Source of the DNA: an uncultured Methanoregulaceae archaeon
GTDB lineage: Archaea > Halobacteriota > Methanomicrobia > Methanomicrobiales > Methanospirillaceae
Direction of reading: 5' to 3'
Assembly (NCBI GenBank): GCA_963701095.1
Contig: OY969564.1
Span: forward strand, 1,504,001-1,568,000
Length of the DNA: 64,000 nucleotides
Below are positions 1 through 64,000 of the stretch, one piece after another (within the stretch, counting starts at the first letter, position 1; the number at the start of each line of letters is the position of its first letter). Below the pieces are notes generated by a model. It had not been told where the DNA came from and made no database searches. It saw nothing but the letters and a program-made list of their open reading frames with translations. The position numbers and the translations under genes are program-made.

Positions 1-1
1 G

Positions 2-685
2 CTTGCAATAACAAATGTACTAGGTAGTTCTGCGAGCAGGGTTGCGGATGCAACGCTCTTTATGCGTGCGGGGCCTGAGATTAGTGTCGCAGCCACAAAA
101 TCGTTTATTGCCCAACTGGCGGTCCTGATGCAAATCATTGATGCCCGATGCGACGGACGGTTTGAAAATGTCCTCCAGCGTGCTCATCAGGCAATTGAAG
201 AAGTCCTCCTGATAGATCTTTCACCAGCAGTAGAACTATGCAAGAATGCACAGAATATTTTCTATATCGGACGGGGCCCATTCTATCCGGTCGCCCTGGA
301 AGGCGCTCTCAAGATGAAGGAAATCTCCTATATCCATGCCGAAGGATATGCGGCAGGGGAGTTAAAACATGGGCCTTTTGCACTTTTGTCACCGGATACA
401 CCGGTCATTGCAATGTGCATGCCAGGAGAAACATATGGCGTGATGGTCTCCAATATCAAGGAGATCAAAGCCAGAGGTGCACCAGTCATTGCGTTCGGAA
501 ACGAGGATGACATTGAGTCAGCTGATGTCGTCGATTTATTTATCCCATTGCCACAAGCGCACTCTTTTGTCGATGTCCTCACAAGTATTGTAGCGCTCCA
601 GATACTCGCATACCGGACTGCAGTAGCCCTTGGACGGGACATCGACAAACCAAGAAACCTTGCAAAGAGCGTGACCGTGGAATGA
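2..685 (+). CDS. glmS: Glucosamine-fructose-6-phosphate aminotransferase, C-terminal part (5' truncated by window)
   Basis: SVAATKSF, EGALKMKEISYIHAEGYAAGELKHGP and terminal DKPRNLAKSVTVE; frame open from base 2. Confidence 0.97.
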   Translation, partial: LAITNVLGSSASRVADATLFMRAGPEISVAATKSFIAQLAVLMQIIDARCDGRFENVLQRAHQAIEEVLLIDLSPAVELCKNAQNIFYIGRGPFYPVALEGALKMKEISYIHAEGYAAGELKHGPFALLSPDTPVIAMCMPGETYGVMVSNIKEIKARGAPVIAFGNEDDIESADVVDLFIPLPQAHSFVDVLTSIVALQILAYRTAVALGRDIDKPRNLAKSVTVE

Positions 686-1290
686 TCGAATACGGAATCA
701 ATAAAAAAGGAGCCAGGCTCCAGGTATTTGAACCAGTAACATTAGGGTTTCCCTCCCGGGAATTTATTGGAAAATCGGAATTTTCCGGGACGACAATTGG
801 AAACGATGCTATACTCCGTTCGGGTACCATTATCTATTGCGATGTAACTATCGGGAACCGGTTCCAGGCCGGGCACAATGTGCTCATCCGTGAAAAAACC
901 CGTATCGGGGATCACGTTTCCGTCGGCACAGGGGTTATCATCGAAGGGAACACGATCCTTGGGGATGAAGTTAATCTCCAGAGTATGGTCTACATTCCAA
1001 CCAATACTGTGATAAAGGACCACGTATTCATTGGTCCAAATGCCGTTTTAACCAACGACCGGTACCCCCCATCGGGTATCGGCGGACTTGTTGCTCCCAT
1101 AATAGAAAACCATGCAGCCATTGGGGCAAATTCTACTATTCTTCCCGGTATTCACATTGGCGAAGGGGCCCTTGTTGCAGCTGGTGCAATTGTAACCCGG
1201 GATGTGCCGCCGCATAAACTTGCTGTTGGTGCGCCAGCAAAAATTCGGGATCTACCCTCAGCACTGATAAAAAAGAATTCTGAAAATTAA
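682..1290 (+). CDS. Hexapeptide-repeat (left-handed beta-helix) N-acetyltransferase
   Basis: Repeated [IV]Gxx[VA]x[IV] units, VFIGPNAVLTND and IGEGALVAAGAIVTRDVP; overlaps the glmS stop. Confidence 0.85.
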   Translation: MIEYGINKKGARLQVFEPVTLGFPSREFIGKSEFSGTTIGNDAILRSGTIIYCDVTIGNRFQAGHNVLIREKTRIGDHVSVGTGVIIEGNTILGDEVNLQSMVYIPTNTVIKDHVFIGPNAVLTNDRYPPSGIGGLVAPIIENHAAIGANSTILPGIHIGEGALVAAGAIVTRDVPPHKLAVGAPAKIRDLPSALIKKNSEN

Positions 1291-1345
1291 TATAACCGGG
1301 TGAAACTTATCATTTGCCAGTAAACCCGGAAAATACGTGATTATT

Positions 1346-2488
1346 ATGAAAATTCTCCTTGTGTCCACTCAAGACTATATCCACCATCCTATTCCCTCGC
1401 GACACCATTATATTTTCGAGGAACTCGCTCTTCGTCACGAGGTACATGTGGCCCATTTTCATGTAAGCCGCGGCGAGGCCAGACCAACCCGGCTTATCGT
1501 TGAAGAAGCAACACTATTCCCGACAAAAAACCCTCTCCTCCATTATACCCTCAATGCCCCGTACCACTACTATATTTTCGATAAGATCATCAAGGAAAAC
1601 AAGATCGATGTCGTGGTTGCAGCCCACGTCCTCGCTGGGATGGCCGTTATTTCCGCTGCAAAGCATCATAAAGTACCGGTTGTTTTCGATCTCAAAGACT
1701 GGTTCCCGGATTCAGCCGCAGCTTACTTTAAAAACCGTTATATTGCCCAATGCGTCAGGAACGGGGTTTGGGAGATCACACGGAGAAACCTTTCACGAAG
1801 CGACAGGATAACAACGGTCTCTCCTTCGCTCGTGGCAAAACTCAAAGGACTTGGATTTTCCTCAGATCTTATCACAAATGGCGTCAACACGGAACTTTTT
1901 GTACCACAAGACGGATCACCAACCCGGCATGAGCTGGGGATAAACGATGACGATTTCGTTATCGGTTTTTCAGGGAGTGTCGAACGCTGGTACGCGATTG
2001 ACGAGATGATCCGGGCACTTCCTGAATTGATCCGGTACCGTGAGAGGATATGTCTCCTTGTAATAGGAGGATCCCTTTTTACCGATTATGAGAAAGAACT
2101 CAGGCAGCTTGCTGAATCACTCGGTGTTTCCAAGCACATTATTTTTACGGGAACAAAGCCCTATGCAGAATTGCCCCGGTATATAGCCTGTATGGATATC
2201 GGCACAATACCTCTTTCTCCACCGCAATGGGTGGACATAGCGCTACCCAACAAGTTTTTTGAGTACTCTGCCTGTGGAAAACCGATCCTGATGCGTCCGA
2301 TCCCGGATGTCACTCGTATCGGTGCGCCAAACCTCTTCGTATACAGGACACAGGAAGAATTCATAACACAGGTTAAAAGACTGATGGAAAAACCAGTAAC
2401 TTTCCGTATCGACCTTGAAAACTATAGCTGGAAAGAGAAAGCACGCCAGTTTGAATCCATATTATCGGACCTTTGTGCGAAAAATTAA
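1346..2488 (+). CDS. Glycosyltransferase family 4
   Basis: ITNGVN, PNKFFEYSACGKPI (GT4 acidic motif region) and YSW near the C-terminus. Confidence 0.9.
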   Translation: MKILLVSTQDYIHHPIPSRHHYIFEELALRHEVHVAHFHVSRGEARPTRLIVEEATLFPTKNPLLHYTLNAPYHYYIFDKIIKENKIDVVVAAHVLAGMAVISAAKHHKVPVVFDLKDWFPDSAAAYFKNRYIAQCVRNGVWEITRRNLSRSDRITTVSPSLVAKLKGLGFSSDLITNGVNTELFVPQDGSPTRHELGINDDDFVIGFSGSVERWYAIDEMIRALPELIRYRERICLLVIGGSLFTDYEKELRQLAESLGVSKHIIFTGTKPYAELPRYIACMDIGTIPLSPPQWVDIALPNKFFEYSACGKPILMRPIPDVTRIGAPNLFVYRTQEEFITQVKRLMEKPVTFRIDLENYSWKEKARQFESILSDLCAKN

Positions 2489-2561
2489 TTAAATTTTTAA
2501 TACCTTGACCTAACCGCCCGTGCCATAATATTTCTATACTGAAATAGACTCATTCACTTGT

Positions 2562-2855
2562 ATGCTCGCAGAAGAGATCACCCTTGGCATGAGGGTCAGG
2601 TATCCCCGTACCGGAACTACTGGATCGGTGGTCCGTTTTGAGCAGGTAGCGGGAAACCCGTTTGCTGAACTGGATAGTACCCACCTTCTCTATAGTATTG
2701 ATCTGTTAATCCCCGCTGACCAGGCAAAAAAATCAACGACCTCTCTAAAGGAAGATGCAAAAGAAATCATCCGGCGTGAACGCGAATTTGCAGCAGGAAG
2801 CGAACTGCAGGAAGCCCTCAAAAACATAGACCAGAGCTGCGAAGGTGGGGGTTAA
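2562..2855 (+). CDS. DUF2098-family methanogen protein
   Basis: VRYPRTGTTG and C-terminal CEGGG, recalled as typical of this family. Confidence 0.7.
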   Translation: MLAEEITLGMRVRYPRTGTTGSVVRFEQVAGNPFAELDSTHLLYSIDLLIPADQAKKSTTSLKEDAKEIIRREREFAAGSELQEALKNIDQSCEGGG

Positions 2856-2999
2856 TCCATGACGAACTTGTATCCTTGGAAAAAGGAGATATGAATATTT
2901 TTCCCATACGTAATAAACGAGGGGATCCGGAGAAACCGCCTTTTTCGGGTTATGTATAAGTATGCCTATTAGATATAGGATAAGGAGGTTCGATTTCGT

Positions 3000-4235
3000 T
3001 TGCATGATGTGACAATCCCCAGTGTGAATATAGGGGTGGTGGGCCATGTGGACCACGGGAAAACCACGCTCGTCAATGCGCTAACCGGGACCTGGACGGA
3101 CCGGCATAGTGAAGAAGTCAGGCGCGGCATTTCTATCCGACTGGGTTATGCCGATGCAACATTCTATAAATGCGGGCACTGCGAGGGCCCTGACGCCTAT
3201 TCAACAACGCCAATATGCCCGGTCTGCGGCGGAGAGGGGACTCCTTTTCGGTCTGTTTCCTTTGTAGATGCACCCGGGCATGAAACCCTGATGGCGACGA
3301 TGTTGTCGGGCTCGGCGCTGATGGACGGAGCGATGCTGGTTATTACTACTACGGAAAAATGCCCCCAGCCCCAGACAAAAGAGCACCTCATGGCTTTGGG
3401 ACTTGTCGGTATCAAAAAGATCGTAATTGTCCAAAACAAGATCGATGTCGTCTCCCAGAAAGAGGCAGTTGACAATTACAACCAGATCAAGGCATTTGTT
3501 AAAGGAACCGTTGCCGAGAACGCTCCCATCATTCCTGTTTCAGCCCAGAAAGGGATCAATATGGGCGCGTTAGTACAGGCTTTGGACCTGACAATTCCCG
3601 AACCTGTCCGCGACCCAACAGCAGAACCTGTCATGCTGGTTGCACGATCCTTCGATATCAACAAACCCGGCTGCAACTGGAAGGAAGTAAAGGGAGGAGT
3701 CGTTGGAGGGTCTCTTATCCGGGGCATCCTCCACGACGGCGACCCAATTGAAATCCGGCCAGGCCGACAGACACAGATCGAAAACAGGATCAAATGGATC
3801 CCTATCATTACGGAGATCACCTCGATTAATGCTGGTACAAAAACGGTAAAAGAGGCGACCCCGGGGGGTCTCCTCGGTGTGGGAACCAAACTTGACCCGG
3901 CACTTACGAAAAGTGATGCGCTTGCGGGCCAGGTAGTAGGTCATGTCGGCAAACTGCCACCCGTATGGGACAAAATCAAATGTCAGGTGACCCTGATGGA
4001 AAGGGTTGTCGGTTCAACAAGTGAACTGATCATCGAACCCCTGAAATACAACGAACCCCTTATGCTTTCCGTCGGCACTGCAGTCACCGTAGGGGTGGTT
4101 ACGAGTACCAAGAAAGAAGCGGTTGAAGTGCAGCTGAAGCGTCCGGTCTGTGCAGAGCAGGGAGCCAGGATCGCTATCAGCCGGCAGGTGGGAGCACGCT
4201 GGCGGTTAATCGGGATGGGAATCCTCAGCGAGTGA
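3000..4235 (+). CDS. eif2g: Translation initiation factor 2 subunit gamma
   Basis: [20 protein letters not shown], Zn-knuckle and WRLIG; GGAGG upstream of the TTG start. Confidence 0.98.
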
Positions 4236-4612
4236 AAGTCCTTCTGGACGCCAATGCACTCATGATGCCCGCGCAGTTCAGGATTGATCTCTTCAGTGAG
4301 ATCCGCGAATTGCTCGGAAGTTTTGAGCCGGTGGTCCTTCCGGGCGTGATGCAGGAACTGGTCGGACTGTCGAGGGCAAAAGGAAGTGAGGGCGCCGCTG
4401 CGCGGCTTGGCCTCGCGCTTGCCGGCCAATGCACGGTTGCAGAAGGCACCAGCAATCCCATACCGGTCGACGAACAGGTTATCTCCTGGGCAATGACCAA
4501 TGGCGGCATGGTGGTTACCAACGATCGCCGGGTCAGAGACGAACTGCTATCAAAAGGAATAGGGGTAATATCCATGAGAAAACAGAAAAAACTCGAGATA
4601 TTGCGAAGGTAG
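4232..4612 (+). CDS. PIN-domain (Fcf1-like) protein
   Basis: VLLDANALM and VVTNDR acidic motifs; conserved position after eIF2gamma. Confidence 0.9.
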
Positions 4613-4619
4613 GCGGGTT

Positions 4620-5261
4620 ATGTATTACAAGATGACACTGGAAGACAAAGTCAGGGTGCCCCCCAACCGGCTGGGCGAAAAACTTGACAAGGTCATACTG
4701 GAAGTTCTTCAGGAACAGCTAGAGGGAAGCATCGACAAAGAACTGGGGGTCTTTATTGCCGTGACCAAGGTTGATCATGTCGGTGAAGGCGAGATTGTTC
4801 CGGGTGATGGTGGCGTATATTACGACGTGAAATTCGAAGGACTTGTCCTGAGGCTTGCCCTCCAGGAAGTCATAGAAGGTCTCGTAGTGGAAACAACAAG
4901 TTTCGGGGCATTTATAAGCCTTGGACCGATTGATGCCATGCTGCACGTAAGCCAGATCTCAGACGAATATATCAATTTCGATGAAAAAAATGCCCGACTT
5001 ATCTGCCAGGAGTCCAAACGATTTATTGGTGTTGGCGATACTGTAAGAGTCAGGGTAGTAACACTTTCGTTGAACGAGCGGGAACCACGAGATAGTAAGA
5101 TCGGCCTTACCATGCGACAGGCAGGACTTGGTACTTCGCTCTGGCTCGAAGAAGAGATTGAGAAAGAGAAAGAGAGGGCGGCTGCAGGGACAACGGGAAC
5201 CCCAAAAGAAAAACCGGAAAAGTCCAAGGGTAAGAGGAAAGAGCATGCCGCCAATGAATAA
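4620..5261 (+). CDS. rpoE1: DNA-directed RNA polymerase subunit E' (Rpo7)
   Basis: VRVPP, GDGGVYY, S1 domain FGAFISLGPIDAMLHVSQI and KIGLTMRQAGLG. Confidence 0.97.
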   Translation: MYYKMTLEDKVRVPPNRLGEKLDKVILEVLQEQLEGSIDKELGVFIAVTKVDHVGEGEIVPGDGGVYYDVKFEGLVLRLALQEVIEGLVVETTSFGAFISLGPIDAMLHVSQISDEYINFDEKNARLICQESKRFIGVGDTVRVRVVTLSLNEREPRDSKIGLTMRQAGLGTSLWLEEEIEKEKERAAAGTTGTPKEKPEKSKGKRKEHAANE

Positions 5262-5451
5262 AAAAAAGCAGGGAAAAGTCTGCCGGGACTGTCATCGTGT
5301 CGTAGATGGTGAAAACTGCGTAATTTGCGGAACGACCAATTTAAGTGACGACTGGTCAGGGTATCTTGTCATTATTGACCCGGAGAATTCTGATGTGGCA
5401 AAACGGATGAACATCAAACTGCCCGGGCGCTACGCGCTGAAGGTCAGGTGA
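5245..5451 (+). CDS. spt4: Transcription elongation factor Spt4 (RpoE'')
   Basis: CRDC..CVIC Zn ribbon, WSGYLVIIDPENS and PGRYALKVR. Confidence 0.95.
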   Translation: MPPMNKKKQGKVCRDCHRVVDGENCVICGTTNLSDDWSGYLVIIDPENSDVAKRMNIKLPGRYALKVR

Positions 5452-5943
5452 ATGTTTACCCTCCCGAAAGAGTCACGTAAACTCTTCAAGGAACCCTTCG
5501 GGATCCTCCACCGGAACATTGATACGATTCTCCCGGAGATTTCCGGATTAGCCGTTTATTCAGTGGGCGATGTAGTCACCCATACACTGCAGAAAAAAGG
5601 CATTACACCCTCGGTCGCTGTAGTCGACGGCCAGACCATGCGTTCTCCTTGTGTTAGAATGCCGGAGATCTCGGGTAAATGCATTCATGTAAAAAATCCC
5701 CCCGGGACTATAACAGATGAGCTGGTCAATGCACTTACCTTCGCGGTCGAGAATCCTCCGGTCACCATCATGGTGGAAGGAGAGGAAGACCTTGCGGTCA
5801 TCCCTCTCGTAATCGTTGCTCCTTTATCGTCCGTTGTACTCTACGGCCAGCCGAATGAAGGTATAGTGATTAGAAAAATTGATGAAACTGCAAAAACCGC
5901 AGCAAAAGAACTTCTCGGGCAGTTCACTATTATCAATAATTAA
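5452..5943 (+). CDS. GTP-dependent dephospho-CoA kinase (DUF359)
   Basis: VGDVVT, VDGQTMR, NPPGTIT, GEEDLA and YGQP motifs. Confidence 0.92.
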   Translation: MFTLPKESRKLFKEPFGILHRNIDTILPEISGLAVYSVGDVVTHTLQKKGITPSVAVVDGQTMRSPCVRMPEISGKCIHVKNPPGTITDELVNALTFAVENPPVTIMVEGEEDLAVIPLVIVAPLSSVVLYGQPNEGIVIRKIDETAKTAAKELLGQFTIINN

Positions 5944-6050
5944 TTAAAAATTCAGAAAATATTCTCTTTTGATCTATAAAATCATTCCACGGTTTCCTGA
6001 AGATAGGTCATGTTTTAAATAACACGATTTCCAATAATTACAGGATATCG

Positions 6051-6350
6051 ATGGACTTTAAAATCGAGAGCGATAAAAGAAATGAACTTTTATCACGGAG
6101 AGAAATTCAGTTTACTCTTACATACGATGGAGCTACACCTTCCCGTATGCAGGTTACCGGTAAACTCTGCGCCCTGCTTAATGCAAAAGAACCGCAGGTC
6201 GTCCTTGACAGCCTGAAAAGCAATTTCGGTAAGACGATGATCAACGGCAAAGCGCGCGTGTATGATACTGAAGAGGCCAAGAAGAAAACCGAACACCCAT
6301 TCCTTTCTGCACGAGGTTTGCCAAAACCCAAAGAAGAAGGAGCGGCCTAA
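6051..6350 (+). CDS. rps24e: 30S ribosomal protein S24e
   Basis: [14 protein letters not shown] and GKARVY; synteny. Confidence 0.95.
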
Positions 6351-6352
6351 CC

Positions 6353-6535
6353 ATGGCTGCAGCAAAGAAAGCCGCGGCAAAAGGTCCGAAACGCAGTGCA
6401 TTTTTCAAAGTTGAAGGCAACAATGTCACCACCACTAAAAAATATTGTCCCCGCTGTGGTCCTGGCGTTGTGATGGCTGATCATAAGGATCGGATTGCCT
6501 GTGGAAAGTGCGGATACACCGAATTCAAGAAATAA
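6353..6535 (+). CDS. rps27ae: 30S ribosomal protein S27ae
   Basis: [26 protein letters not shown]. Confidence 0.96.
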
Positions 6536-6541
6536 GCGCTG

Positions 6542-8125
6542 ATGCCTGAATTTGGGCAGATACTGGGCATTGAGGGAACAGCATGGAACCTCAGTGCTGC
6601 TCTTTTTGATCGTGATCTTCTTGCCCTTTGTTCCCGTCCCTATCTACCAGAACAGGGAGGAATCCACCCGCGCGAGGCTGCACAGCACCATGCGTCAGCA
6701 ATGAAGGAGGTAATCGGCTCTATTCTTAAACAGCCGGATAAAGTAACAGGGATTGCGTTTTCACAAGGACCGGGACTCGGACCCTGCCTGAGAACAGTAG
6801 CGACGGCTGCACGATCACTTGCTCTTGCGCTTAATGTCCCTCTTATTGGCGTCAACCATTGTGTTGCCCATGTTGAGATCGGGAGCTGGGCAACGGGTTG
6901 TCGGGATCCGATTGTGCTGTATGCAAGCGGGGCAAACACTCAGGTCATTGGATATTTAAACGGACGATACCGCATCTTTGGTGAAACTCTCGACATTGGC
7001 ATAGGAAACGCCCTTGATAAGTTTGCACGCGCAAAAAATCTCCCTCATCCCGGGGGGCCACTCATTGAAGCCCAAGCAAAATCCGGAAAATACTTCGAAC
7101 TTCCTTACACGGTAAAAGGCATGGATCTTGCATTTTCCGGACTTGTCTCTGCAGCAAAAGATTCGAAAAAACCACTTGCCGACGTATGCGCCAGCCTTCA
7201 GGAAACTGCGTTTGCAATGTGTGTAGAGGTAACAGAAAGGGCGCTCTCGCTCACCGGAAAATGCGAGGTGCTTCTCGTGGGCGGCGTTGGAGCAAATGCG
7301 CGTCTCCAGGAAATGCTGAAAACCATGTGCGAAGAACGGGATGCACAGTTTTTCGTCCCCGAACGAAAATATCTCGGAGATAATGGCGCTATGATCGCAT
7401 ATACAGGAAAATTAATGCTCGAAAGTGGCCAGTCGTCAGCCATAGAAAAGTCACAGGTCAACCCTTCATTCCGTTCAGATGAGGTTGAGGTAACCTGGAA
7501 GCATGAAGTAGTATGTGACGCGGATCCCGGAAAAATAAGCAGTGACGGCCAGAAACGTGGTGCTGAAGCTGTCGTCAGTTTCAGAAATGGTCGCGCAATC
7601 AAGCAACGTCTTACGAAGCAATACCGGGCCCCCTCTCTTGATAGAAAACTGATCATGGAAAGAACACGAGCAGAGGCACGCCTTATCCACGCGGCCCGGA
7701 AGGGCGGCGTTCCTACTCCAATCATGATCGATATAACCCACGACTCAATTGTTATGGAAGAAATTACCGGTACCATTCTCACCTGCGCCCTCACTGAGGC
7801 TCATTGCGAAGAGGCAGGACGGATGGTCGGACGGCTACATAAGGCCTGCATTATGCATGGGGATCTGACTACCAGCAACATGATCCTGAGTGACAGAGAC
7901 GGCAGATGTGTGCTTATCGACTTTGGTCTTGCACAGGCAACTTCAGAAATCGAGCAACGAGGCGTCGATATTCATGTCCTTTTCCAGACTCTTGAAAGTA
8001 CAAATCCTCAAAAAGCCAGTGTTTTCAAATCTGCATTTATCCAGGGATATACGCAAACGTTTAATCAGGCAGCTGATGTCCTTACCCGAGAGCATGAGAT
8101 CGAACTCAGGGGTAGGTACTTGTGA
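6542..8125 (+). CDS. kae1: Bifunctional Kae1 (t6A synthase)-Bud32 kinase fusion, KEOPS
   Basis: LGIEGTA, HCVAHVE and DNGAMIA followed by GAEA, HGDLTTSN and IDFGL kinase motifs. Confidence 0.96.
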   Translation: MPEFGQILGIEGTAWNLSAALFDRDLLALCSRPYLPEQGGIHPREAAQHHASAMKEVIGSILKQPDKVTGIAFSQGPGLGPCLRTVATAARSLALALNVPLIGVNHCVAHVEIGSWATGCRDPIVLYASGANTQVIGYLNGRYRIFGETLDIGIGNALDKFARAKNLPHPGGPLIEAQAKSGKYFELPYTVKGMDLAFSGLVSAAKDSKKPLADVCASLQETAFAMCVEVTERALSLTGKCEVLLVGGVGANARLQEMLKTMCEERDAQFFVPERKYLGDNGAMIAYTGKLMLESGQSSAIEKSQVNPSFRSDEVEVTWKHEVVCDADPGKISSDGQKRGAEAVVSFRNGRAIKQRLTKQYRAPSLDRKLIMERTRAEARLIHAARKGGVPTPIMIDITHDSIVMEEITGTILTCALTEAHCEEAGRMVGRLHKACIMHGDLTTSNMILSDRDGRCVLIDFGLAQATSEIEQRGVDIHVLFQTLESTNPQKASVFKSAFIQGYTQTFNQAADVLTREHEIELRGRYL

Positions 8126-8700
8126 GCCGGTCCCTGACTATGGTCACCAGTAATGCCCATAAAGCGCAAGAAGTGGCAGCATTTTTTGGCCAGTCTATCA
8201 AATTCCACCATATTGCGCTCGATATTCCGGAACTGCGTTCAGATGATATAGAAGAGATAGCCCGCGAGAAAGCCAGGTACGCTTATAATCATCTCCACCG
8301 GCCGCTTATTGTCGACGACACTTCCTTTTCCATCGACGCACTCAACGGGTTTCCAGGACCTTACGCGGCCTATGTGCTAAAAACAATTGGTAACAAGGGT
8401 ATCCTGAAGATTATGGAAGGCTTCCCTGATCGAAAAGCTCACTTTACTACGGCTATAGCTTTTGCCGATGATAAAGGAATTTTCGTGTTTTCGGGTATGA
8501 TTGAAGGCAATGTTATTACTGAGCCGCGGGGGAGGGAAGGGTTTGGTTACGATCCGGTTTTTGAGGTACGAGGGAAGACTCTTGCTGAAATCCCTCTCGA
8601 AGAGAAAAGCGCCATCTCTCACCGGGCACGAGCACTTATGACATTTCGTGATTGGTTCATGAAGAATAGAAATGATAGTGAAACCGATACAAACCGTTAA
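8122..8700 (+). CDS. rdgB: Non-canonical purine NTP pyrophosphatase (RdgB/HAM1)
   Basis: TSNAHK, DDTS, GFPGPY, GFGYDPVF and SHR. Confidence 0.95.
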   Translation: MSRSLTMVTSNAHKAQEVAAFFGQSIKFHHIALDIPELRSDDIEEIAREKARYAYNHLHRPLIVDDTSFSIDALNGFPGPYAAYVLKTIGNKGILKIMEGFPDRKAHFTTAIAFADDKGIFVFSGMIEGNVITEPRGREGFGYDPVFEVRGKTLAEIPLEEKSAISHRARALMTFRDWFMKNRNDSETDTNR

Positions 8701-8745
8701 AAGATCAAAGAACATTGTTATAAGGGCAGACAGGAGTATATTTCC

Positions 8746-8892
8746 ATGGCAAAATTCCCTGAAGCCGAAGCTCGTTTACTCAACGTGAAAATATGTATGC
8801 ATTGCAATGCACGCAATGCAATTCGTGCAACGACATGCCGCAAATGCGGGTACAAAAACCTGCGGCCGAAAAACAAGGAGCGGAAAGCATAA
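8746..8892 (+). CDS. rpl40e: 50S ribosomal protein L40e (48 aa, not in the ORF track)
   Basis: Translated by hand: [48 protein letters not shown]. Confidence 0.96.
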
Positions 8893-8946
8893 TTGATTTT
8901 CATTGAAAATACAATCGTTCTTTTTTCACTACTTGTGTAAAAAAAT

Positions 8947-9597
8947 TTATGCTGAATAGTATGTGACCCGTTTGCCTTTCTGAGCATATTCTCCGGCAAA
9001 TGTCTCGAGATTACGTTTATACCCGATACGGTCAACGAATCCGAGATGGCGCAAATTCTCACGCACACGCATCACATCCGGTTCGTCAGCCCAGTCTTTT
9101 GTATAAATATAAATGACGCGACGACTATCCCGGGAATCCGGGTTGGGTTTAGCTGTACTAACTTTTGCAGAAATACCAAGCTCATGAGTTATTGTTGCGT
9201 CCCGCACTTTTTTCCATGAATCATCTGCCTCATCGGGATCCTGGAAGATCAACCATTTGCCAGCATGTTCATCCTCAATCGCCTCGGGAGCGCTCCCAGG
9301 TGCATCCTGCACGATCCAATACATCTGTGTCGTTTTGGAAGGGACTACACCTTCGCCTTCACAAAGCATCCGGTAGATTGTTTCGACCGGACCAAAACGG
9401 TCAAGGAGCGCCTTTGCGAGTTGAGGGTACTCCTCGGTAAACTGTCCGACTGTCTCGTTAAGGTCTTTTGTGAAGTCAACGCCTCCCTCAACTAATGCAT
9501 AAAGATACTTTCCCTGAGTCTGAAGTCTCCGGGTGAGAAGGTGATCGAAAATGCCGTATGCCACATCAGCCAGAGCCTCGGAATCGACTTCATCCAT
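8947..9597 (-). CDS. DUF1917-family protein with N-terminal helical extension
   Basis: GKWLIF, SAKVSTA, VIYIYTKDW..DVMRV and IGYK motifs. Confidence 0.75.
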   Translation of the reverse strand: MDEVDSEALADVAYGIFDHLLTRRLQTQGKYLYALVEGGVDFTKDLNETVGQFTEEYPQLAKALLDRFGPVETIYRMLCEGEGVVPSKTTQMYWIVQDAPGSAPEAIEDEHAGKWLIFQDPDEADDSWKKVRDATITHELGISAKVSTAKPNPDSRDSRRVIYIYTKDWADEPDVMRVRENLRHLGFVDRIGYKRNLETFAGEYAQKGKRVTYYSA

Positions 9598-9777
9598 GTT
9601 GTACCCATCCGGTGTTATGTCGAAAAATAGTTTCTGCTTTTGTTCGAAGATTACCCGACAATTTCTTCATTTTTCCACATTATGACTGTCGAACTCCGAT
9701 CCTTGATTGCGTTTAAAGTCCTCCTGGTATCGCAATTTCAGAATCATTTATGCGGCAGCAACAGAAATGTACTGATT

Positions 9778-10669
9778 ATGGAATGGAAAAGGGATTGGAA
9801 TCTAACTACTAGAGTGTTACTGACAGGTTTTTTACTGTTCATCCTCTACCTCGTTTTTATGACGATTCTGGTAATATTCTTACCCGGGATCAGTATTTGG
9901 TTTATAATCGGTTTAGCAGTTGCAATGGCAGGCATCCAATATTTCTTTTCGGATAAACTGGTGCTCTGGAGTACGCATGCACGAATTGTAGCAAAAGATG
10001 AATATCCTGAACTTTATGCATCGGTTGAAAAATTGTCCCATGAAGCCGATCTGCCCATGCCAAAGGTTGCCATCATGCAGAGCCCGGTACCCAATGCATT
10101 TGCTACGGGTCGGAGCCCGAGGCATGCTGTAGTTGCCTGTACTGATTCTATTTTGCGTCTCCTGAATAAAGATGAACTTGAAGCGGTGCTCGCCCACGAA
10201 CTCTCTCATGTGAAAAACCGGGACATTCTCACGATGACTATGGCAAGTTTTGTTGCTATGATCGCATCGATGATTATGCAGAGTTTCTTTTTTACGGCTC
10301 TCTTTGGGGGTAATAATCGCGACAATGGCGCCGGGTGGATCCTCGTCTGGATTGCCTCGATCGTTGTTTATGCCATTAGTACCCTGCTCATGCTGGCACT
10401 CTCCCGGTACCGGGAATTTGCCGCAGACCGGGGAAGCGCACTCATGACACGAAATCCACAGGCGCTCATTTCAGCTTTAGGCAAAATTAGCGGTAGAATG
10501 GAAGTAGTCCCTCCCGAAGCGAAAGCGAAAATTGAAGGTGCCAATGCATTCTTTATCATTCCGGCGCTTTCTGGTAATACCCTCATGGAGTCTCTTCTCC
10601 ACTCACCCGCCCATAGAGAAAAGAATCGCAGCCCTTGAAAGGATCAGTGCAGAGATCCAGGAATATTGA
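9778..10669 (+). CDS. htpX: Zinc metalloprotease HtpX (one extra base at ~10591)
   Basis: PNAFATG, AHELSH and REFAADRG; removing T10591 restores LFSTHPPIEKRI to TGA at 10667-10669. Confidence 0.93.
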
Positions 10670-10804
10670 TTCTGTCCATTTCATAGTCGCAGGATTTAAC
10701 TTTTTATAAACCCTACAATAAAACAGTAATAAAAGATGTTTGAATTTTTTTATGCGGGAGAAGCAAGCATTAATACACACCCCGCCAAAATTGTAGAGCG
10801 CAGT

Positions 10805-10875
10805 GCATCGATGGTCTAGAGGTATGACTTAGGCCTTCCAAGCCTATAGCCCGGGTTCGATTCCCGGTCGATGCA
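10805..10875 (+). tRNA. tRNA-Gly(TCC)
   Basis: Acceptor GCATCGA/TCGATGC; anticodon arm TAGGC-CTTCCAA-GCCTA; T-arm CCGGG-TTCGATT-CCCGG. Confidence 0.96.
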
Positions 10876-10878
10876 TGA

Positions 10879-10952
10879 GGGCTCGTGGTCTAGTTGGCTA
10901 TGACGTCGCCTTCACACGGCGAAGATCTCGTGTTCGAATCACGACGGGCCCA
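10879..10952 (+). tRNA. tRNA-Val(CAC)
   Basis: Acceptor GGGCTCG/CGGGCCC; anticodon arm TCGCC-TTCACAC-GGCGA; T-loop TTCGAAT; followed by a T-tract. Confidence 0.96.
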
Positions 10953-11354
10953 TATTTTTTGAACAGTTTCCTAAGAAAGATAGAGCCCGCTTCACGCCAC
11001 CTTATTCCTTTTGACTTCTTTTCCCTCTTTATAAGATCATTCTTAGCACTAGGAATTGGTGGTTCCTTAATCACTTGTTCCCCGGAAATTCGGAGGATAT
11101 TAGTGACAAATGCCAAATTAAATCAATATTTTCCAGTGGAAACAAAGGGGTATACATAGAGATCCATGATTTCTAAATAGGAAGTTATAGACCTCGCACA
11201 GGTCATTCTTGTCAAAAAGAAAGGCAAGATCGTGATTTCTGTCAATCACTCAAACGAAAAGAGGATGCCTTAAGGCCTGCAGGAAACTATGGAGAGCAGG
11301 CAGTACCGGATTAACCGGGATTTCTGCCTGGCTGAAAAATAATAAAATGATTGA

Positions 11355-11570
11355 TTATGCGTTTTTCATCTTGGCTTTTGCGACGAATCCGTCTTTGCCA
11401 ATGTAATACATGAAGCCTTTTTCCTTGGCAATCTTTTCAGTACCGACTTTCTTCTTCTTGCCGGTTTTGTTGTGCTTCATCGGGGCTGCCCATACGTAGC
11501 CGTCTTTCCCGATGAAATACAGGAATCCCTTTTCACGCTGAATTTTTTCTTTTCCAATTTTCTGTCCCAT
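11355..11570 (-). CDS. Small basic CC1-like chromatin/DNA-binding protein with two internal repeats
   Basis: 71 aa, Lys-rich, two copies of EKIx[RK]EKGFxY[FY]IGKDG[YF]V; GAGGTG RBS and TTTATAT box upstream. Confidence 0.75.
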   Translation of the reverse strand: MGQKIGKEKIQREKGFLYFIGKDGYVWAAPMKHNKTGKKKKVGTEKIAKEKGFMYYIGKDGFVAKAKMKNA

Positions 11571-12023
11571 TTAAACACCTCAAAACCACATTTGGGTTTT
11601 GATAATGAAAGTTACCGCCTGATAATATAAAAGGTTTCCGTCGAAAGCACGTCGAAACATGAAATTTGGCCATAATTTTACTGGTATTTTCGATATTGTG
11701 GCGCACTATTAACCCCGATTTGAAAAGCCATATTATAGCCCTGTTTTCAAAAATACGCCACTTTAAAGGCGCAATACGGATTATCCCATCGAAAATGCTC
11801 CAGCATGAAACGATGCTTAAGCGCAGTACCCTGCCACTCCTGCGGCATTCCTAAATTTAACATATTGTTAAAAAGACGGACTGATGTTGGAAGGGTAGTG
11901 AAAATTCATAAACAACGAAAGCAGAAATGCCTTGAAAAGCAGTTTTCTATCGTGGATGTAGATTTCAGACAGAAACACGCAATTTTATGGATTGCCGATT
12001 ACCATAATAAAAGGAGTCTGCCC

Positions 12024-13145
12024 ATGTATTTCCATCTCATCCTCACTGATGACTGTAACCTCTGCTGTCTCTACTGCCGGGCAAAAGCATTCGAGGATGA
12101 AACATCACCGGAAAATGTGGAAATTGAGGTCGATACCAACCTTTCGCCGGACCTAACTTACGATCTCAAGCTGCTTTACCGTTTCCTTAGCCGGGATCCT
12201 GCACCCACCCTTACATTTTATGGCGGCGAGCCGCTCCTCAGGCGCGGCTTGGTCGAAAAAATTGTTACCGAGGCACCAGTACAACGGTTCATGATACAGA
12301 CAAACGGTGTCCTACTTGATAGACTCGATAAGGAGATTACCAATCAAATCTCGACGATCCTTGTCTCTATTGACGGGCGCGAAGCCCTCACTGACGAAAA
12401 TCGGGGAACCGGTGTTTTTAAGCAAGTGATGAAGAACGTGAAAAAAATCCGGTCAAACGGTTATCGTGGCGAATTAATCGCCCGGATGACTGTAACTGAA
12501 CGTACTGAAATTTTCGATGAGGTCTGGTATCTCGCAGAAAACCCGGAATTTCCTTTTTCTTCTATTCACTGGCAGATGGATGCAAACTTCTCATGGGATC
12601 TTTCACGCCGCCAGTTTGCAGAATGGGTAGATCAGAAATATAACCCCGGCATTCGTGCTCTTGTCAAATCCTGGGTCGATGATATGGAACAGTACGGTCG
12701 TGTCAGGTGCTGGTATCCCTTCATTGATCCAATGGAAGATCTCCTGTACGGAAAAGAGAGCCTCCTTCGGTGCGGAGCAGGACACGCAAATTATACGATT
12801 ATGGCCGACGGCAACATTGCACCCTGCCCGATTATGATCGGGATGAAAACCTATTATGTCGGTCATATCGAGAATGCAGATCCCAATAACCTGCCCCGAA
12901 TACCAATAGAAGGTGAATGCACCACATGTGGCATTCGTACGTTCTGTGGTGGGCGTTGCCTTTATTCTACTATTATACATCCCTGGAACCAAGAGGGCCG
13001 TCAGCTGGTGTGTAGTACCGTGGAAAATCTGCGTCAGGCACTTGCGGAAGAATTTCCGCGAGTGCGGTCTCTTGTTGAATCAGGTCGCATTAAAATGTCA
13101 GATTTCGTCCATGAAAAGTATAACGGGTGCGAAATAATTCCATGA
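12024..13145 (+). CDS. Radical SAM/SPASM protein, AF0577 (TIGR04084)-like
   Basis: CNLCCLYC, YGGEPLL, SPASM cysteines CGAG/PCP/CTTC...CGGRC and terminal NGCEIIP; AAGGAG before the ATG. Confidence 0.88.
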   Translation: MYFHLILTDDCNLCCLYCRAKAFEDETSPENVEIEVDTNLSPDLTYDLKLLYRFLSRDPAPTLTFYGGEPLLRRGLVEKIVTEAPVQRFMIQTNGVLLDRLDKEITNQISTILVSIDGREALTDENRGTGVFKQVMKNVKKIRSNGYRGELIARMTVTERTEIFDEVWYLAENPEFPFSSIHWQMDANFSWDLSRRQFAEWVDQKYNPGIRALVKSWVDDMEQYGRVRCWYPFIDPMEDLLYGKESLLRCGAGHANYTIMADGNIAPCPIMIGMKTYYVGHIENADPNNLPRIPIEGECTTCGIRTFCGGRCLYSTIIHPWNQEGRQLVCSTVENLRQALAEEFPRVRSLVESGRIKMSDFVHEKYNGCEIIP

Positions 13146-13219
13146 AATGGCAAAAACCTTGTCTGATGCAGATGTATTTATACTCAGTGAAACGATGAAT
13201 ATGTGCAGATATAAACTGC

Positions 13220-13399
13220 ATGAGTAATACAATGGAAAGAAAAGGATTTGGCGGCCCGAGAAATTTCGGTCCCAGAGAAATGACAAAGACGGTCTGTTCA
13301 GACTGTGGAAAAGAGTGCGAAGTTCCCTTCAAGCCAACTGAAGGTAGGCCGGTTTACTGCAGGGACTGCCTGCCTAAACACCGGAAACCCCGGTTCTAA
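13220..13399 (+). CDS. CxxC-x17-CxxC domain protein (not in the ORF track; start may be 13232)
   Basis: Translated by hand: ...PREMTKTVCSDCGKECEVPFKPTEGRPVYCRDCLPKHRKPRF, with exactly 17 residues between the CxxC pairs. Confidence 0.93.
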   Translation: MSNTMERKGFGGPRNFGPREMTKTVCSDCGKECEVPFKPTEGRPVYCRDCLPKHRKPRF

Positions 13400-13489
13400 T
13401 TGCAAAAATTTATTCTTTTTTTAGGTTTTCCATCGTTCTTTGTGCCTCGACAGGCCGGTATATTACCTGATCCTGCAATAGCTGCAATC

Positions 13490-13723
13490 ATGGCTTGTTC
13501 ATGGTCTGAAGCATTGGCATTAGCCAGGGAAAAAAATCTTCCGCAGGTCTATCATGACTGCGATACTGATATTTATGGTGCCTGCCACGAGGGCGAACCG
13601 CAGGGAAGTTTCAGGAATGGTATTTTTTCAGAGCATCGGTGCATCTGTATGCCAGTGAGCCTATCTCCTGAAGAACTTGCGAAAAAAGAAAAGAAATTCC
13701 GGACAGAAAATCCCGAATGGTGA
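13490..13723 (+). CDS. Small Cys/His-containing hypothetical protein
   Basis: 77 aa ORF MACSWSEA...HDCD..GAC...HRCICMP...ENPEW. Confidence 0.65.
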   Translation: MACSWSEALALAREKNLPQVYHDCDTDIYGACHEGEPQGSFRNGIFSEHRCICMPVSLSPEELAKKEKKFRTENPEW

Positions 13724-13790
13724 AATGACAGCCTGATAGTAAAATTTCCAAAACGGTCTGTGACTATTTTATTATCGTATATCGCATGAT

Positions 13791-14385
13791 TTACCGTCGC
13801 CGGATCTCTTCCCGGAACCGGTGAATTATTTCATATAGCATCATTCGTAATTCTGCACTTACATCTTCCCAGGATTTCGGGGATAATGATTGCACAAAAG
13901 AAGTGGAATCACCAGCGTGAACTACAGTTTCAGATTCATCACGTATTCTGGCTTTTGCCCAAAGATCGCATATGATCTCATAGTAGCCAGCTGAGTAGTA
14001 CGATAATGAAGACTATCGGCACAATAACAAAGGAAAGCAGCCAGAAGTAATGGTAAATATTGTTACCGGTAGCTGTGTCAACCCACTCAAAAACCCGGAG
14101 AACAAACGCAATGACAAAAACACTACCTATCGCTTTAATAATCGGGGCGGGCAGGTTTAGCGGGAAGGGAAACGCACCGAAAATATCGCCGACGAAGATA
14201 ATTACACCGATAAGGATTAACAGCCAGAAATTCAGGTTTAGAAAATCCACACCGGCGTGGTAAAGTGGATTTCCCACATAAAAAGTAAGGATATTTGCCA
14301 GAACGACGATGATCAGGAAACAAATGATTCCAATCATCCGTGAAACAAAAATCCACCCGAGCGAGTGCTGTTTGTGCGGCCACAT
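13791..14385 (-). CDS. Hypothetical multi-pass membrane protein (frameshift at ~13993)
   Basis: About four hydrophobic helices; continues in the shifted frame GYYEIICDLW...KSWEDVSAELRMMLYEIIHRFREEIRRR to the stop at 13791. Confidence 0.7.
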
Positions 14386-14499
14386 GGATACTCACATAAG
14401 CGTGTATTTCATACTATTTGTCGGCGAGGTATATAGTCCTCATCCACTACGTTTGCAGGCTACACAATCCCTTTAATAATCCAATCTAAAGATACCTGC

Positions 14500-14871
14500 A
14501 TGCGGATAAATTTCAAACGGTATGCACTTTACCTGCTCCGGTGGCAAGCGAGTACACCGATCCTTGCAGGTGTCGGCATCCTTCTTGCAGAAATGGGGTA
14601 TCTGATTGCTGCTGTCATAGCTAACCTCATTGGCGGCCTTATTTTCTTCTGGGTGGATCAGTTTATCTTTACGTCACAGACGCTAGCAGCACAGTGGGAT
14701 GTAAAAGAGAACATTACCTGTGTAGACTGCGGCAGGGTTGCACGGGGATATAGGCTTGTTCGATCAGGAGATTATGATAAAACGAACGATGTCGTACCAG
14801 AATTCCGGTGTGAGGAATGCTCTAAAAAGAAGGCGGAAGAACTCCGAAACAGGGGAATAAAAACAGAATGA
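14500..14871 (+). CDS. Hypothetical protein: GtrA-like two-helix membrane region plus CxxC/CxxC Zn finger
   Basis: Two hydrophobic helices, then CVDC...CEEC. Confidence 0.7.
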   Translation: MRINFKRYALYLLRWQASTPILAGVGILLAEMGYLIAAVIANLIGGLIFFWVDQFIFTSQTLAAQWDVKENITCVDCGRVARGYRLVRSGDYDKTNDVVPEFRCEECSKKKAEELRNRGIKTE

Positions 14872-15063
14872 TTTTTTAGGTTTTAAGGCTTGCATAATTC
14901 GAAGATTCGGGTGAAGAAATTTATTTATTTATTTTGCTTCTTTTTCGCGGGTAACCCCCAGTTAATATAAACCTATTTTCAGGCACATTCGGTCCTTAAA
15001 AAATCCGTTTTTATACATCGATGAGGTTATTCTGCTTTAACACCCCACATAAAATAACAATAA

Positions 15064-15079
15064 TGTATAAATATGTACA
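15064..15079 (+). promoter_or_regulatory. Tandem TRP boxes (TGTATA-N4-TGTACA) overlapping a TATAAATA box, candidate TrpY operator
   Basis: Sequence TGTATAaataTGTACA upstream of trpE; matches the TGTACA consensus known for methanogen TrpY. Confidence 0.6.
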
Positions 15080-15155
15080 ACAACAACCAAAACTAAGCAT
15101 TGAAGCCGATAAATGTGGCTTCCTCAGGATCTTTAAAAAGCCGGATAATGTGAAA

Positions 15156-16747
15156 ATGCAGGCCAGAATACACTACCCTTACCTTCGTCATGGTGGAAAT
15201 CTGGTAGCTTATAATGAAACAAACAAGGAGCATGATATCATTCAGACCACACTTAACCTGGGACCAGATGAATACCTCACTGCCGTAACAAATCAGCCAA
15301 AACCGTTAGTGATCCCTCTCTGCGCCGAACTCCCTCTTCCGCACTGTTCACCGCTTGATGTGTTTTTAAAGACGCAGACAGGATCCGGGTTCCTTCTTGA
15401 ATCTATGGAAGGAAGCGAAAAGATCGCTCGATACTCATATGTAGGAATTGATCCCGCCTGCGTCATCACCCTTGGTAAGGAAATATCTGTTACCGGTAGC
15501 GATGCATTTGTTGCCATTGCCCGTGAGCCAGAGGGAACCAACCCGGTTGACAGGATCCGGTCTATTTTGTCCCGGTTTCATTATATTAATCTCAAAGCCC
15601 CAAGGTTTTTCGGCGGAATGGTGGGGTACTTTTCTTACGATATTGTACATACACTTTTTGACAAGGTGCCGGAACACAGGAGCAGGCCATCTCAGGAAAC
15701 TCCCGATGCCAGGTTCATGCTGACCAAAGACTGCATCGTTTTCGACCACTGTGATCGCAGGCTTTTTGTTTTCTCGAGCCCGTTCCTGACTTATGACACG
15801 GATCCGATGGCGGAATACCGGCGGTGCGCCGCACACATTGCTGAATTATCAGACCAAATCACGTCTATTGCCGACCTTCCTGCAAAGATAGTTAATAGCC
15901 AATCAAAAAATTCTCCGCATGTAGCTGACAATACCGGCCGTGAAGCATTCACAAATGCAGTAAATGAGATTAAAGATCACATTGTTGCGGGAGATATATT
16001 TCAGGCAGTACTTTCACGGCGAATGGAATGTGCAGTCGGGTCAGATCCGTTCCCGATCTATACTGCGTTGCGGGCAATCAACCCGAGCCCTTATATGTAC
16101 TACCTTGATTTCGGAGACGAACAGGTAATCGGAGCAAGCCCTGAAATGCTTGTGCGGGTGGAGAGACGCAGGGTAACAACTGTACCTATCGCCGGCACCC
16201 GGCCCAGAGGCGTTGACAGGAACGAGGATGAAAAATTTGCCCGGGAACTGCTGCTTGACAGGAAGGAACGGGCTGAACATACGATGCTTGTTGATCTTGC
16301 ACGAAACGATGTAGGTAGGGTGTGCAAGTTCGGGTCTGTCGATGTTACTGAGTTTATGGGCGTAGAGAAGTTTTCCCACGTCCAGCACATGGTCTCGACG
16401 GTCCAAGGAATGCTTATGGACCATCTTGACTGTTATGATGCATTTAAATCCTGCTTCCCGGCCGGGACTGTTTCCGGTGCCCGAAGATCCGCGCTATGCA
16501 GATAATCAGCGAGACTGAACCGGATACCCGTGGTCTCTATGCAGGTGCCGTGGGTTATATCGGCTTTGACCGGAACCTCGAATTTGCCATAGCGATCAGG
16601 ACAGTAAGCGTGAAAAATGGAAGGGCGTATATCCAGACTGGCGCCGGGATCGTTGCTGACTCGGTCCCGGAAAACGAGTGGATCGAAACCGAAAACAAGG
16701 CAGCTGCGATGTTACGGGCAATAGATCTGGCCGGTGTCGAGCCATGA
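15156..16747 (+). CDS. trpE: Anthranilate synthase component I (start uncertain; one C missing at ~16481)
   Basis: FLLES, GDIFQAVLS, NPSPYMY and ERAEHTMLVDLARND; restoring one C gives FPAGTVSGAPKIRAMQII. Confidence 0.95.
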
Positions 16748-17337
16748 GTGCTCCCACGGTCCTTATCGTTGACTGTTACGACAGTTTCACGTTCAACCTG
16801 TATCAGCAGGTAGGAAAACTTGGTGCCCGCCCTGTAGTAGTTACCTGTGACACGAAACTTTCGCAGCTTAAAAAAATCAGCGTAGATCGGATAATCCTCT
16901 CGCCGGGCCCTGGAGCACCTGAAGATTCCGGAGTCTGTATTGAGGTTATTGATACTTTGAGTAAAACGATCCCGACGCTCGGTGTTTGTCTTGGCCACCA
17001 GGCCATTTGTACGGCGTTTGGCGGCCGTGTAACCCGGTCAGGACACCTTATGCACGGCTTGACTTCGATGATTAAAAGTGATGGGAAGGGGGTTTATAAA
17101 GGATTACCTGTCCCATTTACAGCAACACGGTACCACTCTCTTGTTGCCCAAAGGGAGACCCTGCCTCCTGAACTTGAAGTTGTTTCAGAAAGCCTCGACG
17201 ATGGGTTTGTGATGGGTGTAAGACATACAAAATACCCTATCGAGGGCGTGCAATTCCACCCGGAGAGCATCCTGTCGCATGATGGTGACGCACTTATGAA
17301 AAATTTCCTGTTTGGACCTCGGAGTGATCCCACATGA
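16744..17337 (+). CDS. trpG: Anthranilate synthase component II
   Basis: [27 protein letters not shown] and QFHPES. Confidence 0.96.
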
Positions 17338-18353
17338 CTATGAGGGAAGCCATTGAAATCGTCGTGGATGGAAAGGACCTGACACCTGAAAAAGCGGCCG
17401 AAGTTATGGATGAAATCATGGGGGGACGTGCAACGCCGGCCCAGATTGGCGGGTTTCTGACAGCACTCCGTATAAAAGGCGAAACGCCGGATGAAATCGC
17501 TGCGTTTGCCCGTGTGATGCGAAACCATGCAATCAGCATAAACCCGCAGGTTCCAGGAACCCTAGTAGATACCTGCGGAACGGGAGGCGACAGATCGCAG
17601 ACATTTAACATTAGTACCGCAGCCGCTTTTGTTGCAGCCGGAGCTGGTGTCTTTGTCGTCAAACATGGCAACCGGGGTGTAAGTAGCCGCTGCGGATCAG
17701 CTGACGTTTTGTCTGCCCTTGATGTAAACATCGGTATAGATCCGTGCCGGCAGGCAGAAATTATTAAGAATATCGGTATTGCTTTCCTTTTTGCACCTAA
17801 CTACCACCCGGCCATGAAGCATGTTATGGCAGCGCGTCACGATCTTGGCTGCCGGACCGTCTTTAATATCCTTGGCCCGCTTGCAAATCCGGCTGGTGCA
17901 AAAGCGCAGCTGCTTGGAGTTTACACCAGTACTATTACCTCGACCGTCGCCGAGGTTTTACACATTCTGGGAATATCCCGGGCTATGGTTGTTCACGGCA
18001 ATGGGCTTGATGAGATAACCGTCACTGGAGAGACCGATGTAACGGAACTTGGTGGCGGTCGGATCACAAAATATGTCATTACCCCGGAAATGTTTGGTCT
18101 TCCCCGGTCATGTCCCAATGATCTTCTCGGCGGCAATCCTGATGAAAATGCAAATATTATCCGGGATATTCTTACCGGGAAAAAAGGCCCAACCCGCGAT
18201 ATCGTTCTAATGAATGCCGGAGCTGCAATCTATGTAAGTGGCAGTGCCACAACACTTACGGAAGGAATCCGTTGTGCAGCTGCATCAATTGACTCGGGGC
18301 GAGCGCAGAAAAAACTGGACGCACTTATCGGTGCGACACGAGGTGCATCATGA
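17334..18353 (+). CDS. trpD: Anthranilate phosphoribosyltransferase
   Basis: [18 protein letters not shown] and GLDEI. Confidence 0.97.
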
Positions 18354-19105
18354 TTCTTGATGACATTATTAGTCGTACTAAAAAGAGGGTTGACAAGTTA
18401 CCTGACACGTTCCCGAAGTTGGATGGATTCTGCCACGCAAGCCTTGAAGCGGCCATCCGTTCTGCAGGACAAAAGAACCCGGTAATCGCCGAAATCAAAT
18501 GTACCTCCCCCTCAAGCGGGATCATCCGAAGAAACGTCGACATTTCGATGATGGCCGGGGTCCTCTCGGATGGCGGCTGTGTCGCGATCTCTGTTCTTAC
18601 AGAGCCCTTCTTTTTTGGCGGGGTAGGAGCCGATATTGCCCGTGTCAAAAAAGCGGTTCGGGTGCCCGTCCTGCGCAAGGATTTTGTGATCGATGTGCGC
18701 CAAATCCATGAATCAAGGGCGCTCGGTGCTGACGCAGTGCTTCTCATTGCCGCAGTCCTCAAAGACCGGGTTGCTGATTTTGTCGACACCGCGTATGCTG
18801 CCGGTATCGAACCGCTAGTCGAGGTCCACACAGCAGAAGAAGTCGATTACGCCCTTGCCACGAAAGCACAGTTAATAGGAATCAATAACCGGGACTTGTC
18901 GACCATGACCATAAACCGATCAACAACACGAAATCTTACAGAGAGGGTAAGGGAAACTGGCCGTTTAATCGTGTCGGAGAGCGGGATACGATCCGCAGAT
19001 GATGTCCGGGAAATGAGGCCGTACTGCGACGCATTTTTAATCGGCTCATCGATTATGGCTCATGCGGAGCCGGGGAAAAAACTGGAGGAACTCGTATGCG
19101 CGTAA
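18350..19105 (+). CDS. trpC: Indole-3-glycerol phosphate synthase
   Basis: [23 protein letters not shown] and SESGI. Confidence 0.96.
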
Positions 19106-19674
19106 AGATTTGCGGGATCACCGGATTAGAAGACGCACGGTTCGCAGAAAAAGCCGGAGCTGACGCTATCGGCGTGGTTGTTTTTTCCGGGGGTATTTCA
19201 TGCCGGGATGTTCCTCCAGAAAGGGCACGGAAAATCTTTCACGCGATCGGGCCATTTACAGCGACTATTGCAGTAAGCCATACTAAATCCAAAACAGACC
19301 TTGCACAAATGATTGCCCTTCACCCAACTGCTATCCAAATCTCGTACCCGTTTAAATTCGATGAAAATCCCGGCGTGCGGGTGATCCGTGTAATAGGTAG
19401 TGGTGATCAACTCCCGGACGATTGTGACGCTGTGATTGTCGATAACAGCCATGGAAGAGGAAAAGGATATGATCGTTCATATGCCCGCGATGTGGTTAAA
19501 CATTCAACAATCCCTGTTATCCTGGCGGGAGGTCTCACTCCGGAAAATGTAGGGAATGCAATCCGGGACATCCGGCCTTATGCGGTCGATGTCGCGAGCG
19601 GCGTTGAAGAGAGACCAGGAATAAAAGACCATAATAAAATAGAGGCGTTCATCGCCGCTGCTCGGGAGGAGTAG
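19096..19674 (+). CDS. trpF: Phosphoribosylanthranilate isomerase
   Basis: [17 protein letters not shown] and VDVASGVE. Confidence 0.96.
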
Positions 19675-19675
19675 A

Positions 19676-20842
19676 ATGGAGGGAAAAGGACGATTTGGAA
19701 AGTACGGCGGGCAATATGTACCGGAAACGCTCATGAACGCTCTTATTGAACTTGAGGTAGCTTATACGGATGCCACTCAGGATCCTGCGTTTGATAATGA
19801 GCTTGCTGCGTACCAGTCAGAATATGCGGGACGCCCGACACCGCTCACCTTCTGTGGGAACATGTCCCGGGATCTTGGATTTAAGGTCTACCTGAAACGC
19901 GAAGATCTCGTTCATGGTGGATCGCACAAACTCAATAATACGCTTGGGCAGGCGTTGCTTGCAAAACGCATGGGTAAAAAAAGGCTGATTGCAGAGACCG
20001 GCGCCGGACAGCACGGCGTCGCAACAGCAATTGCCGGGGCTTTTCTGGGGTTTAAGGTCGAAGTGTTTATGGGCGAAATCGACACGAAACGTCAGGCCCT
20101 GAACGTTTTCCGTATGGAACTCATGGGCGCAACGGTCCACCCGGTAACTTCCGGGACACGGACACTCAAAGACGCCACAAATGAGGCTCTGCGCAACTGG
20201 GTGGCTAATGTAAATGATACGCATTACCTTATCGGATCTGTAGTAGGCCCTCACCCATTCCCGACCATTGTGCGGGATTTTCAGTCAGTGATTGGTTGCG
20301 AAGCGCGCAAACAGATTCTGCAAAAAGAGGGACAGATACCAGATGCTATAGTTGCCTGCGTTGGTGGGGGTTCAAACGCGATCGGGATATTCCACCCGTT
20401 CCTTGCTGACGAGGTAGAATTACTTGGTATAGAAGCGGCCGGGAAAGGTCTCGAGACACCGGAGCATTCGGCGACGCTTTGTTCCGGAGATCCGGGTGTC
20501 CTGCATGGTACCCTTTCCTACCTGTTGCAGGATAAAGACGGCCAAGTGCTTCCCACGCACAGTATTGCAGCAGGCCTTGATTACCCGGGCGTGGGCCCCG
20601 AACACGCGATGCTGAAAGACTCACACCGGGTTTCTTATTATGCGGTCAGGGACACGGAGGTTCTGGAAGCATTCCAATACCTGTCGCGAACCGAGGGTAT
20701 TATACCGGCACTTGAATCCTCCCACGCGGTAGCCTATGTTCTTAAAAACGCTCACCGGTTTGACAAGGGCGACGTAGTGATCATCAATCTTTCGGGGAGA
20801 GGAGACAAGGATGTTGCGAGAATGGAACCGGAGGTGGCCTGA
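19676..20842 (+). CDS. trpB: Tryptophan synthase beta chain
   Basis: [24 protein letters not shown] and [11 protein letters not shown]. Confidence 0.98.
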
Positions 20843-21645
20843 TGGGACGCATTGACGAGGTATTCCGGAAAAAGGGGACGACAGCCTTTATTGGTTTTAC
20901 TGTCGCCGGTGACCCGGATAAGGAAACTTCGATCCGGATCGCAAAGTCGCTGATCGACAGCGGCACCGATATTCTCGAACTTGGTGTACCTTTTTCCGAT
21001 CCGGTCGCCGACGGCCCAACTATCCAACGCGCAGATGACCGGGCTCTTGCCGCCGGGACTACGCCGGATACCATATTCGCTATAGTCCAGGAGATCCGGG
21101 CATATTCTCCCGTTCCGATCGTCTTCCTTACATACTATAATACGATTTATCGCCGTGGGATCGATAGGTTTTACTGCCAGGCGCATGAGGCTGGAGTTGA
21201 CGGTATTCTTGTAGCGGATATGCCGGTAGAAGAATCCGCTGAAGTTGTAGCCGTAGCTTCAAAATACGGAATAGATCCCATCTTTCTCATTGCCCAGACA
21301 ACCTCCGATGACCGTATGGACCGTATTGTGAGCCAGGCAAAAGGATACCTCTACCTGGTCTCGGTGCTCGGTGTTACCGGTGTTCGAAAAACCATAGCAC
21401 CCGAAGCCCTGACACTCCTCCACCGGGTCAGGAAACATACCGATCTCCCCCTTGCCCTTGGTTTTGGGATTTCAACTCCCGAACACCTGATGACCTGTGA
21501 AATGGCCGGTGCCGATGGCGTAATTGTTGGGAGTGCAATCGTTGACCTTGTAGAGAGGCATCTTGATGATCACGATGCGATGGAACATGCCCTTAAGCAG
21601 TATGTCTTCCATATGAAAGATGCTGTAGGAAAATCCATTCCCTGA
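20842..21645 (+). CDS. trpA: Tryptophan synthase alpha chain
   Basis: ELGVPFSDPVADGPTIQ, GVTG and GFGIS. Confidence 0.97.
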   Translation: MGRIDEVFRKKGTTAFIGFTVAGDPDKETSIRIAKSLIDSGTDILELGVPFSDPVADGPTIQRADDRALAAGTTPDTIFAIVQEIRAYSPVPIVFLTYYNTIYRRGIDRFYCQAHEAGVDGILVADMPVEESAEVVAVASKYGIDPIFLIAQTTSDDRMDRIVSQAKGYLYLVSVLGVTGVRKTIAPEALTLLHRVRKHTDLPLALGFGISTPEHLMTCEMAGADGVIVGSAIVDLVERHLDDHDAMEHALKQYVFHMKDAVGKSIP

Positions 21646-21698
21646 TTCAATTCGATCTTTTTTAATGCATTCAGGTAAAACGATAACCGATCTCGATT

Positions 21699-22208
21699 AT
21701 GAAATCCGGATTTATTGTAATTCTTGTTTTGGGACTCTGTGTTGTAGCCGGTATAGTTATTGCCGGTTGTACCCAGCCGTCTTCAATTGCACCGACACCA
21801 ACAACCACGGCGGCAACACCAACAACTTTAGCCGGCATGGCAAACCCGGCCTCAGTCCATTGCGGTAATATCGGGGGTACTACCCTGATCATGACAAATC
21901 CTGACGGCTCCCAGTACGGCATGTGCACATTCTCGAATGGAACCTCATGCGAGGAATGGGCTCTCTTCCGTGGCGAAGGCTGCCAGCCAGGTTTGTCACC
22001 AAATCAGACCGGCAACAGCTCAGCTGCAGGCCAGGCAGGAATGGCAAATCCGGCGTCGGTCAACTGTATCAATGTCGGCGGAACTCTTGAAATTAAAAAC
22101 AGTCCTGCTGGACAATATGGCATGTGCAATTTCGCGAACGGAACATCCTGCGAAGAATGGGCACTCTTCCGCGGCGAAGGCTGCAAAGCTGCAAATGTTT
22201 CAGCCTAA
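21699..22208 (+). CDS. Lipoprotein with two tandem DUF333 domains
   Basis: Lipobox IAGC and Thr-rich linker; two MANPASVxC...GMC.F.NGTSCEEWALFRGEGC repeats. Confidence 0.85.
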   Translation: MKSGFIVILVLGLCVVAGIVIAGCTQPSSIAPTPTTTAATPTTLAGMANPASVHCGNIGGTTLIMTNPDGSQYGMCTFSNGTSCEEWALFRGEGCQPGLSPNQTGNSSAAGQAGMANPASVNCINVGGTLEIKNSPAGQYGMCNFANGTSCEEWALFRGEGCKAANVSA

Positions 22209-22310
22209 CATTTTTTACCAATTCGATGCCCGTGAGGCACTCTTGAGAAAGTAAGCCTCCTTAGGTCAGGACGATAAATTATACCCGTTAAGCCGGCAAA
22301 CAACATCATC

Positions 22311-23647
22311 ATGCAAACTGATGTCCCCCGGATAGTAATCGCGGGTACCCACAGCGGCTGCGGTAAAACCACGATCTCCAGCGGGCTGATGTCTGCTCTC
22401 GTAGCCCATGGTCTCGAGGTTCAGCCATTTAAATCCGGGCCCGATTTCATTGATCCTTCACACCATACTCTTATCTGCGGCAGAACTTCCCGGAACCTCG
22501 ACCCCTGTATGATGGGAGAGGCAGGAATCCTCCGGACATTTGCTGATGCAACAGCGGGTGCCGATATTGCGATAGTTGAAGGAGCGATGGGAATGTTTGA
22601 CGGGTCAGGAGGAACTGACGTCGCAAGTGCTGCTCACGTAGCCCGGATCCTGAAAGCACCAATTATCCTAGTCGTTGATGCACACGCGGTTTCGCGCAGT
22701 ATCCACGCCGTGATCAGAGGATTTAAGGAATTCGATCCGCGTGTCCAGCTCGCCGGCATTATCTACAACCGCATTGGCAGCGAACGACACCGGGAGATGA
22801 TTGCACGGGAGGAGGTAGTACCGGCGGTAGGTTGGGTCACCCGAGTCGAAGAATACGAAGTAAAAAGCCGGCATCTCGGTCTCATGATGGCACACGAATC
22901 CCACGGAATGAAGGATTTTGGGCGTGTAATACAGGAATCGTGTGATATTGAACAGATACTTACTGTGGCAGCAACTGCACAGCCGCTTACCGTTCCACAA
23001 GCCACTGCACCGGGATCTCACTCAGCTCACCCCCGGCCGATCATAGGTGTTGCACATGACAATGCCTTTTGTTTCTATTATCAGGACAATATCGACCGGC
23101 TTAGTCGGGCCGGATCTGAATCCGGTATTTCTCACCTTTGGACGACGCACAGCCGGAAATGGACGCCGTTTATATCGGCGGCGGATATCCCGAACTATAC
23201 GGATCTGCTCTCGAACGTTCGAAATTCAGGAAGTATCTCCGCGAAAAGGTAATGGAGGGTATACCTGTCTATGGAGAATGTGGAGGCCTCATGTATCTCT
23301 GCAAATCCATTGAGACCGATAAAACCTACACAATGCTGGATGTGTTGCCGGCCCAGACGATCATGACGAAAAAACTTCAAACATTAGGATATGTAAGGGG
23401 TAGATTCAGCACGAGGTCTCTTTGGACAGGTGCAGTAGCCGTCAGGGGTCACGAGTTTCATTATTCGCGAGTGGAGTGCGAGCCTGAATGTCGTTTTGCA
23501 TTGAGACTCGATCAGGGGACCGGTATTGTCGAGGGAAACGACGGATTGACAGAATATTCAACCATCGGCGCCTATACCCATGCATATTTTACCGATGCGT
23601 TCTGCCGGCATTTTGTTGCTGCGGCAAAAGCTTTTTCACGACGATAG
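22311..23647 (+). CDS. cbiA: Cobyrinate a,c-diamide synthase family (CbiA/CfbB); frameshift at ~23120
   Basis: GTHSGCGKTT, GPDFIDP, SRHLGL and AFCFYY, then GGGYPE, GECGG and GHEFHYS in the second frame. Confidence 0.88.
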
Positions 23648-23773
23648 ACACAAAGAAAACCCCTATATCACGTAAGAGACCCCCTGCTCATTTGTGTCCT
23701 GCAGATCTCAAATGAGATAACGAGCGGAAAATAAGTATACGATCAGCATGCGACTATTCGTACACTGATAGCA

Positions 23774-24208
23774 ATGATCGCGAAACCCCATGTACTTTTT
23801 ATCTGTACCGCGAATGCAGCTCGATCTCAGATGGCGGAGGGTTATCTCAAAGCAAAGTACTGTGATCGTTACGAGGTTTTCTCGGCAGGTTTCCGCCCCG
23901 CAGGACAAGTAAGTTCGCGTGCGATCCAGGTAATGAAGGAGATTGGAATCGACATTTCGGGTCGCCGGCCAAAATCAATCGATACGTTTAACGGTGTACC
24001 TCTTGATCTTGCCGTTACCCTCTGCGACAACGCAAGAGCCGTCTGCCCGGTCGTCCTCTCAGCAAAAAAAACGATCCATCATGGATTTCCCGATCCCCAT
24101 CTTACGCCAGGCACAGATACAGAAATTCTCGAAGGTTACCGGAGTGTGCGGGATGCTATCTGCATTTGGATCGATGAAACATTTAGCAAGGGTTTGCCGT
24201 ATAAGTGA
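23774..24208 (+). CDS. arsC: Arsenate reductase / LMW phosphatase family
   Basis: CTANAARSQMAEG P-loop, LCD..CP and FPDP. Confidence 0.88.
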   Translation: MIAKPHVLFICTANAARSQMAEGYLKAKYCDRYEVFSAGFRPAGQVSSRAIQVMKEIGIDISGRRPKSIDTFNGVPLDLAVTLCDNARAVCPVVLSAKKTIHHGFPDPHLTPGTDTEILEGYRSVRDAICIWIDETFSKGLPYK

Positions 24209-24302
24209 CAGTAAACTCACCTATTTTTTCAGAACTGTCATATTCGTACAAAAAGTTCATGATCCCCTGCCGCTACCATTCAAGTAACAACTGTGGCCTG
24301 AA

Positions 24303-24643
24303 ATGACCGGACAGAAAAAAAGCGGGTTAATATCTAAGCAGACTCTCTCGCATTCCATGAGAAATACCGTGGAAAAATTGAGGTCCACTCAAAAGTCAGG
24401 TTGAAAAACCGGCGGGATCTCTCTTTTGCCTTCCCGGGAATATTCCGGGATGCTTTAGACGTGTACGCGACCCGGATATCTGGTGAGATGAAGATCGCTG
24501 CGGCACACGCACTTGCCGGGTATGTGAAGTGTCCCCGTCGGGAATGTATCCTGCCCCGGCTCCTTAACCGGAATGTAGTGAAAGCTGTTGCGGGTGCCGT
24601 TCGTGAAGCGACAATTAAAAGCAGTTGTGCCCGAGAATTTTAG
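24303..24643 (+). pseudogene. Malic enzyme remnant with a large internal deletion
   Basis: N-terminal FHEKYRGKIEVHSKV..RRDLS fused directly to C-terminal AFPGIFR.ALDV.ATRI..EMKIAAA; in-frame TAA at 24335. Confidence 0.8.
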
Positions 24644-24655
24644 GACTTGTCAGAG

Positions 24656-25492
24656 TCATTTTAATTCGGGCCTAAGTACGCGGCATACCTGTTCCATGAG
24701 TGCATGGTGGCGCCTGAGATCTGAGCAGTATGTGCCGCTGCGATCGCTTTTTTCAACCGGTTCCCAGGTAATGCCGCAGTCTGTATTCCAAAGCACCAGC
24801 CCTTCCGCAGGGGCCGGCTCAATTGGCCGGCTTGCCATCTCATTGAGCAGTAACAGAATTCCTTCTACATCCAATTCGCCAATACCAACGGAATAAACAG
24901 CAGTTGCCATACATCGTACCTGGTGCCAGAGGAAACTTTCAGCGCAAACCTCGAGAAACACAAAGTGCCCTTCATTTCCGATTTGGATATTAAGGATCTT
25001 CCGCCAAGGATTCTTCTGGCCTACCCGGGCAAAGTTCGAGAAGTTATGCTCGCCAATGAATATACGGGCTGCTTTTTCCATCGCTGGTAAATCGGGGATC
25101 CGTCCAGAAAAATAATACCGGTACGTGCGTGACCGGGCATCATACCGGGGATGAAAGGTATCAGGAACCTCAGCCGTTGCTGTACACCAGATATCGGGAG
25201 GAAGCTGGTTATTAAGTGCCCGGCGTGCGCGATCCGGAAATTGCGTGGAAAAGGTAACAACCTGGCCACAGGCATGCACCCCCCGATCGGTTCTTCCCGC
25301 AGAACAGAAACCTGCAGTCCGCCAGTCAGAAAAAAGGTCGAGGCGGCGGCAGGCGGCAATACATTCGCCTTCAATTGTACGGCTGGACTCCTGCTGCTGC
25401 GAGCCGTAGAACCGCGTCCCCAGGTACGAGAGCCGGCATGCAAGTCTTACCGGACGCGGAACCGTCGGGTTAACCTCTTGATTTTTCTCCAT
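24656..25492 (-). CDS. truA: tRNA pseudouridine(38-40) synthase
   Basis: AGRTDRGVHA, FHPRYDA..RTYRY and FLWHQVR. Confidence 0.95.
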   Translation of the reverse strand: MEKNQEVNPTVPRPVRLACRLSYLGTRFYGSQQQESSRTIEGECIAACRRLDLFSDWRTAGFCSAGRTDRGVHACGQVVTFSTQFPDRARRALNNQLPPDIWCTATAEVPDTFHPRYDARSRTYRYYFSGRIPDLPAMEKAARIFIGEHNFSNFARVGQKNPWRKILNIQIGNEGHFVFLEVCAESFLWHQVRCMATAVYSVGIGELDVEGILLLLNEMASRPIEPAPAEGLVLWNTDCGITWEPVEKSDRSGTYCSDLRRHHALMEQVCRVLRPELK

Positions 25493-26124
25493 GTGTTGTT
25501 CAATGACTGGCGGGTATAAGTTCGAAGAGGTGTTTTCTTCCCGCCATAAGATACATTCCCCTTCCGGATTGCATCAAAGATTGCCTGCATATCCGGCTCA
25601 GCCTCAATAAACGTTCTTCCATAACCCACGAATCGTGCATTGTGTGCATCGCTTCCCCCGACACAGGGTTTATGAAGCCGTGCCGCTATCCGGCCGGCCT
25701 TTTGGTTTGCAGAACCAACAATGTATCGGCTGTTGAAGGCTTCGACTGCATCCACAATACTCATCGCCGCCCGGATCCTACGGGCTACGCCGTGCCGCCA
25801 CAGATGGTAAGGATGGGGAAGAATAACCAGTGCCCCCATACGATGGGCAATCCTAACGGTTTCCCGCACATCAAGCCCTGCGGGGATAATCTCGGTGACC
25901 CCAAGCACAATCAGGTGCCCCTGCCTTGTCGAGACCTCAATGCCGGGAATAACAAGGATGGTGCTATTGAACGCAAGTGCCTTTTTTGCCCCGTCAACAC
26001 AGTCATGATCGGTGATTGCGATCACGTCGAGACCGACTGTCTCTGCCTGACGAAGGATATCTTCGACACTGCTCTCGCCATCCTTGGAAAAATTTGTATG
26101 TACATGAAGGTCGCAGGTCAGCAT
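25447..26124 (-). CDS. PHP-domain metallophosphoesterase
   Basis: DLHVHT, ITDHD, GIEVS, HPY and GGSDAH. Confidence 0.92.
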   Translation of the reverse strand: MLTCDLHVHTNFSKDGESSVEDILRQAETVGLDVIAITDHDCVDGAKKALAFNSTILVIPGIEVSTRQGHLIVLGVTEIIPAGLDVRETVRIAHRMGALVILPHPYHLWRHGVARRIRAAMSIVDAVEAFNSRYIVGSANQKAGRIAARLHKPCVGGSDAHNARFVGYGRTFIEAEPDMQAIFDAIRKGNVSYGGKKTPLRTYTRQSLNNTWRKIKRLTRRFRVR

Positions 26125-26165
26125 CTGATCATAGTATTTTTATCTCTCTGGTATTAAGAAAACGT

Positions 26166-27579
26166 ATGCGAATCCTCCTGCCTACTGGCGTCGCAACTGA
26201 AGAGATTGTGCGCCGTGCGGCGGCAGGATTCGACGCTGATGTGGTAATAACCGGAAAAGTCGCATCCTTTCTTACCCCGCATGCACTCCACACCCTTATT
26301 AAAAACGGCTCTTATGATGCCGTAGTGGTCTCCGGAATGTGCACAGTTTCTTTTGCGCAAGTGGAACAGGAGACCGGGATTCCCATTTACCTGGGCACCC
26401 GGCACGCCGCAGACCTCGCATGGGTCCTTCCCCTGGTAAAAACCGGCTCGCTCTCGCGTACCGTTCCTGCCGATGATTTCCTTGCCACAAAAAATGCAAA
26501 AGATGCGATTCACCGGGTCACAGCAGCGGAAGAGGAGGCAGAGCCGGAATTTGTGATCCGGGGTTTGAAGATTGGCGGAAATTCCCGAATGAAAGTGCTC
26601 GCTGAAATCATGGATGCCCCCCATGTTGAGGATATCCGTGCGCGTACAGAACATTATTTCCTTGAAGGGGCAGATATCGTTGACATCGGTTTTGGCTTCG
26701 ATGCAACACCAGAAGACGTTGAACGAATCTTTGGCGATCTTGCCGATATCGATCGCCCCCTTGCTGTGGACACGCAGGACCCTGTGCTGATCCGGGCGGC
26801 ACTCTTCCGGGCTGACCTTGTACTCTCATTGCAAGAAAAAAACATCCCGCATATAGCCCGAGAAATAGCTGACAGCTGGTTCAGCCGCAGTAGTTGTACC
26901 GGGCGTGCAATCACTCAAAGCTAACATCACCCGGGCCCGGCGTGCCGGAATATGTTGTATCATCGCAGATCCACTTCTCCAGCCGGTAGGATCGGGACTT
27001 GTTGCTTCCCTTGCACAGTTCGGGAATTATGGCATTCCCCTTTTCTTTGGCGCAGGAAACGTCACTGAGCTGCTTGACGCAGATTCGATTGGGATAAATG
27101 CATTGCTTGCCGGGATGGCACAGGAAGCAGGTGCTTCGATCATTTTCACGAGCGAACACTCAGATAAAACCCGGGGATCAGTACGGGAGATGCGGAGGGC
27201 GACGGAAATGATGGTTCTTGCCCGGGACCGACCGTACGCAAAGGATCTCGGGATAGATCTGCTCGTACTCAAAGAAAAACGGCGCCGTCGCGAACCACCG
27301 CTCGAATATGAAACCGCCGTCATAGCTCAAGAGATGCAAGATGTAGTTACCTACGACTCAAAAGGGAATTTCCGGATTGGTATTGAGGACGGCAGAATCG
27401 TTGCGGTGATCAACGGGAAAGCGATAAAGGGAACCCGCTGGCAGGACGTACTCTATACAATTATTGCCGGGGGAAATGTCTCGCTTCTCGACCATGCAGG
27501 ATATCTCGGCCGGGAACTCTATAAAGCAGAACTTGCCATCCGGTATGGCAGGAGTTTCGAACAGGACGGGGAGTTTTAA
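26166..27579 (+). CDS. Dihydropteroate synthase-like methanogen protein (frameshift at ~26872)
   Basis: KVLAEIMDA, GADIVDIG, VDT, GNVTELLDADS.G and C-terminal HAGYLGRELYKAE. Confidence 0.85.
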
Positions 27580-27661
27580 GAGGGGTGTTTTCCTGAAGCT
27601 GCAGGAAAAATCTCTGGAAGAGGTCTTAACCCTTTTATCAGAAAAAACCACAATCATATAT

Positions 27662-27943
27662 ATGACTACACAGACCCGCGCATCCCATATTCTTGTGTCA
27701 AACGAAGAAGATGCAAACAAGATCCTGAAAAGGATTAAGGACGGCGAAGATTTCGCCGCGGTAGCAAAACGATTTTCTTCCTGCCCCTCGCGAAAGAACG
27801 GAGGAGACCTGGGGTGGTTTGGCAAGGGACAGATGGTTCCCGAGTTCGAGCAAGCCGCTTTTCCCGCGGATCAGGGTGCCGTTATTGGACCGGTCAAGAC
27901 CCAGTTCGGGTTTCATATTATCAAAGTAACCGGTAAGAAATAA
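27662..27943 (+). CDS. ppiC: Parvulin-type peptidyl-prolyl isomerase
   Basis: ASHILV, SSCPS..GGDLG, MVPEFE and TQFGFHII. Confidence 0.93.
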   Translation: MTTQTRASHILVSNEEDANKILKRIKDGEDFAAVAKRFSSCPSRKNGGDLGWFGKGQMVPEFEQAAFPADQGAVIGPVKTQFGFHIIKVTGKK

Positions 27944-28068
27944 ACCGGTCCGTCCGGTTAAGGGATGAATCAGGAACCTCATTGTTGGGGTATTTTGCGA
28001 TTCATTTTTTGCATACCAGAGCGAATGGATCCGTACAAGCGACAATAACGCTTTTTTCGTGTGCTATC

Positions 28069-28440
28069 ATGACTATCCGCGGGATCAAAAAGGACCTTCT
28101 CTTATTACTTCTCGAGCTGGGAAAAAACAGCCACCCCAACGAGTTCGCTGCACTTTTAAAAGAGGACGCTGGGGTAATAAGCGAGCTTAATCTCCTTCCC
28201 GGCACCATTACCGGAAGTTCATCCGCCTCAATCTTCTTTGATATGATGCCCCTTGGAACTCATCGTGCAGGAAGTGCCCATTCTCACCCGAATGGGGTGC
28301 TCAGGCCATCCAACGCTGATATAAACTTTTTTCCCCGGGCAGGAAAGTTCCATATTATCATTGGCGCCCCGTACCGTGAGAACGACTGGAAATGTTTTAC
28401 CGCAGATGGAGAACCATGCGATCTCGAAGTGATCCCATGA
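28069..28440 (+). CDS. JAMM/MPN+ metalloprotease
   Basis: N-terminal E (PNEF) and HSHP-x-S-xx-D (HSHPNGVLRPSNAD). Confidence 0.88.
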   Translation: MTIRGIKKDLLLLLLELGKNSHPNEFAALLKEDAGVISELNLLPGTITGSSSASIFFDMMPLGTHRAGSAHSHPNGVLRPSNADINFFPRAGKFHIIIGAPYRENDWKCFTADGEPCDLEVIP

Positions 28441-28882
28441 CGGTCCGACGTGTTGTTGCCACCGGAACATTCGACATCCTTCACCCGGGACACATATTCT
28501 ACCTTCAGGAGTCAAAGAAACTGGGAGACGAGCTCTTCGTCATTGTTGCACGGGATGAAAACGTAAAGCATAAACCCCACCCGATCCTCCCGGAAGAGCA
28601 GCGCCTGGCGATGATCGCCGCCCTTAAGCCCGTGGATCACGCAATTCTTGGCGATCATACCGATATGTTCCGTCCTATCAAGGAGATCCGACCCGACATC
28701 ATCACAATCGGGTTCAACCAGTATTTTGATGAGGGAAAACTAAAGAAGAGCTTTCTGACAGGGATCTCCATGCCAAGGTGGTACGGATAGGGAAATATGC
28801 AGACGGCGATCTTGCAAGCTCGCGCCTGATTGTCGAGCGTATTATTGAAGCGCGAGGCCTTGGAAATCAACGGACAGGATAA
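28437..28882 (+). CDS. ribL: FAD synthase (frameshift at ~28745)
   Basis: GTFDILHPGH and VIVARD; shifted frame gives VVRIG...LASSRLIVERI to TAA at 28880. Confidence 0.9.
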
Positions 28883-29575
28883 AAGGGGCAATCTATTGTC
28901 CTGCATTCTTTGTTCATATCATAAAACCTGCAGGTAACTGTAGGAGAAAGCGGGATCGTCACTCCCAGATGTTCCCGTAAAAATGTAACGGCACCCTGAA
29001 TCGCAAGGAACGTGTTGCGTTTGCAGCAGCGAGGGCCGCCGTGAAGGGCGATTGTTTCAAGACTTTTTGCTACAACAAGGTTAGACTGCTGCCATTCCCG
29101 GTGCGAAAGCGGTGTCGCGCCGGTTACAAGCGAGATAAAGATGCCGGTACCGACCGCTGCACCACAGTCTCCCATAAAACCACAGGCACCGCCCCGGATC
29201 ATCCCTGCTCGTTCCCGTGCAGTTGCGATTAGTCTGGCCTTTTGATCCGGCTGCCCGGTAACATTACAGTAAGCAGCAAGGAGTACTGCAGGCACGAGGA
29301 AATGGTGCTCAGGACCGTGCATATTTACAACCGGATTCTGCATCAGGGTAATTGCCATCAGGATAGGATCGGTCTCTTTTGTCCGGATACAGGACCTGTT
29401 CAATTGCATCATCGGCACCAAGACTGTGGCATCTGTCGCAGACAAAGTGCCCGTCATCGCACAGGGCATTGGTCACCTGCACCCTGTGGCAGTACGAGCA
29501 CTCATGTTGCTCGGGTAACTCAAGATACCTGAGTGGCTTTCCGCAGACCATACAGCCGGTACGAAAATGAGCCAT
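28867..29575 (-). CDS. Cys-rich DUF5714-like protein (frameshift at ~29393)
   Basis: N-terminal CMVCG..CSYC..C..GHFVCDRCH; then HGPEHH, CGFMGDCG, GGPRCCKR and C-terminal C..N.EC...CPF. Confidence 0.75.
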
Positions 29576-29656
29576 GGACCTTCCTTATTGTCAAAAAGGG
29601 CACTTAAGCAGGAAAACCTTATCGGTCCTGATGGCTTGGGTTGATTAACAATATCA

Positions 29657-30799
29657 TCAATGGCCTGCATGCACCCGGCGAGGAGGACCATGACGGCGAC
29701 CTTTCCCCGAAAAACTACGAGTAAGCGAGTTGGAATACTTCGCAGCAAACGAACCGACAAGTGACGTAACAATTACCATTACGGCAATGGTTAGGGCTAC
29801 CGGAGGCGAGCCATACAGCGCTGCAAGCGCGATGGAAAACTCACCTCTACCGATTGTGTTTGCCCAGATCTCAAGGCCGGATCTCGCCGATCCATAAAGC
29901 GCGAGTCCGGTAAGTACTCCTGAAATAAGTTTGCTTGCAATTGCAAGGAGACAGATAATCGCAATGACGCCAAAGCTGACGTTGCCGGAGAAGTTGATTG
30001 TTATCCCGAAAAAAACAAAGAAGATCACCATAAACACATCCTTAAACGGCCGGGCATGCTGCTCGAAAGCGTCCGGGTCGGTAGTAGCAAACGCAGCCCC
30101 AAGGGCGATTACCATCAGGGTATCCGGAACACCAAGGGTCAACGCGACTCCAGCAGTCGCGACCACGGCAACAAATGTGAAAAGAACCGGTAGCTCATCA
30201 TCCCGATCGAGTATCGAAACCAGAAATTCCTTACCGTAATGGGCGAGCACATAGATGAGCGCGAGACCGATGAAAATTTCCACAGCAAAGAGAAGAAGAT
30301 TTTCGTTACCGGCCGAGAGGAATGCAAGTACAACGATCAGTACAAGATCCTCAAAAACCATGAGCCAGATGATAGTCTCCGATTCCCGCATCATCAGTTT
30401 CCGGTTCTCGATTAAAGAGGTAACTGTCATCGCGGTACTGGAGCTGTAGAATGCTGCAGCGACAATGAGTGCCTCGACCAGTGAAAAACCAAGGAGGTAG
30501 GCCGCAATAAAGCCAATGAGCATATTTACGTTGAGATCGATAATCCCGCTTGTCAATACTTCAGACTGATTCTCGGATATTTTATCAACTTTAAGGCCCA
30601 AGCCGACGAAAAAGAGTAAAAAAATCAGCCCCATATCAGAAAAGAAACTGCTGATCTGGTCGGATGCAACAATCCCAAGGCCGGCTTGGCCAAGTACTAC
30701 CCCGGCGATAATATAGAACGGGATAGCCGGGATTGAAAGGTACTTACTGACCAGTGCAAGCACAAGGCAGACGAAAAGGGCGATTATGATACCTTCCAT
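29657..30799 (-). CDS. Cation:proton antiporter, CPA2 / KhtU-like
   Basis: About 12 hydrophobic helices, SSSTA, VFEDL and RGEFS. Confidence 0.9.
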   Translation of the reverse strand: MEGIIIALFVCLVLALVSKYLSIPAIPFYIIAGVVLGQAGLGIVASDQISSFFSDMGLIFLLFFVGLGLKVDKISENQSEVLTSGIIDLNVNMLIGFIAAYLLGFSLVEALIVAAAFYSSSTAMTVTSLIENRKLMMRESETIIWLMVFEDLVLIVVLAFLSAGNENLLLFAVEIFIGLALIYVLAHYGKEFLVSILDRDDELPVLFTFVAVVATAGVALTLGVPDTLMVIALGAAFATTDPDAFEQHARPFKDVFMVIFFVFFGITINFSGNVSFGVIAIICLLAIASKLISGVLTGLALYGSARSGLEIWANTIGRGEFSIALAALYGSPPVALTIAVMVIVTSLVGSFAAKYSNSLTRSFSGKGRRHGPPRRVHAGH

Positions 30800-31293
30800 C
30801 AATCCACCATAATCTCACGTTCGAGCAGCCTGAGTTGGTCTGACTCTCCAATTACCAATATTGCATCCCCCTCCTTGAAAACGAATGATGGCGGAGGGTT
30901 GATGATATTCTTATCATTTCTCGAGACCGCAATAACAGTCGTACCGGTCTTTGCACGAATTCGAAGGTCTTCAATCGTTTTCCCTGCGATAGTTTTTGGA
31001 ATTATATAGGAATGGAGGGTAACCCGTAGATCAGCAAGCGCCGAGAACGCCACTTCCACACTTTCCTGATCGGCCTCAATAATTGCCCCGGTCAGGATAT
31101 TCCCGAGCCTCCGTGCTTCTACCGGTGTCATCTCAGCCGCGCTTGGTGTATGGCAGCCTTTCTGGAGTGTGTACATCTGGATAGTCCCGTTTTTTGTGAA
31201 AAATATCGCGACGGTATCGCCCTTGTCGGTCTCAAATTCATATTTAGTTCCGACACCAGGAAGGTTGAGGGATCGAAGAGCCATAGGAGACAT
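30799..31293 (-). CDS. KhtT-like regulatory subunit with RCK_C (TrkA-C) domain
   Basis: LPGVGTKY N-terminus, GKTIEDLRIRAKTGTTVIAV and GD.ILVIG. Confidence 0.88.
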   Translation of the reverse strand: MSPMALRSLNLPGVGTKYEFETDKGDTVAIFFTKNGTIQMYTLQKGCHTPSAAEMTPVEARRLGNILTGAIIEADQESVEVAFSALADLRVTLHSYIIPKTIAGKTIEDLRIRAKTGTTVIAVSRNDKNIINPPPSFVFKEGDAILVIGESDQLRLLEREIMVD

Positions 31294-31692
31294 TAGAGGA
31301 ATGTTCCTAAAATATATTGCTTTTTCGAAGAGAGGGGAATGGTCTTAAAAATTTTAAAAAACAAAAGAGTCATAGCACAAGCAGGCTGAGAGGATCCTGC
31401 TCATGCATCTTACCGGTATTTCATTCAAGGTTTTGTACTGGTTCTGAGAGGATGGGAGGATAATGTCAAACCGGGTAGATTCGCCGGAGATACACTTTTT
31501 TGAGGGTTTTTTCCTCCCTATATCAATGGTTGATCAATGCAGTGTTTAAAACCCCGACCGGGCAGGGCGAAAGTGATGGTCCCCCGAGACTGAAACTAGT
31601 TTAAACAGTGCTCCTTTTTGTTCTCATGATGATAAATAATATTAACTCGCGATTTTCGTTTTCGCGATTATTCCCAGAACAGGAAAGAGGAG

Positions 31693-32580
31693 TTGGTGAT
31701 CATCGCTGAAATCCCAAAAGAAGAATACCTGAAAAAATGCACATCCGCATGCGCGGGATGTAGTTCATCCCTTATTCTGCGCTACGTGTTAAAAGCCGCC
31801 GGTGAGGATACCGTCCTTGTCGTTCCCGCGTGTTGCACCAGTGTCATCCAAGGGATCTACCCCAACACAGCGATGAACATCCCGGTTTATAACGTAGCGT
31901 TTGCAGCAGCAGCCGCATGTGCGTCAGGAATGACCGAAGCATTTCAGGCACTTGGCAAGAATACCCATGTAATTGTGTATGCCGGTGACGGTGGGACTCT
32001 TGATATCGGGATCCAGTCCATGTCAGGTGCCTTTGAACGGGGCACCGATTTTCTGTATATCTGCTACGATAACGAAGCGTATGGGAATACCGGTATGCAG
32101 CGATCGGGTGCAACCCCACTTGGGGCAAAGACCACTACAACGCCGACCGGAAAGACTGTAGAAAAGAAAGATATCGATGCTATTGCAGCTGCCCATCATC
32201 TCGAATATATGGCCACTGCCTGCAGCGCATACCCGCTGGATATCTACAAAAAAGTGGCAAAAGCGCTAACATACCGAGGCCCGACTTTTATCCATATCCT
32301 TGCTCCCTGCCCACCGGGGTGGCGATACCCGACAGAGAAAACAATCGAGATGGGAAAACTCGCGGTTAAATCCGGCATGTGGGTACTTTACGAACGTGAA
32401 CACGGGAAACTCACGATAACAGCACCTTCGAAGGCAGCGATGAAAAAACCTATCCCCCTCGAAGATTACCTCGCCCTCCAGGGCCGGTTCTCGGGCATCG
32501 ATAAAAAATCGCTCGAGATCCTCAAACAGCAGCTCGCGGCAAACCTCAAAAAACTCGCAGCAGAGGAGGCGGAACCATGA
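31693..32580 (+). CDS. porB: 2-oxoacid:ferredoxin oxidoreductase beta subunit (TPP-binding; start uncertain)
   Basis: CAGC, GDGG...DNEAYGNTG.QRS and PCPPGW. Confidence 0.88.
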   Translation: MVIIAEIPKEEYLKKCTSACAGCSSSLILRYVLKAAGEDTVLVVPACCTSVIQGIYPNTAMNIPVYNVAFAAAAACASGMTEAFQALGKNTHVIVYAGDGGTLDIGIQSMSGAFERGTDFLYICYDNEAYGNTGMQRSGATPLGAKTTTTPTGKTVEKKDIDAIAAAHHLEYMATACSAYPLDIYKKVAKALTYRGPTFIHILAPCPPGWRYPTEKTIEMGKLAVKSGMWVLYEREHGKLTITAPSKAAMKKPIPLEDYLALQGRFSGIDKKSLEILKQQLAANLKKLAAEEAEP

Positions 32581-33690
32581 GAAAGATCGCAACCGGCAAC
32601 AAAGCGATCGCCGAAGCGGTCAAACAGGCATTGCCTGCCGTCGTAGCAGCCTACCCGATCACGCCTCAGACCGAAATTGTCGAAACTATTGCAGACTATG
32701 TCACAAGCGGCCAGATGAAGAGTCGTTACATCCCGGTCGAAAGTGAACATTCAGCAATGGCTGCCTGTATCGGGGCGGGCATTACGGGCGTACGGACATT
32801 TACCGCGACAAGTGCACATGGTCTTCTCTACATGCACGAGATGACCAACTGGGCCGCTGGAGCGCGTCTACCAATAGTGATGGCAAACGTGAACCGGTCG
32901 CTTGGACCCGGCTGGAACATCTGGGCCGAACATACCGATTCGATGCAGGAACGGGACACGGGCTGGCTCCAGGTATATGTCTCCACCGTGCAGGAAGCGT
33001 ATGATACAACCCTGATGGCATTCCGGATTGCTGAACACAACGATGTCCTGCTGCCGGTAATGGTCAACCTCGACGGGTTTTCCCTTTCTCACATAATGCA
33101 ACCGCTGGATACGGTCGAACCGGGAGATTTTATCCCACCACTTCATCTTCCTCACGCAATTGATACCAACAATCCAGCCGGGTATGGCGGCCTTACCGGA
33201 CCCGACCAGCATTTCCGGTTCAGATGGGAAATCGAACGATCGATGCGCGACTCGGTGAAAGTAATAGCGGCAACCGAGAAGGATTTTGCAGACCGATTCG
33301 GTCGCAGCTATGGTCCGACGGAGGAATACTTGTGCGAAGATGCCGATATTATCCTCATCGCTATGGGCACATTCGGGAAAGAAGTCTGAGGTAGCCATCG
33401 ACATCCTCCGGAAAGAGGGTATAAAGGCTGGGTCAATGCGACTGCGCTGGTTCCGGCCGTTCCCGAAACTTGACCTTGCCGGAAAAGAAATCGTCGTAAT
33501 CGACCGGGACTATTCCTTTGGGTTTGGCGGGATTCTTGCCCACGAGATTATGGCCCAGAACCGGTGCGAAGTATACAGTGTTATCGCTGGCCTTGGCGGG
33601 CAGGAAGTGACCTACGATGACTTAGCTGAGTTTGTCCGAAAGCGTCGCATGGGAAAAGAATTCTGGTTCGGGGTGACCGGGCATGTTTGA
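32577..33690 (+). CDS. porA: 2-oxoacid:ferredoxin oxidoreductase alpha subunit (extra base at 33385)
   Basis: YPITPQT, ESEHSA and FRPFP; removing T33385 joins the two ORFs (GKEAEVAID). Confidence 0.88.
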
Positions 33691-34210
33691 AATCAGAATC
33701 CATTCCCGGGGCGGCCAAGGTGGTGTTACCGCAGCCCGGCTCCTCGCAACAGCCGCGCTTCACGACGGCAAATACGCAACTGCCTGCCCCTTCTATGGTG
33801 CAGAACGCCGAGGTGCGCCTGTCGTTTCTTTTGTCCGGATCGATGATCGCCCTATCCGGGTCTACAGCCAGATCAGAAACCCTGACCTCGTCGTGGTACT
33901 TGACGCAAGCGTCATGGAAACCGTTGATGTCCTGAACGGTTTAAAAAAAGGAGGCCGGGTACTCGTTAACAGCGCACACAACCAGGAATTTGCAGGGTTT
34001 GCAACATTCAACGTCGATCTGACCGGGATTGCCCTAAGAGAGAAACTGGTGGTTGCCGGAAGCCCGATCCTGAATACACCGGTTCTTGGGGCTCTTGCAA
34101 AAATGGGAGTTATCTCGGCCGAGTCGGCAAAAGAGGCGATCCGGGGGATGTTTGCCGATGAACGTAACGTCAATGCGGCCGACGCGGCCTATAAGGAGAT
34201 GAGTATATGA
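33683..34210 (+). CDS. porC: 2-oxoacid:ferredoxin oxidoreductase gamma subunit
   Basis: EIRIHSRGGQG and YGAERRGAPV. Confidence 0.9.
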   Translation: MFEIRIHSRGGQGGVTAARLLATAALHDGKYATACPFYGAERRGAPVVSFVRIDDRPIRVYSQIRNPDLVVVLDASVMETVDVLNGLKKGGRVLVNSAHNQEFAGFATFNVDLTGIALREKLVVAGSPILNTPVLGALAKMGVISAESAKEAIRGMFADERNVNAADAAYKEMSI

Positions 34211-34467
34211 GCAGCAGTACAAAACGCGAGTGTCTGGCTATAAGCCGGCCGATAGAAGGAGCTGCCGGGCAGACCGGGTCGTGGCGGGTATTCCGGCCCG
34301 TCGTCGACAAAGAGAAATGTAACGCGTGCGGGTTCTGTTCGATGTACTGCCCGGACTGTGCGATCGATGAAGAACTCCTTGTTGACCTTAGGTTCTGTAA
34401 GGGTTGTGGCATCTGTGCGAACGAATGCCCAAAAAAGGCCATTACTATGGTGCGGGAGGAAAAATAA
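34207..34467 (+). CDS. porD: 2-oxoacid:ferredoxin oxidoreductase delta subunit (2x4Fe-4S)
   Basis: TGSWRVFRP and two CxxCxxCxxxCP motifs. Confidence 0.9.
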   Translation: MSSSTKRECLAISRPIEGAAGQTGSWRVFRPVVDKEKCNACGFCSMYCPDCAIDEELLVDLRFCKGCGICANECPKKAITMVREEK

Positions 34468-34642
34468 TCTAGCTGTAAAATTTATTTTTTTAGAGACACC
34501 ATAGTCTGAACGCCTAACAGAGGGTTTTTGCACGCCATGAGAAGTGCCTTTTGTCGGCGAAGGATGCAATCTTCAGGTGGAGATGCAATTCGCAACCTTT
34601 TTTATGCTCAGCTCTAATATACCGAAACAGGGGTTTATTTCT

Positions 34643-35368
34643 TTGAACAGCAGGAGTTTTGGGGATACAAGGGATCTATTCAAGTTCGATCTGGTACGGC
34701 ATATTATGAAATCTCTACCTGAACTTGCGGGGTTTACCTTTGTCCCGATGCTGACCGGAACTGAGGGGAAAGGGCACCGAAAAAATGCAGGAACGCAGAA
34801 CCTAGACAAGGCTTATCGTTCAGGAAAAGCCGGAAGCCAGAACCAGGATCTCCGGGAACACTTAACACGGCTTCAGGAAATCGATAACGATCTTGAGTAT
34901 ATCAATGGCGTCTCCACGTATTTCGAAAATGAAACGATCCTGATTGATATCCCTGGTAAGCAACGGTTCACAAACCATGATCGCGACACCTATTTTAGAT
35001 CGGTATTTAATAAATTCCCCAAAAATTCGCTTATTTTTGTTGATCCGGATACCGGCCTTAAGACAGATAGCCCGGATAATAAACACCTGCTTTATTCCGA
35101 AATAAAAGCAGTCTTAAACCGGATGGACAGCGGTTCGATTCTCATGATCTATCAGCATTTTCCCAAAGGGAACCATGAAGACTTTATCAGGACTACAGCA
35201 GGGGAGCTCGAAAAGTGGACCAACGTATATCCTGCCATTATTACCGATGCAGAAGTTGTCTTTTTTATCCTTACAAAAAACCAAAAACTCGCAGTCCACC
35301 TTAATGATGTCATTGAATGCTACGCAGATACCTATCCGGCTCTCCAGTGCATGAACTCAGAGGGATAA
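34643..35368 (+). CDS. Hypothetical protein, possible Rossmann/methyltransferase-like fold
   Basis: 241 aa from a TTG start; FGDTRDLFKFDL, LIFVDPDTGL and IYQH. Confidence 0.7.
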   Translation: MNSRSFGDTRDLFKFDLVRHIMKSLPELAGFTFVPMLTGTEGKGHRKNAGTQNLDKAYRSGKAGSQNQDLREHLTRLQEIDNDLEYINGVSTYFENETILIDIPGKQRFTNHDRDTYFRSVFNKFPKNSLIFVDPDTGLKTDSPDNKHLLYSEIKAVLNRMDSGSILMIYQHFPKGNHEDFIRTTAGELEKWTNVYPAIITDAEVVFFILTKNQKLAVHLNDVIECYADTYPALQCMNSEG

Positions 35369-35378
35369 AACCATGTTT

Positions 35379-35780
35379 CTAGGGACAGAATGAATGTTCC
35401 AAGACAACATCAGCCGGCTTGCTATCCGATGTATCCTTTGCCATATATTCGAAATTGAACCGATACAGGTGAGTGAAACGGCAGTTCCGGCATCGTACTG
35501 TGATAGTACGGCAACTGACGGTGATATCATGAGGCCCGTCAACCCCACAGTTTCTGCACACTGCCGGTGCCGCTAGAGACCAGACCGGCCAGGGTCCCGG
35601 TTTTGTAAACACACTTTCTATATCCACATCCTCGTTAAGGGGTATGAACACCCGGGTAGCCCCGCAATTCCTGCAGGTGACATCAGTCCGGTTGGGCATA
35701 ACATGAATATGTTGATCAGCAGGTTGCCGGCAGTGGTAACAATCGGTGTGATAATTTGCGCTGATGAACTTACCATCCAT
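35379..35780 (-). CDS. Protein with two duplicated Zn-ribbon units
   Basis: CYHC..H..CRNC repeated as CRNC..H..CRNC. Confidence 0.7.
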   Translation of the reverse strand: MDGKFISANYHTDCYHCRQPADQHIHVMPNRTDVTCRNCGATRVFIPLNEDVDIESVFTKPGPWPVWSLAAPAVCRNCGVDGPHDITVSCRTITVRCRNCRFTHLYRFNFEYMAKDTSDSKPADVVLEHSFCP

Positions 35781-35979
35781 GAGGGAGTGTTGTAGATCCG
35801 GGGCATCATTAACCTGTCGCAATAGGAAAATGTCCGGAAAGGCGGTATCATGAATAACGATTGTTTCACGTCAGGAGCGAAATATATTCCATGATTCAGG
35901 TTCTATTTTGAATTTGCGCAGGATTTAGCCGTGAAAAATGGTAAGTTTCTTTATTATAGACGATTTACGTGTACACCGT

Positions 35980-36543
35980 ATGAAACTGCTCATGGGATTT
36001 ATTATCCTTCTTGTTGCACTGGTGGCAATCACCGGGTGCACCCAACCTGCATCGACTTCTGCACAGAACACAACCACTGCCCCGATTACTGAAATAACAA
36101 CAGTAGCAACACCTGTTGCAACCACAGTCGCTACCACGGTACCAGTTACAACTTTAGCAATAGTTGCAAATGTAACTGCCCCGGTTGTAAATGTTACTAC
36201 TGCAGCAACAATGGCACCTGTAAATGTTACCCCCACGTTAACTCCTGCGTCCGGTGTTACCACCATTCATATCACCAGTACCGGGTTTACGCCCCAGACA
36301 GATATTGTCCTCCCGGGCACAGGTGTATCCTTTGTAAACAGTGACAATGTTTCTCTATCGATTATGACTATAGGAAATAACACTGGCGTATTCAACTCCG
36401 GTCAGATAATTCCGAAAAGTGCATTCCAGTATACGTTCAGCCAGAATGCTGGTACATATGTTTACCAATTATCGAACAACGCAAATGTTAATGGAACGAT
36501 CATTGTAACGTCCCCATCAAACGCTAACCATTCATCATCCTAA
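35980..36543 (+). CDS. Lipoprotein: Thr-rich linker plus cupredoxin-like domain
   Basis: Lipobox ITGC, T/V/A-rich stalk, F.P...V..GT.V.FVN.D, FNSG and GTYVY...GTIIV. Confidence 0.8.
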   Translation: MKLLMGFIILLVALVAITGCTQPASTSAQNTTTAPITEITTVATPVATTVATTVPVTTLAIVANVTAPVVNVTTAATMAPVNVTPTLTPASGVTTIHITSTGFTPQTDIVLPGTGVSFVNSDNVSLSIMTIGNNTGVFNSGQIIPKSAFQYTFSQNAGTYVYQLSNNANVNGTIIVTSPSNANHSSS

Positions 36544-36774
36544 CCCCTCTCTTTTTTAGTTTAACAATCTGTAACAATTATGTTACGGCGTGTTATTGTA
36601 AACGCCGAAGATCTTTTCTCAGTGGATTGATACCGGGAAATCAAAACAAGGCATCCCGTCCTTTACTTCCATGTGTAAACTACGCGTAAGTTGCTTAACC
36701 AATTTGTAATTCCCCACTAGGATAATAAAAATCGGTGAGTGAAATGAGTAAAAAAGTTAAAAATTTTGAGGGGA

Positions 36775-38428
36775 TTAGTAGTCGCCCATGCCGGGCATTC
36801 CGCCCATGCCACCCATGCCCGGGGGCATGCCGCCGGCACCGGTGCGGGCCGGGGGACTTCGAGGAGGCTATAACATCATCAATGCGGAGGATCATGATCG
36901 CCGCTTCTGCTGCTGATGAGATCGCCTGTGTCTTGACACGGAGCGGCTCAACAACGCCGGCTGCTTTCATATCGACAGCTTTTCCTTCGAACACGTTGAG
37001 ACCGTAATTTTTCTTGCCCTTCTCATGGGTAGAACGAATCTCTACAAGCATATCGATAGGATCGAGACCTGCATTCTCTGCAAGGGTCCGCGGGATGATC
37101 TCGAGTGCAACTGCAAAGGCCTCGATAGCGAGCTGTTCCTTGCCACCGACTGTTGCCGCGTACTCGCGGAGACGGAGTGAAAGCTCGGTCTCGGGTGCAC
37201 CGCCGCCGGCGACTACCTTCTTGTCCTCGACTACGACACCGACAACACGGAGTGCGTCGTGGATGGCGCGCTCAAGCTCGTCGACGACGTGCTCAGTGCC
37301 GCCCTTGACAATGATGGAGACCGCCTTTGGGTTCTTGCACTGCTCGACAAAGGTCATCGCTTCTCCGGATACCTTGCGCTCTTCGACAAGACCGGCATGG
37401 CCGATTTCTTCCTTGCTGATCGCGTCAATACTGGAAACAAGGCTGCCCCCGGTTGCCCGGGCAAGCTTCTCCATGTCGCTCTTCTTGACACGGCGGACGG
37501 CAAAGATACCGGCCTTTGCAAGGTAGTGTTGGGCGATGTCATCAATACCCTTCTGGCAGAAGAGGACGTTTGCGCCGCTTGCAACTATCTTCTCGACGAT
37601 ATTCTTGACCATGCGTTCCTCTTCGTCGAGGAATGCCTGTAACTGGTCGGGGTGGGTGATGTTGATTTCGGCGTCGACTTCGGTCTTCTTGAACTCGACT
37701 GCTGCGTTAAGAAGAAGTATCTTTGCGTTGGTTACCTTCTTTGGCATTGCCGGGTGAACACGCTCCTTGTCGACGAGAACACCTTCAACAATCTCTGAAT
37801 CCTCAATGCTGCCGCCGGTTTTCTTCTCAACCTTGATGTTATCGATATCGACGGTACCGTCAGCATCAGTAACCATGGTAACAGCCCTGACAACGAGGTC
37901 ACAAAGCTTATCCTTACTTGCCTCTGCACCCTTGCCGGTCATCGCAGTGCCTGCGATGTTCTTTAAAAGTGCTTTATCGGTTGACTTTACGTCGAACGCA
38001 ATGTCCTGGAGAAGCGCCTGTGCCTTCTCTGCTGCCATGCGGTAACCGTGAGCGATAACCGTCGGGTGGACATCCTGTTCGAGAAGTGACTCAGCCTTCT
38101 TTAAAAGTTCTCCACCGATAACGACAGCGGTGGTTGTTCCGTCGCCGACCTCATCATCCTGGGTCTTTGCAACCTCGACCATCATCTTAGCGGCCGGGTG
38201 CTCGATGTCCATTTCCTTTAAGATGGTGACGCCATCGTTTGTAATCACAACATCGCCGATGGTATCAACAAGCATCTTGTCCATACCTTTGGGGCCGAGT
38301 GTGGTCCTGACTGCGCTGGCAACTGCCATCGCAGCGGTAATGTTCATACCCTGGGCATCACGGCCCCGGGTACGGTTGGTACCTTCCTTAAGAATGAGAA
38401 TTGGTTGTCCTCCAAGTTGTTGCGACAT
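36775..38428 (-). CDS. thsA: Thermosome (group II chaperonin) subunit; frameshift in the GGM tail at ~36838
   Basis: [16 protein letters not shown] and ILRIDD; shifted frame gives [23 protein letters not shown]. Confidence 0.96.
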
Positions 38429-39185
38429 AAAATTATCACCACTTTTAGCACTAAAATTGGTTTGTGGGTCTATATAAAATTTACCTGTGTTGGTTCTGGT
38501 GTGGCACTGTCGAAAGACTGTTCTACCTTCGTGCGCTCTCCCTGAATATTCCGTTCATGCTTCCAAGGATATTGTTGTTCGGCCTCGTTTCAAAGTCATT
38601 CAGGCGCACATGTGAATTTTGTATTCAGGCAAACCCGGATTATCCGCCTTGATTGCCTCAGGGTAAGCCGGTAGTTCATCCAGGAGAATCCCTTGTCAAC
38701 AACAGATCTCTAACCACGCTCTCTCTTCTTTTCCCTGTCAGCTTTTTCCGGTTCAGGTATCCTTAAAAATGAAAACGAAAGATGTTTTTTAAAACACATA
38801 CAAAAATCATCGGGGTGATACTGAACAAATGATTGTAGCATGTCCACATCTTTTACGTCGTATGGATATATTCGTGCAAGCTCTGATCTGGACAGACAAA
38901 AATCGGACTCTTTAGAAACGGACATGAATGGACGTTCCATACAAACCATGAAAATCGAATACCAAAACGTTGTTTTGATGATATCTGGTAAACATATTTG
39001 ATTTTCGTGAGACACAAATATCTTAAATGGTTGTACCGATATCCCAAAGAGTGAGGGGTGGCGTTTCCTTACCTTTTATGCAAAATCAAACGGTGAGAAC
39101 ACACAATAATGTCAGAAATTCTCGAAATCACCCTGGAACATAAAAAAGATTACTTTTTTTCCATTAATAAGGTAATAATCGTGGT

Positions 39186-40140
39186 TCACGAATCGGAGTT
39201 ATATGGATCGAATCCGACATCGCCGATCAAATCGAGCAGCTCGGAACTGTCACGGATATGGTGCAGCCGGTCCTCACCGATGAGAAGGGTACGCCCAATC
39301 TTCTTTTCATGATGATAATCGGTGATAATACACATCGCGTGCTTCTTTGCAATCTTTGAAAGGTTACTGATAAGGGCAGCGCGTTTGATAACCTTCTGCG
39401 CCGGGCCATACCCCGTCATAATGGTATGCTTATCGAATGTGAGGAGCGCCTGGAACGGTGCGCCCCGGAGCATGTGGAGCTGCATCCCTCAGCTGTTCGA
39501 GGAATTCGATGGGAACACCCGGGCCGACTTTTCTCTTTTGTCCCTCATGTCCCGGTTCTGCAGGTTCGCGGCGAACGATATCGATAGATTCGACAACCCC
39601 GGTATTGAAATACTCCTCGATCCGGATGGCGACTTCGAGCGTAGTGCCCATACCACTTTCGTACTTGCTGATCGTGCGACGAGATACACCGAGAATATGG
39701 CCCAGATCGCCAAGCGACATATTCTGACGCTCACGGAGTTCTCGTATGACATCACCATTAATGTTAACGTACAGACCACCGGGAGATGCGTAAACCAGGG
39801 GAGGAATTTTCTCCACAAAATAATCGTACAATGTTGCGACGCTGATAGCGTAGATGCCGTACCTAACATAGACTGCACCCCGTTCGAGCTCCGCTTCACG
39901 TGCGCGTTCGCCAACAATAAGAGGTACGCCTCCTAGGTGCTGGGCGATAACGTCAAGATCAAATGCCGCTTCCTCGCTCACAGAATCAATATGTATAACG
40001 ACCTTGATTACAAGCAGTGTCCCGTTATTGCGTGCTATGAGATCAAAACTCCTCGGGCGGAGGGTAAACTTCTCCGATACCTCAAATCCCGCTGAAATCA
40101 TCACGCTGGTAACCAGCTGGAGTTGGCGTTCCTGAGACAT
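39186..40140 (-). CDS. Archaeal HTH transcriptional regulator (COG1395/MJ1164-like); extra base at ~39489
   Basis: SFDLIAR, GGLYVNI and Cro-type HTH SLGDLGHILGVSRRTISKYE; C-terminal APFQAL in the second frame; divergent from tiaS. Confidence 0.85.
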
Positions 40141-40183
40141 GCAGTTACAAATGGATGGAGCGTACCCATATATTAATATAGAT

Positions 40184-41410
40184 ATGCTGATCGGCGTCGA
40201 TGACACGGACTCCCCCAAAGGCATGTGCACCACGTATCTTGGTGCCGTACTCGCACGGCGGTTGATCCATAACCATATGCGGGTCCGGGAGGCACGACTC
40301 GTCCGGCTCAACCCGAATGTGACTTTCAAGACCCGGGGAAACGCAGCGATTGCCCTCGATGTGGAGGGAGATCCTGAACAGGCTTTTTCACTTGCCTGTG
40401 ACATCGTCGAGGAGCTTGCCGATTTTTCCTGCGAGAATACCAATCCCGGTGTTGTAGTGACAGAGACGCATCTTGATCCGGCCTTCTACCGGCAGGCAGT
40501 GACAGATTTCTGCGAGATCGATGAGGCTGTGAATCTGCTTGAAACTGCCGGGGCTCGGTTCCGGGGCTGGAAGAACTGGCGCGGACTTATTGGTGCAACA
40601 GCAGCCGTCGCAAGTTTGTTTCATGATACAACTTATGAAATCCTCACATATCGTGATCCTTCACGAGGGGGTATAAAGCGTGAAGTAGACCGGGAGAGCC
40701 TCTTTGCAGCAGAAGACTCGACGTATCCGCATACATGGGATACGGTCGATTTTGCAAACCAGGTAGTGGTGTGCGTGCCACACACGCCGGACCCGGTCCT
40801 CTTTGGGATCCGGGGCGAGAGCCCTTCCTGGATAATGATAGCCCGATCCCTGATTGTATCAGAAAAACCTGTAATTGAACAGATCTGGGTTACCAACCAG
40901 GGAACCGACGCCCACCTTCTTCCCGGGACCTGCGGATCCCTCCGTGAAGGACGTTCGTACCGGGTACAGGGGATTGTTACCATCCCCCCAAAAACCACCA
41001 TCGGAGGTCATGTTTCGTTTTCGATCTGTGACAATTCTACAGAAACCCGGTGCATGGCTTATGAACCGACAAAAAAATTCCGGAATATCGTGCGGGAACT
41101 GGTTCCTGGCGACCGTATTGTGGCTGTCGGGAGTTACAAGAAAGAAAGTGTTAATTTGGAAAAGATCTGCCTGGTTTCTCTTGCACGTGACATCCACGTA
41201 AAAGCACCGGTTTGTTCCATATGCAGCAGCCGCATGACAAGCGCCGGGAAAGATAAAGGATTCAAGTGCCGGAAATGCGGGGCACGTTCAAAGGACGCAG
41301 AAGTGACAGAAATTCCCCGAACAATTTGTGCGGGATGGTATGAAGTTCCGCCCACTGCGAGAAGGCATCTCGCAAAACCGCTGTGCAGAGGATTCCCGGA
41401 TACCCCGTAG
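40184..41410 (+). CDS. tiaS: tRNA(Ile2) agmatinylcytidine synthase
   Basis: IGVDDTDS..GMCTTY, RLNPN..KTRGN, TNQGTDAH, AYEPTK, Zn ribbon and RRHLAKP. Confidence 0.96.
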   Translation: MLIGVDDTDSPKGMCTTYLGAVLARRLIHNHMRVREARLVRLNPNVTFKTRGNAAIALDVEGDPEQAFSLACDIVEELADFSCENTNPGVVVTETHLDPAFYRQAVTDFCEIDEAVNLLETAGARFRGWKNWRGLIGATAAVASLFHDTTYEILTYRDPSRGGIKREVDRESLFAAEDSTYPHTWDTVDFANQVVVCVPHTPDPVLFGIRGESPSWIMIARSLIVSEKPVIEQIWVTNQGTDAHLLPGTCGSLREGRSYRVQGIVTIPPKTTIGGHVSFSICDNSTETRCMAYEPTKKFRNIVRELVPGDRIVAVGSYKKESVNLEKICLVSLARDIHVKAPVCSICSSRMTSAGKDKGFKCRKCGARSKDAEVTEIPRTICAGWYEVPPTARRHLAKPLCRGFPDTP

Positions 41411-41426
41411 TTTTTTCCGGGGCATT

Positions 41427-43463
41427 TTACGATCGAAACTGGCTCGATTCCACAATTGCGATTTCTGCTACTGAAAGCCCGTATATCCCATATACCAACG
41501 AATCGATCTGTTTATTGGTCGAGTCAATCTCCCGCCCAATCAGCTGTTTCTCCCGTTCTGTCGTTGCATGACTAAGATGCTGGTGAAGATCGAGCATTTC
41601 TGTTACCAGCTTTTCCAGCCGGTCATGCCGGGTCCGGTCGGTGGCATTATCAAGATCCGGCGTATAGACCGGGAACTGCCCGATGATCTCCCCGGGATGC
41701 TCATCGCCAGACTCGCTTTTAGCGAGATGTGCAAACACGAACGCAGCAAGCCTGCTGTTGAGGAGACCAAGAAGGAACCGGCTCCGGAGGGGATAATGCC
41801 AAAATGGTTTCCAGTTGCTTTCGGGCTCCTTCCCAGGGTAAAACAGGGCGGGAAAGACTCAAGTAAAAAAATAATCCGGGGTTTCTCCTCCTGTTCCATA
41901 TCCTGGCCAGTTGCATGACGATATAGGATCCCACCAAGTACAGATATCTCAAGAGGGGTTCCCTCTCGGGAAATTTTTTCAAAGAGTCTATCCTTACGGG
42001 TATCGCTGAAACGCCAGCCTCCCCCTGACAACTCCTGCTGATTCACCGGAAATGCTGAATCCGCGTCCCCGTAGTCCACCATAAACGGATGAGTAGGATA
42101 TGCGTTCGTGATCCTAAGAAAACATGAGGTCTCTCCCTTGTAGCTGGAGAACCGTATTTCTTCGATCTGCTGTTTAAGCAGCAGAGAACGTAGTGGAACA
42201 CCGGCCTTTGTGTTGAGCCACCAGGTGCAGGTCACAAAACAGGCTACGCCCCCAGGGCGCAAGAGCCTACACGCTTTTTCAATAAAAAATGCCGAAACCT
42301 TTGCTCCTGAATTATAGACACTATAATGCTGCTGGAAGTACTGCTGGAGCCATTCACGCACTGGGACCAGATTTTCAGGGGGACTGCATAAAACAACGTC
42401 AAAACCGCCAGGTGCAAGAATTTCAAAAAAATTCTCCTTCAAATCGAACATTTGAATTGTATGACGTTCATGTGCCGGGCAGAACGCCCATGATTCGTCA
42501 TCTGCGATCTCCGGGCTTATAAGGGCATTCCCGCATCGGATAGTACTCGAAAGGGTATGGAGCAGGTCACCAAATATTTCAAAAAAACCACCTTGAAGTG
42601 CCGTGGTATTATCATTTCCATAAACTGCAAACGCAAGCAGTATCCGGGAAACCGCCGCCGCATAGGGATCGATGTCTAGGCCAAAAAGTGTATGTTCAAG
42701 AAGGTCTTTTCGCTCCACAAACGTCCATCGGGTCTGATTTTTCCCACTGACGAGTCTATGGTACGCCCGAAGCAACAGGGAACCGGCACCGCACGCAGGA
42801 TCAAGAATGCGTAATGGGAGAGGGTCCTCATCAGACCGATTTACAAGAGCGGCGGCTAGTGTGCTCGATACTGCATAATCCAGAAAAACTGGATTTGGGA
42901 TAAAACAGACAGACTCTTTCCTGCCGATCAACAACTACTGCCTGATGGGCAGCAGACCGTCGTATCGTCCGGCTGAGGTACTGGTCGAACACACTTGCAA
43001 TCTCTTCAAGGGAAATCCGGGAAAAATGATAGGGTCGGTCTGCAGAAGCGAGCCTGGTGGCAATATTCCTGATTATCTTTTCGTCTATTACAGGATGTGT
43101 CTCCAAGACAGGTTTGTTGCGATGAGATATTCCTTTATCTTCATCGATCCCTGCCCAGAGATCTATCATGCCGGTAAAAAATTCTCCAAGTCTGACTTCG
43201 CTACTCTCTGCACTGGCGACCTGTAAAAGGGTACCAGGGGAGACGAGGCTACGATCTTCTGCCAGTGCGAGGATACAGAACCGAAACAGGATGCGGTATG
43301 TAGTAAGCGCAATCTCGTTACTCCTCAACCCGATATTGTTTCTGGCGATGGTCCTTGCGAGCTGTTCGCGCCATGAACAGAGATCTGAGAGCAGGATCGT
43401 CCCGGCACCATAATCTGAGGGTGTGTTCATCTCATTGTCAGGACCAGGATCAGGCCTTGGCAT
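41427..43463 (-). CDS. Degenerate Type IIG (Eco57I-like) N6-adenine methyltransferase-like protein; frameshifts at ~42913 and ~41785
   Basis: ILDPACGAGSLL, LFGLDID, IRCGNAL and GGFDVVLCSPPE (NPPY position); C-terminal IDSLVYGIYGL. Confidence 0.75.
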
Positions 43464-43610
43464 GATATACTACTCTACGCGAATGGGAGAATAAGGTGTT
43501 GAACAATAGATTATGTGCTTTTGGCACTTTGTTTCCTTGTGAATGATTTCAATAAAAAAAGACATTTTAATCACGGCCTGCACCTACAGACACTATATGA
43601 GGTCGCTTTC

Positions 43611-44168
43611 ATGAAACACCAGAACACTGTACCGACAAGCGGAACGGTCACGTTTAAGTCGGTAGGCCAGATCTATGATACTGAAGATCCCTCACCGGAA
43701 GAGAACCGCGATCTCTCTGACAGGGCAGAGGACAGGATTTTTCACACGGTACTTGATGTCCCCAAAGGAGTCCGGGCTGCACTTTGTGACGATTTGGTCA
43801 TCATGGTTCCGGCACAGGAACTGACATCAGAACGCAATAATGCCATTATTTCAGCAGTACGATCCCACTTCCGGCGCAGAGCTGACGAGATGCAGGGCGC
43901 CATGAAAATTACCCAGCGAGTCGGCGTACGTGAATTCCGATTGACGATCGCCGTATGCATTCCCGCATTTATCGGCATTGCTATCTGTTCACAGTTCCAT
44001 GGGAATCCTCTCACAGAAGTGATCGAGAATGTTCTGGTTATCATAAGCTGGGTGACCATCTGGCAACCCTTTCAGGTGCTTGTGTTCGATCGTTGGACCG
44101 CAAAAGAGACCGCCGCAGTGTATCGGAAAATTGCTGATATGTCAATAAGTGTTCGTTCATCAGCATGA
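43611..44168 (+). CDS. Hypothetical membrane protein
   Basis: YDTEDPSP..RDL N-terminus; two C-terminal hydrophobic helices with WVTIWQP. Confidence 0.75.
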   Translation: MKHQNTVPTSGTVTFKSVGQIYDTEDPSPEENRDLSDRAEDRIFHTVLDVPKGVRAALCDDLVIMVPAQELTSERNNAIISAVRSHFRRRADEMQGAMKITQRVGVREFRLTIAVCIPAFIGIAICSQFHGNPLTEVIENVLVIISWVTIWQPFQVLVFDRWTAKETAAVYRKIADMSISVRSSA

Positions 44169-44351
44169 CAAGGATCGTTTTAGGATTATCCCAACGTCGA
44201 TGAGGGTAAACGGGCTATAATACCTATCTTCTCATTTTTGCCATTTTTATTCAGGAACCACCTGGGACAGGTAGATGGTTCCTCTCGTTTTATATTGCCA
44301 CCATGTTTATTGCCGCATATTACATTTTATTTTTAAAAGGAGGTATCCTGC

Positions 44352-45155
44352 GTGGTCCAGAAAATTTCTGTGCTTTACGTCGATGATGAACCCGGCTTAT
44401 TGGAAATCGGCAAAATTTTTCTCGAAAAGAGCGGACAATTTTCTGTTGATATCGTTACCTCGGCTCCGGATGCACTGGCCATTCTTGCTACGAAGACCTA
44501 CGATGCCATTCTTTCCGATTACCAGATGCCCGAAATGGACGGCATTGAATTTTTAAAGAGTGTCAGGGCATCGGGAAACACTATTCCGTTTCTCATTTTA
44601 ACCGGAAGAGGACGTGAAGAGATAGTTATCCAGGCGTTAAACGAAGGAGCCAATTACTATATTCAGAAAGGAGGGAAACTGGTACCGCAGTTCACTGAAA
44701 TTGCACACCAGATCCGGCACGCAGTCCAGGAAAGATGGGCTGAATCTGACCTCCGCAATCTCGAACGTCGGGAATCTGATATCCTTGACTTTATGCAGGA
44801 ACCAACGTTTACAATCGATATATCCGGGCAGGTTACATCCTGGAATTGTGCTATCGAGAATCTTACCGGTGTTCCGGCAACGGAAATACTCGGGAAAGGG
44901 GATCATGAATACGCGATCCCTTTTTTTGAAAAACGGCTGCCGATCCTTATCGATCTTATCCTCTGGCCAAACATAACCGTGGCCGGTCGTTATGAACACA
45001 TTACCCGCGATGGAGATGTCCTGATCGCAGATACAATTCTAACTTCTCGAACTGGCTCAACGGTTATGCTTCACGAAAGGGCAGGTCCGTTGTATAACCG
45101 GGATGGTGAGATTGATGGTGCAATTGAATCTATCAAAGAAATTGTGAACCTCTGA
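44352..45155 (+). CDS. Response regulator receiver plus PAS domain protein
   Basis: VLYVDDE, SDYQMPEMDG, LTGRG and YIQKGG; PAS WN.AIE.LTG...GAIESI. Confidence 0.9.
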   Translation: MVQKISVLYVDDEPGLLEIGKIFLEKSGQFSVDIVTSAPDALAILATKTYDAILSDYQMPEMDGIEFLKSVRASGNTIPFLILTGRGREEIVIQALNEGANYYIQKGGKLVPQFTEIAHQIRHAVQERWAESDLRNLERRESDILDFMQEPTFTIDISGQVTSWNCAIENLTGVPATEILGKGDHEYAIPFFEKRLPILIDLILWPNITVAGRYEHITRDGDVLIADTILTSRTGSTVMLHERAGPLYNRDGEIDGAIESIKEIVNL

Positions 45156-45213
45156 TGTATCGGAATGGATTTATGAGTATTTTTCAAAAAAGAGGAAAAT
45201 GATTCGTACTTCG

Positions 45214-45867
45214 TCAAATTCCCTTTCCTTTTTTCATAGACCCGTATATTTTGACAAAGACCGAAACGAGTGCGACAAGTGACACCGCAATAATCGCGTA
45301 CACGATGAACGTGAAGTTTGCCTGAACAATCGGGAGATTGCCTACAAAATAACCGGCGAGCAGGAAGACGCATGACCACATAACACCACCAAGGATATTG
45401 TATCCCAGGAACCAGGAATAGCGCATCTTCCCCACACCGGCGAGGAACGGTGCAAACGTCCTGATAAAGGGCATGAACCGGGCTATAACGATGGTAAAGC
45501 CGCCATATTTTTCAAAATACTGGTGTGTCTCCTCGAGATGCTCCTTTTTGACAAGCGAGTATTTCCATTCAAGTATTTTCATTTCGAAGGTATAGCCGAT
45601 CCAATAATTGAGAGTATCGCCAAGTACGCATGCAAGAATCAGACTGCCAAGCAGAACCCATATATTGAGCATCCCGGCCCCAGCAAGTGTTCCTGCAACA
45701 AACAACATGGAGTCACCCGGTAAATAGGGTGCAATCACCAAGCCCGTCTCGCAGAACAGAATAAGGAAAAGGATAACATACGTCCACAGCCCGTACTGCT
45801 GGAGAATCCCCGGGAGGTACTTATCAAAGTGCAGTACCAAGTCGATAAAGGTGAACGGAAGTACCAT
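45214..45867 (-). CDS. dedA: DedA-family membrane protein
   Basis: FCETGL..PYLPGDSMLF, GD..NYWIG and ARFMPFIRTFAPF.AG. Confidence 0.93.
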   Translation of the reverse strand: MVLPFTFIDLVLHFDKYLPGILQQYGLWTYVILFLILFCETGLVIAPYLPGDSMLFVAGTLAGAGMLNIWVLLGSLILACVLGDTLNYWIGYTFEMKILEWKYSLVKKEHLEETHQYFEKYGGFTIVIARFMPFIRTFAPFLAGVGKMRYSWFLGYNILGGVMWSCVFLLAGYFVGNLPIVQANFTFIVYAIIAVSLVALVSVFVKIYGSMKKGKGI

Positions 45868-45941
45868 CGTACATCATCATTGAACAGAGAGTGATAAATG
45901 AGTTGGGGCAGTACTGAAGGACACGAATAACCTAAAAAAAA

Positions 45942-46151
45942 TTAATCGCCCCGGATCTGGTGAATCCTCAGGAGCCCGGCACAAGATCTGCAAGTATAAT
46001 ATTCATCCTTCCAGCAGGTTTCACAGGCCCAGCGTCCGCAAAGCACACACTGCCGGAGCTCCGAGATCGGGTGCGGGGTATTGCAGAGATCGCACGTGAA
46101 TTGAGCGAAACTATGCGGGTCCTTTGCCGGGGGTTCCCCTTGCTTACGCAT
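45942..46151 (-). CDS. Small 8-Cys zinc-finger protein
   Basis: CDLC...CVLCGRWACETC...CRSC in 69 aa. Confidence 0.75.
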   Translation of the reverse strand: MRKQGEPPAKDPHSFAQFTCDLCNTPHPISELRQCVLCGRWACETCWKDEYYTCRSCAGLLRIHQIRGD

Positions 46152-46197
46152 CACGGTGATCTCTTTTTTGAGATCACGGATACGATCTGAGGAACTT

Positions 46198-46554
46198 TTA
46201 TTTTTTGGCGTTTCCTTTGCCGGCCAGTTCTTTTTCCAGAACGTCAAGGCGCGCCTCCAGCGATGAGAGCGTATTCTTCATCCCGGACTCGTAGTTCTTC
46301 AGTTCTGCAACCCGCGCCTCATCCTGTTCGAGCTCAGAACTGCGCTGATCCTGAAATTTCGCGAGTCGGGTCTTGGTGACAAGCTGCCAGTCTTCCACCA
46401 TGCTCTGGAACCTGCGGTCAAGGTACTCGTCTACCCGGCTCTCCACAGGACTCGTGATCGCAAGATCACCTTTTGCACCCTTGAAAAAATAATACACGAG
46501 GAACAGGAGGATACAAAGGACAATGACAAGGAAAATAAAAGTAAGAAAATCCAT
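46198..46554 (-). CDS. Membrane-anchored coiled-coil protein (paralog 3)
   Basis: N-terminal TM helix, VDEYLDRRFQSMVEDWQLVT and heptad-rich tail. Confidence 0.8.
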   Translation of the reverse strand: MDFLTFIFLVIVLCILLFLVYYFFKGAKGDLAITSPVESRVDEYLDRRFQSMVEDWQLVTKTRLAKFQDQRSSELEQDEARVAELKNYESGMKNTLSSLEARLDVLEKELAGKGNAKK

Positions 46555-46555
46555 A

Positions 46556-46778
46556 TCAGGCCCTCCCTTTCAGGCTTCCTGCACGCCGTTCCAGTTCAGT
46601 AAGTTTGTCCGCAGCTGCGTGTTCAAAGGCTTTTAACCGGGGAACCTCTTTTTCCAATGCCAGGAGCCGGTTGGTGAATTCTTCGAGATCAGACTTTCGT
46701 TGAGAGATCCCATTCCTCGACAATATATTTCATCCTGCGGTCCACGTAGGCATCCAGGTACGAGTCCATGCCAATCAT
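46556..46778 (-). CDS. Small coiled-coil protein (paralog 2; not in the ORF track, extra base at 46693)
   Basis: Translated by hand: MIGMDSYLDAYVDRRMKYIVEEWDLSTK|ADLEEFTNRLLALEKEVPRLKAFEHAAADKLTELERRAGSLKGRA; ATGA overlap with the upstream gene. Confidence 0.8.
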
Positions 46779-47092
46779 GACGATCGCTCCATAGATGTGA
46801 TCAGGTCATCTAACCGTTTTGCTCGTGCCTCGATAACGGCTCTTCCTGCGTAAAGGCTGCTGATCTCGTCACTTACCCGCGATAGCCGGCTTTCGAGTTT
46901 TTCGAGATCGCTTTCTGTCACGAGATCCCATTCTTCAATGATTGCCGCAAAGTGCTGGTCGAAATATGCGTCCAGCGATTTATCGAGCGTCGGAACATGC
47001 GATTCGATTATCCCGGGTAGCGTCGCAAACGTGTCCCAGAACGAATCCCCTGTCATGTTCCGGGTCGGATTCGGGTTGATAACTGGGTACAT
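46775..47092 (-). CDS. Small coiled-coil protein (paralog 1)
   Basis: LDAYFDQHFAAIIEEWDLVTESDLEKLESRL. Confidence 0.8.
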   Translation of the reverse strand: MYPVINPNPTRNMTGDSFWDTFATLPGIIESHVPTLDKSLDAYFDQHFAAIIEEWDLVTESDLEKLESRLSRVSDEISSLYAGRAVIEARAKRLDDLITSMERSS

Positions 47093-47095
47093 CTG

Positions 47096-47524
47096 TTATT
47101 TCACCTTCTTTTCCTGTTCCTGGACGTTACCGAGGAGATAATCCAGTTTCTTTGATTTTACGATACTTTCTAGACGGGTCAGGCGCTTGTCAAGGAGGTT
47201 TTCCTTTGCAAAATTATCAGTTCCAATCGCGGTATTTTCGTCTTCCACCTGTTTTATTGCTGCGGTCTGCTCAGGTGAGAACCGGGTGAACGGGAACATC
47301 TTTGATGCTTCGTGCTGCTGGAGGAGTTTGAGCTTATCCCGTTCCAGTTCCAGTTCAATAGTCCGGTTAGTCGTTTTCATTATTCGTATCTCACGGATGA
47401 TGAAGTAGATTATGGCCAACACCATGATGATGATAATACCCATAATGGCGATATCAGGGGTAAAGGTTACCGGGACGGATGCATCTGCCATGTTAGTACC
47501 CGCCGCAGTTGTTGATTCTTTCAT
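47096..47524 (-). CDS. Membrane-anchored coiled-coil protein
   Basis: TM helix IAIMGIIIIMVLAIIYFII followed by charged heptads. Confidence 0.8.
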   Translation of the reverse strand: MKESTTAAGTNMADASVPVTFTPDIAIMGIIIIMVLAIIYFIIREIRIMKTTNRTIELELERDKLKLLQQHEASKMFPFTRFSPEQTAAIKQVEDENTAIGTDNFAKENLLDKRLTRLESIVKSKKLDYLLGNVQEQEKKVK

Positions 47525-47538
47525 CTCTACATCTCATA

Positions 47539-48048
47539 TCAGAGATCATCTCCTTTACCGGTCACATTTTTCACGGTTTTCTTTACTTCCTTGGCGGTCT
47601 TTGCAGCAGATTTTCCGATACGATCGGACGCTTTTTTTGTTTCCTTTTTCAACGATTCGGCCGCAGTTGCCGCTTCTTCTTTTACTTCATGGACGGTTTT
47701 TTTTGCCGTTTCGTCCAGTTTCTGTGCGCCTTCTGAAATCGAAGTGCTTGCTTCCGCAACTGCTTTCGATACTTTTTCTTTTAACGGGGGTGTTTTCCTG
47801 ACAAGTACCTCATCACCCTCATTTATATCGAGCGCTTTAATATCCTCGACACTGACACGGATCTGCCCTGAAGAAACCATAGTATCGGCAATTACCGTAA
47901 CGCCAACCGATTTTTTGGAAATCTCGTTGATCAGGTCAACGCGGTCTCCTTCAGCAACGCCGAGTTCCGGGAGATTTTCAGTATTAATGCGTATCCGGCC
48001 GTGACTGGGAAACGCCCGCTTCTTAACGGTTAAACGTACATCCGGCAT
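47539..48048 (-). CDS. Double-psi beta-barrel (CDC48/VAT-N-like) domain with an A/K/E-rich amphipathic tail
   Basis: Internal repeat GRIRINTENLPELGVAEGDRV / GQIRVSVEDIKALDINEGDEV; low-complexity helical C-terminus. Confidence 0.7.
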   Translation of the reverse strand: MPDVRLTVKKRAFPSHGRIRINTENLPELGVAEGDRVDLINEISKKSVGVTVIADTMVSSGQIRVSVEDIKALDINEGDEVLVRKTPPLKEKVSKAVAEASTSISEGAQKLDETAKKTVHEVKEEAATAAESLKKETKKASDRIGKSAAKTAKEVKKTVKNVTGKGDDL

Positions 48049-48160
48049 AGATGAAAGAACAATGCTGATAAGGTATATATTTTCCTCAATTTTTCATTCT
48101 ACGCACAGTTATCAGCCTCAAGCGCCAATAGATTGGCAACAAATGGTAAGGTAATGTGTG

Positions 48161-49100
48161 ATGAAACACCAGTGCGATGAACCGGTTACCCAGATGCATA
48201 TCAGGCCGTCCATGACTGTCGGAGAATTGGTCAATGCCATGGGAAAAGCCGGGGCATACAACGGCGGCTCACTCTATCATGCAGCAGAAATTTATGAAAA
48301 AATGCTTCGGGATAGTGGCACGACAAAATTCTTTGGCCTGGCTGGCGCTATGGTCCCAGCCGGTATGGGTGGGATCGTCTCTGATCTTATAAGGGACGGT
48401 TATATCGATATCCTTGTCTCTACCGGGGCAAATCTTACGCACGATATTATCGAAGCTATTGGCTGCCGGCACTTCCACGGTTCAGCCTTTACAAGCGACA
48501 TCGAACTCCGGCACGATGAAATAAACCGTATCTACGATGTTTATCTTCCTAACGAAGCCTTCGAACATTTCGAGGTTTTCATGCAGGATGTTTTTGGTGA
48601 ACTTGAGCCTAATAGCACCATCTCCATTTCACGACTGCTGCGGCACATCGGTTCGCATCTGAAAACCGGTATTCTTGCAACGTCCGCACAAATGGAAATT
48701 CCGGTTTACTGCCCGGCGGTGCAGGATTCCATGGTCGGTCTGCAGTACCTGGCTCTTTTCTCAGACTACCAAGGTGACCGTTGACGCATTTGCTGATATG
48801 CCTGAGCTGCTTGACACCTGCTTTGCAACAAAGAAAGCCGGTGCTATTCTCGTCGGAGGAGGGGTTCCCAAAAATTTTATTTTGCAAAGCATGCTTATGA
48901 CTCCGAACGGTTTTGATTATGCAATCCAGCTGACGGGGGACCGGCCGGATCTTGGTGGCCTGTCAGGAGCAACGCTCGACGAAGCCCGATCGTGGGGCAA
49001 GATCACCGAAGAGGCTCGTGCCGTCACAGTGTATGGTGACGCCACGATCACCCTGCCGGTCCTTATCGCGGCCGTGATGGAGAGGTTATCCCATGCCTGA
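48161..49100 (+). CDS. dys: Deoxyhypusine synthase (frameshift at ~48749)
   Basis: STGANLTHD, INRIYD, GGGVPKNF, GGLSGATLDEARSWGK and GDATI. Confidence 0.93.
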
Positions 49101-49740
49101 GCTTATTCTTGCTCTCGATGTGACAGAAAAGAAAAAGGCGCTCGATATTGCCTGTACCTGCGCCCCGAACCTTGACGCAATCAAGATCGGTTATCCGCTT
49201 GTCCTCTCGGTTGGCCTCTCCATAGCCGCAGACCTTGAAAAAGCCGGTCTTCCTCTCATTGCTGACTTTAAGGTTGCCGATATTCCCAACACAAACAAGA
49301 TTATCTGCGATAAGGTATTCGATGCCGGTTTTTCAGGAATTATCTGTCACGGATTTCCCGGTATGGACTCGATGAAGGCTTGTGTTGCCTCGGCCCATTC
49401 ACACCATGGTGCATGCTACGTCGTTGCAGAGATGAGCCATCCGGGAGGGACCGAGTTTTTCTCTTCGGGTGTGGCGGAACGTATAGCAGGAAACGCCATC
49501 ATTGCAGGAGCTGATGGGATCATCGCACCTGCTACCCGGCCGGACCGGGTTCGGGTCCTGCGAGGTTTTGTTGGTAATAAAAAGATCCTCTCCCCGGGAA
49601 TCGGCGCACAAGGGGGGGATGCGGATGCAGTCGCCGCGCTTGTTGACGGTATCATCATAGGGAGGGCTATCTACGAGGCAGGGGATCCCGTGGCTGCAAC
49701 GCGGTCCTATGCGCGAGTCCGCAGAAGGGAAAGAGAATAA
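49093..49740 (+). CDS. pyrF: Orotidine-5'-phosphate decarboxylase
   Basis: LILALD, ADFKVADIPNT, EMSHPG and SPGIGAQGG. Confidence 0.96.
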   Translation: MPELILALDVTEKKKALDIACTCAPNLDAIKIGYPLVLSVGLSIAADLEKAGLPLIADFKVADIPNTNKIICDKVFDAGFSGIICHGFPGMDSMKACVASAHSHHGACYVVAEMSHPGGTEFFSSGVAERIAGNAIIAGADGIIAPATRPDRVRVLRGFVGNKKILSPGIGAQGGDADAVAALVDGIIIGRAIYEAGDPVAATRSYARVRRRERE

Positions 49741-49855
49741 ACAACTCTGTTTTTTCGACCCGATCCTTCATAGCGCACCCGTACGTACCGCGAATGCGAT
49801 ATTACCTTCGGAACAGGGTCTAAAAATTTATTAAGCCCTTATGCAATGTAGTAGT

Positions 49856-50217
49856 ATGGAATGGAGCACAGAACAAAGGAAAATGGCAGAAAAATACACA
49901 AAACTCGAAGAAATTCCCGAACAAGACCGAAAATACAAGTGCCATACCTGTCATCTCATCGTAGACCAGACGCCGTGCCCGAATTGTGGTGAGACAAAAC
50001 TCGAGATTATGTGCCCTCTCGACAACTGCCACTGCGTCCATGAAATGATATCAGGGATTGATTACTGCCCGCTCTGCGGTAAACCCGTCTGTCCAGAATG
50101 CGGGTCTCACGATGTTGTCCAGATCAGCCGGGTGACCGGTACCTGCAGGACGTTTCCGGCTGGAATGCTGGCAAGCAGCAGGAGCTCAAGGACCGGATCC
50201 GATACTCAATCGCATGA
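49856..50217 (+). CDS. Stand-alone NrdD-type glycyl-radical domain with Zn ribbons (one base missing at ~50139)
   Basis: Repaired frame: [42 protein letters not shown]-stop, with an ATGA overlap onto cbiZ. Confidence 0.85.
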
Positions 50218-51089
50218 GATATTACACAGACTCAGGTTCGCTTTTTGTCCGCGGTGCGTTCCGCGCCGCGAGTACCGGGATTTCCGGGGGAATCCGGAAT
50301 GTTACAACCCTTTTTAATCACATGGTCCCTGCGCAGTGGAACTATACCGCGCCTGAAAAAGAGATTGAACTGGTGGCAGCTGCTGCCGGTACCGGGCGGG
50401 ATGTTCTGGGTCTCTTAACTGCAGTTCCTATCCAGAACCTTTGCGTACTTCAATACGATTTTATCACGGTCTTTGTTACTGCGGGAATCCAAAAAAAAGT
50501 CACGGGCGCCGGGACCATAAATATTATCGCATATAGCAGTGAGGGTTTCGAAGACTCTGCACTGCTTGAAACCATTATGGTCGTTTCTGAGGCCAAGTCA
50601 GAAGCTCTGTTAGATCTTGGATTGGATTCGGGCACACCTACCGATGCTGTTATCGCCGCATGTGAAGGCGAATTAAAGCATCGGTACGCCGGACGGGTTA
50701 CCGAACCCGGACAACGTGTACGGGATGCAGTGCTCAGGGGGGTTCCTGAAGCCCTAAACCGCTTCGAACGTGATGTGCAACCCACACAACCGGCTTTCTT
50801 CATATACAGCCGATTGGATAGCGGTCATTGGGTCGAGTGGTCATCTGTTAACTGCCCATATTACCCCTGCCATTTTCAAGGACAGAGCTGCGACTTCTGC
50901 TACTGTCCATTCTACCCATGCAAAGATGAGACTCTCGGCGAATGGTCACCGAGCTCCTCAAACGGCCGCGTCTGGAATTGCTCGCGCTGCACGTTGCTTC
51001 ACGAACCGGACATTGCAGGCTACCTTAAGCACTATCCGGATGCGCCGCTCGAAGAGCTTGTGCGCCTTCGTAAAAGAAAGCTAAAATAA
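50214..51089 (+). CDS. cbiZ: Adenosylcobinamide amidohydrolase fused to a Cys-rich small domain
   Basis: VTAG, GTINII, SEAK and GTPTDAV; C-terminal CPYYPCH...CDFCYCPFYPC...WNCSRC..H. Confidence 0.85.
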   Translation: MRYYTDSGSLFVRGAFRAASTGISGGIRNVTTLFNHMVPAQWNYTAPEKEIELVAAAAGTGRDVLGLLTAVPIQNLCVLQYDFITVFVTAGIQKKVTGAGTINIIAYSSEGFEDSALLETIMVVSEAKSEALLDLGLDSGTPTDAVIAACEGELKHRYAGRVTEPGQRVRDAVLRGVPEALNRFERDVQPTQPAFFIYSRLDSGHWVEWSSVNCPYYPCHFQGQSCDFCYCPFYPCKDETLGEWSPSSSNGRVWNCSRCTLLHEPDIAGYLKHYPDAPLEELVRLRKRKLK

Positions 51090-51090
51090 G

Positions 51091-51285
51091 TTATCCGTTG
51101 ATCCCCAGCGCCTTTAAGAGCTCGGGAAGAGGAATACCGTGGGCCTCGGCCGCTTCGCGAATGGTCTCGCCGCGAGCAATGGCGCATCCGACACAGCCCA
51201 TGCCGAACTTGAAGAGGGCCTCGGTTGATTCGGGTTTTGCCTGGAGAAGATCGTAGATTGTTGAGTCTGCAGTTAATTCAGCCAT
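51091..51285 (-). CDS. DUF1858 / hybrid-cluster-associated redox disulfide domain protein
   Basis: GMGCVGCAIARGETIREAAEAHG. Confidence 0.88.
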   Translation of the reverse strand: MAELTADSTIYDLLQAKPESTEALFKFGMGCVGCAIARGETIREAAEAHGIPLPELLKALGING

Positions 51286-51418
51286 ACTACACTTAATTCC
51301 CGTACAGGGACATAAATCTCACCATAGGTATCCATGCGAAAAGCCTGATTACTTTCGCAACGCACGGTACCTGCTATATACACGTCATCCAATCCGATGT
51401 ACCACTGGAGATGTAAGA

Positions 51419-52666
51419 ATGGATTATTCCGAAGCTATCGAAAGAATCTCCCGAAAGTTCAAAAAAAGCGGTAATGAGATAAACCGCGAAAAGGTTGAGA
51501 TAAAGTTGCGCCGGCTGATCGAAGAATTTGGTGTCCAGCCTGCAGAGGCTGAGCGAAGTGTTTCAAACGAGCTTGCAAAAGAGTTTAACATCCCTCCGGC
51601 AAGCCCGCAGGGATCATCCAGTGCTGGTGGTGCGACTGGGCAAAAGGTAATTGCAGACGCCTGCCCCGGAGACTGGGTAACCCTGGAAGGGAAAGTGGTT
51701 TCCCTGGCTGCCCCTGCATCGCCGGCGATAGCCCAGAGCGGGATTGTAGCCGACGAATCCGGGGCGATCCGTTTTGTGGTTTGGGCCAAGTCTAATGCAC
51801 CAAAGATGAAAGAGGGCGCATGGTACCGTATCGAATCAGCTGTTGTTGACGAATACAAAAACATCCCCAACCTCAAGGTGCACTCGGGAACGACGATTAC
51901 CGAGATCGATAAATCTGATCCACTTATCCCATCACCAGTGCCGGTTAAGGATCTCCGGCCCGGTATTGGGAGCGTCCGCGCAAAAGTTATACAGGAGTGG
52001 GATGTCACTCACGACAGGATACTCCAGTCCGGCATCCTTGGAGACGAGACCGGCACGATCAAGTTTGTGATCTGGAAAGAGCCGGGAAAAGAGAAACTCA
52101 CGGTAGGCTCGGTCTACTCGGTTTTCTATACACAAGTTGATGAGTTCAACGAACGGTTGTCACTCAATCTTACAGGTGCAACCATCATGCAGGAGGAGGG
52201 AGACTTGGCAACAATAGCCAGTAGCGATGCAGAGATTCGCGGCGCTATCGTGCATATTGCGCCAGGCTCCGGAATTATCAAGCGATGTCCGGTCGAGGGG
52301 TGCAACCGTGCCCTGTCCCGGCAGAACTACTGCCCAATCCACGAGATCCAGCCGCAGTTTGTCTATGATCTCCGGATCAAAGGATGGCTGGACGATGGAG
52401 AGAGAACCCACAATCTCCTCTTGAAACGCGATGTCGTAGAAGCACTAACCGGGATAAATCTCGATCAGGCAAGGGAGATCGCGGAGAACAATCCTCTTGG
52501 CATGGATGAGGTCTTTTTGCAGATGCGGGAAAAAGTACTCGGCCGATATGTGGCCTGCAAGGGTCGCGAGATCGAGAACAGGCTTCTCGTTAACAACTGC
52601 GAGAGGATGCATTTTGAAAGTGGAGAACATACAAAGCTCCTCAACCGGGCCGGGGGTTCATCATGA
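51419..52666 (+). CDS. rpa: Replication protein A large subunit (OB folds plus Zn finger)
   Basis: Two G...DE[ST]G.I[RK]FV.W OB folds; CPVEGC..CPIH; LDDG. Confidence 0.9.
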   Translation: MDYSEAIERISRKFKKSGNEINREKVEIKLRRLIEEFGVQPAEAERSVSNELAKEFNIPPASPQGSSSAGGATGQKVIADACPGDWVTLEGKVVSLAAPASPAIAQSGIVADESGAIRFVVWAKSNAPKMKEGAWYRIESAVVDEYKNIPNLKVHSGTTITEIDKSDPLIPSPVPVKDLRPGIGSVRAKVIQEWDVTHDRILQSGILGDETGTIKFVIWKEPGKEKLTVGSVYSVFYTQVDEFNERLSLNLTGATIMQEEGDLATIASSDAEIRGAIVHIAPGSGIIKRCPVEGCNRALSRQNYCPIHEIQPQFVYDLRIKGWLDDGERTHNLLLKRDVVEALTGINLDQAREIAENNPLGMDEVFLQMREKVLGRYVACKGREIENRLLVNNCERMHFESGEHTKLLNRAGGSS

Positions 52667-53262
52667 GTGCCCGGGAATCGGAGATGGGCCGTCGTGACGG
52701 CAGCTTTGAACGCGAACCGGCACGCCGGGTCTTCGCAAGCGAACTCCGGGAATGCCGGTACCAGTTCAAAGACGGCGAGGATGAGAAGAGTCCGACATTT
52801 GTTCTTCTCCCCACCGGAGAACGATCAAACAGGATCTTCCTTGTGGGTACGCTTACCGAAAAAACCCGGCAGGGTGAACAGAACATATTCTACCGGGGCC
52901 GGGTAATCGATCCGACTGGCACTTTCTTCATCATGGCGGGAAGTTACCAGCCAGAGGCGATGCAGCAGATGGCAAAGATTGAAACACCTGCATTTGTCGC
53001 AGTTACCGGAAAACCGAACCTGTATCAGAAGCCTGACGGATCGTATCTCGTTTCCGTTCGGGTCGAATCGGTAACGGTAGTAGACAAAGAGACCCGGGAT
53101 ATCTGGTTGCTGGACACTTCAGCCCGCACACTCGACCGGATTGACGCACTCACATCAGGTATGACACCGGATATAATTAAGGCAAAGGAACAGTATCCTA
53201 CGCTCGATGTTGTGACGCACCGGAGGATGGTCTACGACGCATTGGCTCAGATTAAAATTTAA
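52663..53262 (+). CDS. RPA-associated single OB-fold protein
   Basis: REPARRVFASE, LPTGE..NR, DPTGTF and AGSYQPEA. Confidence 0.88.
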   Translation: MSARESEMGRRDGSFEREPARRVFASELRECRYQFKDGEDEKSPTFVLLPTGERSNRIFLVGTLTEKTRQGEQNIFYRGRVIDPTGTFFIMAGSYQPEAMQQMAKIETPAFVAVTGKPNLYQKPDGSYLVSVRVESVTVVDKETRDIWLLDTSARTLDRIDALTSGMTPDIIKAKEQYPTLDVVTHRRMVYDALAQIKI

Positions 53263-53315
53263 TTTTTTTAAGGGTCAATGTAATAGATCTTAAAAATCCG
53301 GAACGTATGCTATGC

Positions 53316-53816
53316 TTAAAGCGTGCTCTGGTAAACGACCGATTCAGCACCGTCAGAATATTTAGCGGTTACTACAACGTTTGTGATCCCTGAAGGACTG
53401 GTGAACGTTTTGCTCGTCCCCGGGCTGATCCCAAGTGTACCTACCTGATCTCCATTGATCGATACCTGAATCTCTGTTACCTCCCCGGGACTACACGTGC
53501 TCTGCATGAGCTCAAGCCGTATTGATGCTGATGAAACTCTGCTTCCAGTGATCCCTATAGTGCACGTTGGTTGTGCCGGGATAGATACATCTGAACTTGT
53601 GGGAGACGCCGCTATCACTGGTGCGATAGTCGTTCCTGATCATGGGACAGTACTGATCAGTAAGAAGTAAACGATTATTATTACCACAATAAAACCCGTG
53701 ATCGGGATCAACAAGGTGAAGGTGCTCTTTTTCTTAAGGTTGAACCGGCAATTTGGGCAGGTTTTCTCCCGGGGCATAATGGGTGCACCACAGCGGGGAC
53801 AGGTCTTAGGTGCCAT
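53316..53816 (-). CDS. Zn-ribbon + TM + pilin-like extracellular domain protein, interrupted by an in-frame TGA at 53640-53642
   Basis: CPRCG..CPNC and TM helix; the same frame continues to VVVTAKYSDGAESVVY. Confidence 0.65.
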
Positions 53817-53893
53817 ATAATCAAGTATACTCTTCAGACACGGATAGCAATATCTACGCCTTTCGTAAAACAGGCAAAAGTTTTGGAGGGGTG

Positions 53894-54604
53894 TCACATC
53901 TTTTCAAGTGCCCTCAGGCTCGAAACTGCCCCATCGAACTGTTTTACTTCAATGACCGCAGTGGCATGCTCCCGTCTCATCGCATCCATCACGGGAAGAA
54001 AAACTATATTTCCATCACCTACGGGACTATGGGTATCCCTTTTCCCGTCATTATCATGGATGTGGAGGTGAACAAAGTGCCTTTCAAGAAATGCCGGCAG
54101 GCACCGGTTAAGGTTTGCATGGCCAATATCGAGCGTAAAAGGTTGATCCCGGATAATCGCAAGATCTTCAGGAGTCCGTAAATTAAAAAAATTCATGTCA
54201 CCCATATTCTCGAACGAGAAGGCTACCGAGAGATCGTGTGCTGCACGGTTAAGCTCGGTAAGGGATTTTTCAAACTGACGGTTAGCCTGCTCCCGTTCTT
54301 GCGCCCAGGCAAAGTAGCCAGGATGGAGGACCACTGCAGCGCCTATCTCCGCGGCTCGTGTAAAGCAGTTTGTCATAACTTCAACACTTGCTTTACGAAC
54401 ACCTTCGAAAATACAAGCGATATTTAAGCCATGATAGGGGGCATGAAGGATGAAATCGCTGGAATAGCTCTCGAAGAGTTCGGGGCTGTCCACGAAATGG
54501 GGGCCCTCGTCCATGACCTCTATAAGATTGGTGAGACGACACAACCGGTCCAAGGCAACCGGAAGCGACTCGTCTATGAGGCAATAGGTCGAGATGCCGA
54601 TCAT
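53894..54604 (-). CDS. Sugar phosphate isomerase/epimerase (AP endonuclease 2-type TIM barrel)
   Basis: HAPY, VLHPG, FENM, LDIGHA and HLHIHDNDGKRDTH. Confidence 0.88.
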   Translation of the reverse strand: MIGISTYCLIDESLPVALDRLCRLTNLIEVMDEGPHFVDSPELFESYSSDFILHAPYHGLNIACIFEGVRKASVEVMTNCFTRAAEIGAAVVLHPGYFAWAQEREQANRQFEKSLTELNRAAHDLSVAFSFENMGDMNFFNLRTPEDLAIIRDQPFTLDIGHANLNRCLPAFLERHFVHLHIHDNDGKRDTHSPVGDGNIVFLPVMDAMRREHATAVIEVKQFDGAVSSLRALEKM

Positions 54605-54696
54605 GAAAAGCGATAATACATAACGTGATATATAGATGTGGATTATGAATGTCTTTTATACGAATTCGTTCACGCTACTATGCTTTTAAGCGGGGT

Positions 54697-55880
54697 TTAA
54701 AATACTGGCATTAATCCGCGATGGGTCCCTGTCAACGATCGGCCTCCATCAGGCGTTACCATAAAAGTGTTTTCTATCCCGACAAGGCCAACATCCTCGA
54801 TCCCCTTCTTTGGCTCAACGGCAAAAACCATGCGCTCCTGCAGAGGTTCATTAAATCCTTGTGCGATAACAGGGGTTTCATCGATCCACAGCCCAATCCC
54901 ATGCCCGAGGAATTTTACCGTATTATTCCTGTATCCCATGAACCCTTTTTTGAATTCAGGTCCAAGTCCGTTCATGACGTTTGTATAAATCTCCGAGGGA
55001 ATAGCGCCAGGTCTCAGAAGTGCGGCTACTTCATCCTGTACGGCGACACACTGTTCGTGGACACAGATTGCATCATCAGGAATTGCTTCCCCAAACATGT
55101 ACGTCATAGTTTTGTCGGTCTGGTATCCTTCAAAGCCACACCCTATATCGACGACAACAAGATCGCCTTTTGCGAGTTTCCTTTCCCGCACCCGGCCATG
55201 GGAACGGCAGGACACATGCCGGAGATCCCCCCGGGGGTATCCACACAAATAGGATTAACCGAACTCATGCCAAAACCAATCTGACCAAGCAGCATCTCGT
55301 TAAACATGCCGAACCGTATAATACCCTGGTGACCCTCCCGGACCATAACTGCATAGAGTGCTGACGCAAGAGAGACCTCATCGATCCCATCTGTTAAAAG
55401 ATCCGGTACGAGATCTTCGAGAACGTGCCTGTGGATCTTCCCGGCCTTTTCCATCAGGGCAATTTCATACGGACTTTTAACCGATCTTACCGCGGCAACA
55501 TGTGCATCGACACCAATGGGTCCGGTAAAAGAGAAGTGTTTCTGCATGCGACCGTACTGGGCGATCGATACGAAATCGAGTTCAAGATGAACCGGGTTTT
55601 TTATCGGCCCCGTCGCTGATGCGGCGTCGCGGTAGCTTGCCATCGGTCTGATATCAGGAAACTGCGATTCTTTGATTGCCCGCTCCCAACTTTTCCGGAC
55701 CCAGAAGATAGCATCACTATTTCGAGGAACGAGCAGCAGTCCGTCCTGAATGGTGCCAGTAAAATAATAAAGATTAATTTTTTCCGTGATAGCCGCTACC
55801 TCCCAGTCGGGACAGGTACGGTCTAAACGGTCCCTGAAACGGACCATCCTCGCATTGAGTTCAGTGATTGGGACCTGCAT
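54697..55880 (-). CDS. Xaa-Pro peptidase family M24 (frameshift at ~55188)
   Basis: NLYYFTG, RSVKS, D..G..GYQTD, GHGIG, AVEP and GIENT. Confidence 0.88.
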
Positions 55881-55996
55881 ACTTCTGGAAGTACCATAAG
55901 CAGACCATGCTATTTATCGGTACTGAGTAGGTCGACAAAACTTCGGAATCGATTTTTAAAAAGGATAAAACAGGTAATAAAAAGAAAACAAAAAAA

Positions 55997-56674
55997 TTAA
56001 TCCCGGTGCTTGTCCGCTTCCCACCGTTCCAGAACCTCGCCGCCTTCGACAAAAACGAATCCATGCTTCTTCGCATACGCTTTTGCACCAGCTTTTGGGA
56101 GTGCGTAACCGGACTCATCGTCCAGCATCTCGCAGATTGTGATCGAAGGCGTGACACCAGCCATGCGGGCAAGTGCTACAGAAAGTTCTGTCTGTCCGCG
56201 CCTTTGGTCAAGCAGGTTGTCGGCCGCACGTAAGAGGGCGCAGTGGCCCGGAGTGCGGAAAGATTCGCTGAAATGTGTACCTCCACCATTCAACGACTTT
56301 TTCACCTGCTCTGCTACTGCAGTTATCGTGAGCGCCCGATCCCGGTCAGTGATACCGGTGAACGTATTTTTGTGATTGACCCATAGAGAAAACGAGGAGT
56401 GGTTTTTTCGGTCATACGGGATATCACCCTTTTGTTCGGCAACATCCGTATTACGGAGTACATCGCTCGCAAAGGGCAAGCCAAGTTTCTCTGCCGCGAC
56501 CGGATCGACCGCAGTACAGATCAGACCGCCGCCATCTTTTCGCATCTGGAGAATATGACGGGGTGTAACCATATCGGACCGGATCGCAAAATCAGTCTCG
56601 CCTTCCCGGTCATCAAAATCGTAGAGCAAAATGAATCTTCCATTCCGAAGAGCTTTAATCGCATCGTCAATCAT
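55997..56674 (-). CDS. ribB: 3,4-dihydroxy-2-butanone 4-phosphate synthase
   Basis: DREGETD, GGLIC, FTGITD.DR, FRTPGH, RRGQTE and CEMLD. Confidence 0.95.
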   Translation of the reverse strand: MIDDAIKALRNGRFILLYDFDDREGETDFAIRSDMVTPRHILQMRKDGGGLICTAVDPVAAEKLGLPFASDVLRNTDVAEQKGDIPYDRKNHSSFSLWVNHKNTFTGITDRDRALTITAVAEQVKKSLNGGGTHFSESFRTPGHCALLRAADNLLDQRRGQTELSVALARMAGVTPSITICEMLDDESGYALPKAGAKAYAKKHGFVFVEGGEVLERWEADKHRD

Positions 56675-57335
56675 ATGCCACCTCAATATTCACCCGATCG
56701 TTCTCTTTTAGATGTAGATCATCGCGGAGCCCTACAGGAGCAATAACCTCAACAATATCCTCGGGATAATGGCTCCGTCCGGGGACAACAATCCCGCAGG
56801 AAATATCATTGATCCGGCAGGGAAGACACCTGACACCACCAAACGTCCGACCTTCGGTCGAGAAGCCCTTGATCGGAATCCAGGTCAGCGTTTCGATCTT
56901 CTTCCGGATCGGAATATCTGATCCGGCAAGGCGGAGGTTAAGCGTCCCCGGATACGGCTCAAAACCGAGGTGTCGGAGGAACTGCTTTTTGTAGGGTTCA
57001 AGGCTCATATAGTAACGACCCTCACCGAGCCCGCTCACAACAACACCGGAAAGGGAATAATGCCCACCTTCATGGCCAAAGAGCCGGCAATACTCCGCAT
57101 ATTCACGCCTGAGTTCTTCTTCCCCTTCTTTTGTGACCGTTATGTGCTGGCCATCAGGGTTCATGGTCCGGGTAATCAGCCGCTGGTTTTCGAGAGATTT
57201 GAGCCGGCGGGACGCGGTCTGCGGACTTGTGACCAGCGCACCCGCGAGTACCTGCGATGAGGCAAACACAGGGCCACGGCACCCACCCATGAGAGCGATA
57301 ATCTTGAGGGATTCGAGATCCTCTGCCAATACCAT
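56667..57335 (-). CDS. ribK: CTP-dependent riboflavin kinase with N-terminal wHTH (RbkR)
   Basis: SPQTASRRL wHTH; SGLGEGRYY, PYPGTLN and EVIAP..LR. Confidence 0.93.
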   Translation of the reverse strand: MVLAEDLESLKIIALMGGCRGPVFASSQVLAGALVTSPQTASRRLKSLENQRLITRTMNPDGQHITVTKEGEEELRREYAEYCRLFGHEGGHYSLSGVVVSGLGEGRYYMSLEPYKKQFLRHLGFEPYPGTLNLRLAGSDIPIRKKIETLTWIPIKGFSTEGRTFGGVRCLPCRINDISCGIVVPGRSHYPEDIVEVIAPVGLRDDLHLKENDRVNIEVAYD

Positions 57336-57469
57336 GTCCATCAAAATTGAGATGCATACTATTTATGGATTGCTTTCTTTCCAACTGTTGTTGAAACCTC
57401 GACGATGTTCGTTTGTTGTCGAATGTACGTTCGTTAATTATTTAACGGGACGAGTCGACTTAGTGGAGT

Positions 57470-58180
57470 ATGAAATCCGGTCTGCGACATCAGCTCGCCG
57501 AAAAAATGGCGGGCGAAATTACGCTATCGGACTCACCAGGGCTTGCGCTAAAAAAATGGCGCCAGAACTTCGAGATTGCGCCAGGTGTCCTCTCGGATCG
57601 CCTGGGAGTCTCCCCTTCTGTAATCAGTGATTACGAGAGCGGCAGAAGAAAGAGCCCTGGAACCGCCGTTGTCGGCAAGATCGTCGACACCCTCATCTCT
57701 ATTGATGAGGAAAGCGACGGCAAACACATTAACAAATTTTCCTCCATGCTCTTTTCAGGTGTCGATGATGACGTTATCCTCGATATCCACGAGTACACGA
57801 ACCCGGTCGCTCTTGATACGTTTACCGAAGCGATCAAATGCACGGTACTCTGCGGACCCATGGACCAGACCATTTTTGGCTACACTGTGGTCAACAGCCT
57901 CAATGCTATCCTTCAGCTCTCCGCTGAAGAGTTCAACCGCATTTACGGCTGGAGCACGGAAAGGGCGCTTATATTCACGAGTGTCTCGACCGGCAAGTCG
58001 CCGATGGTTGCAATCCGGGTCACTCCATTCAAACCGAGATGTGTGATCCTGCAGGGAATTGATGCGGAGAGCGTCCACCCTTTTGTCACAAAAATGGCTG
58101 ATCGGGACCACATCACCGTCCTCTGCACAGAGATGGACATCAACAAAATTGTTAGTACACTGAGGGAGAAAGAATGGTAG
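57470..58180 (+). CDS. Archaeal HTH transcriptional regulator (COG1709-like)
   Basis: [33 protein letters not shown] and [10 protein letters not shown]. Confidence 0.85.
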
Positions 58181-59226
58181 GCATCATTACCTACGGTGCA
58201 TATATACCGAGATACCGGATCAAGGTTGAGGAAATTACCCGAGTCTGGGGCGCAAATGCTGCAGATGTAACGGGGGGACTTGGAGTTTTTGAGAAGTCTG
58301 TACCTGATCTCGATGAGGACGCCGCAACAATTGCGGTTGAAGCAGCAAGAAACGCCCTAAAGCGCAGAAACATTGATCCCGAACAGATCGGTGCCGTTTA
58401 CGTGGGCAGCGAATCGCATCCCTATGCAGTCAAGCCGACAGCCTGCACTGTAGGCGAAGCGATCGGTGCGACGCCCAACATGACGGCAGCCGACTTCGAG
58501 TTTGCCTGCAAGGCAGGAACAGCTGCGATCCAGACCTGCATGGGCCTTGTTAAGAGCAAGATGATCCCGTACGGGCTTGCCATCGGTTCCGATGTCTCGC
58601 AGGGTGCGCCAGGAGATGCGCTCGAATACACTGCCGCGGCGGGGGGGGCAGCATTCATTATCGGGAACGATGACCCAATAGCCATGATCCACCATACCTG
58701 CTCGTTTACAAGCGACACGCCGGACTTCTGGCGCCGCGAGGGGCAGGATTATCCCCGTCACGGCGGCAGGTTCACGGGGGACCCGGGATACTTCAAGCAT
58801 GTGAAAGGCGCAAGTATGCTGCTCCTTGAACAAACAAAAAAGACGCCGAAGAACTACACTTATGCGGTCTTCCATCAACCTAATGCAAAGTTTCCGCAAA
58901 AAGTGGCAAAGGACCTCGGCTTTACATCAGAACAAATCAAGCCGGGCCTTGTCGTACCGAAACTGGGCAATACCTATTCAGGTGCATCACCGGTAGGTCT
59001 TGCGGCAACGCTTGACATCGCAAAACCGGGCGACACGATCTTTGTCTGCTCGTTTGGTTCTGGTGCCGGCAGCGATGCATTCGATATCGAAGTTACCGAC
59101 GCGATTGCCTCTGGAGATTTCCACCGCGATGCAGCGCCGTCGGTGCAGCAGCTCCTCAAAGACCCCATTTACCTCGACTATGCACAGTATGCAAAACACA
59201 AGGGAAAGATCGTGATGCAATCATGA
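58174..59226 (+). CDS. Hydroxymethylglutaryl-CoA synthase
   Basis: [28 protein letters not shown] and SFGSGAG. Confidence 0.96.
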
Positions 59227-60389
59227 GAGACGTAGCAGTTATCGGAATCGGGTGCACGAAGTTCGGCGAAAAGTGGGAAAGCTCGTTCCGTGATATCTTT
59301 GTTGAGGCAGGAACGCTTGCCCTAGAGGACGCGCAGCTCTCGGGTGAGAAGATCGACGCAATGTACGTCGGGAACATGAGCGCGGGCCGGTTCATCGGAC
59401 AGGAACATATCGGCGCTCTTATCGCTGACTATGCCGGTATGGCAACCCGACATATCCCATCAACCCGTGTCGAGGCCGCATGCGCATCGGGAGGACTCGC
59501 ATTTCGGCAGGCTGTAATTGCGGTCGCAAGCGGGATGGAAGATATTGTGGTCGCAGCAGGCGTCGAGAAGATGACCGATGTCGGATCGGATGAAAGCACC
59601 GATACGCTGACCGGCGCGGCAGACCGCGAGTGGGAAGGCTTTATGGGAGCAACATTCCCGGGCCTGTATGCAATGATCGCAAACGACTACATGCACAAAT
59701 ACTCGCTGACCCGCGAGCAGCTGGCGCAGGTCGCAGTAAAGAATCATTACAACGGGGCAAGGAACCCGATCGCTCAGTTCCAGAGCGAGATCACGCTTGA
59801 CACTGTGACGAAATCAACTATGGTCGCAGAGCCGCTCCGACTCTTTGACTGCTCACCGGTAACTGACGGGGCAGCTGCGGTGATCGTGGCACCTCTTGAC
59901 CGCGCCCGCGAGTTCACGGATACACCAATCAGGGTTCTCGCAAGTGCTCAGGCGAGCGATACAATTGCGCTACATGACCGGCGCGATATCTCGACGCTCG
60001 ACGCTACGGTCGCTGCAGGGCAACGTGCCTTTAAGATGGCACACCTTTCGCATAAGGACATCAACATGGTCGAAGTGCATGATTGTTTCTCGATCGCGGA
60101 GATCTGTGCGATTGAGGATCTCGGTTTCTGTAAGAAAGGAGAAGCCGGAAAGTTTACCGCGGACGGCGAAACAGCTCTTGGCGGCAAGATCCCAGTCAAC
60201 ACGAGCGGCGGGCTCAAAGCCTGCGGTCACCCGGTCGGAGCAACAGGCATCAAACAGGTCTATGAGATCGTCCAGCAGCTCCGAGGGGAGGCTGGGAGGC
60301 GCCAGATCGAAGGTGCAAAAATCGGCATGACACACAATGTGGGCGGAACCGGCGCAACAGTCGCGGTCCACATCCTCGGGGGGGTATAA
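59223..60389 (+). CDS. Acetoacetyl-CoA thiolase
   Basis: [24 protein letters not shown] and GHPVGATG. Confidence 0.95.
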
Positions 60390-60390
60390 G

Positions 60391-60783
60391 ATGACGGTAG
60401 CACGGTTCTGGAGACATATCCCCCAGCGGTACAACATGGTGGGTACAAAATGCGAGCGGTGCGGGCGGCACTTCTTCCCACCCCGGACATTCTGCCCGGA
60501 CTGCCGCAGAGCAGGAAAGATTGTCGAGCATAAGTTCTCGGGTTCCGGCACAGTCGTTACATTCACAGTGATCCACACCGCAGCCGAACAGTATTCGATG
60601 CTGACGCCGTATGTGCTTGCTATCGTCAAGCTCGATGAAGGCCCACAGATCACGACCCAGGTCGTATGCATTCCCGAGAGGGCAAAGATTGGGATGAAGG
60701 TAAAAAGCGTTTTCCGCAGGATCGTCACAGACGGCGAAAGCGGTATCATCCATTACGGGACGAAATTCGTACCGGCAGAATAA
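60391..60783 (+). CDS. DUF35 Zn-ribbon/OB-fold scaffold of the thiolase-HMGCS complex
   Basis: CERCG..FPPR..CPDC and GII.YGTKF. Confidence 0.93.
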   Translation: MTVARFWRHIPQRYNMVGTKCERCGRHFFPPRTFCPDCRRAGKIVEHKFSGSGTVVTFTVIHTAAEQYSMLTPYVLAIVKLDEGPQITTQVVCIPERAKIGMKVKSVFRRIVTDGESGIIHYGTKFVPAE

Positions 60784-60844
60784 TTTTTCTCTTTTTTAGA
60801 TCGAAATTCACCACCAGTAACTTACAAAGGAGTCATTTTTTTAA

Positions 60845-61651
60845 TCAACATTTGTTACCTTTCAGAAATGTAAGTACCATTTCGCTGAATCGATTCGGGC
60901 ACTGGTACATCAGTCCGTGACCTGCGCCCGGAAATACGGCAAGTTTGGCATATGGGATCCGACAGCTGATCAGCCGGGAGTTTTCCGGCGGCACCACAAC
61001 ATCCTCATCCCCGGTAATAACGAGTGTAGGTGACTCTATATTTTCAAGCCGGGATAACGATCCTCGCCATGAGGAGAAAGCGGCTAATTGCCGAGTGCTG
61101 TTCTCAGTGCTCGTAATCTCTCTGACCTCCGGGCAATACCGGAACGGATCGTGAGTGGAAAGCCAGGCGGGCGGGAAAAGCAACGGAAACATGCGTTGGG
61201 CCACTTCCTCCATAGTCCCGTTCTTGTCTGTAAGCCGGGCAAAAATATCCACCGGAGCTCTCACTGCATCAGCGCTCCCGCAGTCCCCTGCGACAAGAAC
61301 GAGACGATTAATTTTCTCCGGAAACGCGAGCGCCAGTTCCTGTGCAATGCACGCCCCCATAGAGAAACCAAGTATATGGGCCCTGGAGATACCAAGAGAG
61401 TCCAAGAGAAAAGCCGTATCTTTTGCAAAGAGCGGGACCGAGAACTGCCCCTCCGGAACAACGGAATCCCCCGTACCTCGATTATTAAAGACAATGACCC
61501 TGAAATGCTTAGAAATTTTTTCAAGTACGGGTGGGTTCCATGTATCCATCGCAGACGCAAGGCCGTTGATAAAGATCACCGGATACCCTGAACCATATTC
61601 GTGGTACGCAAGCGTTGCATAACTAGGAGGGATTGCAGTTACCTGTACCAT
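60845..61651 (-). CDS. Alpha/beta hydrolase
   Basis: GFSMG nucleophile elbow, GDED and GAGHG. Confidence 0.9.
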   Translation of the reverse strand: MVQVTAIPPSYATLAYHEYGSGYPVIFINGLASAMDTWNPPVLEKISKHFRVIVFNNRGTGDSVVPEGQFSVPLFAKDTAFLLDSLGISRAHILGFSMGACIAQELALAFPEKINRLVLVAGDCGSADAVRAPVDIFARLTDKNGTMEEVAQRMFPLLFPPAWLSTHDPFRYCPEVREITSTENSTRQLAAFSSWRGSLSRLENIESPTLVITGDEDVVVPPENSRLISCRIPYAKLAVFPGAGHGLMYQCPNRFSEMVLTFLKGNKC

Positions 61652-61728
61652 TGAAACGACATAGGATACTTGATCTTATGAGCATTCTCAGTGTATGCAG
61701 TGGACTGAACCACTCGCGTTAGAGGGAA

Positions 61729-61896
61729 CTAGAAAATATCTGACAACGATCCATCCAGGTTTAAAATAAAGGTCGACCCACAACCGCCACTACCCGAGCA
61801 CATGCAGAAATGTCCGTCGGATCCAAGATCCTCATGGACAACGATTGTGTTTTCCCGCTGGCAGACGGGACATGCGGGAAGATTACGGTGGACCAT
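61729..61896 (-). CDS. Small Zn-ribbon protein (55 aa)
   Basis: MVHRNLPACPVCQ...CMCSGSGGCGSTF. Confidence 0.5.
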   Translation of the reverse strand: MVHRNLPACPVCQRENTIVVHEDLGSDGHFCMCSGSGGCGSTFILNLDGSLSDIF

Positions 61897-62002
61897 GCTT
61901 CTTATTTTATTGCACTTAAGGAAAAAAGAGATTGCGGTATAAGTCATTTCATGTTTTTTTGCTCGATGGAAATGTGGTCTTTTCAGGATTATTCCCAGTT
62001 TT

Positions 62003-64000
62003 TCATGAATTCTGAACAGGAACAAAACTATTCCCGGTATGTATCGGCAAAGTCCTGGGAAGCTCGATACCGAGTGCCTCTTTGAGGACTTCTTCAACTG
62101 TTTCGACCGGAACAAATGTCAGTTCACCGCGGACGTCCTGTGGTACGTCCTGGAGATCGCGTTCGTTTTCTTTTGGAAGAATGACTTTTTTGATCCCCGC
62201 CCGGTGTGCAGCAAGAATCTTCTCCTTTATTCCTCCAACCGGGAGTACCACACCACTCAGAGTAATTTCGCCAGTCATCGCAAGGTCGGAGCCTACGGTT
62301 TTCCCGGTAATCAGTGATGCGAGTGCCGAAAATATCGTCACCCCTGCCGAGGGGCCGTCCTTTGGTGTCGCACCAGCGGGCACGTGGATGTGGATGTCAC
62401 TTGTGATAAAGTTAAATCCATTCTGAGTTCCGGCAAGCCGGGATCGGATGAGGCTTGACGAAATCGTCGCCGATTCCTTCATCACATCCCCAAGCTGGCC
62501 GGTAAGGGTGAGCTTGCCAGTACCGGGCATAAACGTCCCTTCGATAAAGAGTATCTCCCCACCGACAGGTGTCCAGGCAAGGCCGGTAACTACCCCGGGA
62601 ACCGGTTCTTTCCGTGCCACTTCCTGCCGGATCTGCTCCTTACCAAGGATCGTTAAAAGATTATCAGGAGTAACTACGAGCGGCAGCTCAGCGGTACCGG
62701 AGACAATCTTTTCGGATACGTGCCGGGCGATTTTTGCGAGCTGCTTCTTGAGCCACCGGACACCAGCTTCACGAGTGTATTTTTCGATGATCAGCTTCAG
62801 GGCATCATCTTCGAATTGGAGTTTGTCCTCATCAAGGCCATGTTCCTTTAAAACCTCTGGGATAAGGTGGTCTTTAGCAATGGCAAACTTCTCGCTTTTT
62901 GTGTAGCCGGAGATCTCAATCATTTCCATACGATCGAGAAGCGGCGCCGGAATCGTAGATAGGGAATTCGCCGTCGCTATGAAGAGAACATCCGAGAGAT
63001 CGTACGGCACTTCGAGGTAATGATCCGAGAATGTACTGTTTTGTTCCGGGTCAAGTACCTCGAGGAGTGCACTTGCCGGGTCACCCGCATATGACGATGA
63101 AATCTTGTCTATCTCATCGAGTATAAAAACCGGATTCTTCGTTCCGGCTTTATGGATTCCCTGGATAATCCTTCCAGGCAGAGCCCCGACATAGGTCCTC
63201 CGGTGTCCCCGGATCTCTGCCTCGTCCCGAACTCCACCAAGGCTGATCCTTACGTATTTCCTTCCGAGCGCCTCCGCAATACTTTTTCCAAGACTCGTTT
63301 TTCCGGTGCCGGGTGGGCCTGCAAAGAGCAGGATTGAACCTTGTTTTTCCTGACGGAGTTTCATGACCGCAAGGTGCTGGACAATACGCTCCTTGACTTT
63401 TTCAAGTCCGTTGTGATGGTTGTCGAGGACACGGCGGGCCTGAACGATATCAATGTTCTTTTTCTCTTCAGTGACCCACGGTAGGTCGAGCATGAGATCG
63501 AGATAATTCCGGATTACTGAACTTTCATGGTTCTGGCTGCCGCCGGTCTCAAGTTTCTTCACTTCAGCGAGGGCTTTTTTCCGAACATCATCGGGCATCT
63601 TCGAAGCTTCGACTCGTTCCCGGTAACCCTCATCACCGGATGTGCCTGAGCTTGCATTAAGTTCCTCCTGGATAACCTTCATCTGCTCTCTGAGCATCGC
63701 TTCCCGGTTTGATTTGCTTACCCTGTCAGAGACTTTTTCTGCCATCTCAATCCGGATCCTGATGTTCTCCCGCGTTTTGATGAGAAGCTCAAGGAACGTG
63801 ATGTACCGCTGTCTTACAGAGACGATCTCAAGTAACTCCTGTTTCTCGGCAATATTGATCGGAAGGAAAGGCATTACAAAGCCAATGATCCTGTCTATAG
63901 ATTCCATCTTGTCGATGGGGCGGGTGAACTGTTCGGACCCGGAAAAGCGGCGGCTGATCTCGTGGATAGTGCTTTTTACATCGGTAAGGATCCGGGCCTG
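62003..64000 (-). CDS. lon: ATP-dependent Lon protease, bacterial LonA type (5' end beyond window)
   Basis: [34 protein letters not shown] and PVGGIKEK. Confidence 0.96.

Follow-up and report, generated by a model that had tools for sequence, protein, structure and literature searches.

Most accessory proteins of archaeal cell division and membrane biology are still missing, and the link between PRC-barrel proteins and division is recent. Several described systems resemble parts of the locus reported here. The Nn subdomain of Cdc48, p97 and VAT is a double-psi β-barrel, and Cdc48/p97 has in addition a β-clam subdomain and AAA+ ATPase domains. Prok-RING family 2 was reportedly defined by Burroughs, Iyer and Aravind in Mol Biosyst in 2011, and we know of no tested function for it. 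The paper defining the Prok-RING families is said to tie other prokaryotic RING families to E1, E2 and JAB genes. PRC-barrel proteins serve both archaeal division systems. According to the accessible text of one preprint, the PRC-barrel proteins CdpB1-3 function in FtsZ-based division, and CdvA is a fusion of a PRC barrel with a coiled coil; that text mentions neighbourhoods of the Cdc48 ATPase, and not the module described below (bioRxiv 10.1101/2023.03.28.534520).

The window, the whole stretch of 64,000 nucleotides that was analysed, carries six densely packed genes on the minus strand at 45942..48048. By ORF reading, each of these genes (A to F) encodes a small protein. The features are as follows.

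48074..48082, minus strand: TATA-box-like AAATATATA, about 30 nt 5' of the start of gene A, read from the sequence; a possible archaeal promoter for the operon
47539..48048, minus strand: gene A, 169 aa, double-psi barrel with a helical tail (ORF, Pfam, AF2, Foldseek)
47096..47524, minus strand: gene B, 142 aa, anchored coiled-coil protein (ORF, hydropathy, alignment)
46775..47092, minus strand: gene C, 105 aa, soluble paralog 1 (ORF, hhalign)
46556..46778, minus strand: gene D, 73 aa without base 46693, soluble paralog 2 (two frame pieces, DNA alignment)
46198..46554, minus strand: gene E, 118 aa, membrane-anchored paralog 3 (ORF, hydropathy, AF2, hhalign)
45942..46247, minus strand: gene F, 101 aa from TTG 46247, Prok-RING_2 zinc finger (PF14445, invariant Cys)
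45934..45941, minus strand: oligo-T run of eight T immediately 3' of the F stop codon, read from the sequence; likely an archaeal oligo-T terminator

We give about an even chance (roughly 50%) to the reading that the six genes constitute a single operon whose products build a coiled-coil scaffold anchored in the membrane, with the barrel and the zinc finger as its adaptors. The intergenic gaps read from the sequence are 14 nt (A-B), 3 nt (B-C), -4 nt (C-D) and 1 nt (D-E), with a 4-nt overlap between the stop of C and the start of D. The initial annotation of this DNA had given the six minus-strand ORFs with exactly these coordinates and these four gaps. Its gap of 46 nt between E and F rested on the ATG at 46151 and had to be abandoned. 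The frame of F is open and conserved 5' of this ATG in 27 of 27 loci. In several genera this Met position holds no start codon, and a start is aligned at -93 to -96. Therefore, F most likely starts at TTG 46247, so that it overlaps E by 50 nt. Metatranscriptome contigs of 88-95% identity span much of the operon, which gives a weak hint that the operon of a relative is transcribed. Sequencing runs that share few of the words, and the uncovered parts in X5, X6 and X19, carry no weight here.

Loss of synteny in relatives had been named as an argument against the operon. Instead, the six genes are all present, in unchanged order, in 29 of 31 related loci, and the remaining two are interrupted by contig ends. 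Order and near-identical spacing are both kept in 28 of the 31, from genomes with a strong RING match; one further six-gene locus has frameshifts. Among 401 genomes drawn from the phylum, the C/D/E profile (cut-off E<=1e-5) matches 29, the identical set to that with strong matches to PF14445, the Pfam model of Prok-RING_2. Exactly three C/D/E matches are present in each of 28 relatives. In the phylum sample, the strong PF14445 matches are restricted to one family and part of its sister family, all in one methanogen order. The genes flanking the operon vary between genera; therefore the block moves as a unit. It was not found in 2 of 28 same-family genomes (99% complete) or in 5 of 7 sister-family genomes. 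This means that the operon is accessory, and not a core component of division.

A related module occurs in a second phylum. In 15 of 16 loci from Thermoplasmatota or uncultured archaea, genes for an A-like barrel, three module proteins and a PRC-barrel protein lie on one strand, and the middle module protein is TM-anchored. All five Thermoplasmatota PRC-barrel candidates scanned scored above the cut-off of PF05239. The RING gene is absent from 16 of 16 Thermoplasmatota genome loci, and the metagenome contig L095 has the order RING, barrel, module, module, B-like, module. In 10 of 12 loci, the TM-bearing paralog of Thermoplasmatota is matched best by the C profile, and the HMM scores give no consistent one-to-one mapping of the three paralogs between the phyla. 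The Methanoregula-type operon contains no PRC-barrel gene, the three PF05239 matches of the genome being more than 300 kb away. No division gene (FtsZ, SepF or Cdv) adjoins the module in any locus inspected, and no link to ESCRT genes was seen. It should be mentioned that neither the Thermoplasmatota module with its PRC-barrel gene nor the Prok-RING_2 membership of F appeared in the initial annotation.

These distributions bear on one rival explanation, namely that the small proteins are co-transcribed, have separate roles and form no single complex. The RING and exactly three paralogs co-occur strictly (29 of 29 genomes), the gene order is kept, stop and start codons overlap, and the core of barrel and three paralogs is found again in another phylum. 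Separate roles are thus highly unlikely.

In the AF2 model of A, residues 1-88 form a double-psi β-barrel of the Cdc48/p97 N-domain type (pLDDT 86-91), and residues 89-169 are helical. The barrel matched many p97 N structures in Foldseek (probability 1.00, E 4e-8, rmsd 1.1-1.4 Å, 83 columns, about 22% identity), so the earlier proposal of a barrel like the CDC48/NSF N-domain is borne out by the fold. PDB profiles gave DPBB/Cdc48 matches at E 6e-4 to 3e-3. The Pfam scores were 27.6 bits for Molydop_binding (cut-off 26.8) and 24.8 bits for CDC48_N (PF02359), the latter under its cut-off of 35.1. Two GD-box-like half repeats are discernible in the ortholog alignment. The barrel is followed by a Lys/Ala-rich amphipathic helix of variable length with a periodicity of 3.65 residues. 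The power at this period was 196 versus a shuffle maximum of 40±9.5, and it lies far above the shuffles in most orthologs. The tail is apolipoprotein-like here and short and acidic in Thermoplasmatota; the tail of A itself scored 29.7 bits with ApoLp-III (E 8e-7), below the cut-off of 36.3. The C-terminus, K-D/E-D/E-L, is kept across the ortholog alignment. In a hydropathy analysis of the orthologs, A showed no TM-like window of 19 residues. The homolog search was limited to proteins of 92-296 aa, with longer, fused forms outside its range; it gave 206 homologs at E<=1e-5, and the 120 listed have 158-209 aa.

F matches PF14445 over model positions 1-56 of 56 with 126 bits (E 6e-37; cut-off 22.4), and with 126.8 bits in the genome scan. 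Across 21 sequences, the residues C52, C55, C67, C70, C75, C78, C86, and C89 do not vary. By its sequence, F is a member of Prok-RING_2 and a C4C4 binuclear treble-clef zinc finger, the eight cysteines being the predicted zinc ligands. A conserved N-terminal segment (x-W-K-K ... DL..LKKEI) precedes the finger. The zinc finger described earlier as part of a system without a name is thus present, and no characterised system matched the operon; the finger, however, belongs to a named family. A search for fused, longer forms of F found a single protein of 195 aa. Other families of the phylum have small proteins with weak PF14445 matches (E 5e-7 to 9e-4), and the two such loci inspected (L072 and L077) contain no A-E homologs. 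Nothing on this operon was found in the literature on Prok-RING, CDC48, double-psi and PRC barrels, and Methanoregula RING; the family-defining paper may picture its neighbourhood.

A RING-type finger beside a Cdc48-type barrel brings to mind membrane quality control or tagging, in which F would act like a RING E3 ligase and A would hand clients over to Cdc48 or the proteasome, as an archaeal analogue of ERAD. F is a true member of a RING-type family, the fold of A is the one that p97/Cdc48 uses for adaptor binding, the complex is predicted to be membrane-anchored, and the reported ties of other RING families to E1/E2/JAB genes point in the same direction. However, there is no E1, E2, JAB or ubiquitin-like gene within about 10 kb. 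The models UQ_con, Prok-E2_A, Prok-E2_B, and Prok-E2_D gave no match (0 of 4) in a genome that is 86% complete by markers, three of these searches having no positive control. Furthermore, A has neither the second N-subdomain nor an ATPase domain, and the RING is missing in the Thermoplasmatota loci. We regard a role in quality control as improbable.

B has a single N-terminal TM helix (about residues 25-46; hydropathy maximum 3.24), then a basic stretch, and then a conserved cytoplasmic coiled-coil region. A TM-like hydrophobic window of 19 residues is present in 23 of 23 orthologs of B and likewise in 23 of 23 of E, and no such window was found in orthologs of C, D, and F. This agrees with the previous assignment of TM anchors to B and E and of C and D as soluble. 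B matched no family in Pfam or NCBIfam and was not paralogous to C, D, or E in any comparison made; NCBIfam gave nothing significant for the proteins of the operon.

C carries the motif LDAYFD...IIEEWDLVT followed by a heptad helix. E starts with a TM helix (residues 3-25), continues with the motif VDEYLDRRF...VEDWQLVT, and ends with a long helix; its AF2 model has helices at 3-27 and 37-57, a turn, and a helix at 62-116. The ortholog profiles cross-match in hhalign at 98.5% for C-D (E 2.2e-15), 97.7% for C-E (E 2e-12), and 98.3% for D-E (E 1.7e-14), as expected from the motif that had been noticed in three consecutive small proteins. On these profiles, C, D, and E are true paralogs.

D had been said to be hidden by an insertion of 1 nt, and the extra base was located. 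Compared with six relatives in a DNA alignment, D is split into two frame pieces by one extra base. Removal of base 46693 restores exactly the residue first proposed (STK-A-DL). A short-read contig of 564 nt, taken from a different sample within the same study, shows no other difference and does not have this base (depth 19.7 of 19.7). D is intact, with 72-74 aa, in 29 of the 31 related loci. On these observations, the inserted base is an assembly error, and not the mark of a pseudogene.

No Pfam family fits the C/D/E module above its cut-off, and the module could be defined as a family. Against PDB sequence profiles, C and E matched generic or designed coiled coils only. In the ESM Atlas, the top clusters for C were archaeal and unnamed; the nearest named ones, PHA_synth_III_E and Phasin (0.78), can be used as a lead only. 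A complex prediction with B, C, E, and the intact D of a relative scored 0.71, versus 0.00 and 0.00 in the controls with a replaced partner; with B replaced, the score was 0.71, the same as for the real set, so that the prediction counts neither for nor against binding.

DUF7607 (PF24580), a family for which we know of no function, was considered for C/D/E and rejected, the similarity being borderline. E orthologs align with it from the motif on (model positions 2-72 of 110). The best full-length protein reached 26.6 bits and the best cut one 28.2 bits, at a cut-off of 27, and the E protein of the window scored 14.2 bits. A scan of 301 genomes of the phylum gave no DUF7607 match above the cut-off.

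The nearest named likeness of the module leads to another rival explanation: a phasin-like coat, already an option in the initial annotation, in which the motif proteins and the tail of A would cover storage granules or lipid bodies and hold them at the membrane. Among the weak Pfam matches of the module, Phasin (PF05597) recurs most often (E<=0.1 in 17 of 67 members; best E 0.0032), and it also appears in 5 of 21 distant relatives. The ESM Atlas clusters given above, the sub-cut-off ApoLp-III match of the A tail and its 11-mer-type periodicity favour such a coat as well. However, the module members score only 15-17 bits with Phasin, none near the cut-off of 28.8; the match of 15.1 bits covers only model positions 79-124, in other words the last 40 or so positions, with a generic L-x-T-x-x-D-L and a zipper. 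Two subunits are integral to the membrane, and the A-like proteins of Thermoplasmatota have no apolipoprotein-like tail. A granule coat is therefore considered unlikely. The resemblance to UbiK/BMFP and phasin-type proteins suggested at first is sub-threshold: the phasin matches stay below the cut-off, and no protein of the window matched UbiK/BMFP (PF04380) at E<=1, one of 21 distant relatives scoring 16.1 bits versus a cut-off of 37.2.

An envelope-stress function of the PspA/PspB type seems still less probable. An anchored coiled-coil oligomer with amphipathic helices would here stabilise a damaged membrane. The A tail is amphipathic, weak PspB-like matches run across the TM region of E orthologs, and a gene for a DedA/VTT membrane protein lies directly downstream of the operon in the window and in three close relatives, and near the operon in two loci of another genus. 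However, the PspB matches are sub-threshold and cover a hydrophobic helix, the DedA gene is not linked in most loci, and the cluster has no homolog of PspA/IM30.

The reading of an anchored scaffold with adaptors is accordingly preferred. With gene order, paralogy, anchors, folds and family membership established, we infer its assembly, stoichiometry and role as follows. The products would assemble at the cytoplasmic face of the cell membrane, with E and B as single-pass anchors whose N-termini are out and C-termini in. The cytoplasmic part of E would share with C and D a common module of about 70 residues, in which a short helix (D-x-Y-x-D....E-W) leads through a turn (L-x-T) into a long heptad helix. 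C, D, and E may assemble 1:1:1 into a heteromeric coiled coil that E tethers. This is the simplest model, because the paralogs are always encoded by three adjacent, translationally coupled genes. B may be a second anchored coiled coil. The hetero-oligomeric bundle of the initial annotation is likewise a candidate assembly. A is presumed to be a peripheral adaptor, the Cdc48-N-type barrel being a peptide- or protein-binding fold. Its 11-mer-type amphipathic helix could rest on the lipid surface, and its K-D/E-D/E-L end might be a docking peptide. F would act as a RING-like protein-protein adaptor, and not as a ubiquitin ligase.

The role of the operon is possibly in cell division or membrane remodelling. 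This seems to be the most likely role because the Thermoplasmatota core carries a PRC-barrel protein. It is a bolder and rather doubtful proposal that the core of barrel and three coiled-coil paralogs is an ancient archaeal membrane machine common to Methanomicrobiales and Thermoplasmatota, which recruits small β-barrel adaptors (double-psi, PRC) and a RING and is an unrecognised player in division or remodelling. If this were true, a scaffold similar to CdvA/CdpB would place a RING and a Cdc48-N-type barrel at the membrane without a ubiquitin system. More generally, a strictly co-inherited set of small proteins in two phyla, in which a barrel of the Cdc48-N type and a RING-type finger join a new family of coiled-coil modules, is a concrete candidate complex. 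It would reveal a use of RING fingers and Cdc48-N barrels without ubiquitin ligase cascades, and it bears on the first uses of these eukaryote-typical domains.

When the operon is compared with the known systems, A has the same double-psi fold as the Nn subdomain of Cdc48/p97/VAT, whereas it stands alone, lacking both the β-clam subdomain and the AAA+ domains of Cdc48/p97. Its amphipathic tail and K-D/E-D/E-L end set it further apart from these N-domains. F fits the whole model of Prok-RING_2, and its gene is here part of a six-gene operon, with no E2 or ubiquitin-like partner found. Phasin, PhaE, and UbiK/BMFP share with the module an L-x-T-x-x-D/E-L followed by a leucine zipper, in a short helix-turn-zipper arrangement with the same spacing, whereas those families lack the D-x-Y-x-D...E-W helix by which C/D/E are defined. 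The barrel of CdvA and of the haloarchaeal CdpB1-3 is a PRC barrel, and that of A is double-psi; the operon of the window has no PRC gene, and this feature is shared with CdvA/CdpB only by the Thermoplasmatota module, in 15 of 16 complete loci. CdvA combines its PRC barrel with a coiled coil and a C-terminal docking peptide, and the operon shares this logic of small β-barrel, coiled coil, and short conserved C-terminal peptide at the membrane.

Six ORFs lie on the minus strand of the window between 45942 and 48048.

Genes of the operon (window positions)
A: 47539-48048, minus strand, ORF of 169 aa
B: 47096-47524, minus strand, ORF of 142 aa
C: 46775-47092, minus strand, ORF of 105 aa
D: 46556-46778, minus strand, ORF in two frame pieces
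E: 46198-46554, minus strand, ORF of 118 aa
F: 45942-46247 (TTG start) or 45942-46151 (ATG start), minus strand, ORF

The anatomy of the products suggests a heteromeric coiled coil anchored in the membrane, made of E together with C and D and also of B, which would present small adaptor domains. The spacings in the initial annotation were borne out for A-B (14 nt), B-C (3 nt), C-D (-4 nt), and D-E (1 nt). The AAATATATA box about 30 nt upstream of A and the T8 run directly after the F stop would fit an archaeal promoter and terminator. In the metatranscriptome run X19, contigs 88-95% identical were found over much of 45942-47802, and one of 650 nt crosses the A/B and B/C junctions; these contigs are no proof that the genes share one transcript, and they may stem from carried-over DNA. 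A DedA/VTT-domain membrane protein is encoded on the same strand 74 nt downstream of F (45214-45867, minus); its position after F is kept only in the closest relatives, and it lies nearby in one other genus. A membrane-stress module is a rival, less likely reading of the operon; DedA is downstream in some relatives only.

Gene D reads as MIGMDSYLDAYVDRRMKYIVEEWDLSTKV-stop, followed by ...DLEEFTNRL... in another frame. Comparison of the DNA with six relatives revealed one extra base in D of the window, at a variable codon. This base, 46693, is absent from an otherwise identical 564-nt short-read contig of another sample from the same study (depth 19.7 of 19.7); without it the codon encodes Ala, the residue that the initial annotation had written. 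An intact D ORF of 72-74 aa is present in 29 of 31 related loci; one of the remaining two is cut by a contig end and the other has several frameshifts. In addition, the deoxyhypusine synthase gene beside the operon is split in the window and continuous in relatives, and the marker-gene completeness of this one-contig genome is only 86%. On these grounds, the extra base in D is an assembly error, and D is a normal gene. The synthase (48158-49100, plus) is represented by two overlapping ORFs matching positions 1-182 and 177-287 of Pfam DS; both parts share one frame in relatives, and the assembly has probably introduced an indel here as well. Three further overlapping same-strand ORF pairs resemble split genes and may be more assembly frameshifts (41603-43463, minus; 49841-51089, plus; 54697-55880, minus): an Eco57I-type methylase, CbiZ with an upstream piece, and one without identification.

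Ahead of ATG 46151, the F frame stays open in all 27 loci compared, and the upstream residues are kept as protein (...W-K-K...D-L-F..L-K-K-E-I). The Met of this ATG is replaced by Val, Leu, or Ile in several genera, and a start codon (ATG, GTG, or TTG) is aligned at -93 to -96. The most likely start of F is TTG 46247, giving 101 aa and a 50-nt overlap with the end of E; the 46-nt E-F gap described earlier is therefore probably not real. F matches the whole model of Pfam Prok-RING_2 (PF14445, hereafter RING) at 126 bits (cut-off 22.4), and its eight Cys are invariant in the ortholog alignment. By this match, F belongs to a known but uncharacterised family.

B and E each carry one strongly hydrophobic N-terminal segment (23/23 orthologs each); the same hydropathy comparison found no such segment in orthologs of A, C, D, and F. 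Since basic residues follow both segments, the coiled-coil parts of B and E should face the cytoplasm. C, D, and E have in common a module of about 70 residues, and their ortholog profiles match pairwise at 98.5%, 97.7%, and 98.3% probability (hhalign). In the AF2 model of E, D-E-Y-L-D-R-R-F...E-D-W forms a short helix and L-V-T-K a turn, from which a 55-residue helix follows. Pfam and NCBIfam gave no family for B, and none was above cut-off for the module, with DUF7607 borderline.

Residues 1-88 of A form a double-psi beta-barrel (pLDDT 86-91 in the AF2 model). Foldseek aligned it with p97/Cdc48 N-domains at E 4e-8 and an rmsd of 1.1-1.4 Å over 83 columns, and a PDB profile search matched DPBB and Cdc48 chains; in Pfam, CDC48_N was sub-threshold and Molydop_binding just over cut-off. 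A RING/Cdc48-type quality-control system is another rival, less likely reading; no E2, E1, JAB, or Ubl was found in the neighbourhood (about 10 kb), nor any of four E2 families genome-wide, where controls were weak. The tail of A is helical and Lys/Ala-rich, and its length differs between species. Its hydrophobic period is 3.65 residues, far over shuffles in most orthologs; this is typical of helices on lipid surfaces, not of coiled coils. The tail also gave a weak ApoLp-III match. A phasin-like coat is a further rival, less likely reading; the matches in its favour are weak and all sub-threshold. K-[DE]-[DE]-L ends nearly all aligned A orthologs. In one genus, the A ortholog (L067:2915-3649, genome G358) is 245 aa long: past the amphipathic tail, some 80 residues make up an additional C-terminal domain, and the K-D/E-D/E-L end is missing. 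Homologs of A are named 'hypothetical protein [Methanoregula sp.]', which makes the organism a relative of Methanoregula and shows that the operon genes are unannotated.

PF14445 has one match in the window's genome and was matched in 17 of 41 relatives. Among 401 genomes drawn from the phylum, 47 matched at E<=1e-3, of which only 29 did so strongly (E<=8.5e-25): the window's genome, 26 of the 28 of its family, and 2 of the 7 of one sister family. The module profile at E<=1e-5 retrieved the identical set (29/401), with exactly three matches in each of the 28 relatives. Loci were fetched for 31 strong and two weak PF14445 matches. The order A-B-C-D-E-F is the same in 28 of the 31 strong-match loci, with spacings of -4 to 6 nt for B-C, mostly -4 for C-D, and 1 or -4 for D-E; in one further locus the six genes are all present but frameshifted, and two are cut by contig ends. 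Flanking genes are common only to close relatives; the A-F block is thus a unit. The paralog number fixed at three, the stop/start overlaps, and the strict co-inheritance would be signs of a stoichiometric complex of the operon products. In L033 (genome G014, contig C39), the reading frames of the operon copy are broken in several places and a TAA lies within the RING match, reflecting either decay or poor assembly. The weak PF14445 matches (L060, L072, L077, and others) come from a different family of the phylum, where short ORFs (60-90 aa) cover model positions 12-51 only (E 5e-7 to 2e-4); they may form a separate small zinc-finger family; A-E homologs are absent from both fetched loci, L072 and L077.

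Beyond the phylum, a search of 1.84 billion proteins with the module profile gave 681 cluster representatives (E<=1e-3). The best 150 of these comprise about 105 small proteins matching from the motif onward and about 45 long repetitive coiled-coil proteins matching only in the zipper part. Further groups besides C-, D-, and E-like proteins are included. One of them led to 16 loci in species genomes, which are without exception Thermoplasmatota or 'uncultured archaeon' MAGs, and 15 of the 16 have five same-strand genes with small gaps. Their products are an A-like barrel (profile E 1e-10 to 1e-15) and three module proteins, of which the middle one carries a TM anchor; the gene of a PRC-barrel protein precedes or follows these four. 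PF05239 was over cut-off in 5/5 PRC candidates scanned. A B-like gene is present in L093, one of the 15, and in the partial 16th locus, L078; RING was found in none of the 16. Two metagenome contigs, retrieved with another group, jointly encode RING, barrel, module, module, B-like, module, a 119-aa ORF, and PRC barrel. This ORF (L094:715-1074), placed between the PRC-barrel gene and the last of the module genes, has a zinc-ribbon-like C-terminal end (CxxC...CxxC). As judged from these gene sets, the core is the barrel with three module proteins, to which B, RING, and the PRC barrel are added depending on the lineage.

Several findings argue against the operon having a core role in division: a genome search for PF05239 placed no PRC gene in the window's operon, no division genes were linked to the module in the loci inspected or the window neighbourhood, and the operon was not found in two same-family genomes of 99% completeness. 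A literature search found no paper on the operon; the PF14445-defining paper, outside that search, may show the neighbourhood. There is no characterised system with this make-up. A has a known fold, yet it falls below Pfam's cut-off for the Cdc48 N-domain, and the rest of the Cdc48 protein is absent. The PRC-barrel partner in Thermoplasmatota provides the only functional lead: the PRC-barrel proteins CdpB1-3 have a role in FtsZ-based division of haloarchaea, and in the ESCRT-type system CdvA combines a PRC barrel with a coiled coil in one protein (bioRxiv 10.1101/2023.03.28.534520).

Follow-up and report, generated by a model that had tools for sequence, protein, structure and literature searches.

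Genomic coupling of two unlinked genes points to a split class III ribonucleotide reductase in Methanomicrobiales

According to our analysis, a small Cys-rich protein encoded in the window (the whole stretch of 64,000 nucleotides that was analysed) is very probably an obligatory subunit, the smaller one, of a class III ribonucleotide reductase (RNR) of the NrdD3 type that is naturally split in Methanomicrobiales. Single-chain NrdD has barrel and radical domain on one polypeptide, and here the two were found on separate genes. The glycyl-radical enzymes described in those parts of the literature that were examined have catalytic chain and radical domain in one piece. A class III RNR whose radical subunit is detachable now appears to be at work in an order of cultured methanogens. 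The features of the locus are the following, in coordinates of the window.

49093-49740, plus strand: pyrF (OMP decarboxylase, PF00215), a kept upstream neighbour (order-wide synteny by eye)
49820-49834, plus strand: archaeal BRE/TATA-like promoter, an A-run followed by TTTATTAA at 49827-49834
49856-50217, plus strand: the probable small-subunit gene of the split class III RNR, 120 aa, a stand-alone glycyl-radical domain with a Cys-rich N-terminal extension
49940-49987, plus strand: first putative Zn ribbon, C29, C32, C41 and C44, all four invariant in 102/102 aligned sequences (among the matches listed)
50012-50110, plus strand: second Cys/His cluster, C53, C60, H62, C71, C74, C79, C82 and H85, kept in 101-102 of 102 (among the matches listed)
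50129-50142, plus strand: glycyl-radical loop R-V-T-G95-Y, one base of the Gly codon being absent from the assembly; R92, T94, G95 and Y96 invariant
50143-50214, plus strand: C-terminal tail and helix of the radical domain, W-N-x-x-K-x-x-E-x-x-D-R, from the alignment; helix 105-112 in the model
50214-51089, plus strand: gene of the CbiZ family with a Cys-rich small domain (PF01955, PF04071), a kept downstream neighbour by synteny

A preliminary description of this DNA had recognised a stand-alone NrdD glycyl-radical domain with no catalytic barrel, and the profile searches agree with it. In the Pfam scan the intact orthologue P0003 matches PF13597 at positions 508-562 (E=4e-13) and no barrel is present; at E<=0.1 the scan of P0003 returned NRDD and Zn-ribbon models and no PFL-type Gly_radical match, and the NCBIfam scan of the small protein returned NrdD models. 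A profile of the small protein also aligns to the loop of P. copri NrdD (8p23, residues 697-736, E=2.6e-8). Conservation was followed in an alignment of 102 sequences, that is P0003 and 101 of the 120 listed homologues (290 were found), from which mainly truncated and over-extended ones were excluded. R92, T94, Y96, seven Cys and also G95, on whose conservation the first interpretation depended, are invariant in 102/102 sequences among the matches listed.

The large partner was found far away from the window. The sole nrdD core of the genome under study (G000) lies on contig C1 at approximately 2.4792-2.4814 Mb, minus strand, about 925 kb from the small gene; it is the only PF13597 match (positions 1-505 of 562, E=2.6e-132), has neither the Gly loop nor the Zn site, and ends at the boundary of the barrel and the radical domain. 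The preliminary description had named a check, whether the main nrdD is full length or loop-less, and the loop-less core found here speaks for the split subunit that it had listed as an option. The same architecture is seen in 29/29 fetched relatives, where the core frame ends 10-35 aa past the YFAFT motif and contains neither a CxxC pair nor a Gly loop. A small-subunit profile gave no match in six frames of the 30 core loci (G000 and the 29 relatives), and when G000 was searched in six frames for another R-x-x-G-Y/F loop, many chance matches and no second NrdD tail came up. The catalytic cysteines of the 10-stranded barrel are kept: the cysteine of PFCQ and the CYQCC finger loop are invariant in 25/25 cores. 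An NrdH-like glutaredoxin precedes the core gene of G000, and an NrdH-like motif occurs near the core in 27/29 relatives' loci; G000 also encodes an NrdH-like ORF and two FTR-like genes. The NrdG2 activase gene (TIGR02495, above cut-off) is located at C1:876053-876604, outside the window, in keeping with the earlier remark that the window holds no nrdG. A second NrdG-like radical-SAM gene, G000:C1:1274338-1274775, scores 108 bits with TIGR02491, below cut-off, in a different gene context, and is probably not an RNR activase.

Taken from one complete genome, the core aligns to residues 1-686 of Methanothrix NrdD (741 aa) with 72% identity, and the small protein of the same genome, C79-R118, aligns to residues 699-738 with 70% identity, so that the two products form a complementary and non-overlapping cover of the full-length enzyme. 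The cut site in Methanomicrobiales coincides with the border of the core (123-671) and the glycyl-radical domain, GRD (676-739), of P. copri NrdD, whose tethered radical domain was reported as highly mobile, as given in the available portion of that paper (PMC11226230). In a tree of 53 cores the cellular split cores make one clade (SH-aLRT 95) that adjoins 26 full-length NrdD3-type proteins (98), with three viral split cores outside on long branches; the tree was built in quick mode and gave long-branch warnings, and the order of events is not derived from it.

The distribution of the two genes supports a functional link. A core ending at profile position 505-516 is present in 81 genomes out of a draw of 91 from Methanomicrobiales, and one small gene is present in exactly these 81; ten genomes have neither piece and none has one piece only. 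All ten belong to genus g68, which may be Methanocorpusculum, and these co-losses count as one evolutionary event since they come from a single genus. When five g68 genomes were rescanned for the small gene, weak Zn-ribbon matches were all that appeared (5/5), and in the 3/3 tested g68 genomes NrdG2 was not found and the class I/II-type RNR was kept. Outside Methanomicrobiales, in a draw of 121 genomes of the phylum, NrdD matches cover the whole profile except for pieces at contig ends or flanking insertions. A full-length NrdD was found in 1 of the 81 genomes, G027, in addition to its core; this extra gene (C1:590703-592373) is divergent and lies beside a transposase-like ORF. One more genome, G201, has two cores without a radical domain and one small gene (C1:285076-302511).

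The preliminary description put forward as its headline a spare part analogous to GrcA/YfiD, which would rescue full-length NrdD after cleavage by oxygen. The resemblance is real: like GrcA/YfiD of E. coli and Y06I of phage T4, the small protein is about 120 aa long and consists of an added N-terminal half and a C-terminal Gly-radical domain, it would act in trans, and viruses also carry copies. Moreover, a homologous family in Methanosarcinaceae (f7; 5/14 genomes) has four members in genomes with a full-length NrdD that has its own Gly loop. However, G000 and 79 of the other 80 gene-bearing Methanomicrobiales genomes have no full-length NrdD that could be repaired, and the small gene is single-copy and exactly tracks the truncated core, which makes a repair role very unlikely as the general explanation. 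For G000 itself it is refuted, the core being truncated and devoid of the Gly loop. This genome has no intact NrdD, so that the radical must normally be carried by the small protein. Other differences point in the same direction. GrcA/YfiD and Y06I serve pyruvate formate-lyase (PFL), whereas the small protein, judging from its domain matches, would serve NrdD; unlike a GrcA repair part it would be obligatory, its partner never having a loop of its own; and the N-terminus of YfiD is disordered, according to the portion of PMC8683613 that was available, whereas that of the small protein is predicted to be a folded Cys-rich module (pLDDT 82-89). Two features of GrcA, the PFL-type domain and the full-length partner, are missing here, and the second of them is found, on the level of genes only, in the f7 cousins.

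These cousins deserve attention on their own. At E<=1e-10 a profile search for the wider family gave 119 cluster representatives, mostly stand-alone proteins of 80-165 aa with a Cys-rich front; the radical Gly is present in 49/49 rows of the diverse alignment A4, which is a biased count, the rows having been selected for the loop. Branch A5, with Methanococcoides and Methanohalophilus as named members, accounts for the 5/14 sampled f7 genomes and is related to the small-protein family with an hhalign probability of 99.9 over 68 columns; outside Methanomicrobiales no family other than f7 was found with A5 at E<=1e-22. Of the five f7 genomes with an A5 copy, four encode a full-length NrdD that has a Gly loop of its own; the fifth A5 copy looks truncated. 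The loci L177-L180 (G098, G086, G079 and G137; for instance L177:2482-2838) encode stand-alone 118-aa radical-domain proteins of a second type in genomes that each hold two full-length NrdD matches, and two of these loci have a desulfoferrodoxin-like ORF nearby, as judged by eye. They are the best candidates for true spare parts. In P0124 a cousin-type radical domain is fused to a radical-SAM NrdG-like domain, which speaks for the split reading but weakly, since the protein comes from a single 1.9-kb contig and could be a real fusion or an assembly artefact. In several divergent stand-alone homologues (P0324, P0355, P0345, P0283, P0358 and P0404) the sequence is interrupted directly past R-V-T-G, two of them resuming after about 11 foreign residues and the others continuing as unrelated sequence; such breaks could reflect small introns, or mobile elements inserted in the codon of the radical Gly.

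Alternatively, the small protein could serve some other partner as a free carrier of the radical or as a metal/redox sensor, the core being activated otherwise or inactive. Half of the protein is indeed a novel Cys-rich module with no clear structural match (best Z 2.3), and 32 of 35 viral records with the gene have no core. We nevertheless consider this highly improbable in view of the exact co-occurrence with the core in cells, the adjacency to the core in three viruses, the intact catalytic cysteines of the core, and a loop region that is 70% identical to NrdD3-type enzymes. The viral counts come from two profile scans that are narrower than alignment A4. In 3 of the 35 viral-contig records with a stand-alone small gene it lies directly ahead of a core without the radical domain; these pairs sit on large archaeal-virus-like contigs (L256:8568-12653, L213:7863-10771 and L240:9782-12528), and in two of the three a gene for the FTR catalytic chain comes next. 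The order in L256 is small gene, glutaredoxin, core and FTR catalytic chain, with thymidylate synthase upstream. No core was found in the other 32 records, including 8/8 records that are at least 90% complete, and NrdG2 was not found in the same eight. In viruses with the small gene alone, its product may act as a spare part. The viral locus L262:9956-12138, with a 52-aa radical-domain ORF followed by an nrdG-like gene and a partial NrdD core, is possibly another split arrangement. Annotated phages gave 23 matches and no full-coverage relative among them; the match in PhiF1 is a full-length gene of 596 aa.

Could the two halves be joined into one working chain, post-translationally by trans-splicing or by recoding? 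Long insertions are found in many Methanomicrobiales cores, and intein Pfam matches exist in related full-length proteins. Yet no intein family matches the small protein, the tail of the core is short and variable, a conserved Cys module forms the N-terminus of the small protein, and about 925 kb separate the genes, which leaves joining hardly credible. The insertions are a phenomenon of their own: many cores of genera g3, g4, g5, g6 and g14 reach frame lengths of 1170-2000 aa and contain, at recurring positions, one or two long insertions that are probably inteins.

The proposal that we deal with a pseudogene fragment or an artefact can be practically dismissed, and is refuted by our data, since the frameshift, even though it hits the catalytic Gly codon, disappears with the restored base, relatives are intact, and the median dN/dS of the gene is 0.08. 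The frame runs from ATG at 49856 to TGA at 50215-50217 once one base is added, and it breaks within the Gly codon of the RVTG-Y loop at 50138-50139. One extra G after 50137 is present in Logan contigs of 4/4 runs compared, as the preliminary description had anticipated when it supposed one base to be missing from the ORF of about 120 aa; the missing base is an assembly error, because the contigs of all four runs carry it. In run X5, from a different study, a 151-nt Logan contig differs in the extra G only. RNA run X13, also one of the four, contains relatives of the small gene at 85-99% identity, its contigs being uninformative on expression level or transcript start. The assembly contains a second indel error, an extra base at 48748 that is absent from short-read contigs and splits the deoxyhypusine-synthase-like gene (window 48158-49100); the large nrdD and the class I/II-type RNR of G000 are broken into frames as well. 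The small ORF is intact in 18/19 relatives' loci and in 79/80 loci of the Methanoregulaceae type, the dN/dS value refers to 2113 of 2415 pairs of 70 genes after exclusion of pairs with pS outside 0.05-0.7, and a relaxed C-terminal motif of the protein occurs once in the entire genome, at the small gene. The gene is real and conserved.

What the N-terminal half does is less evident. Eleven Cys are present, one fewer than the twelve first counted, and the conserved clusters are candidates for the additional metal sites proposed earlier. The first putative Zn ribbon, whose four Cys would bind metal, is absent from full-length NrdD and weakly resembles ribbons of the Spt4 type (E=0.0017 with the Spt4 model, below cut-off). 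In a search of longer proteins the N-terminal 70 residues were not found in full-length NrdD, and the matches were mostly confined to the final 33-38% of the query. C79/C82 in the second cluster match the Zn site of NrdD at its second Cys pair; the other ligand candidates probably stand in for the first pair and may make up an additional site. With the 102-sequence alignment AlphaFold gave a mean pLDDT of 82 and the mentioned 82-89 for the Cys module, and from the single sequence an uninformative 48. A Foldseek search with the model found nothing at E<=0.001 (the best being P. copri NrdD 8p39, E=0.36) and VIA-align gave a best Z of 2.3; neither result demonstrates a new fold. In current databases the small proteins appear as 'RNA polymerase subunit/Spt4', 'oxidoreductase' or simply NrdD. 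Our analysis corrects this annotation, the small proteins having been mislabelled and the cores looking truncated.

The large gene encodes the barrel with the active-site cysteines and stops where the radical domain should start, and the small gene, as homology shows, encodes the Zn site and the Gly loop. From NrdD/NrdG chemistry, the following course may be suggested for the split enzyme. NrdG2 from a third locus would generate the radical on Gly95. The Gly95 loop would then dock non-covalently in the barrel beside the finger-loop cysteine, as the tethered domain does in single-chain NrdD, and H-transfer from this cysteine would begin nucleotide reduction. Electrons would probably come via NrdH and an FTR/FDR-like protein, genes for both being present. 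Speculatively, the N-terminal Cys clusters could replace the lost covalent tether as a folding or docking module for the core or NrdG, and the subunit could be exchanged after oxygen cleavage, which at Gly95 would cost a 13-kDa part and not an 82-kDa chain. The binding of the two chains and the formation of the radical are what we infer.

Several facts count against the split reading. The genes are unlinked in cells, the small gene sits amid the unrelated pyrF and cbiZ, and G027 has the extra full-length NrdD. The class III enzyme may be dispensable, because these genomes also hold a class I/II-type RNR. In addition, docking in trans is not trivial, because in the YfiD work, as far as the accessible text of PMC8683613 goes, loss of PFL residues just ahead of the Gly loop abolished binding. 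We would also put forward, quite tentatively and leaning slightly against it as a whole, a broader picture in which the 13-kDa protein is a renewable radical cartridge and the barrel is reused, viruses carry only the cartridge and use the core and NrdG of the host, boosting dNTPs, and the Methanosarcinaceae homologues repair cleaved full-length NrdD; a free radical domain may have predated the split and permitted the loss of the tethered copy.

Single-chain NrdD remains the closest known system, particularly the NrdD3 type of Methanosarcinales and Methanotrichales (structure of P. copri, 8p23), with the same barrel, finger-loop cysteines, Zn pair and R-V/I-T-G-Y loop. Electrons in the NrdD3 type reportedly pass through NrdH and ferredoxin-disulfide reductase, and NrdG2, NrdH-like and FTR-like genes are likewise present in G000. 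In contrast to single-chain NrdD, the radical domain is here a separate, unlinked gene product with about 70 extra N-terminal residues and up to nine further Cys, and the Methanomicrobiales core lacks the first Cys pair of the Zn site. A comparable division is known for the class II NrdJa/NrdJb of Pseudomonas aeruginosa, a barrel chain and a C-terminal Zn-finger chain, and in the part of that source at hand a split RNR is described for class II only (PMC9669993). Class II, however, uses B12 and its small chain carries no stored radical, whereas the detached piece would here serve as radical reservoir, and in cells its gene is not adjacent to that of the barrel.

A 2026 review, in the sections available, has spare parts identified for formate lyases only and leaves class III RNRs to other reviews (PMC13450708). 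Spare parts beyond PFL are called an open question there and speculative in PMC8683613, again in the portions available. Our literature search, to which Wei et al. 2014 and 2015 (NrdD2/NrdD3) and their supplements, where a split could be mentioned, were out of reach, found in the texts partly available no account of a split or stand-alone class III NrdD. A detachable subunit makes the question of spare parts beyond PFL directly testable. The split also separates activation (small protein and NrdG) from catalysis, which would be of use for EPR and structural study of the loop movement from activase to barrel, and it offers a natural template for oxygen-repairable glycyl-radical enzymes. Viruses with the radical piece alone would have a very compact auxiliary metabolic gene.

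As to its expression, the gene has a TATA box of its own, as had been noticed earlier, and a TATA-like motif stands 27-29 nt upstream of ATG in 69/70 related loci. The mRNA is probably leaderless, because this spacing puts the start of transcription at or near the ATG. The small-gene stop overlaps the start of the cbiZ-family gene (ATGA), and it would be logical to suggest from this overlap that the small gene probably heads a two-gene unit. In most Methanomicrobiales loci viewed the CbiZ-family gene overlaps or closely trails the stop of the small gene; we know of no link of this Cys-rich gene to RNR. By eye, the order dhs-pyrF-small gene-cbiZ-RPA is kept across Methanomicrobiales families in nine loci.
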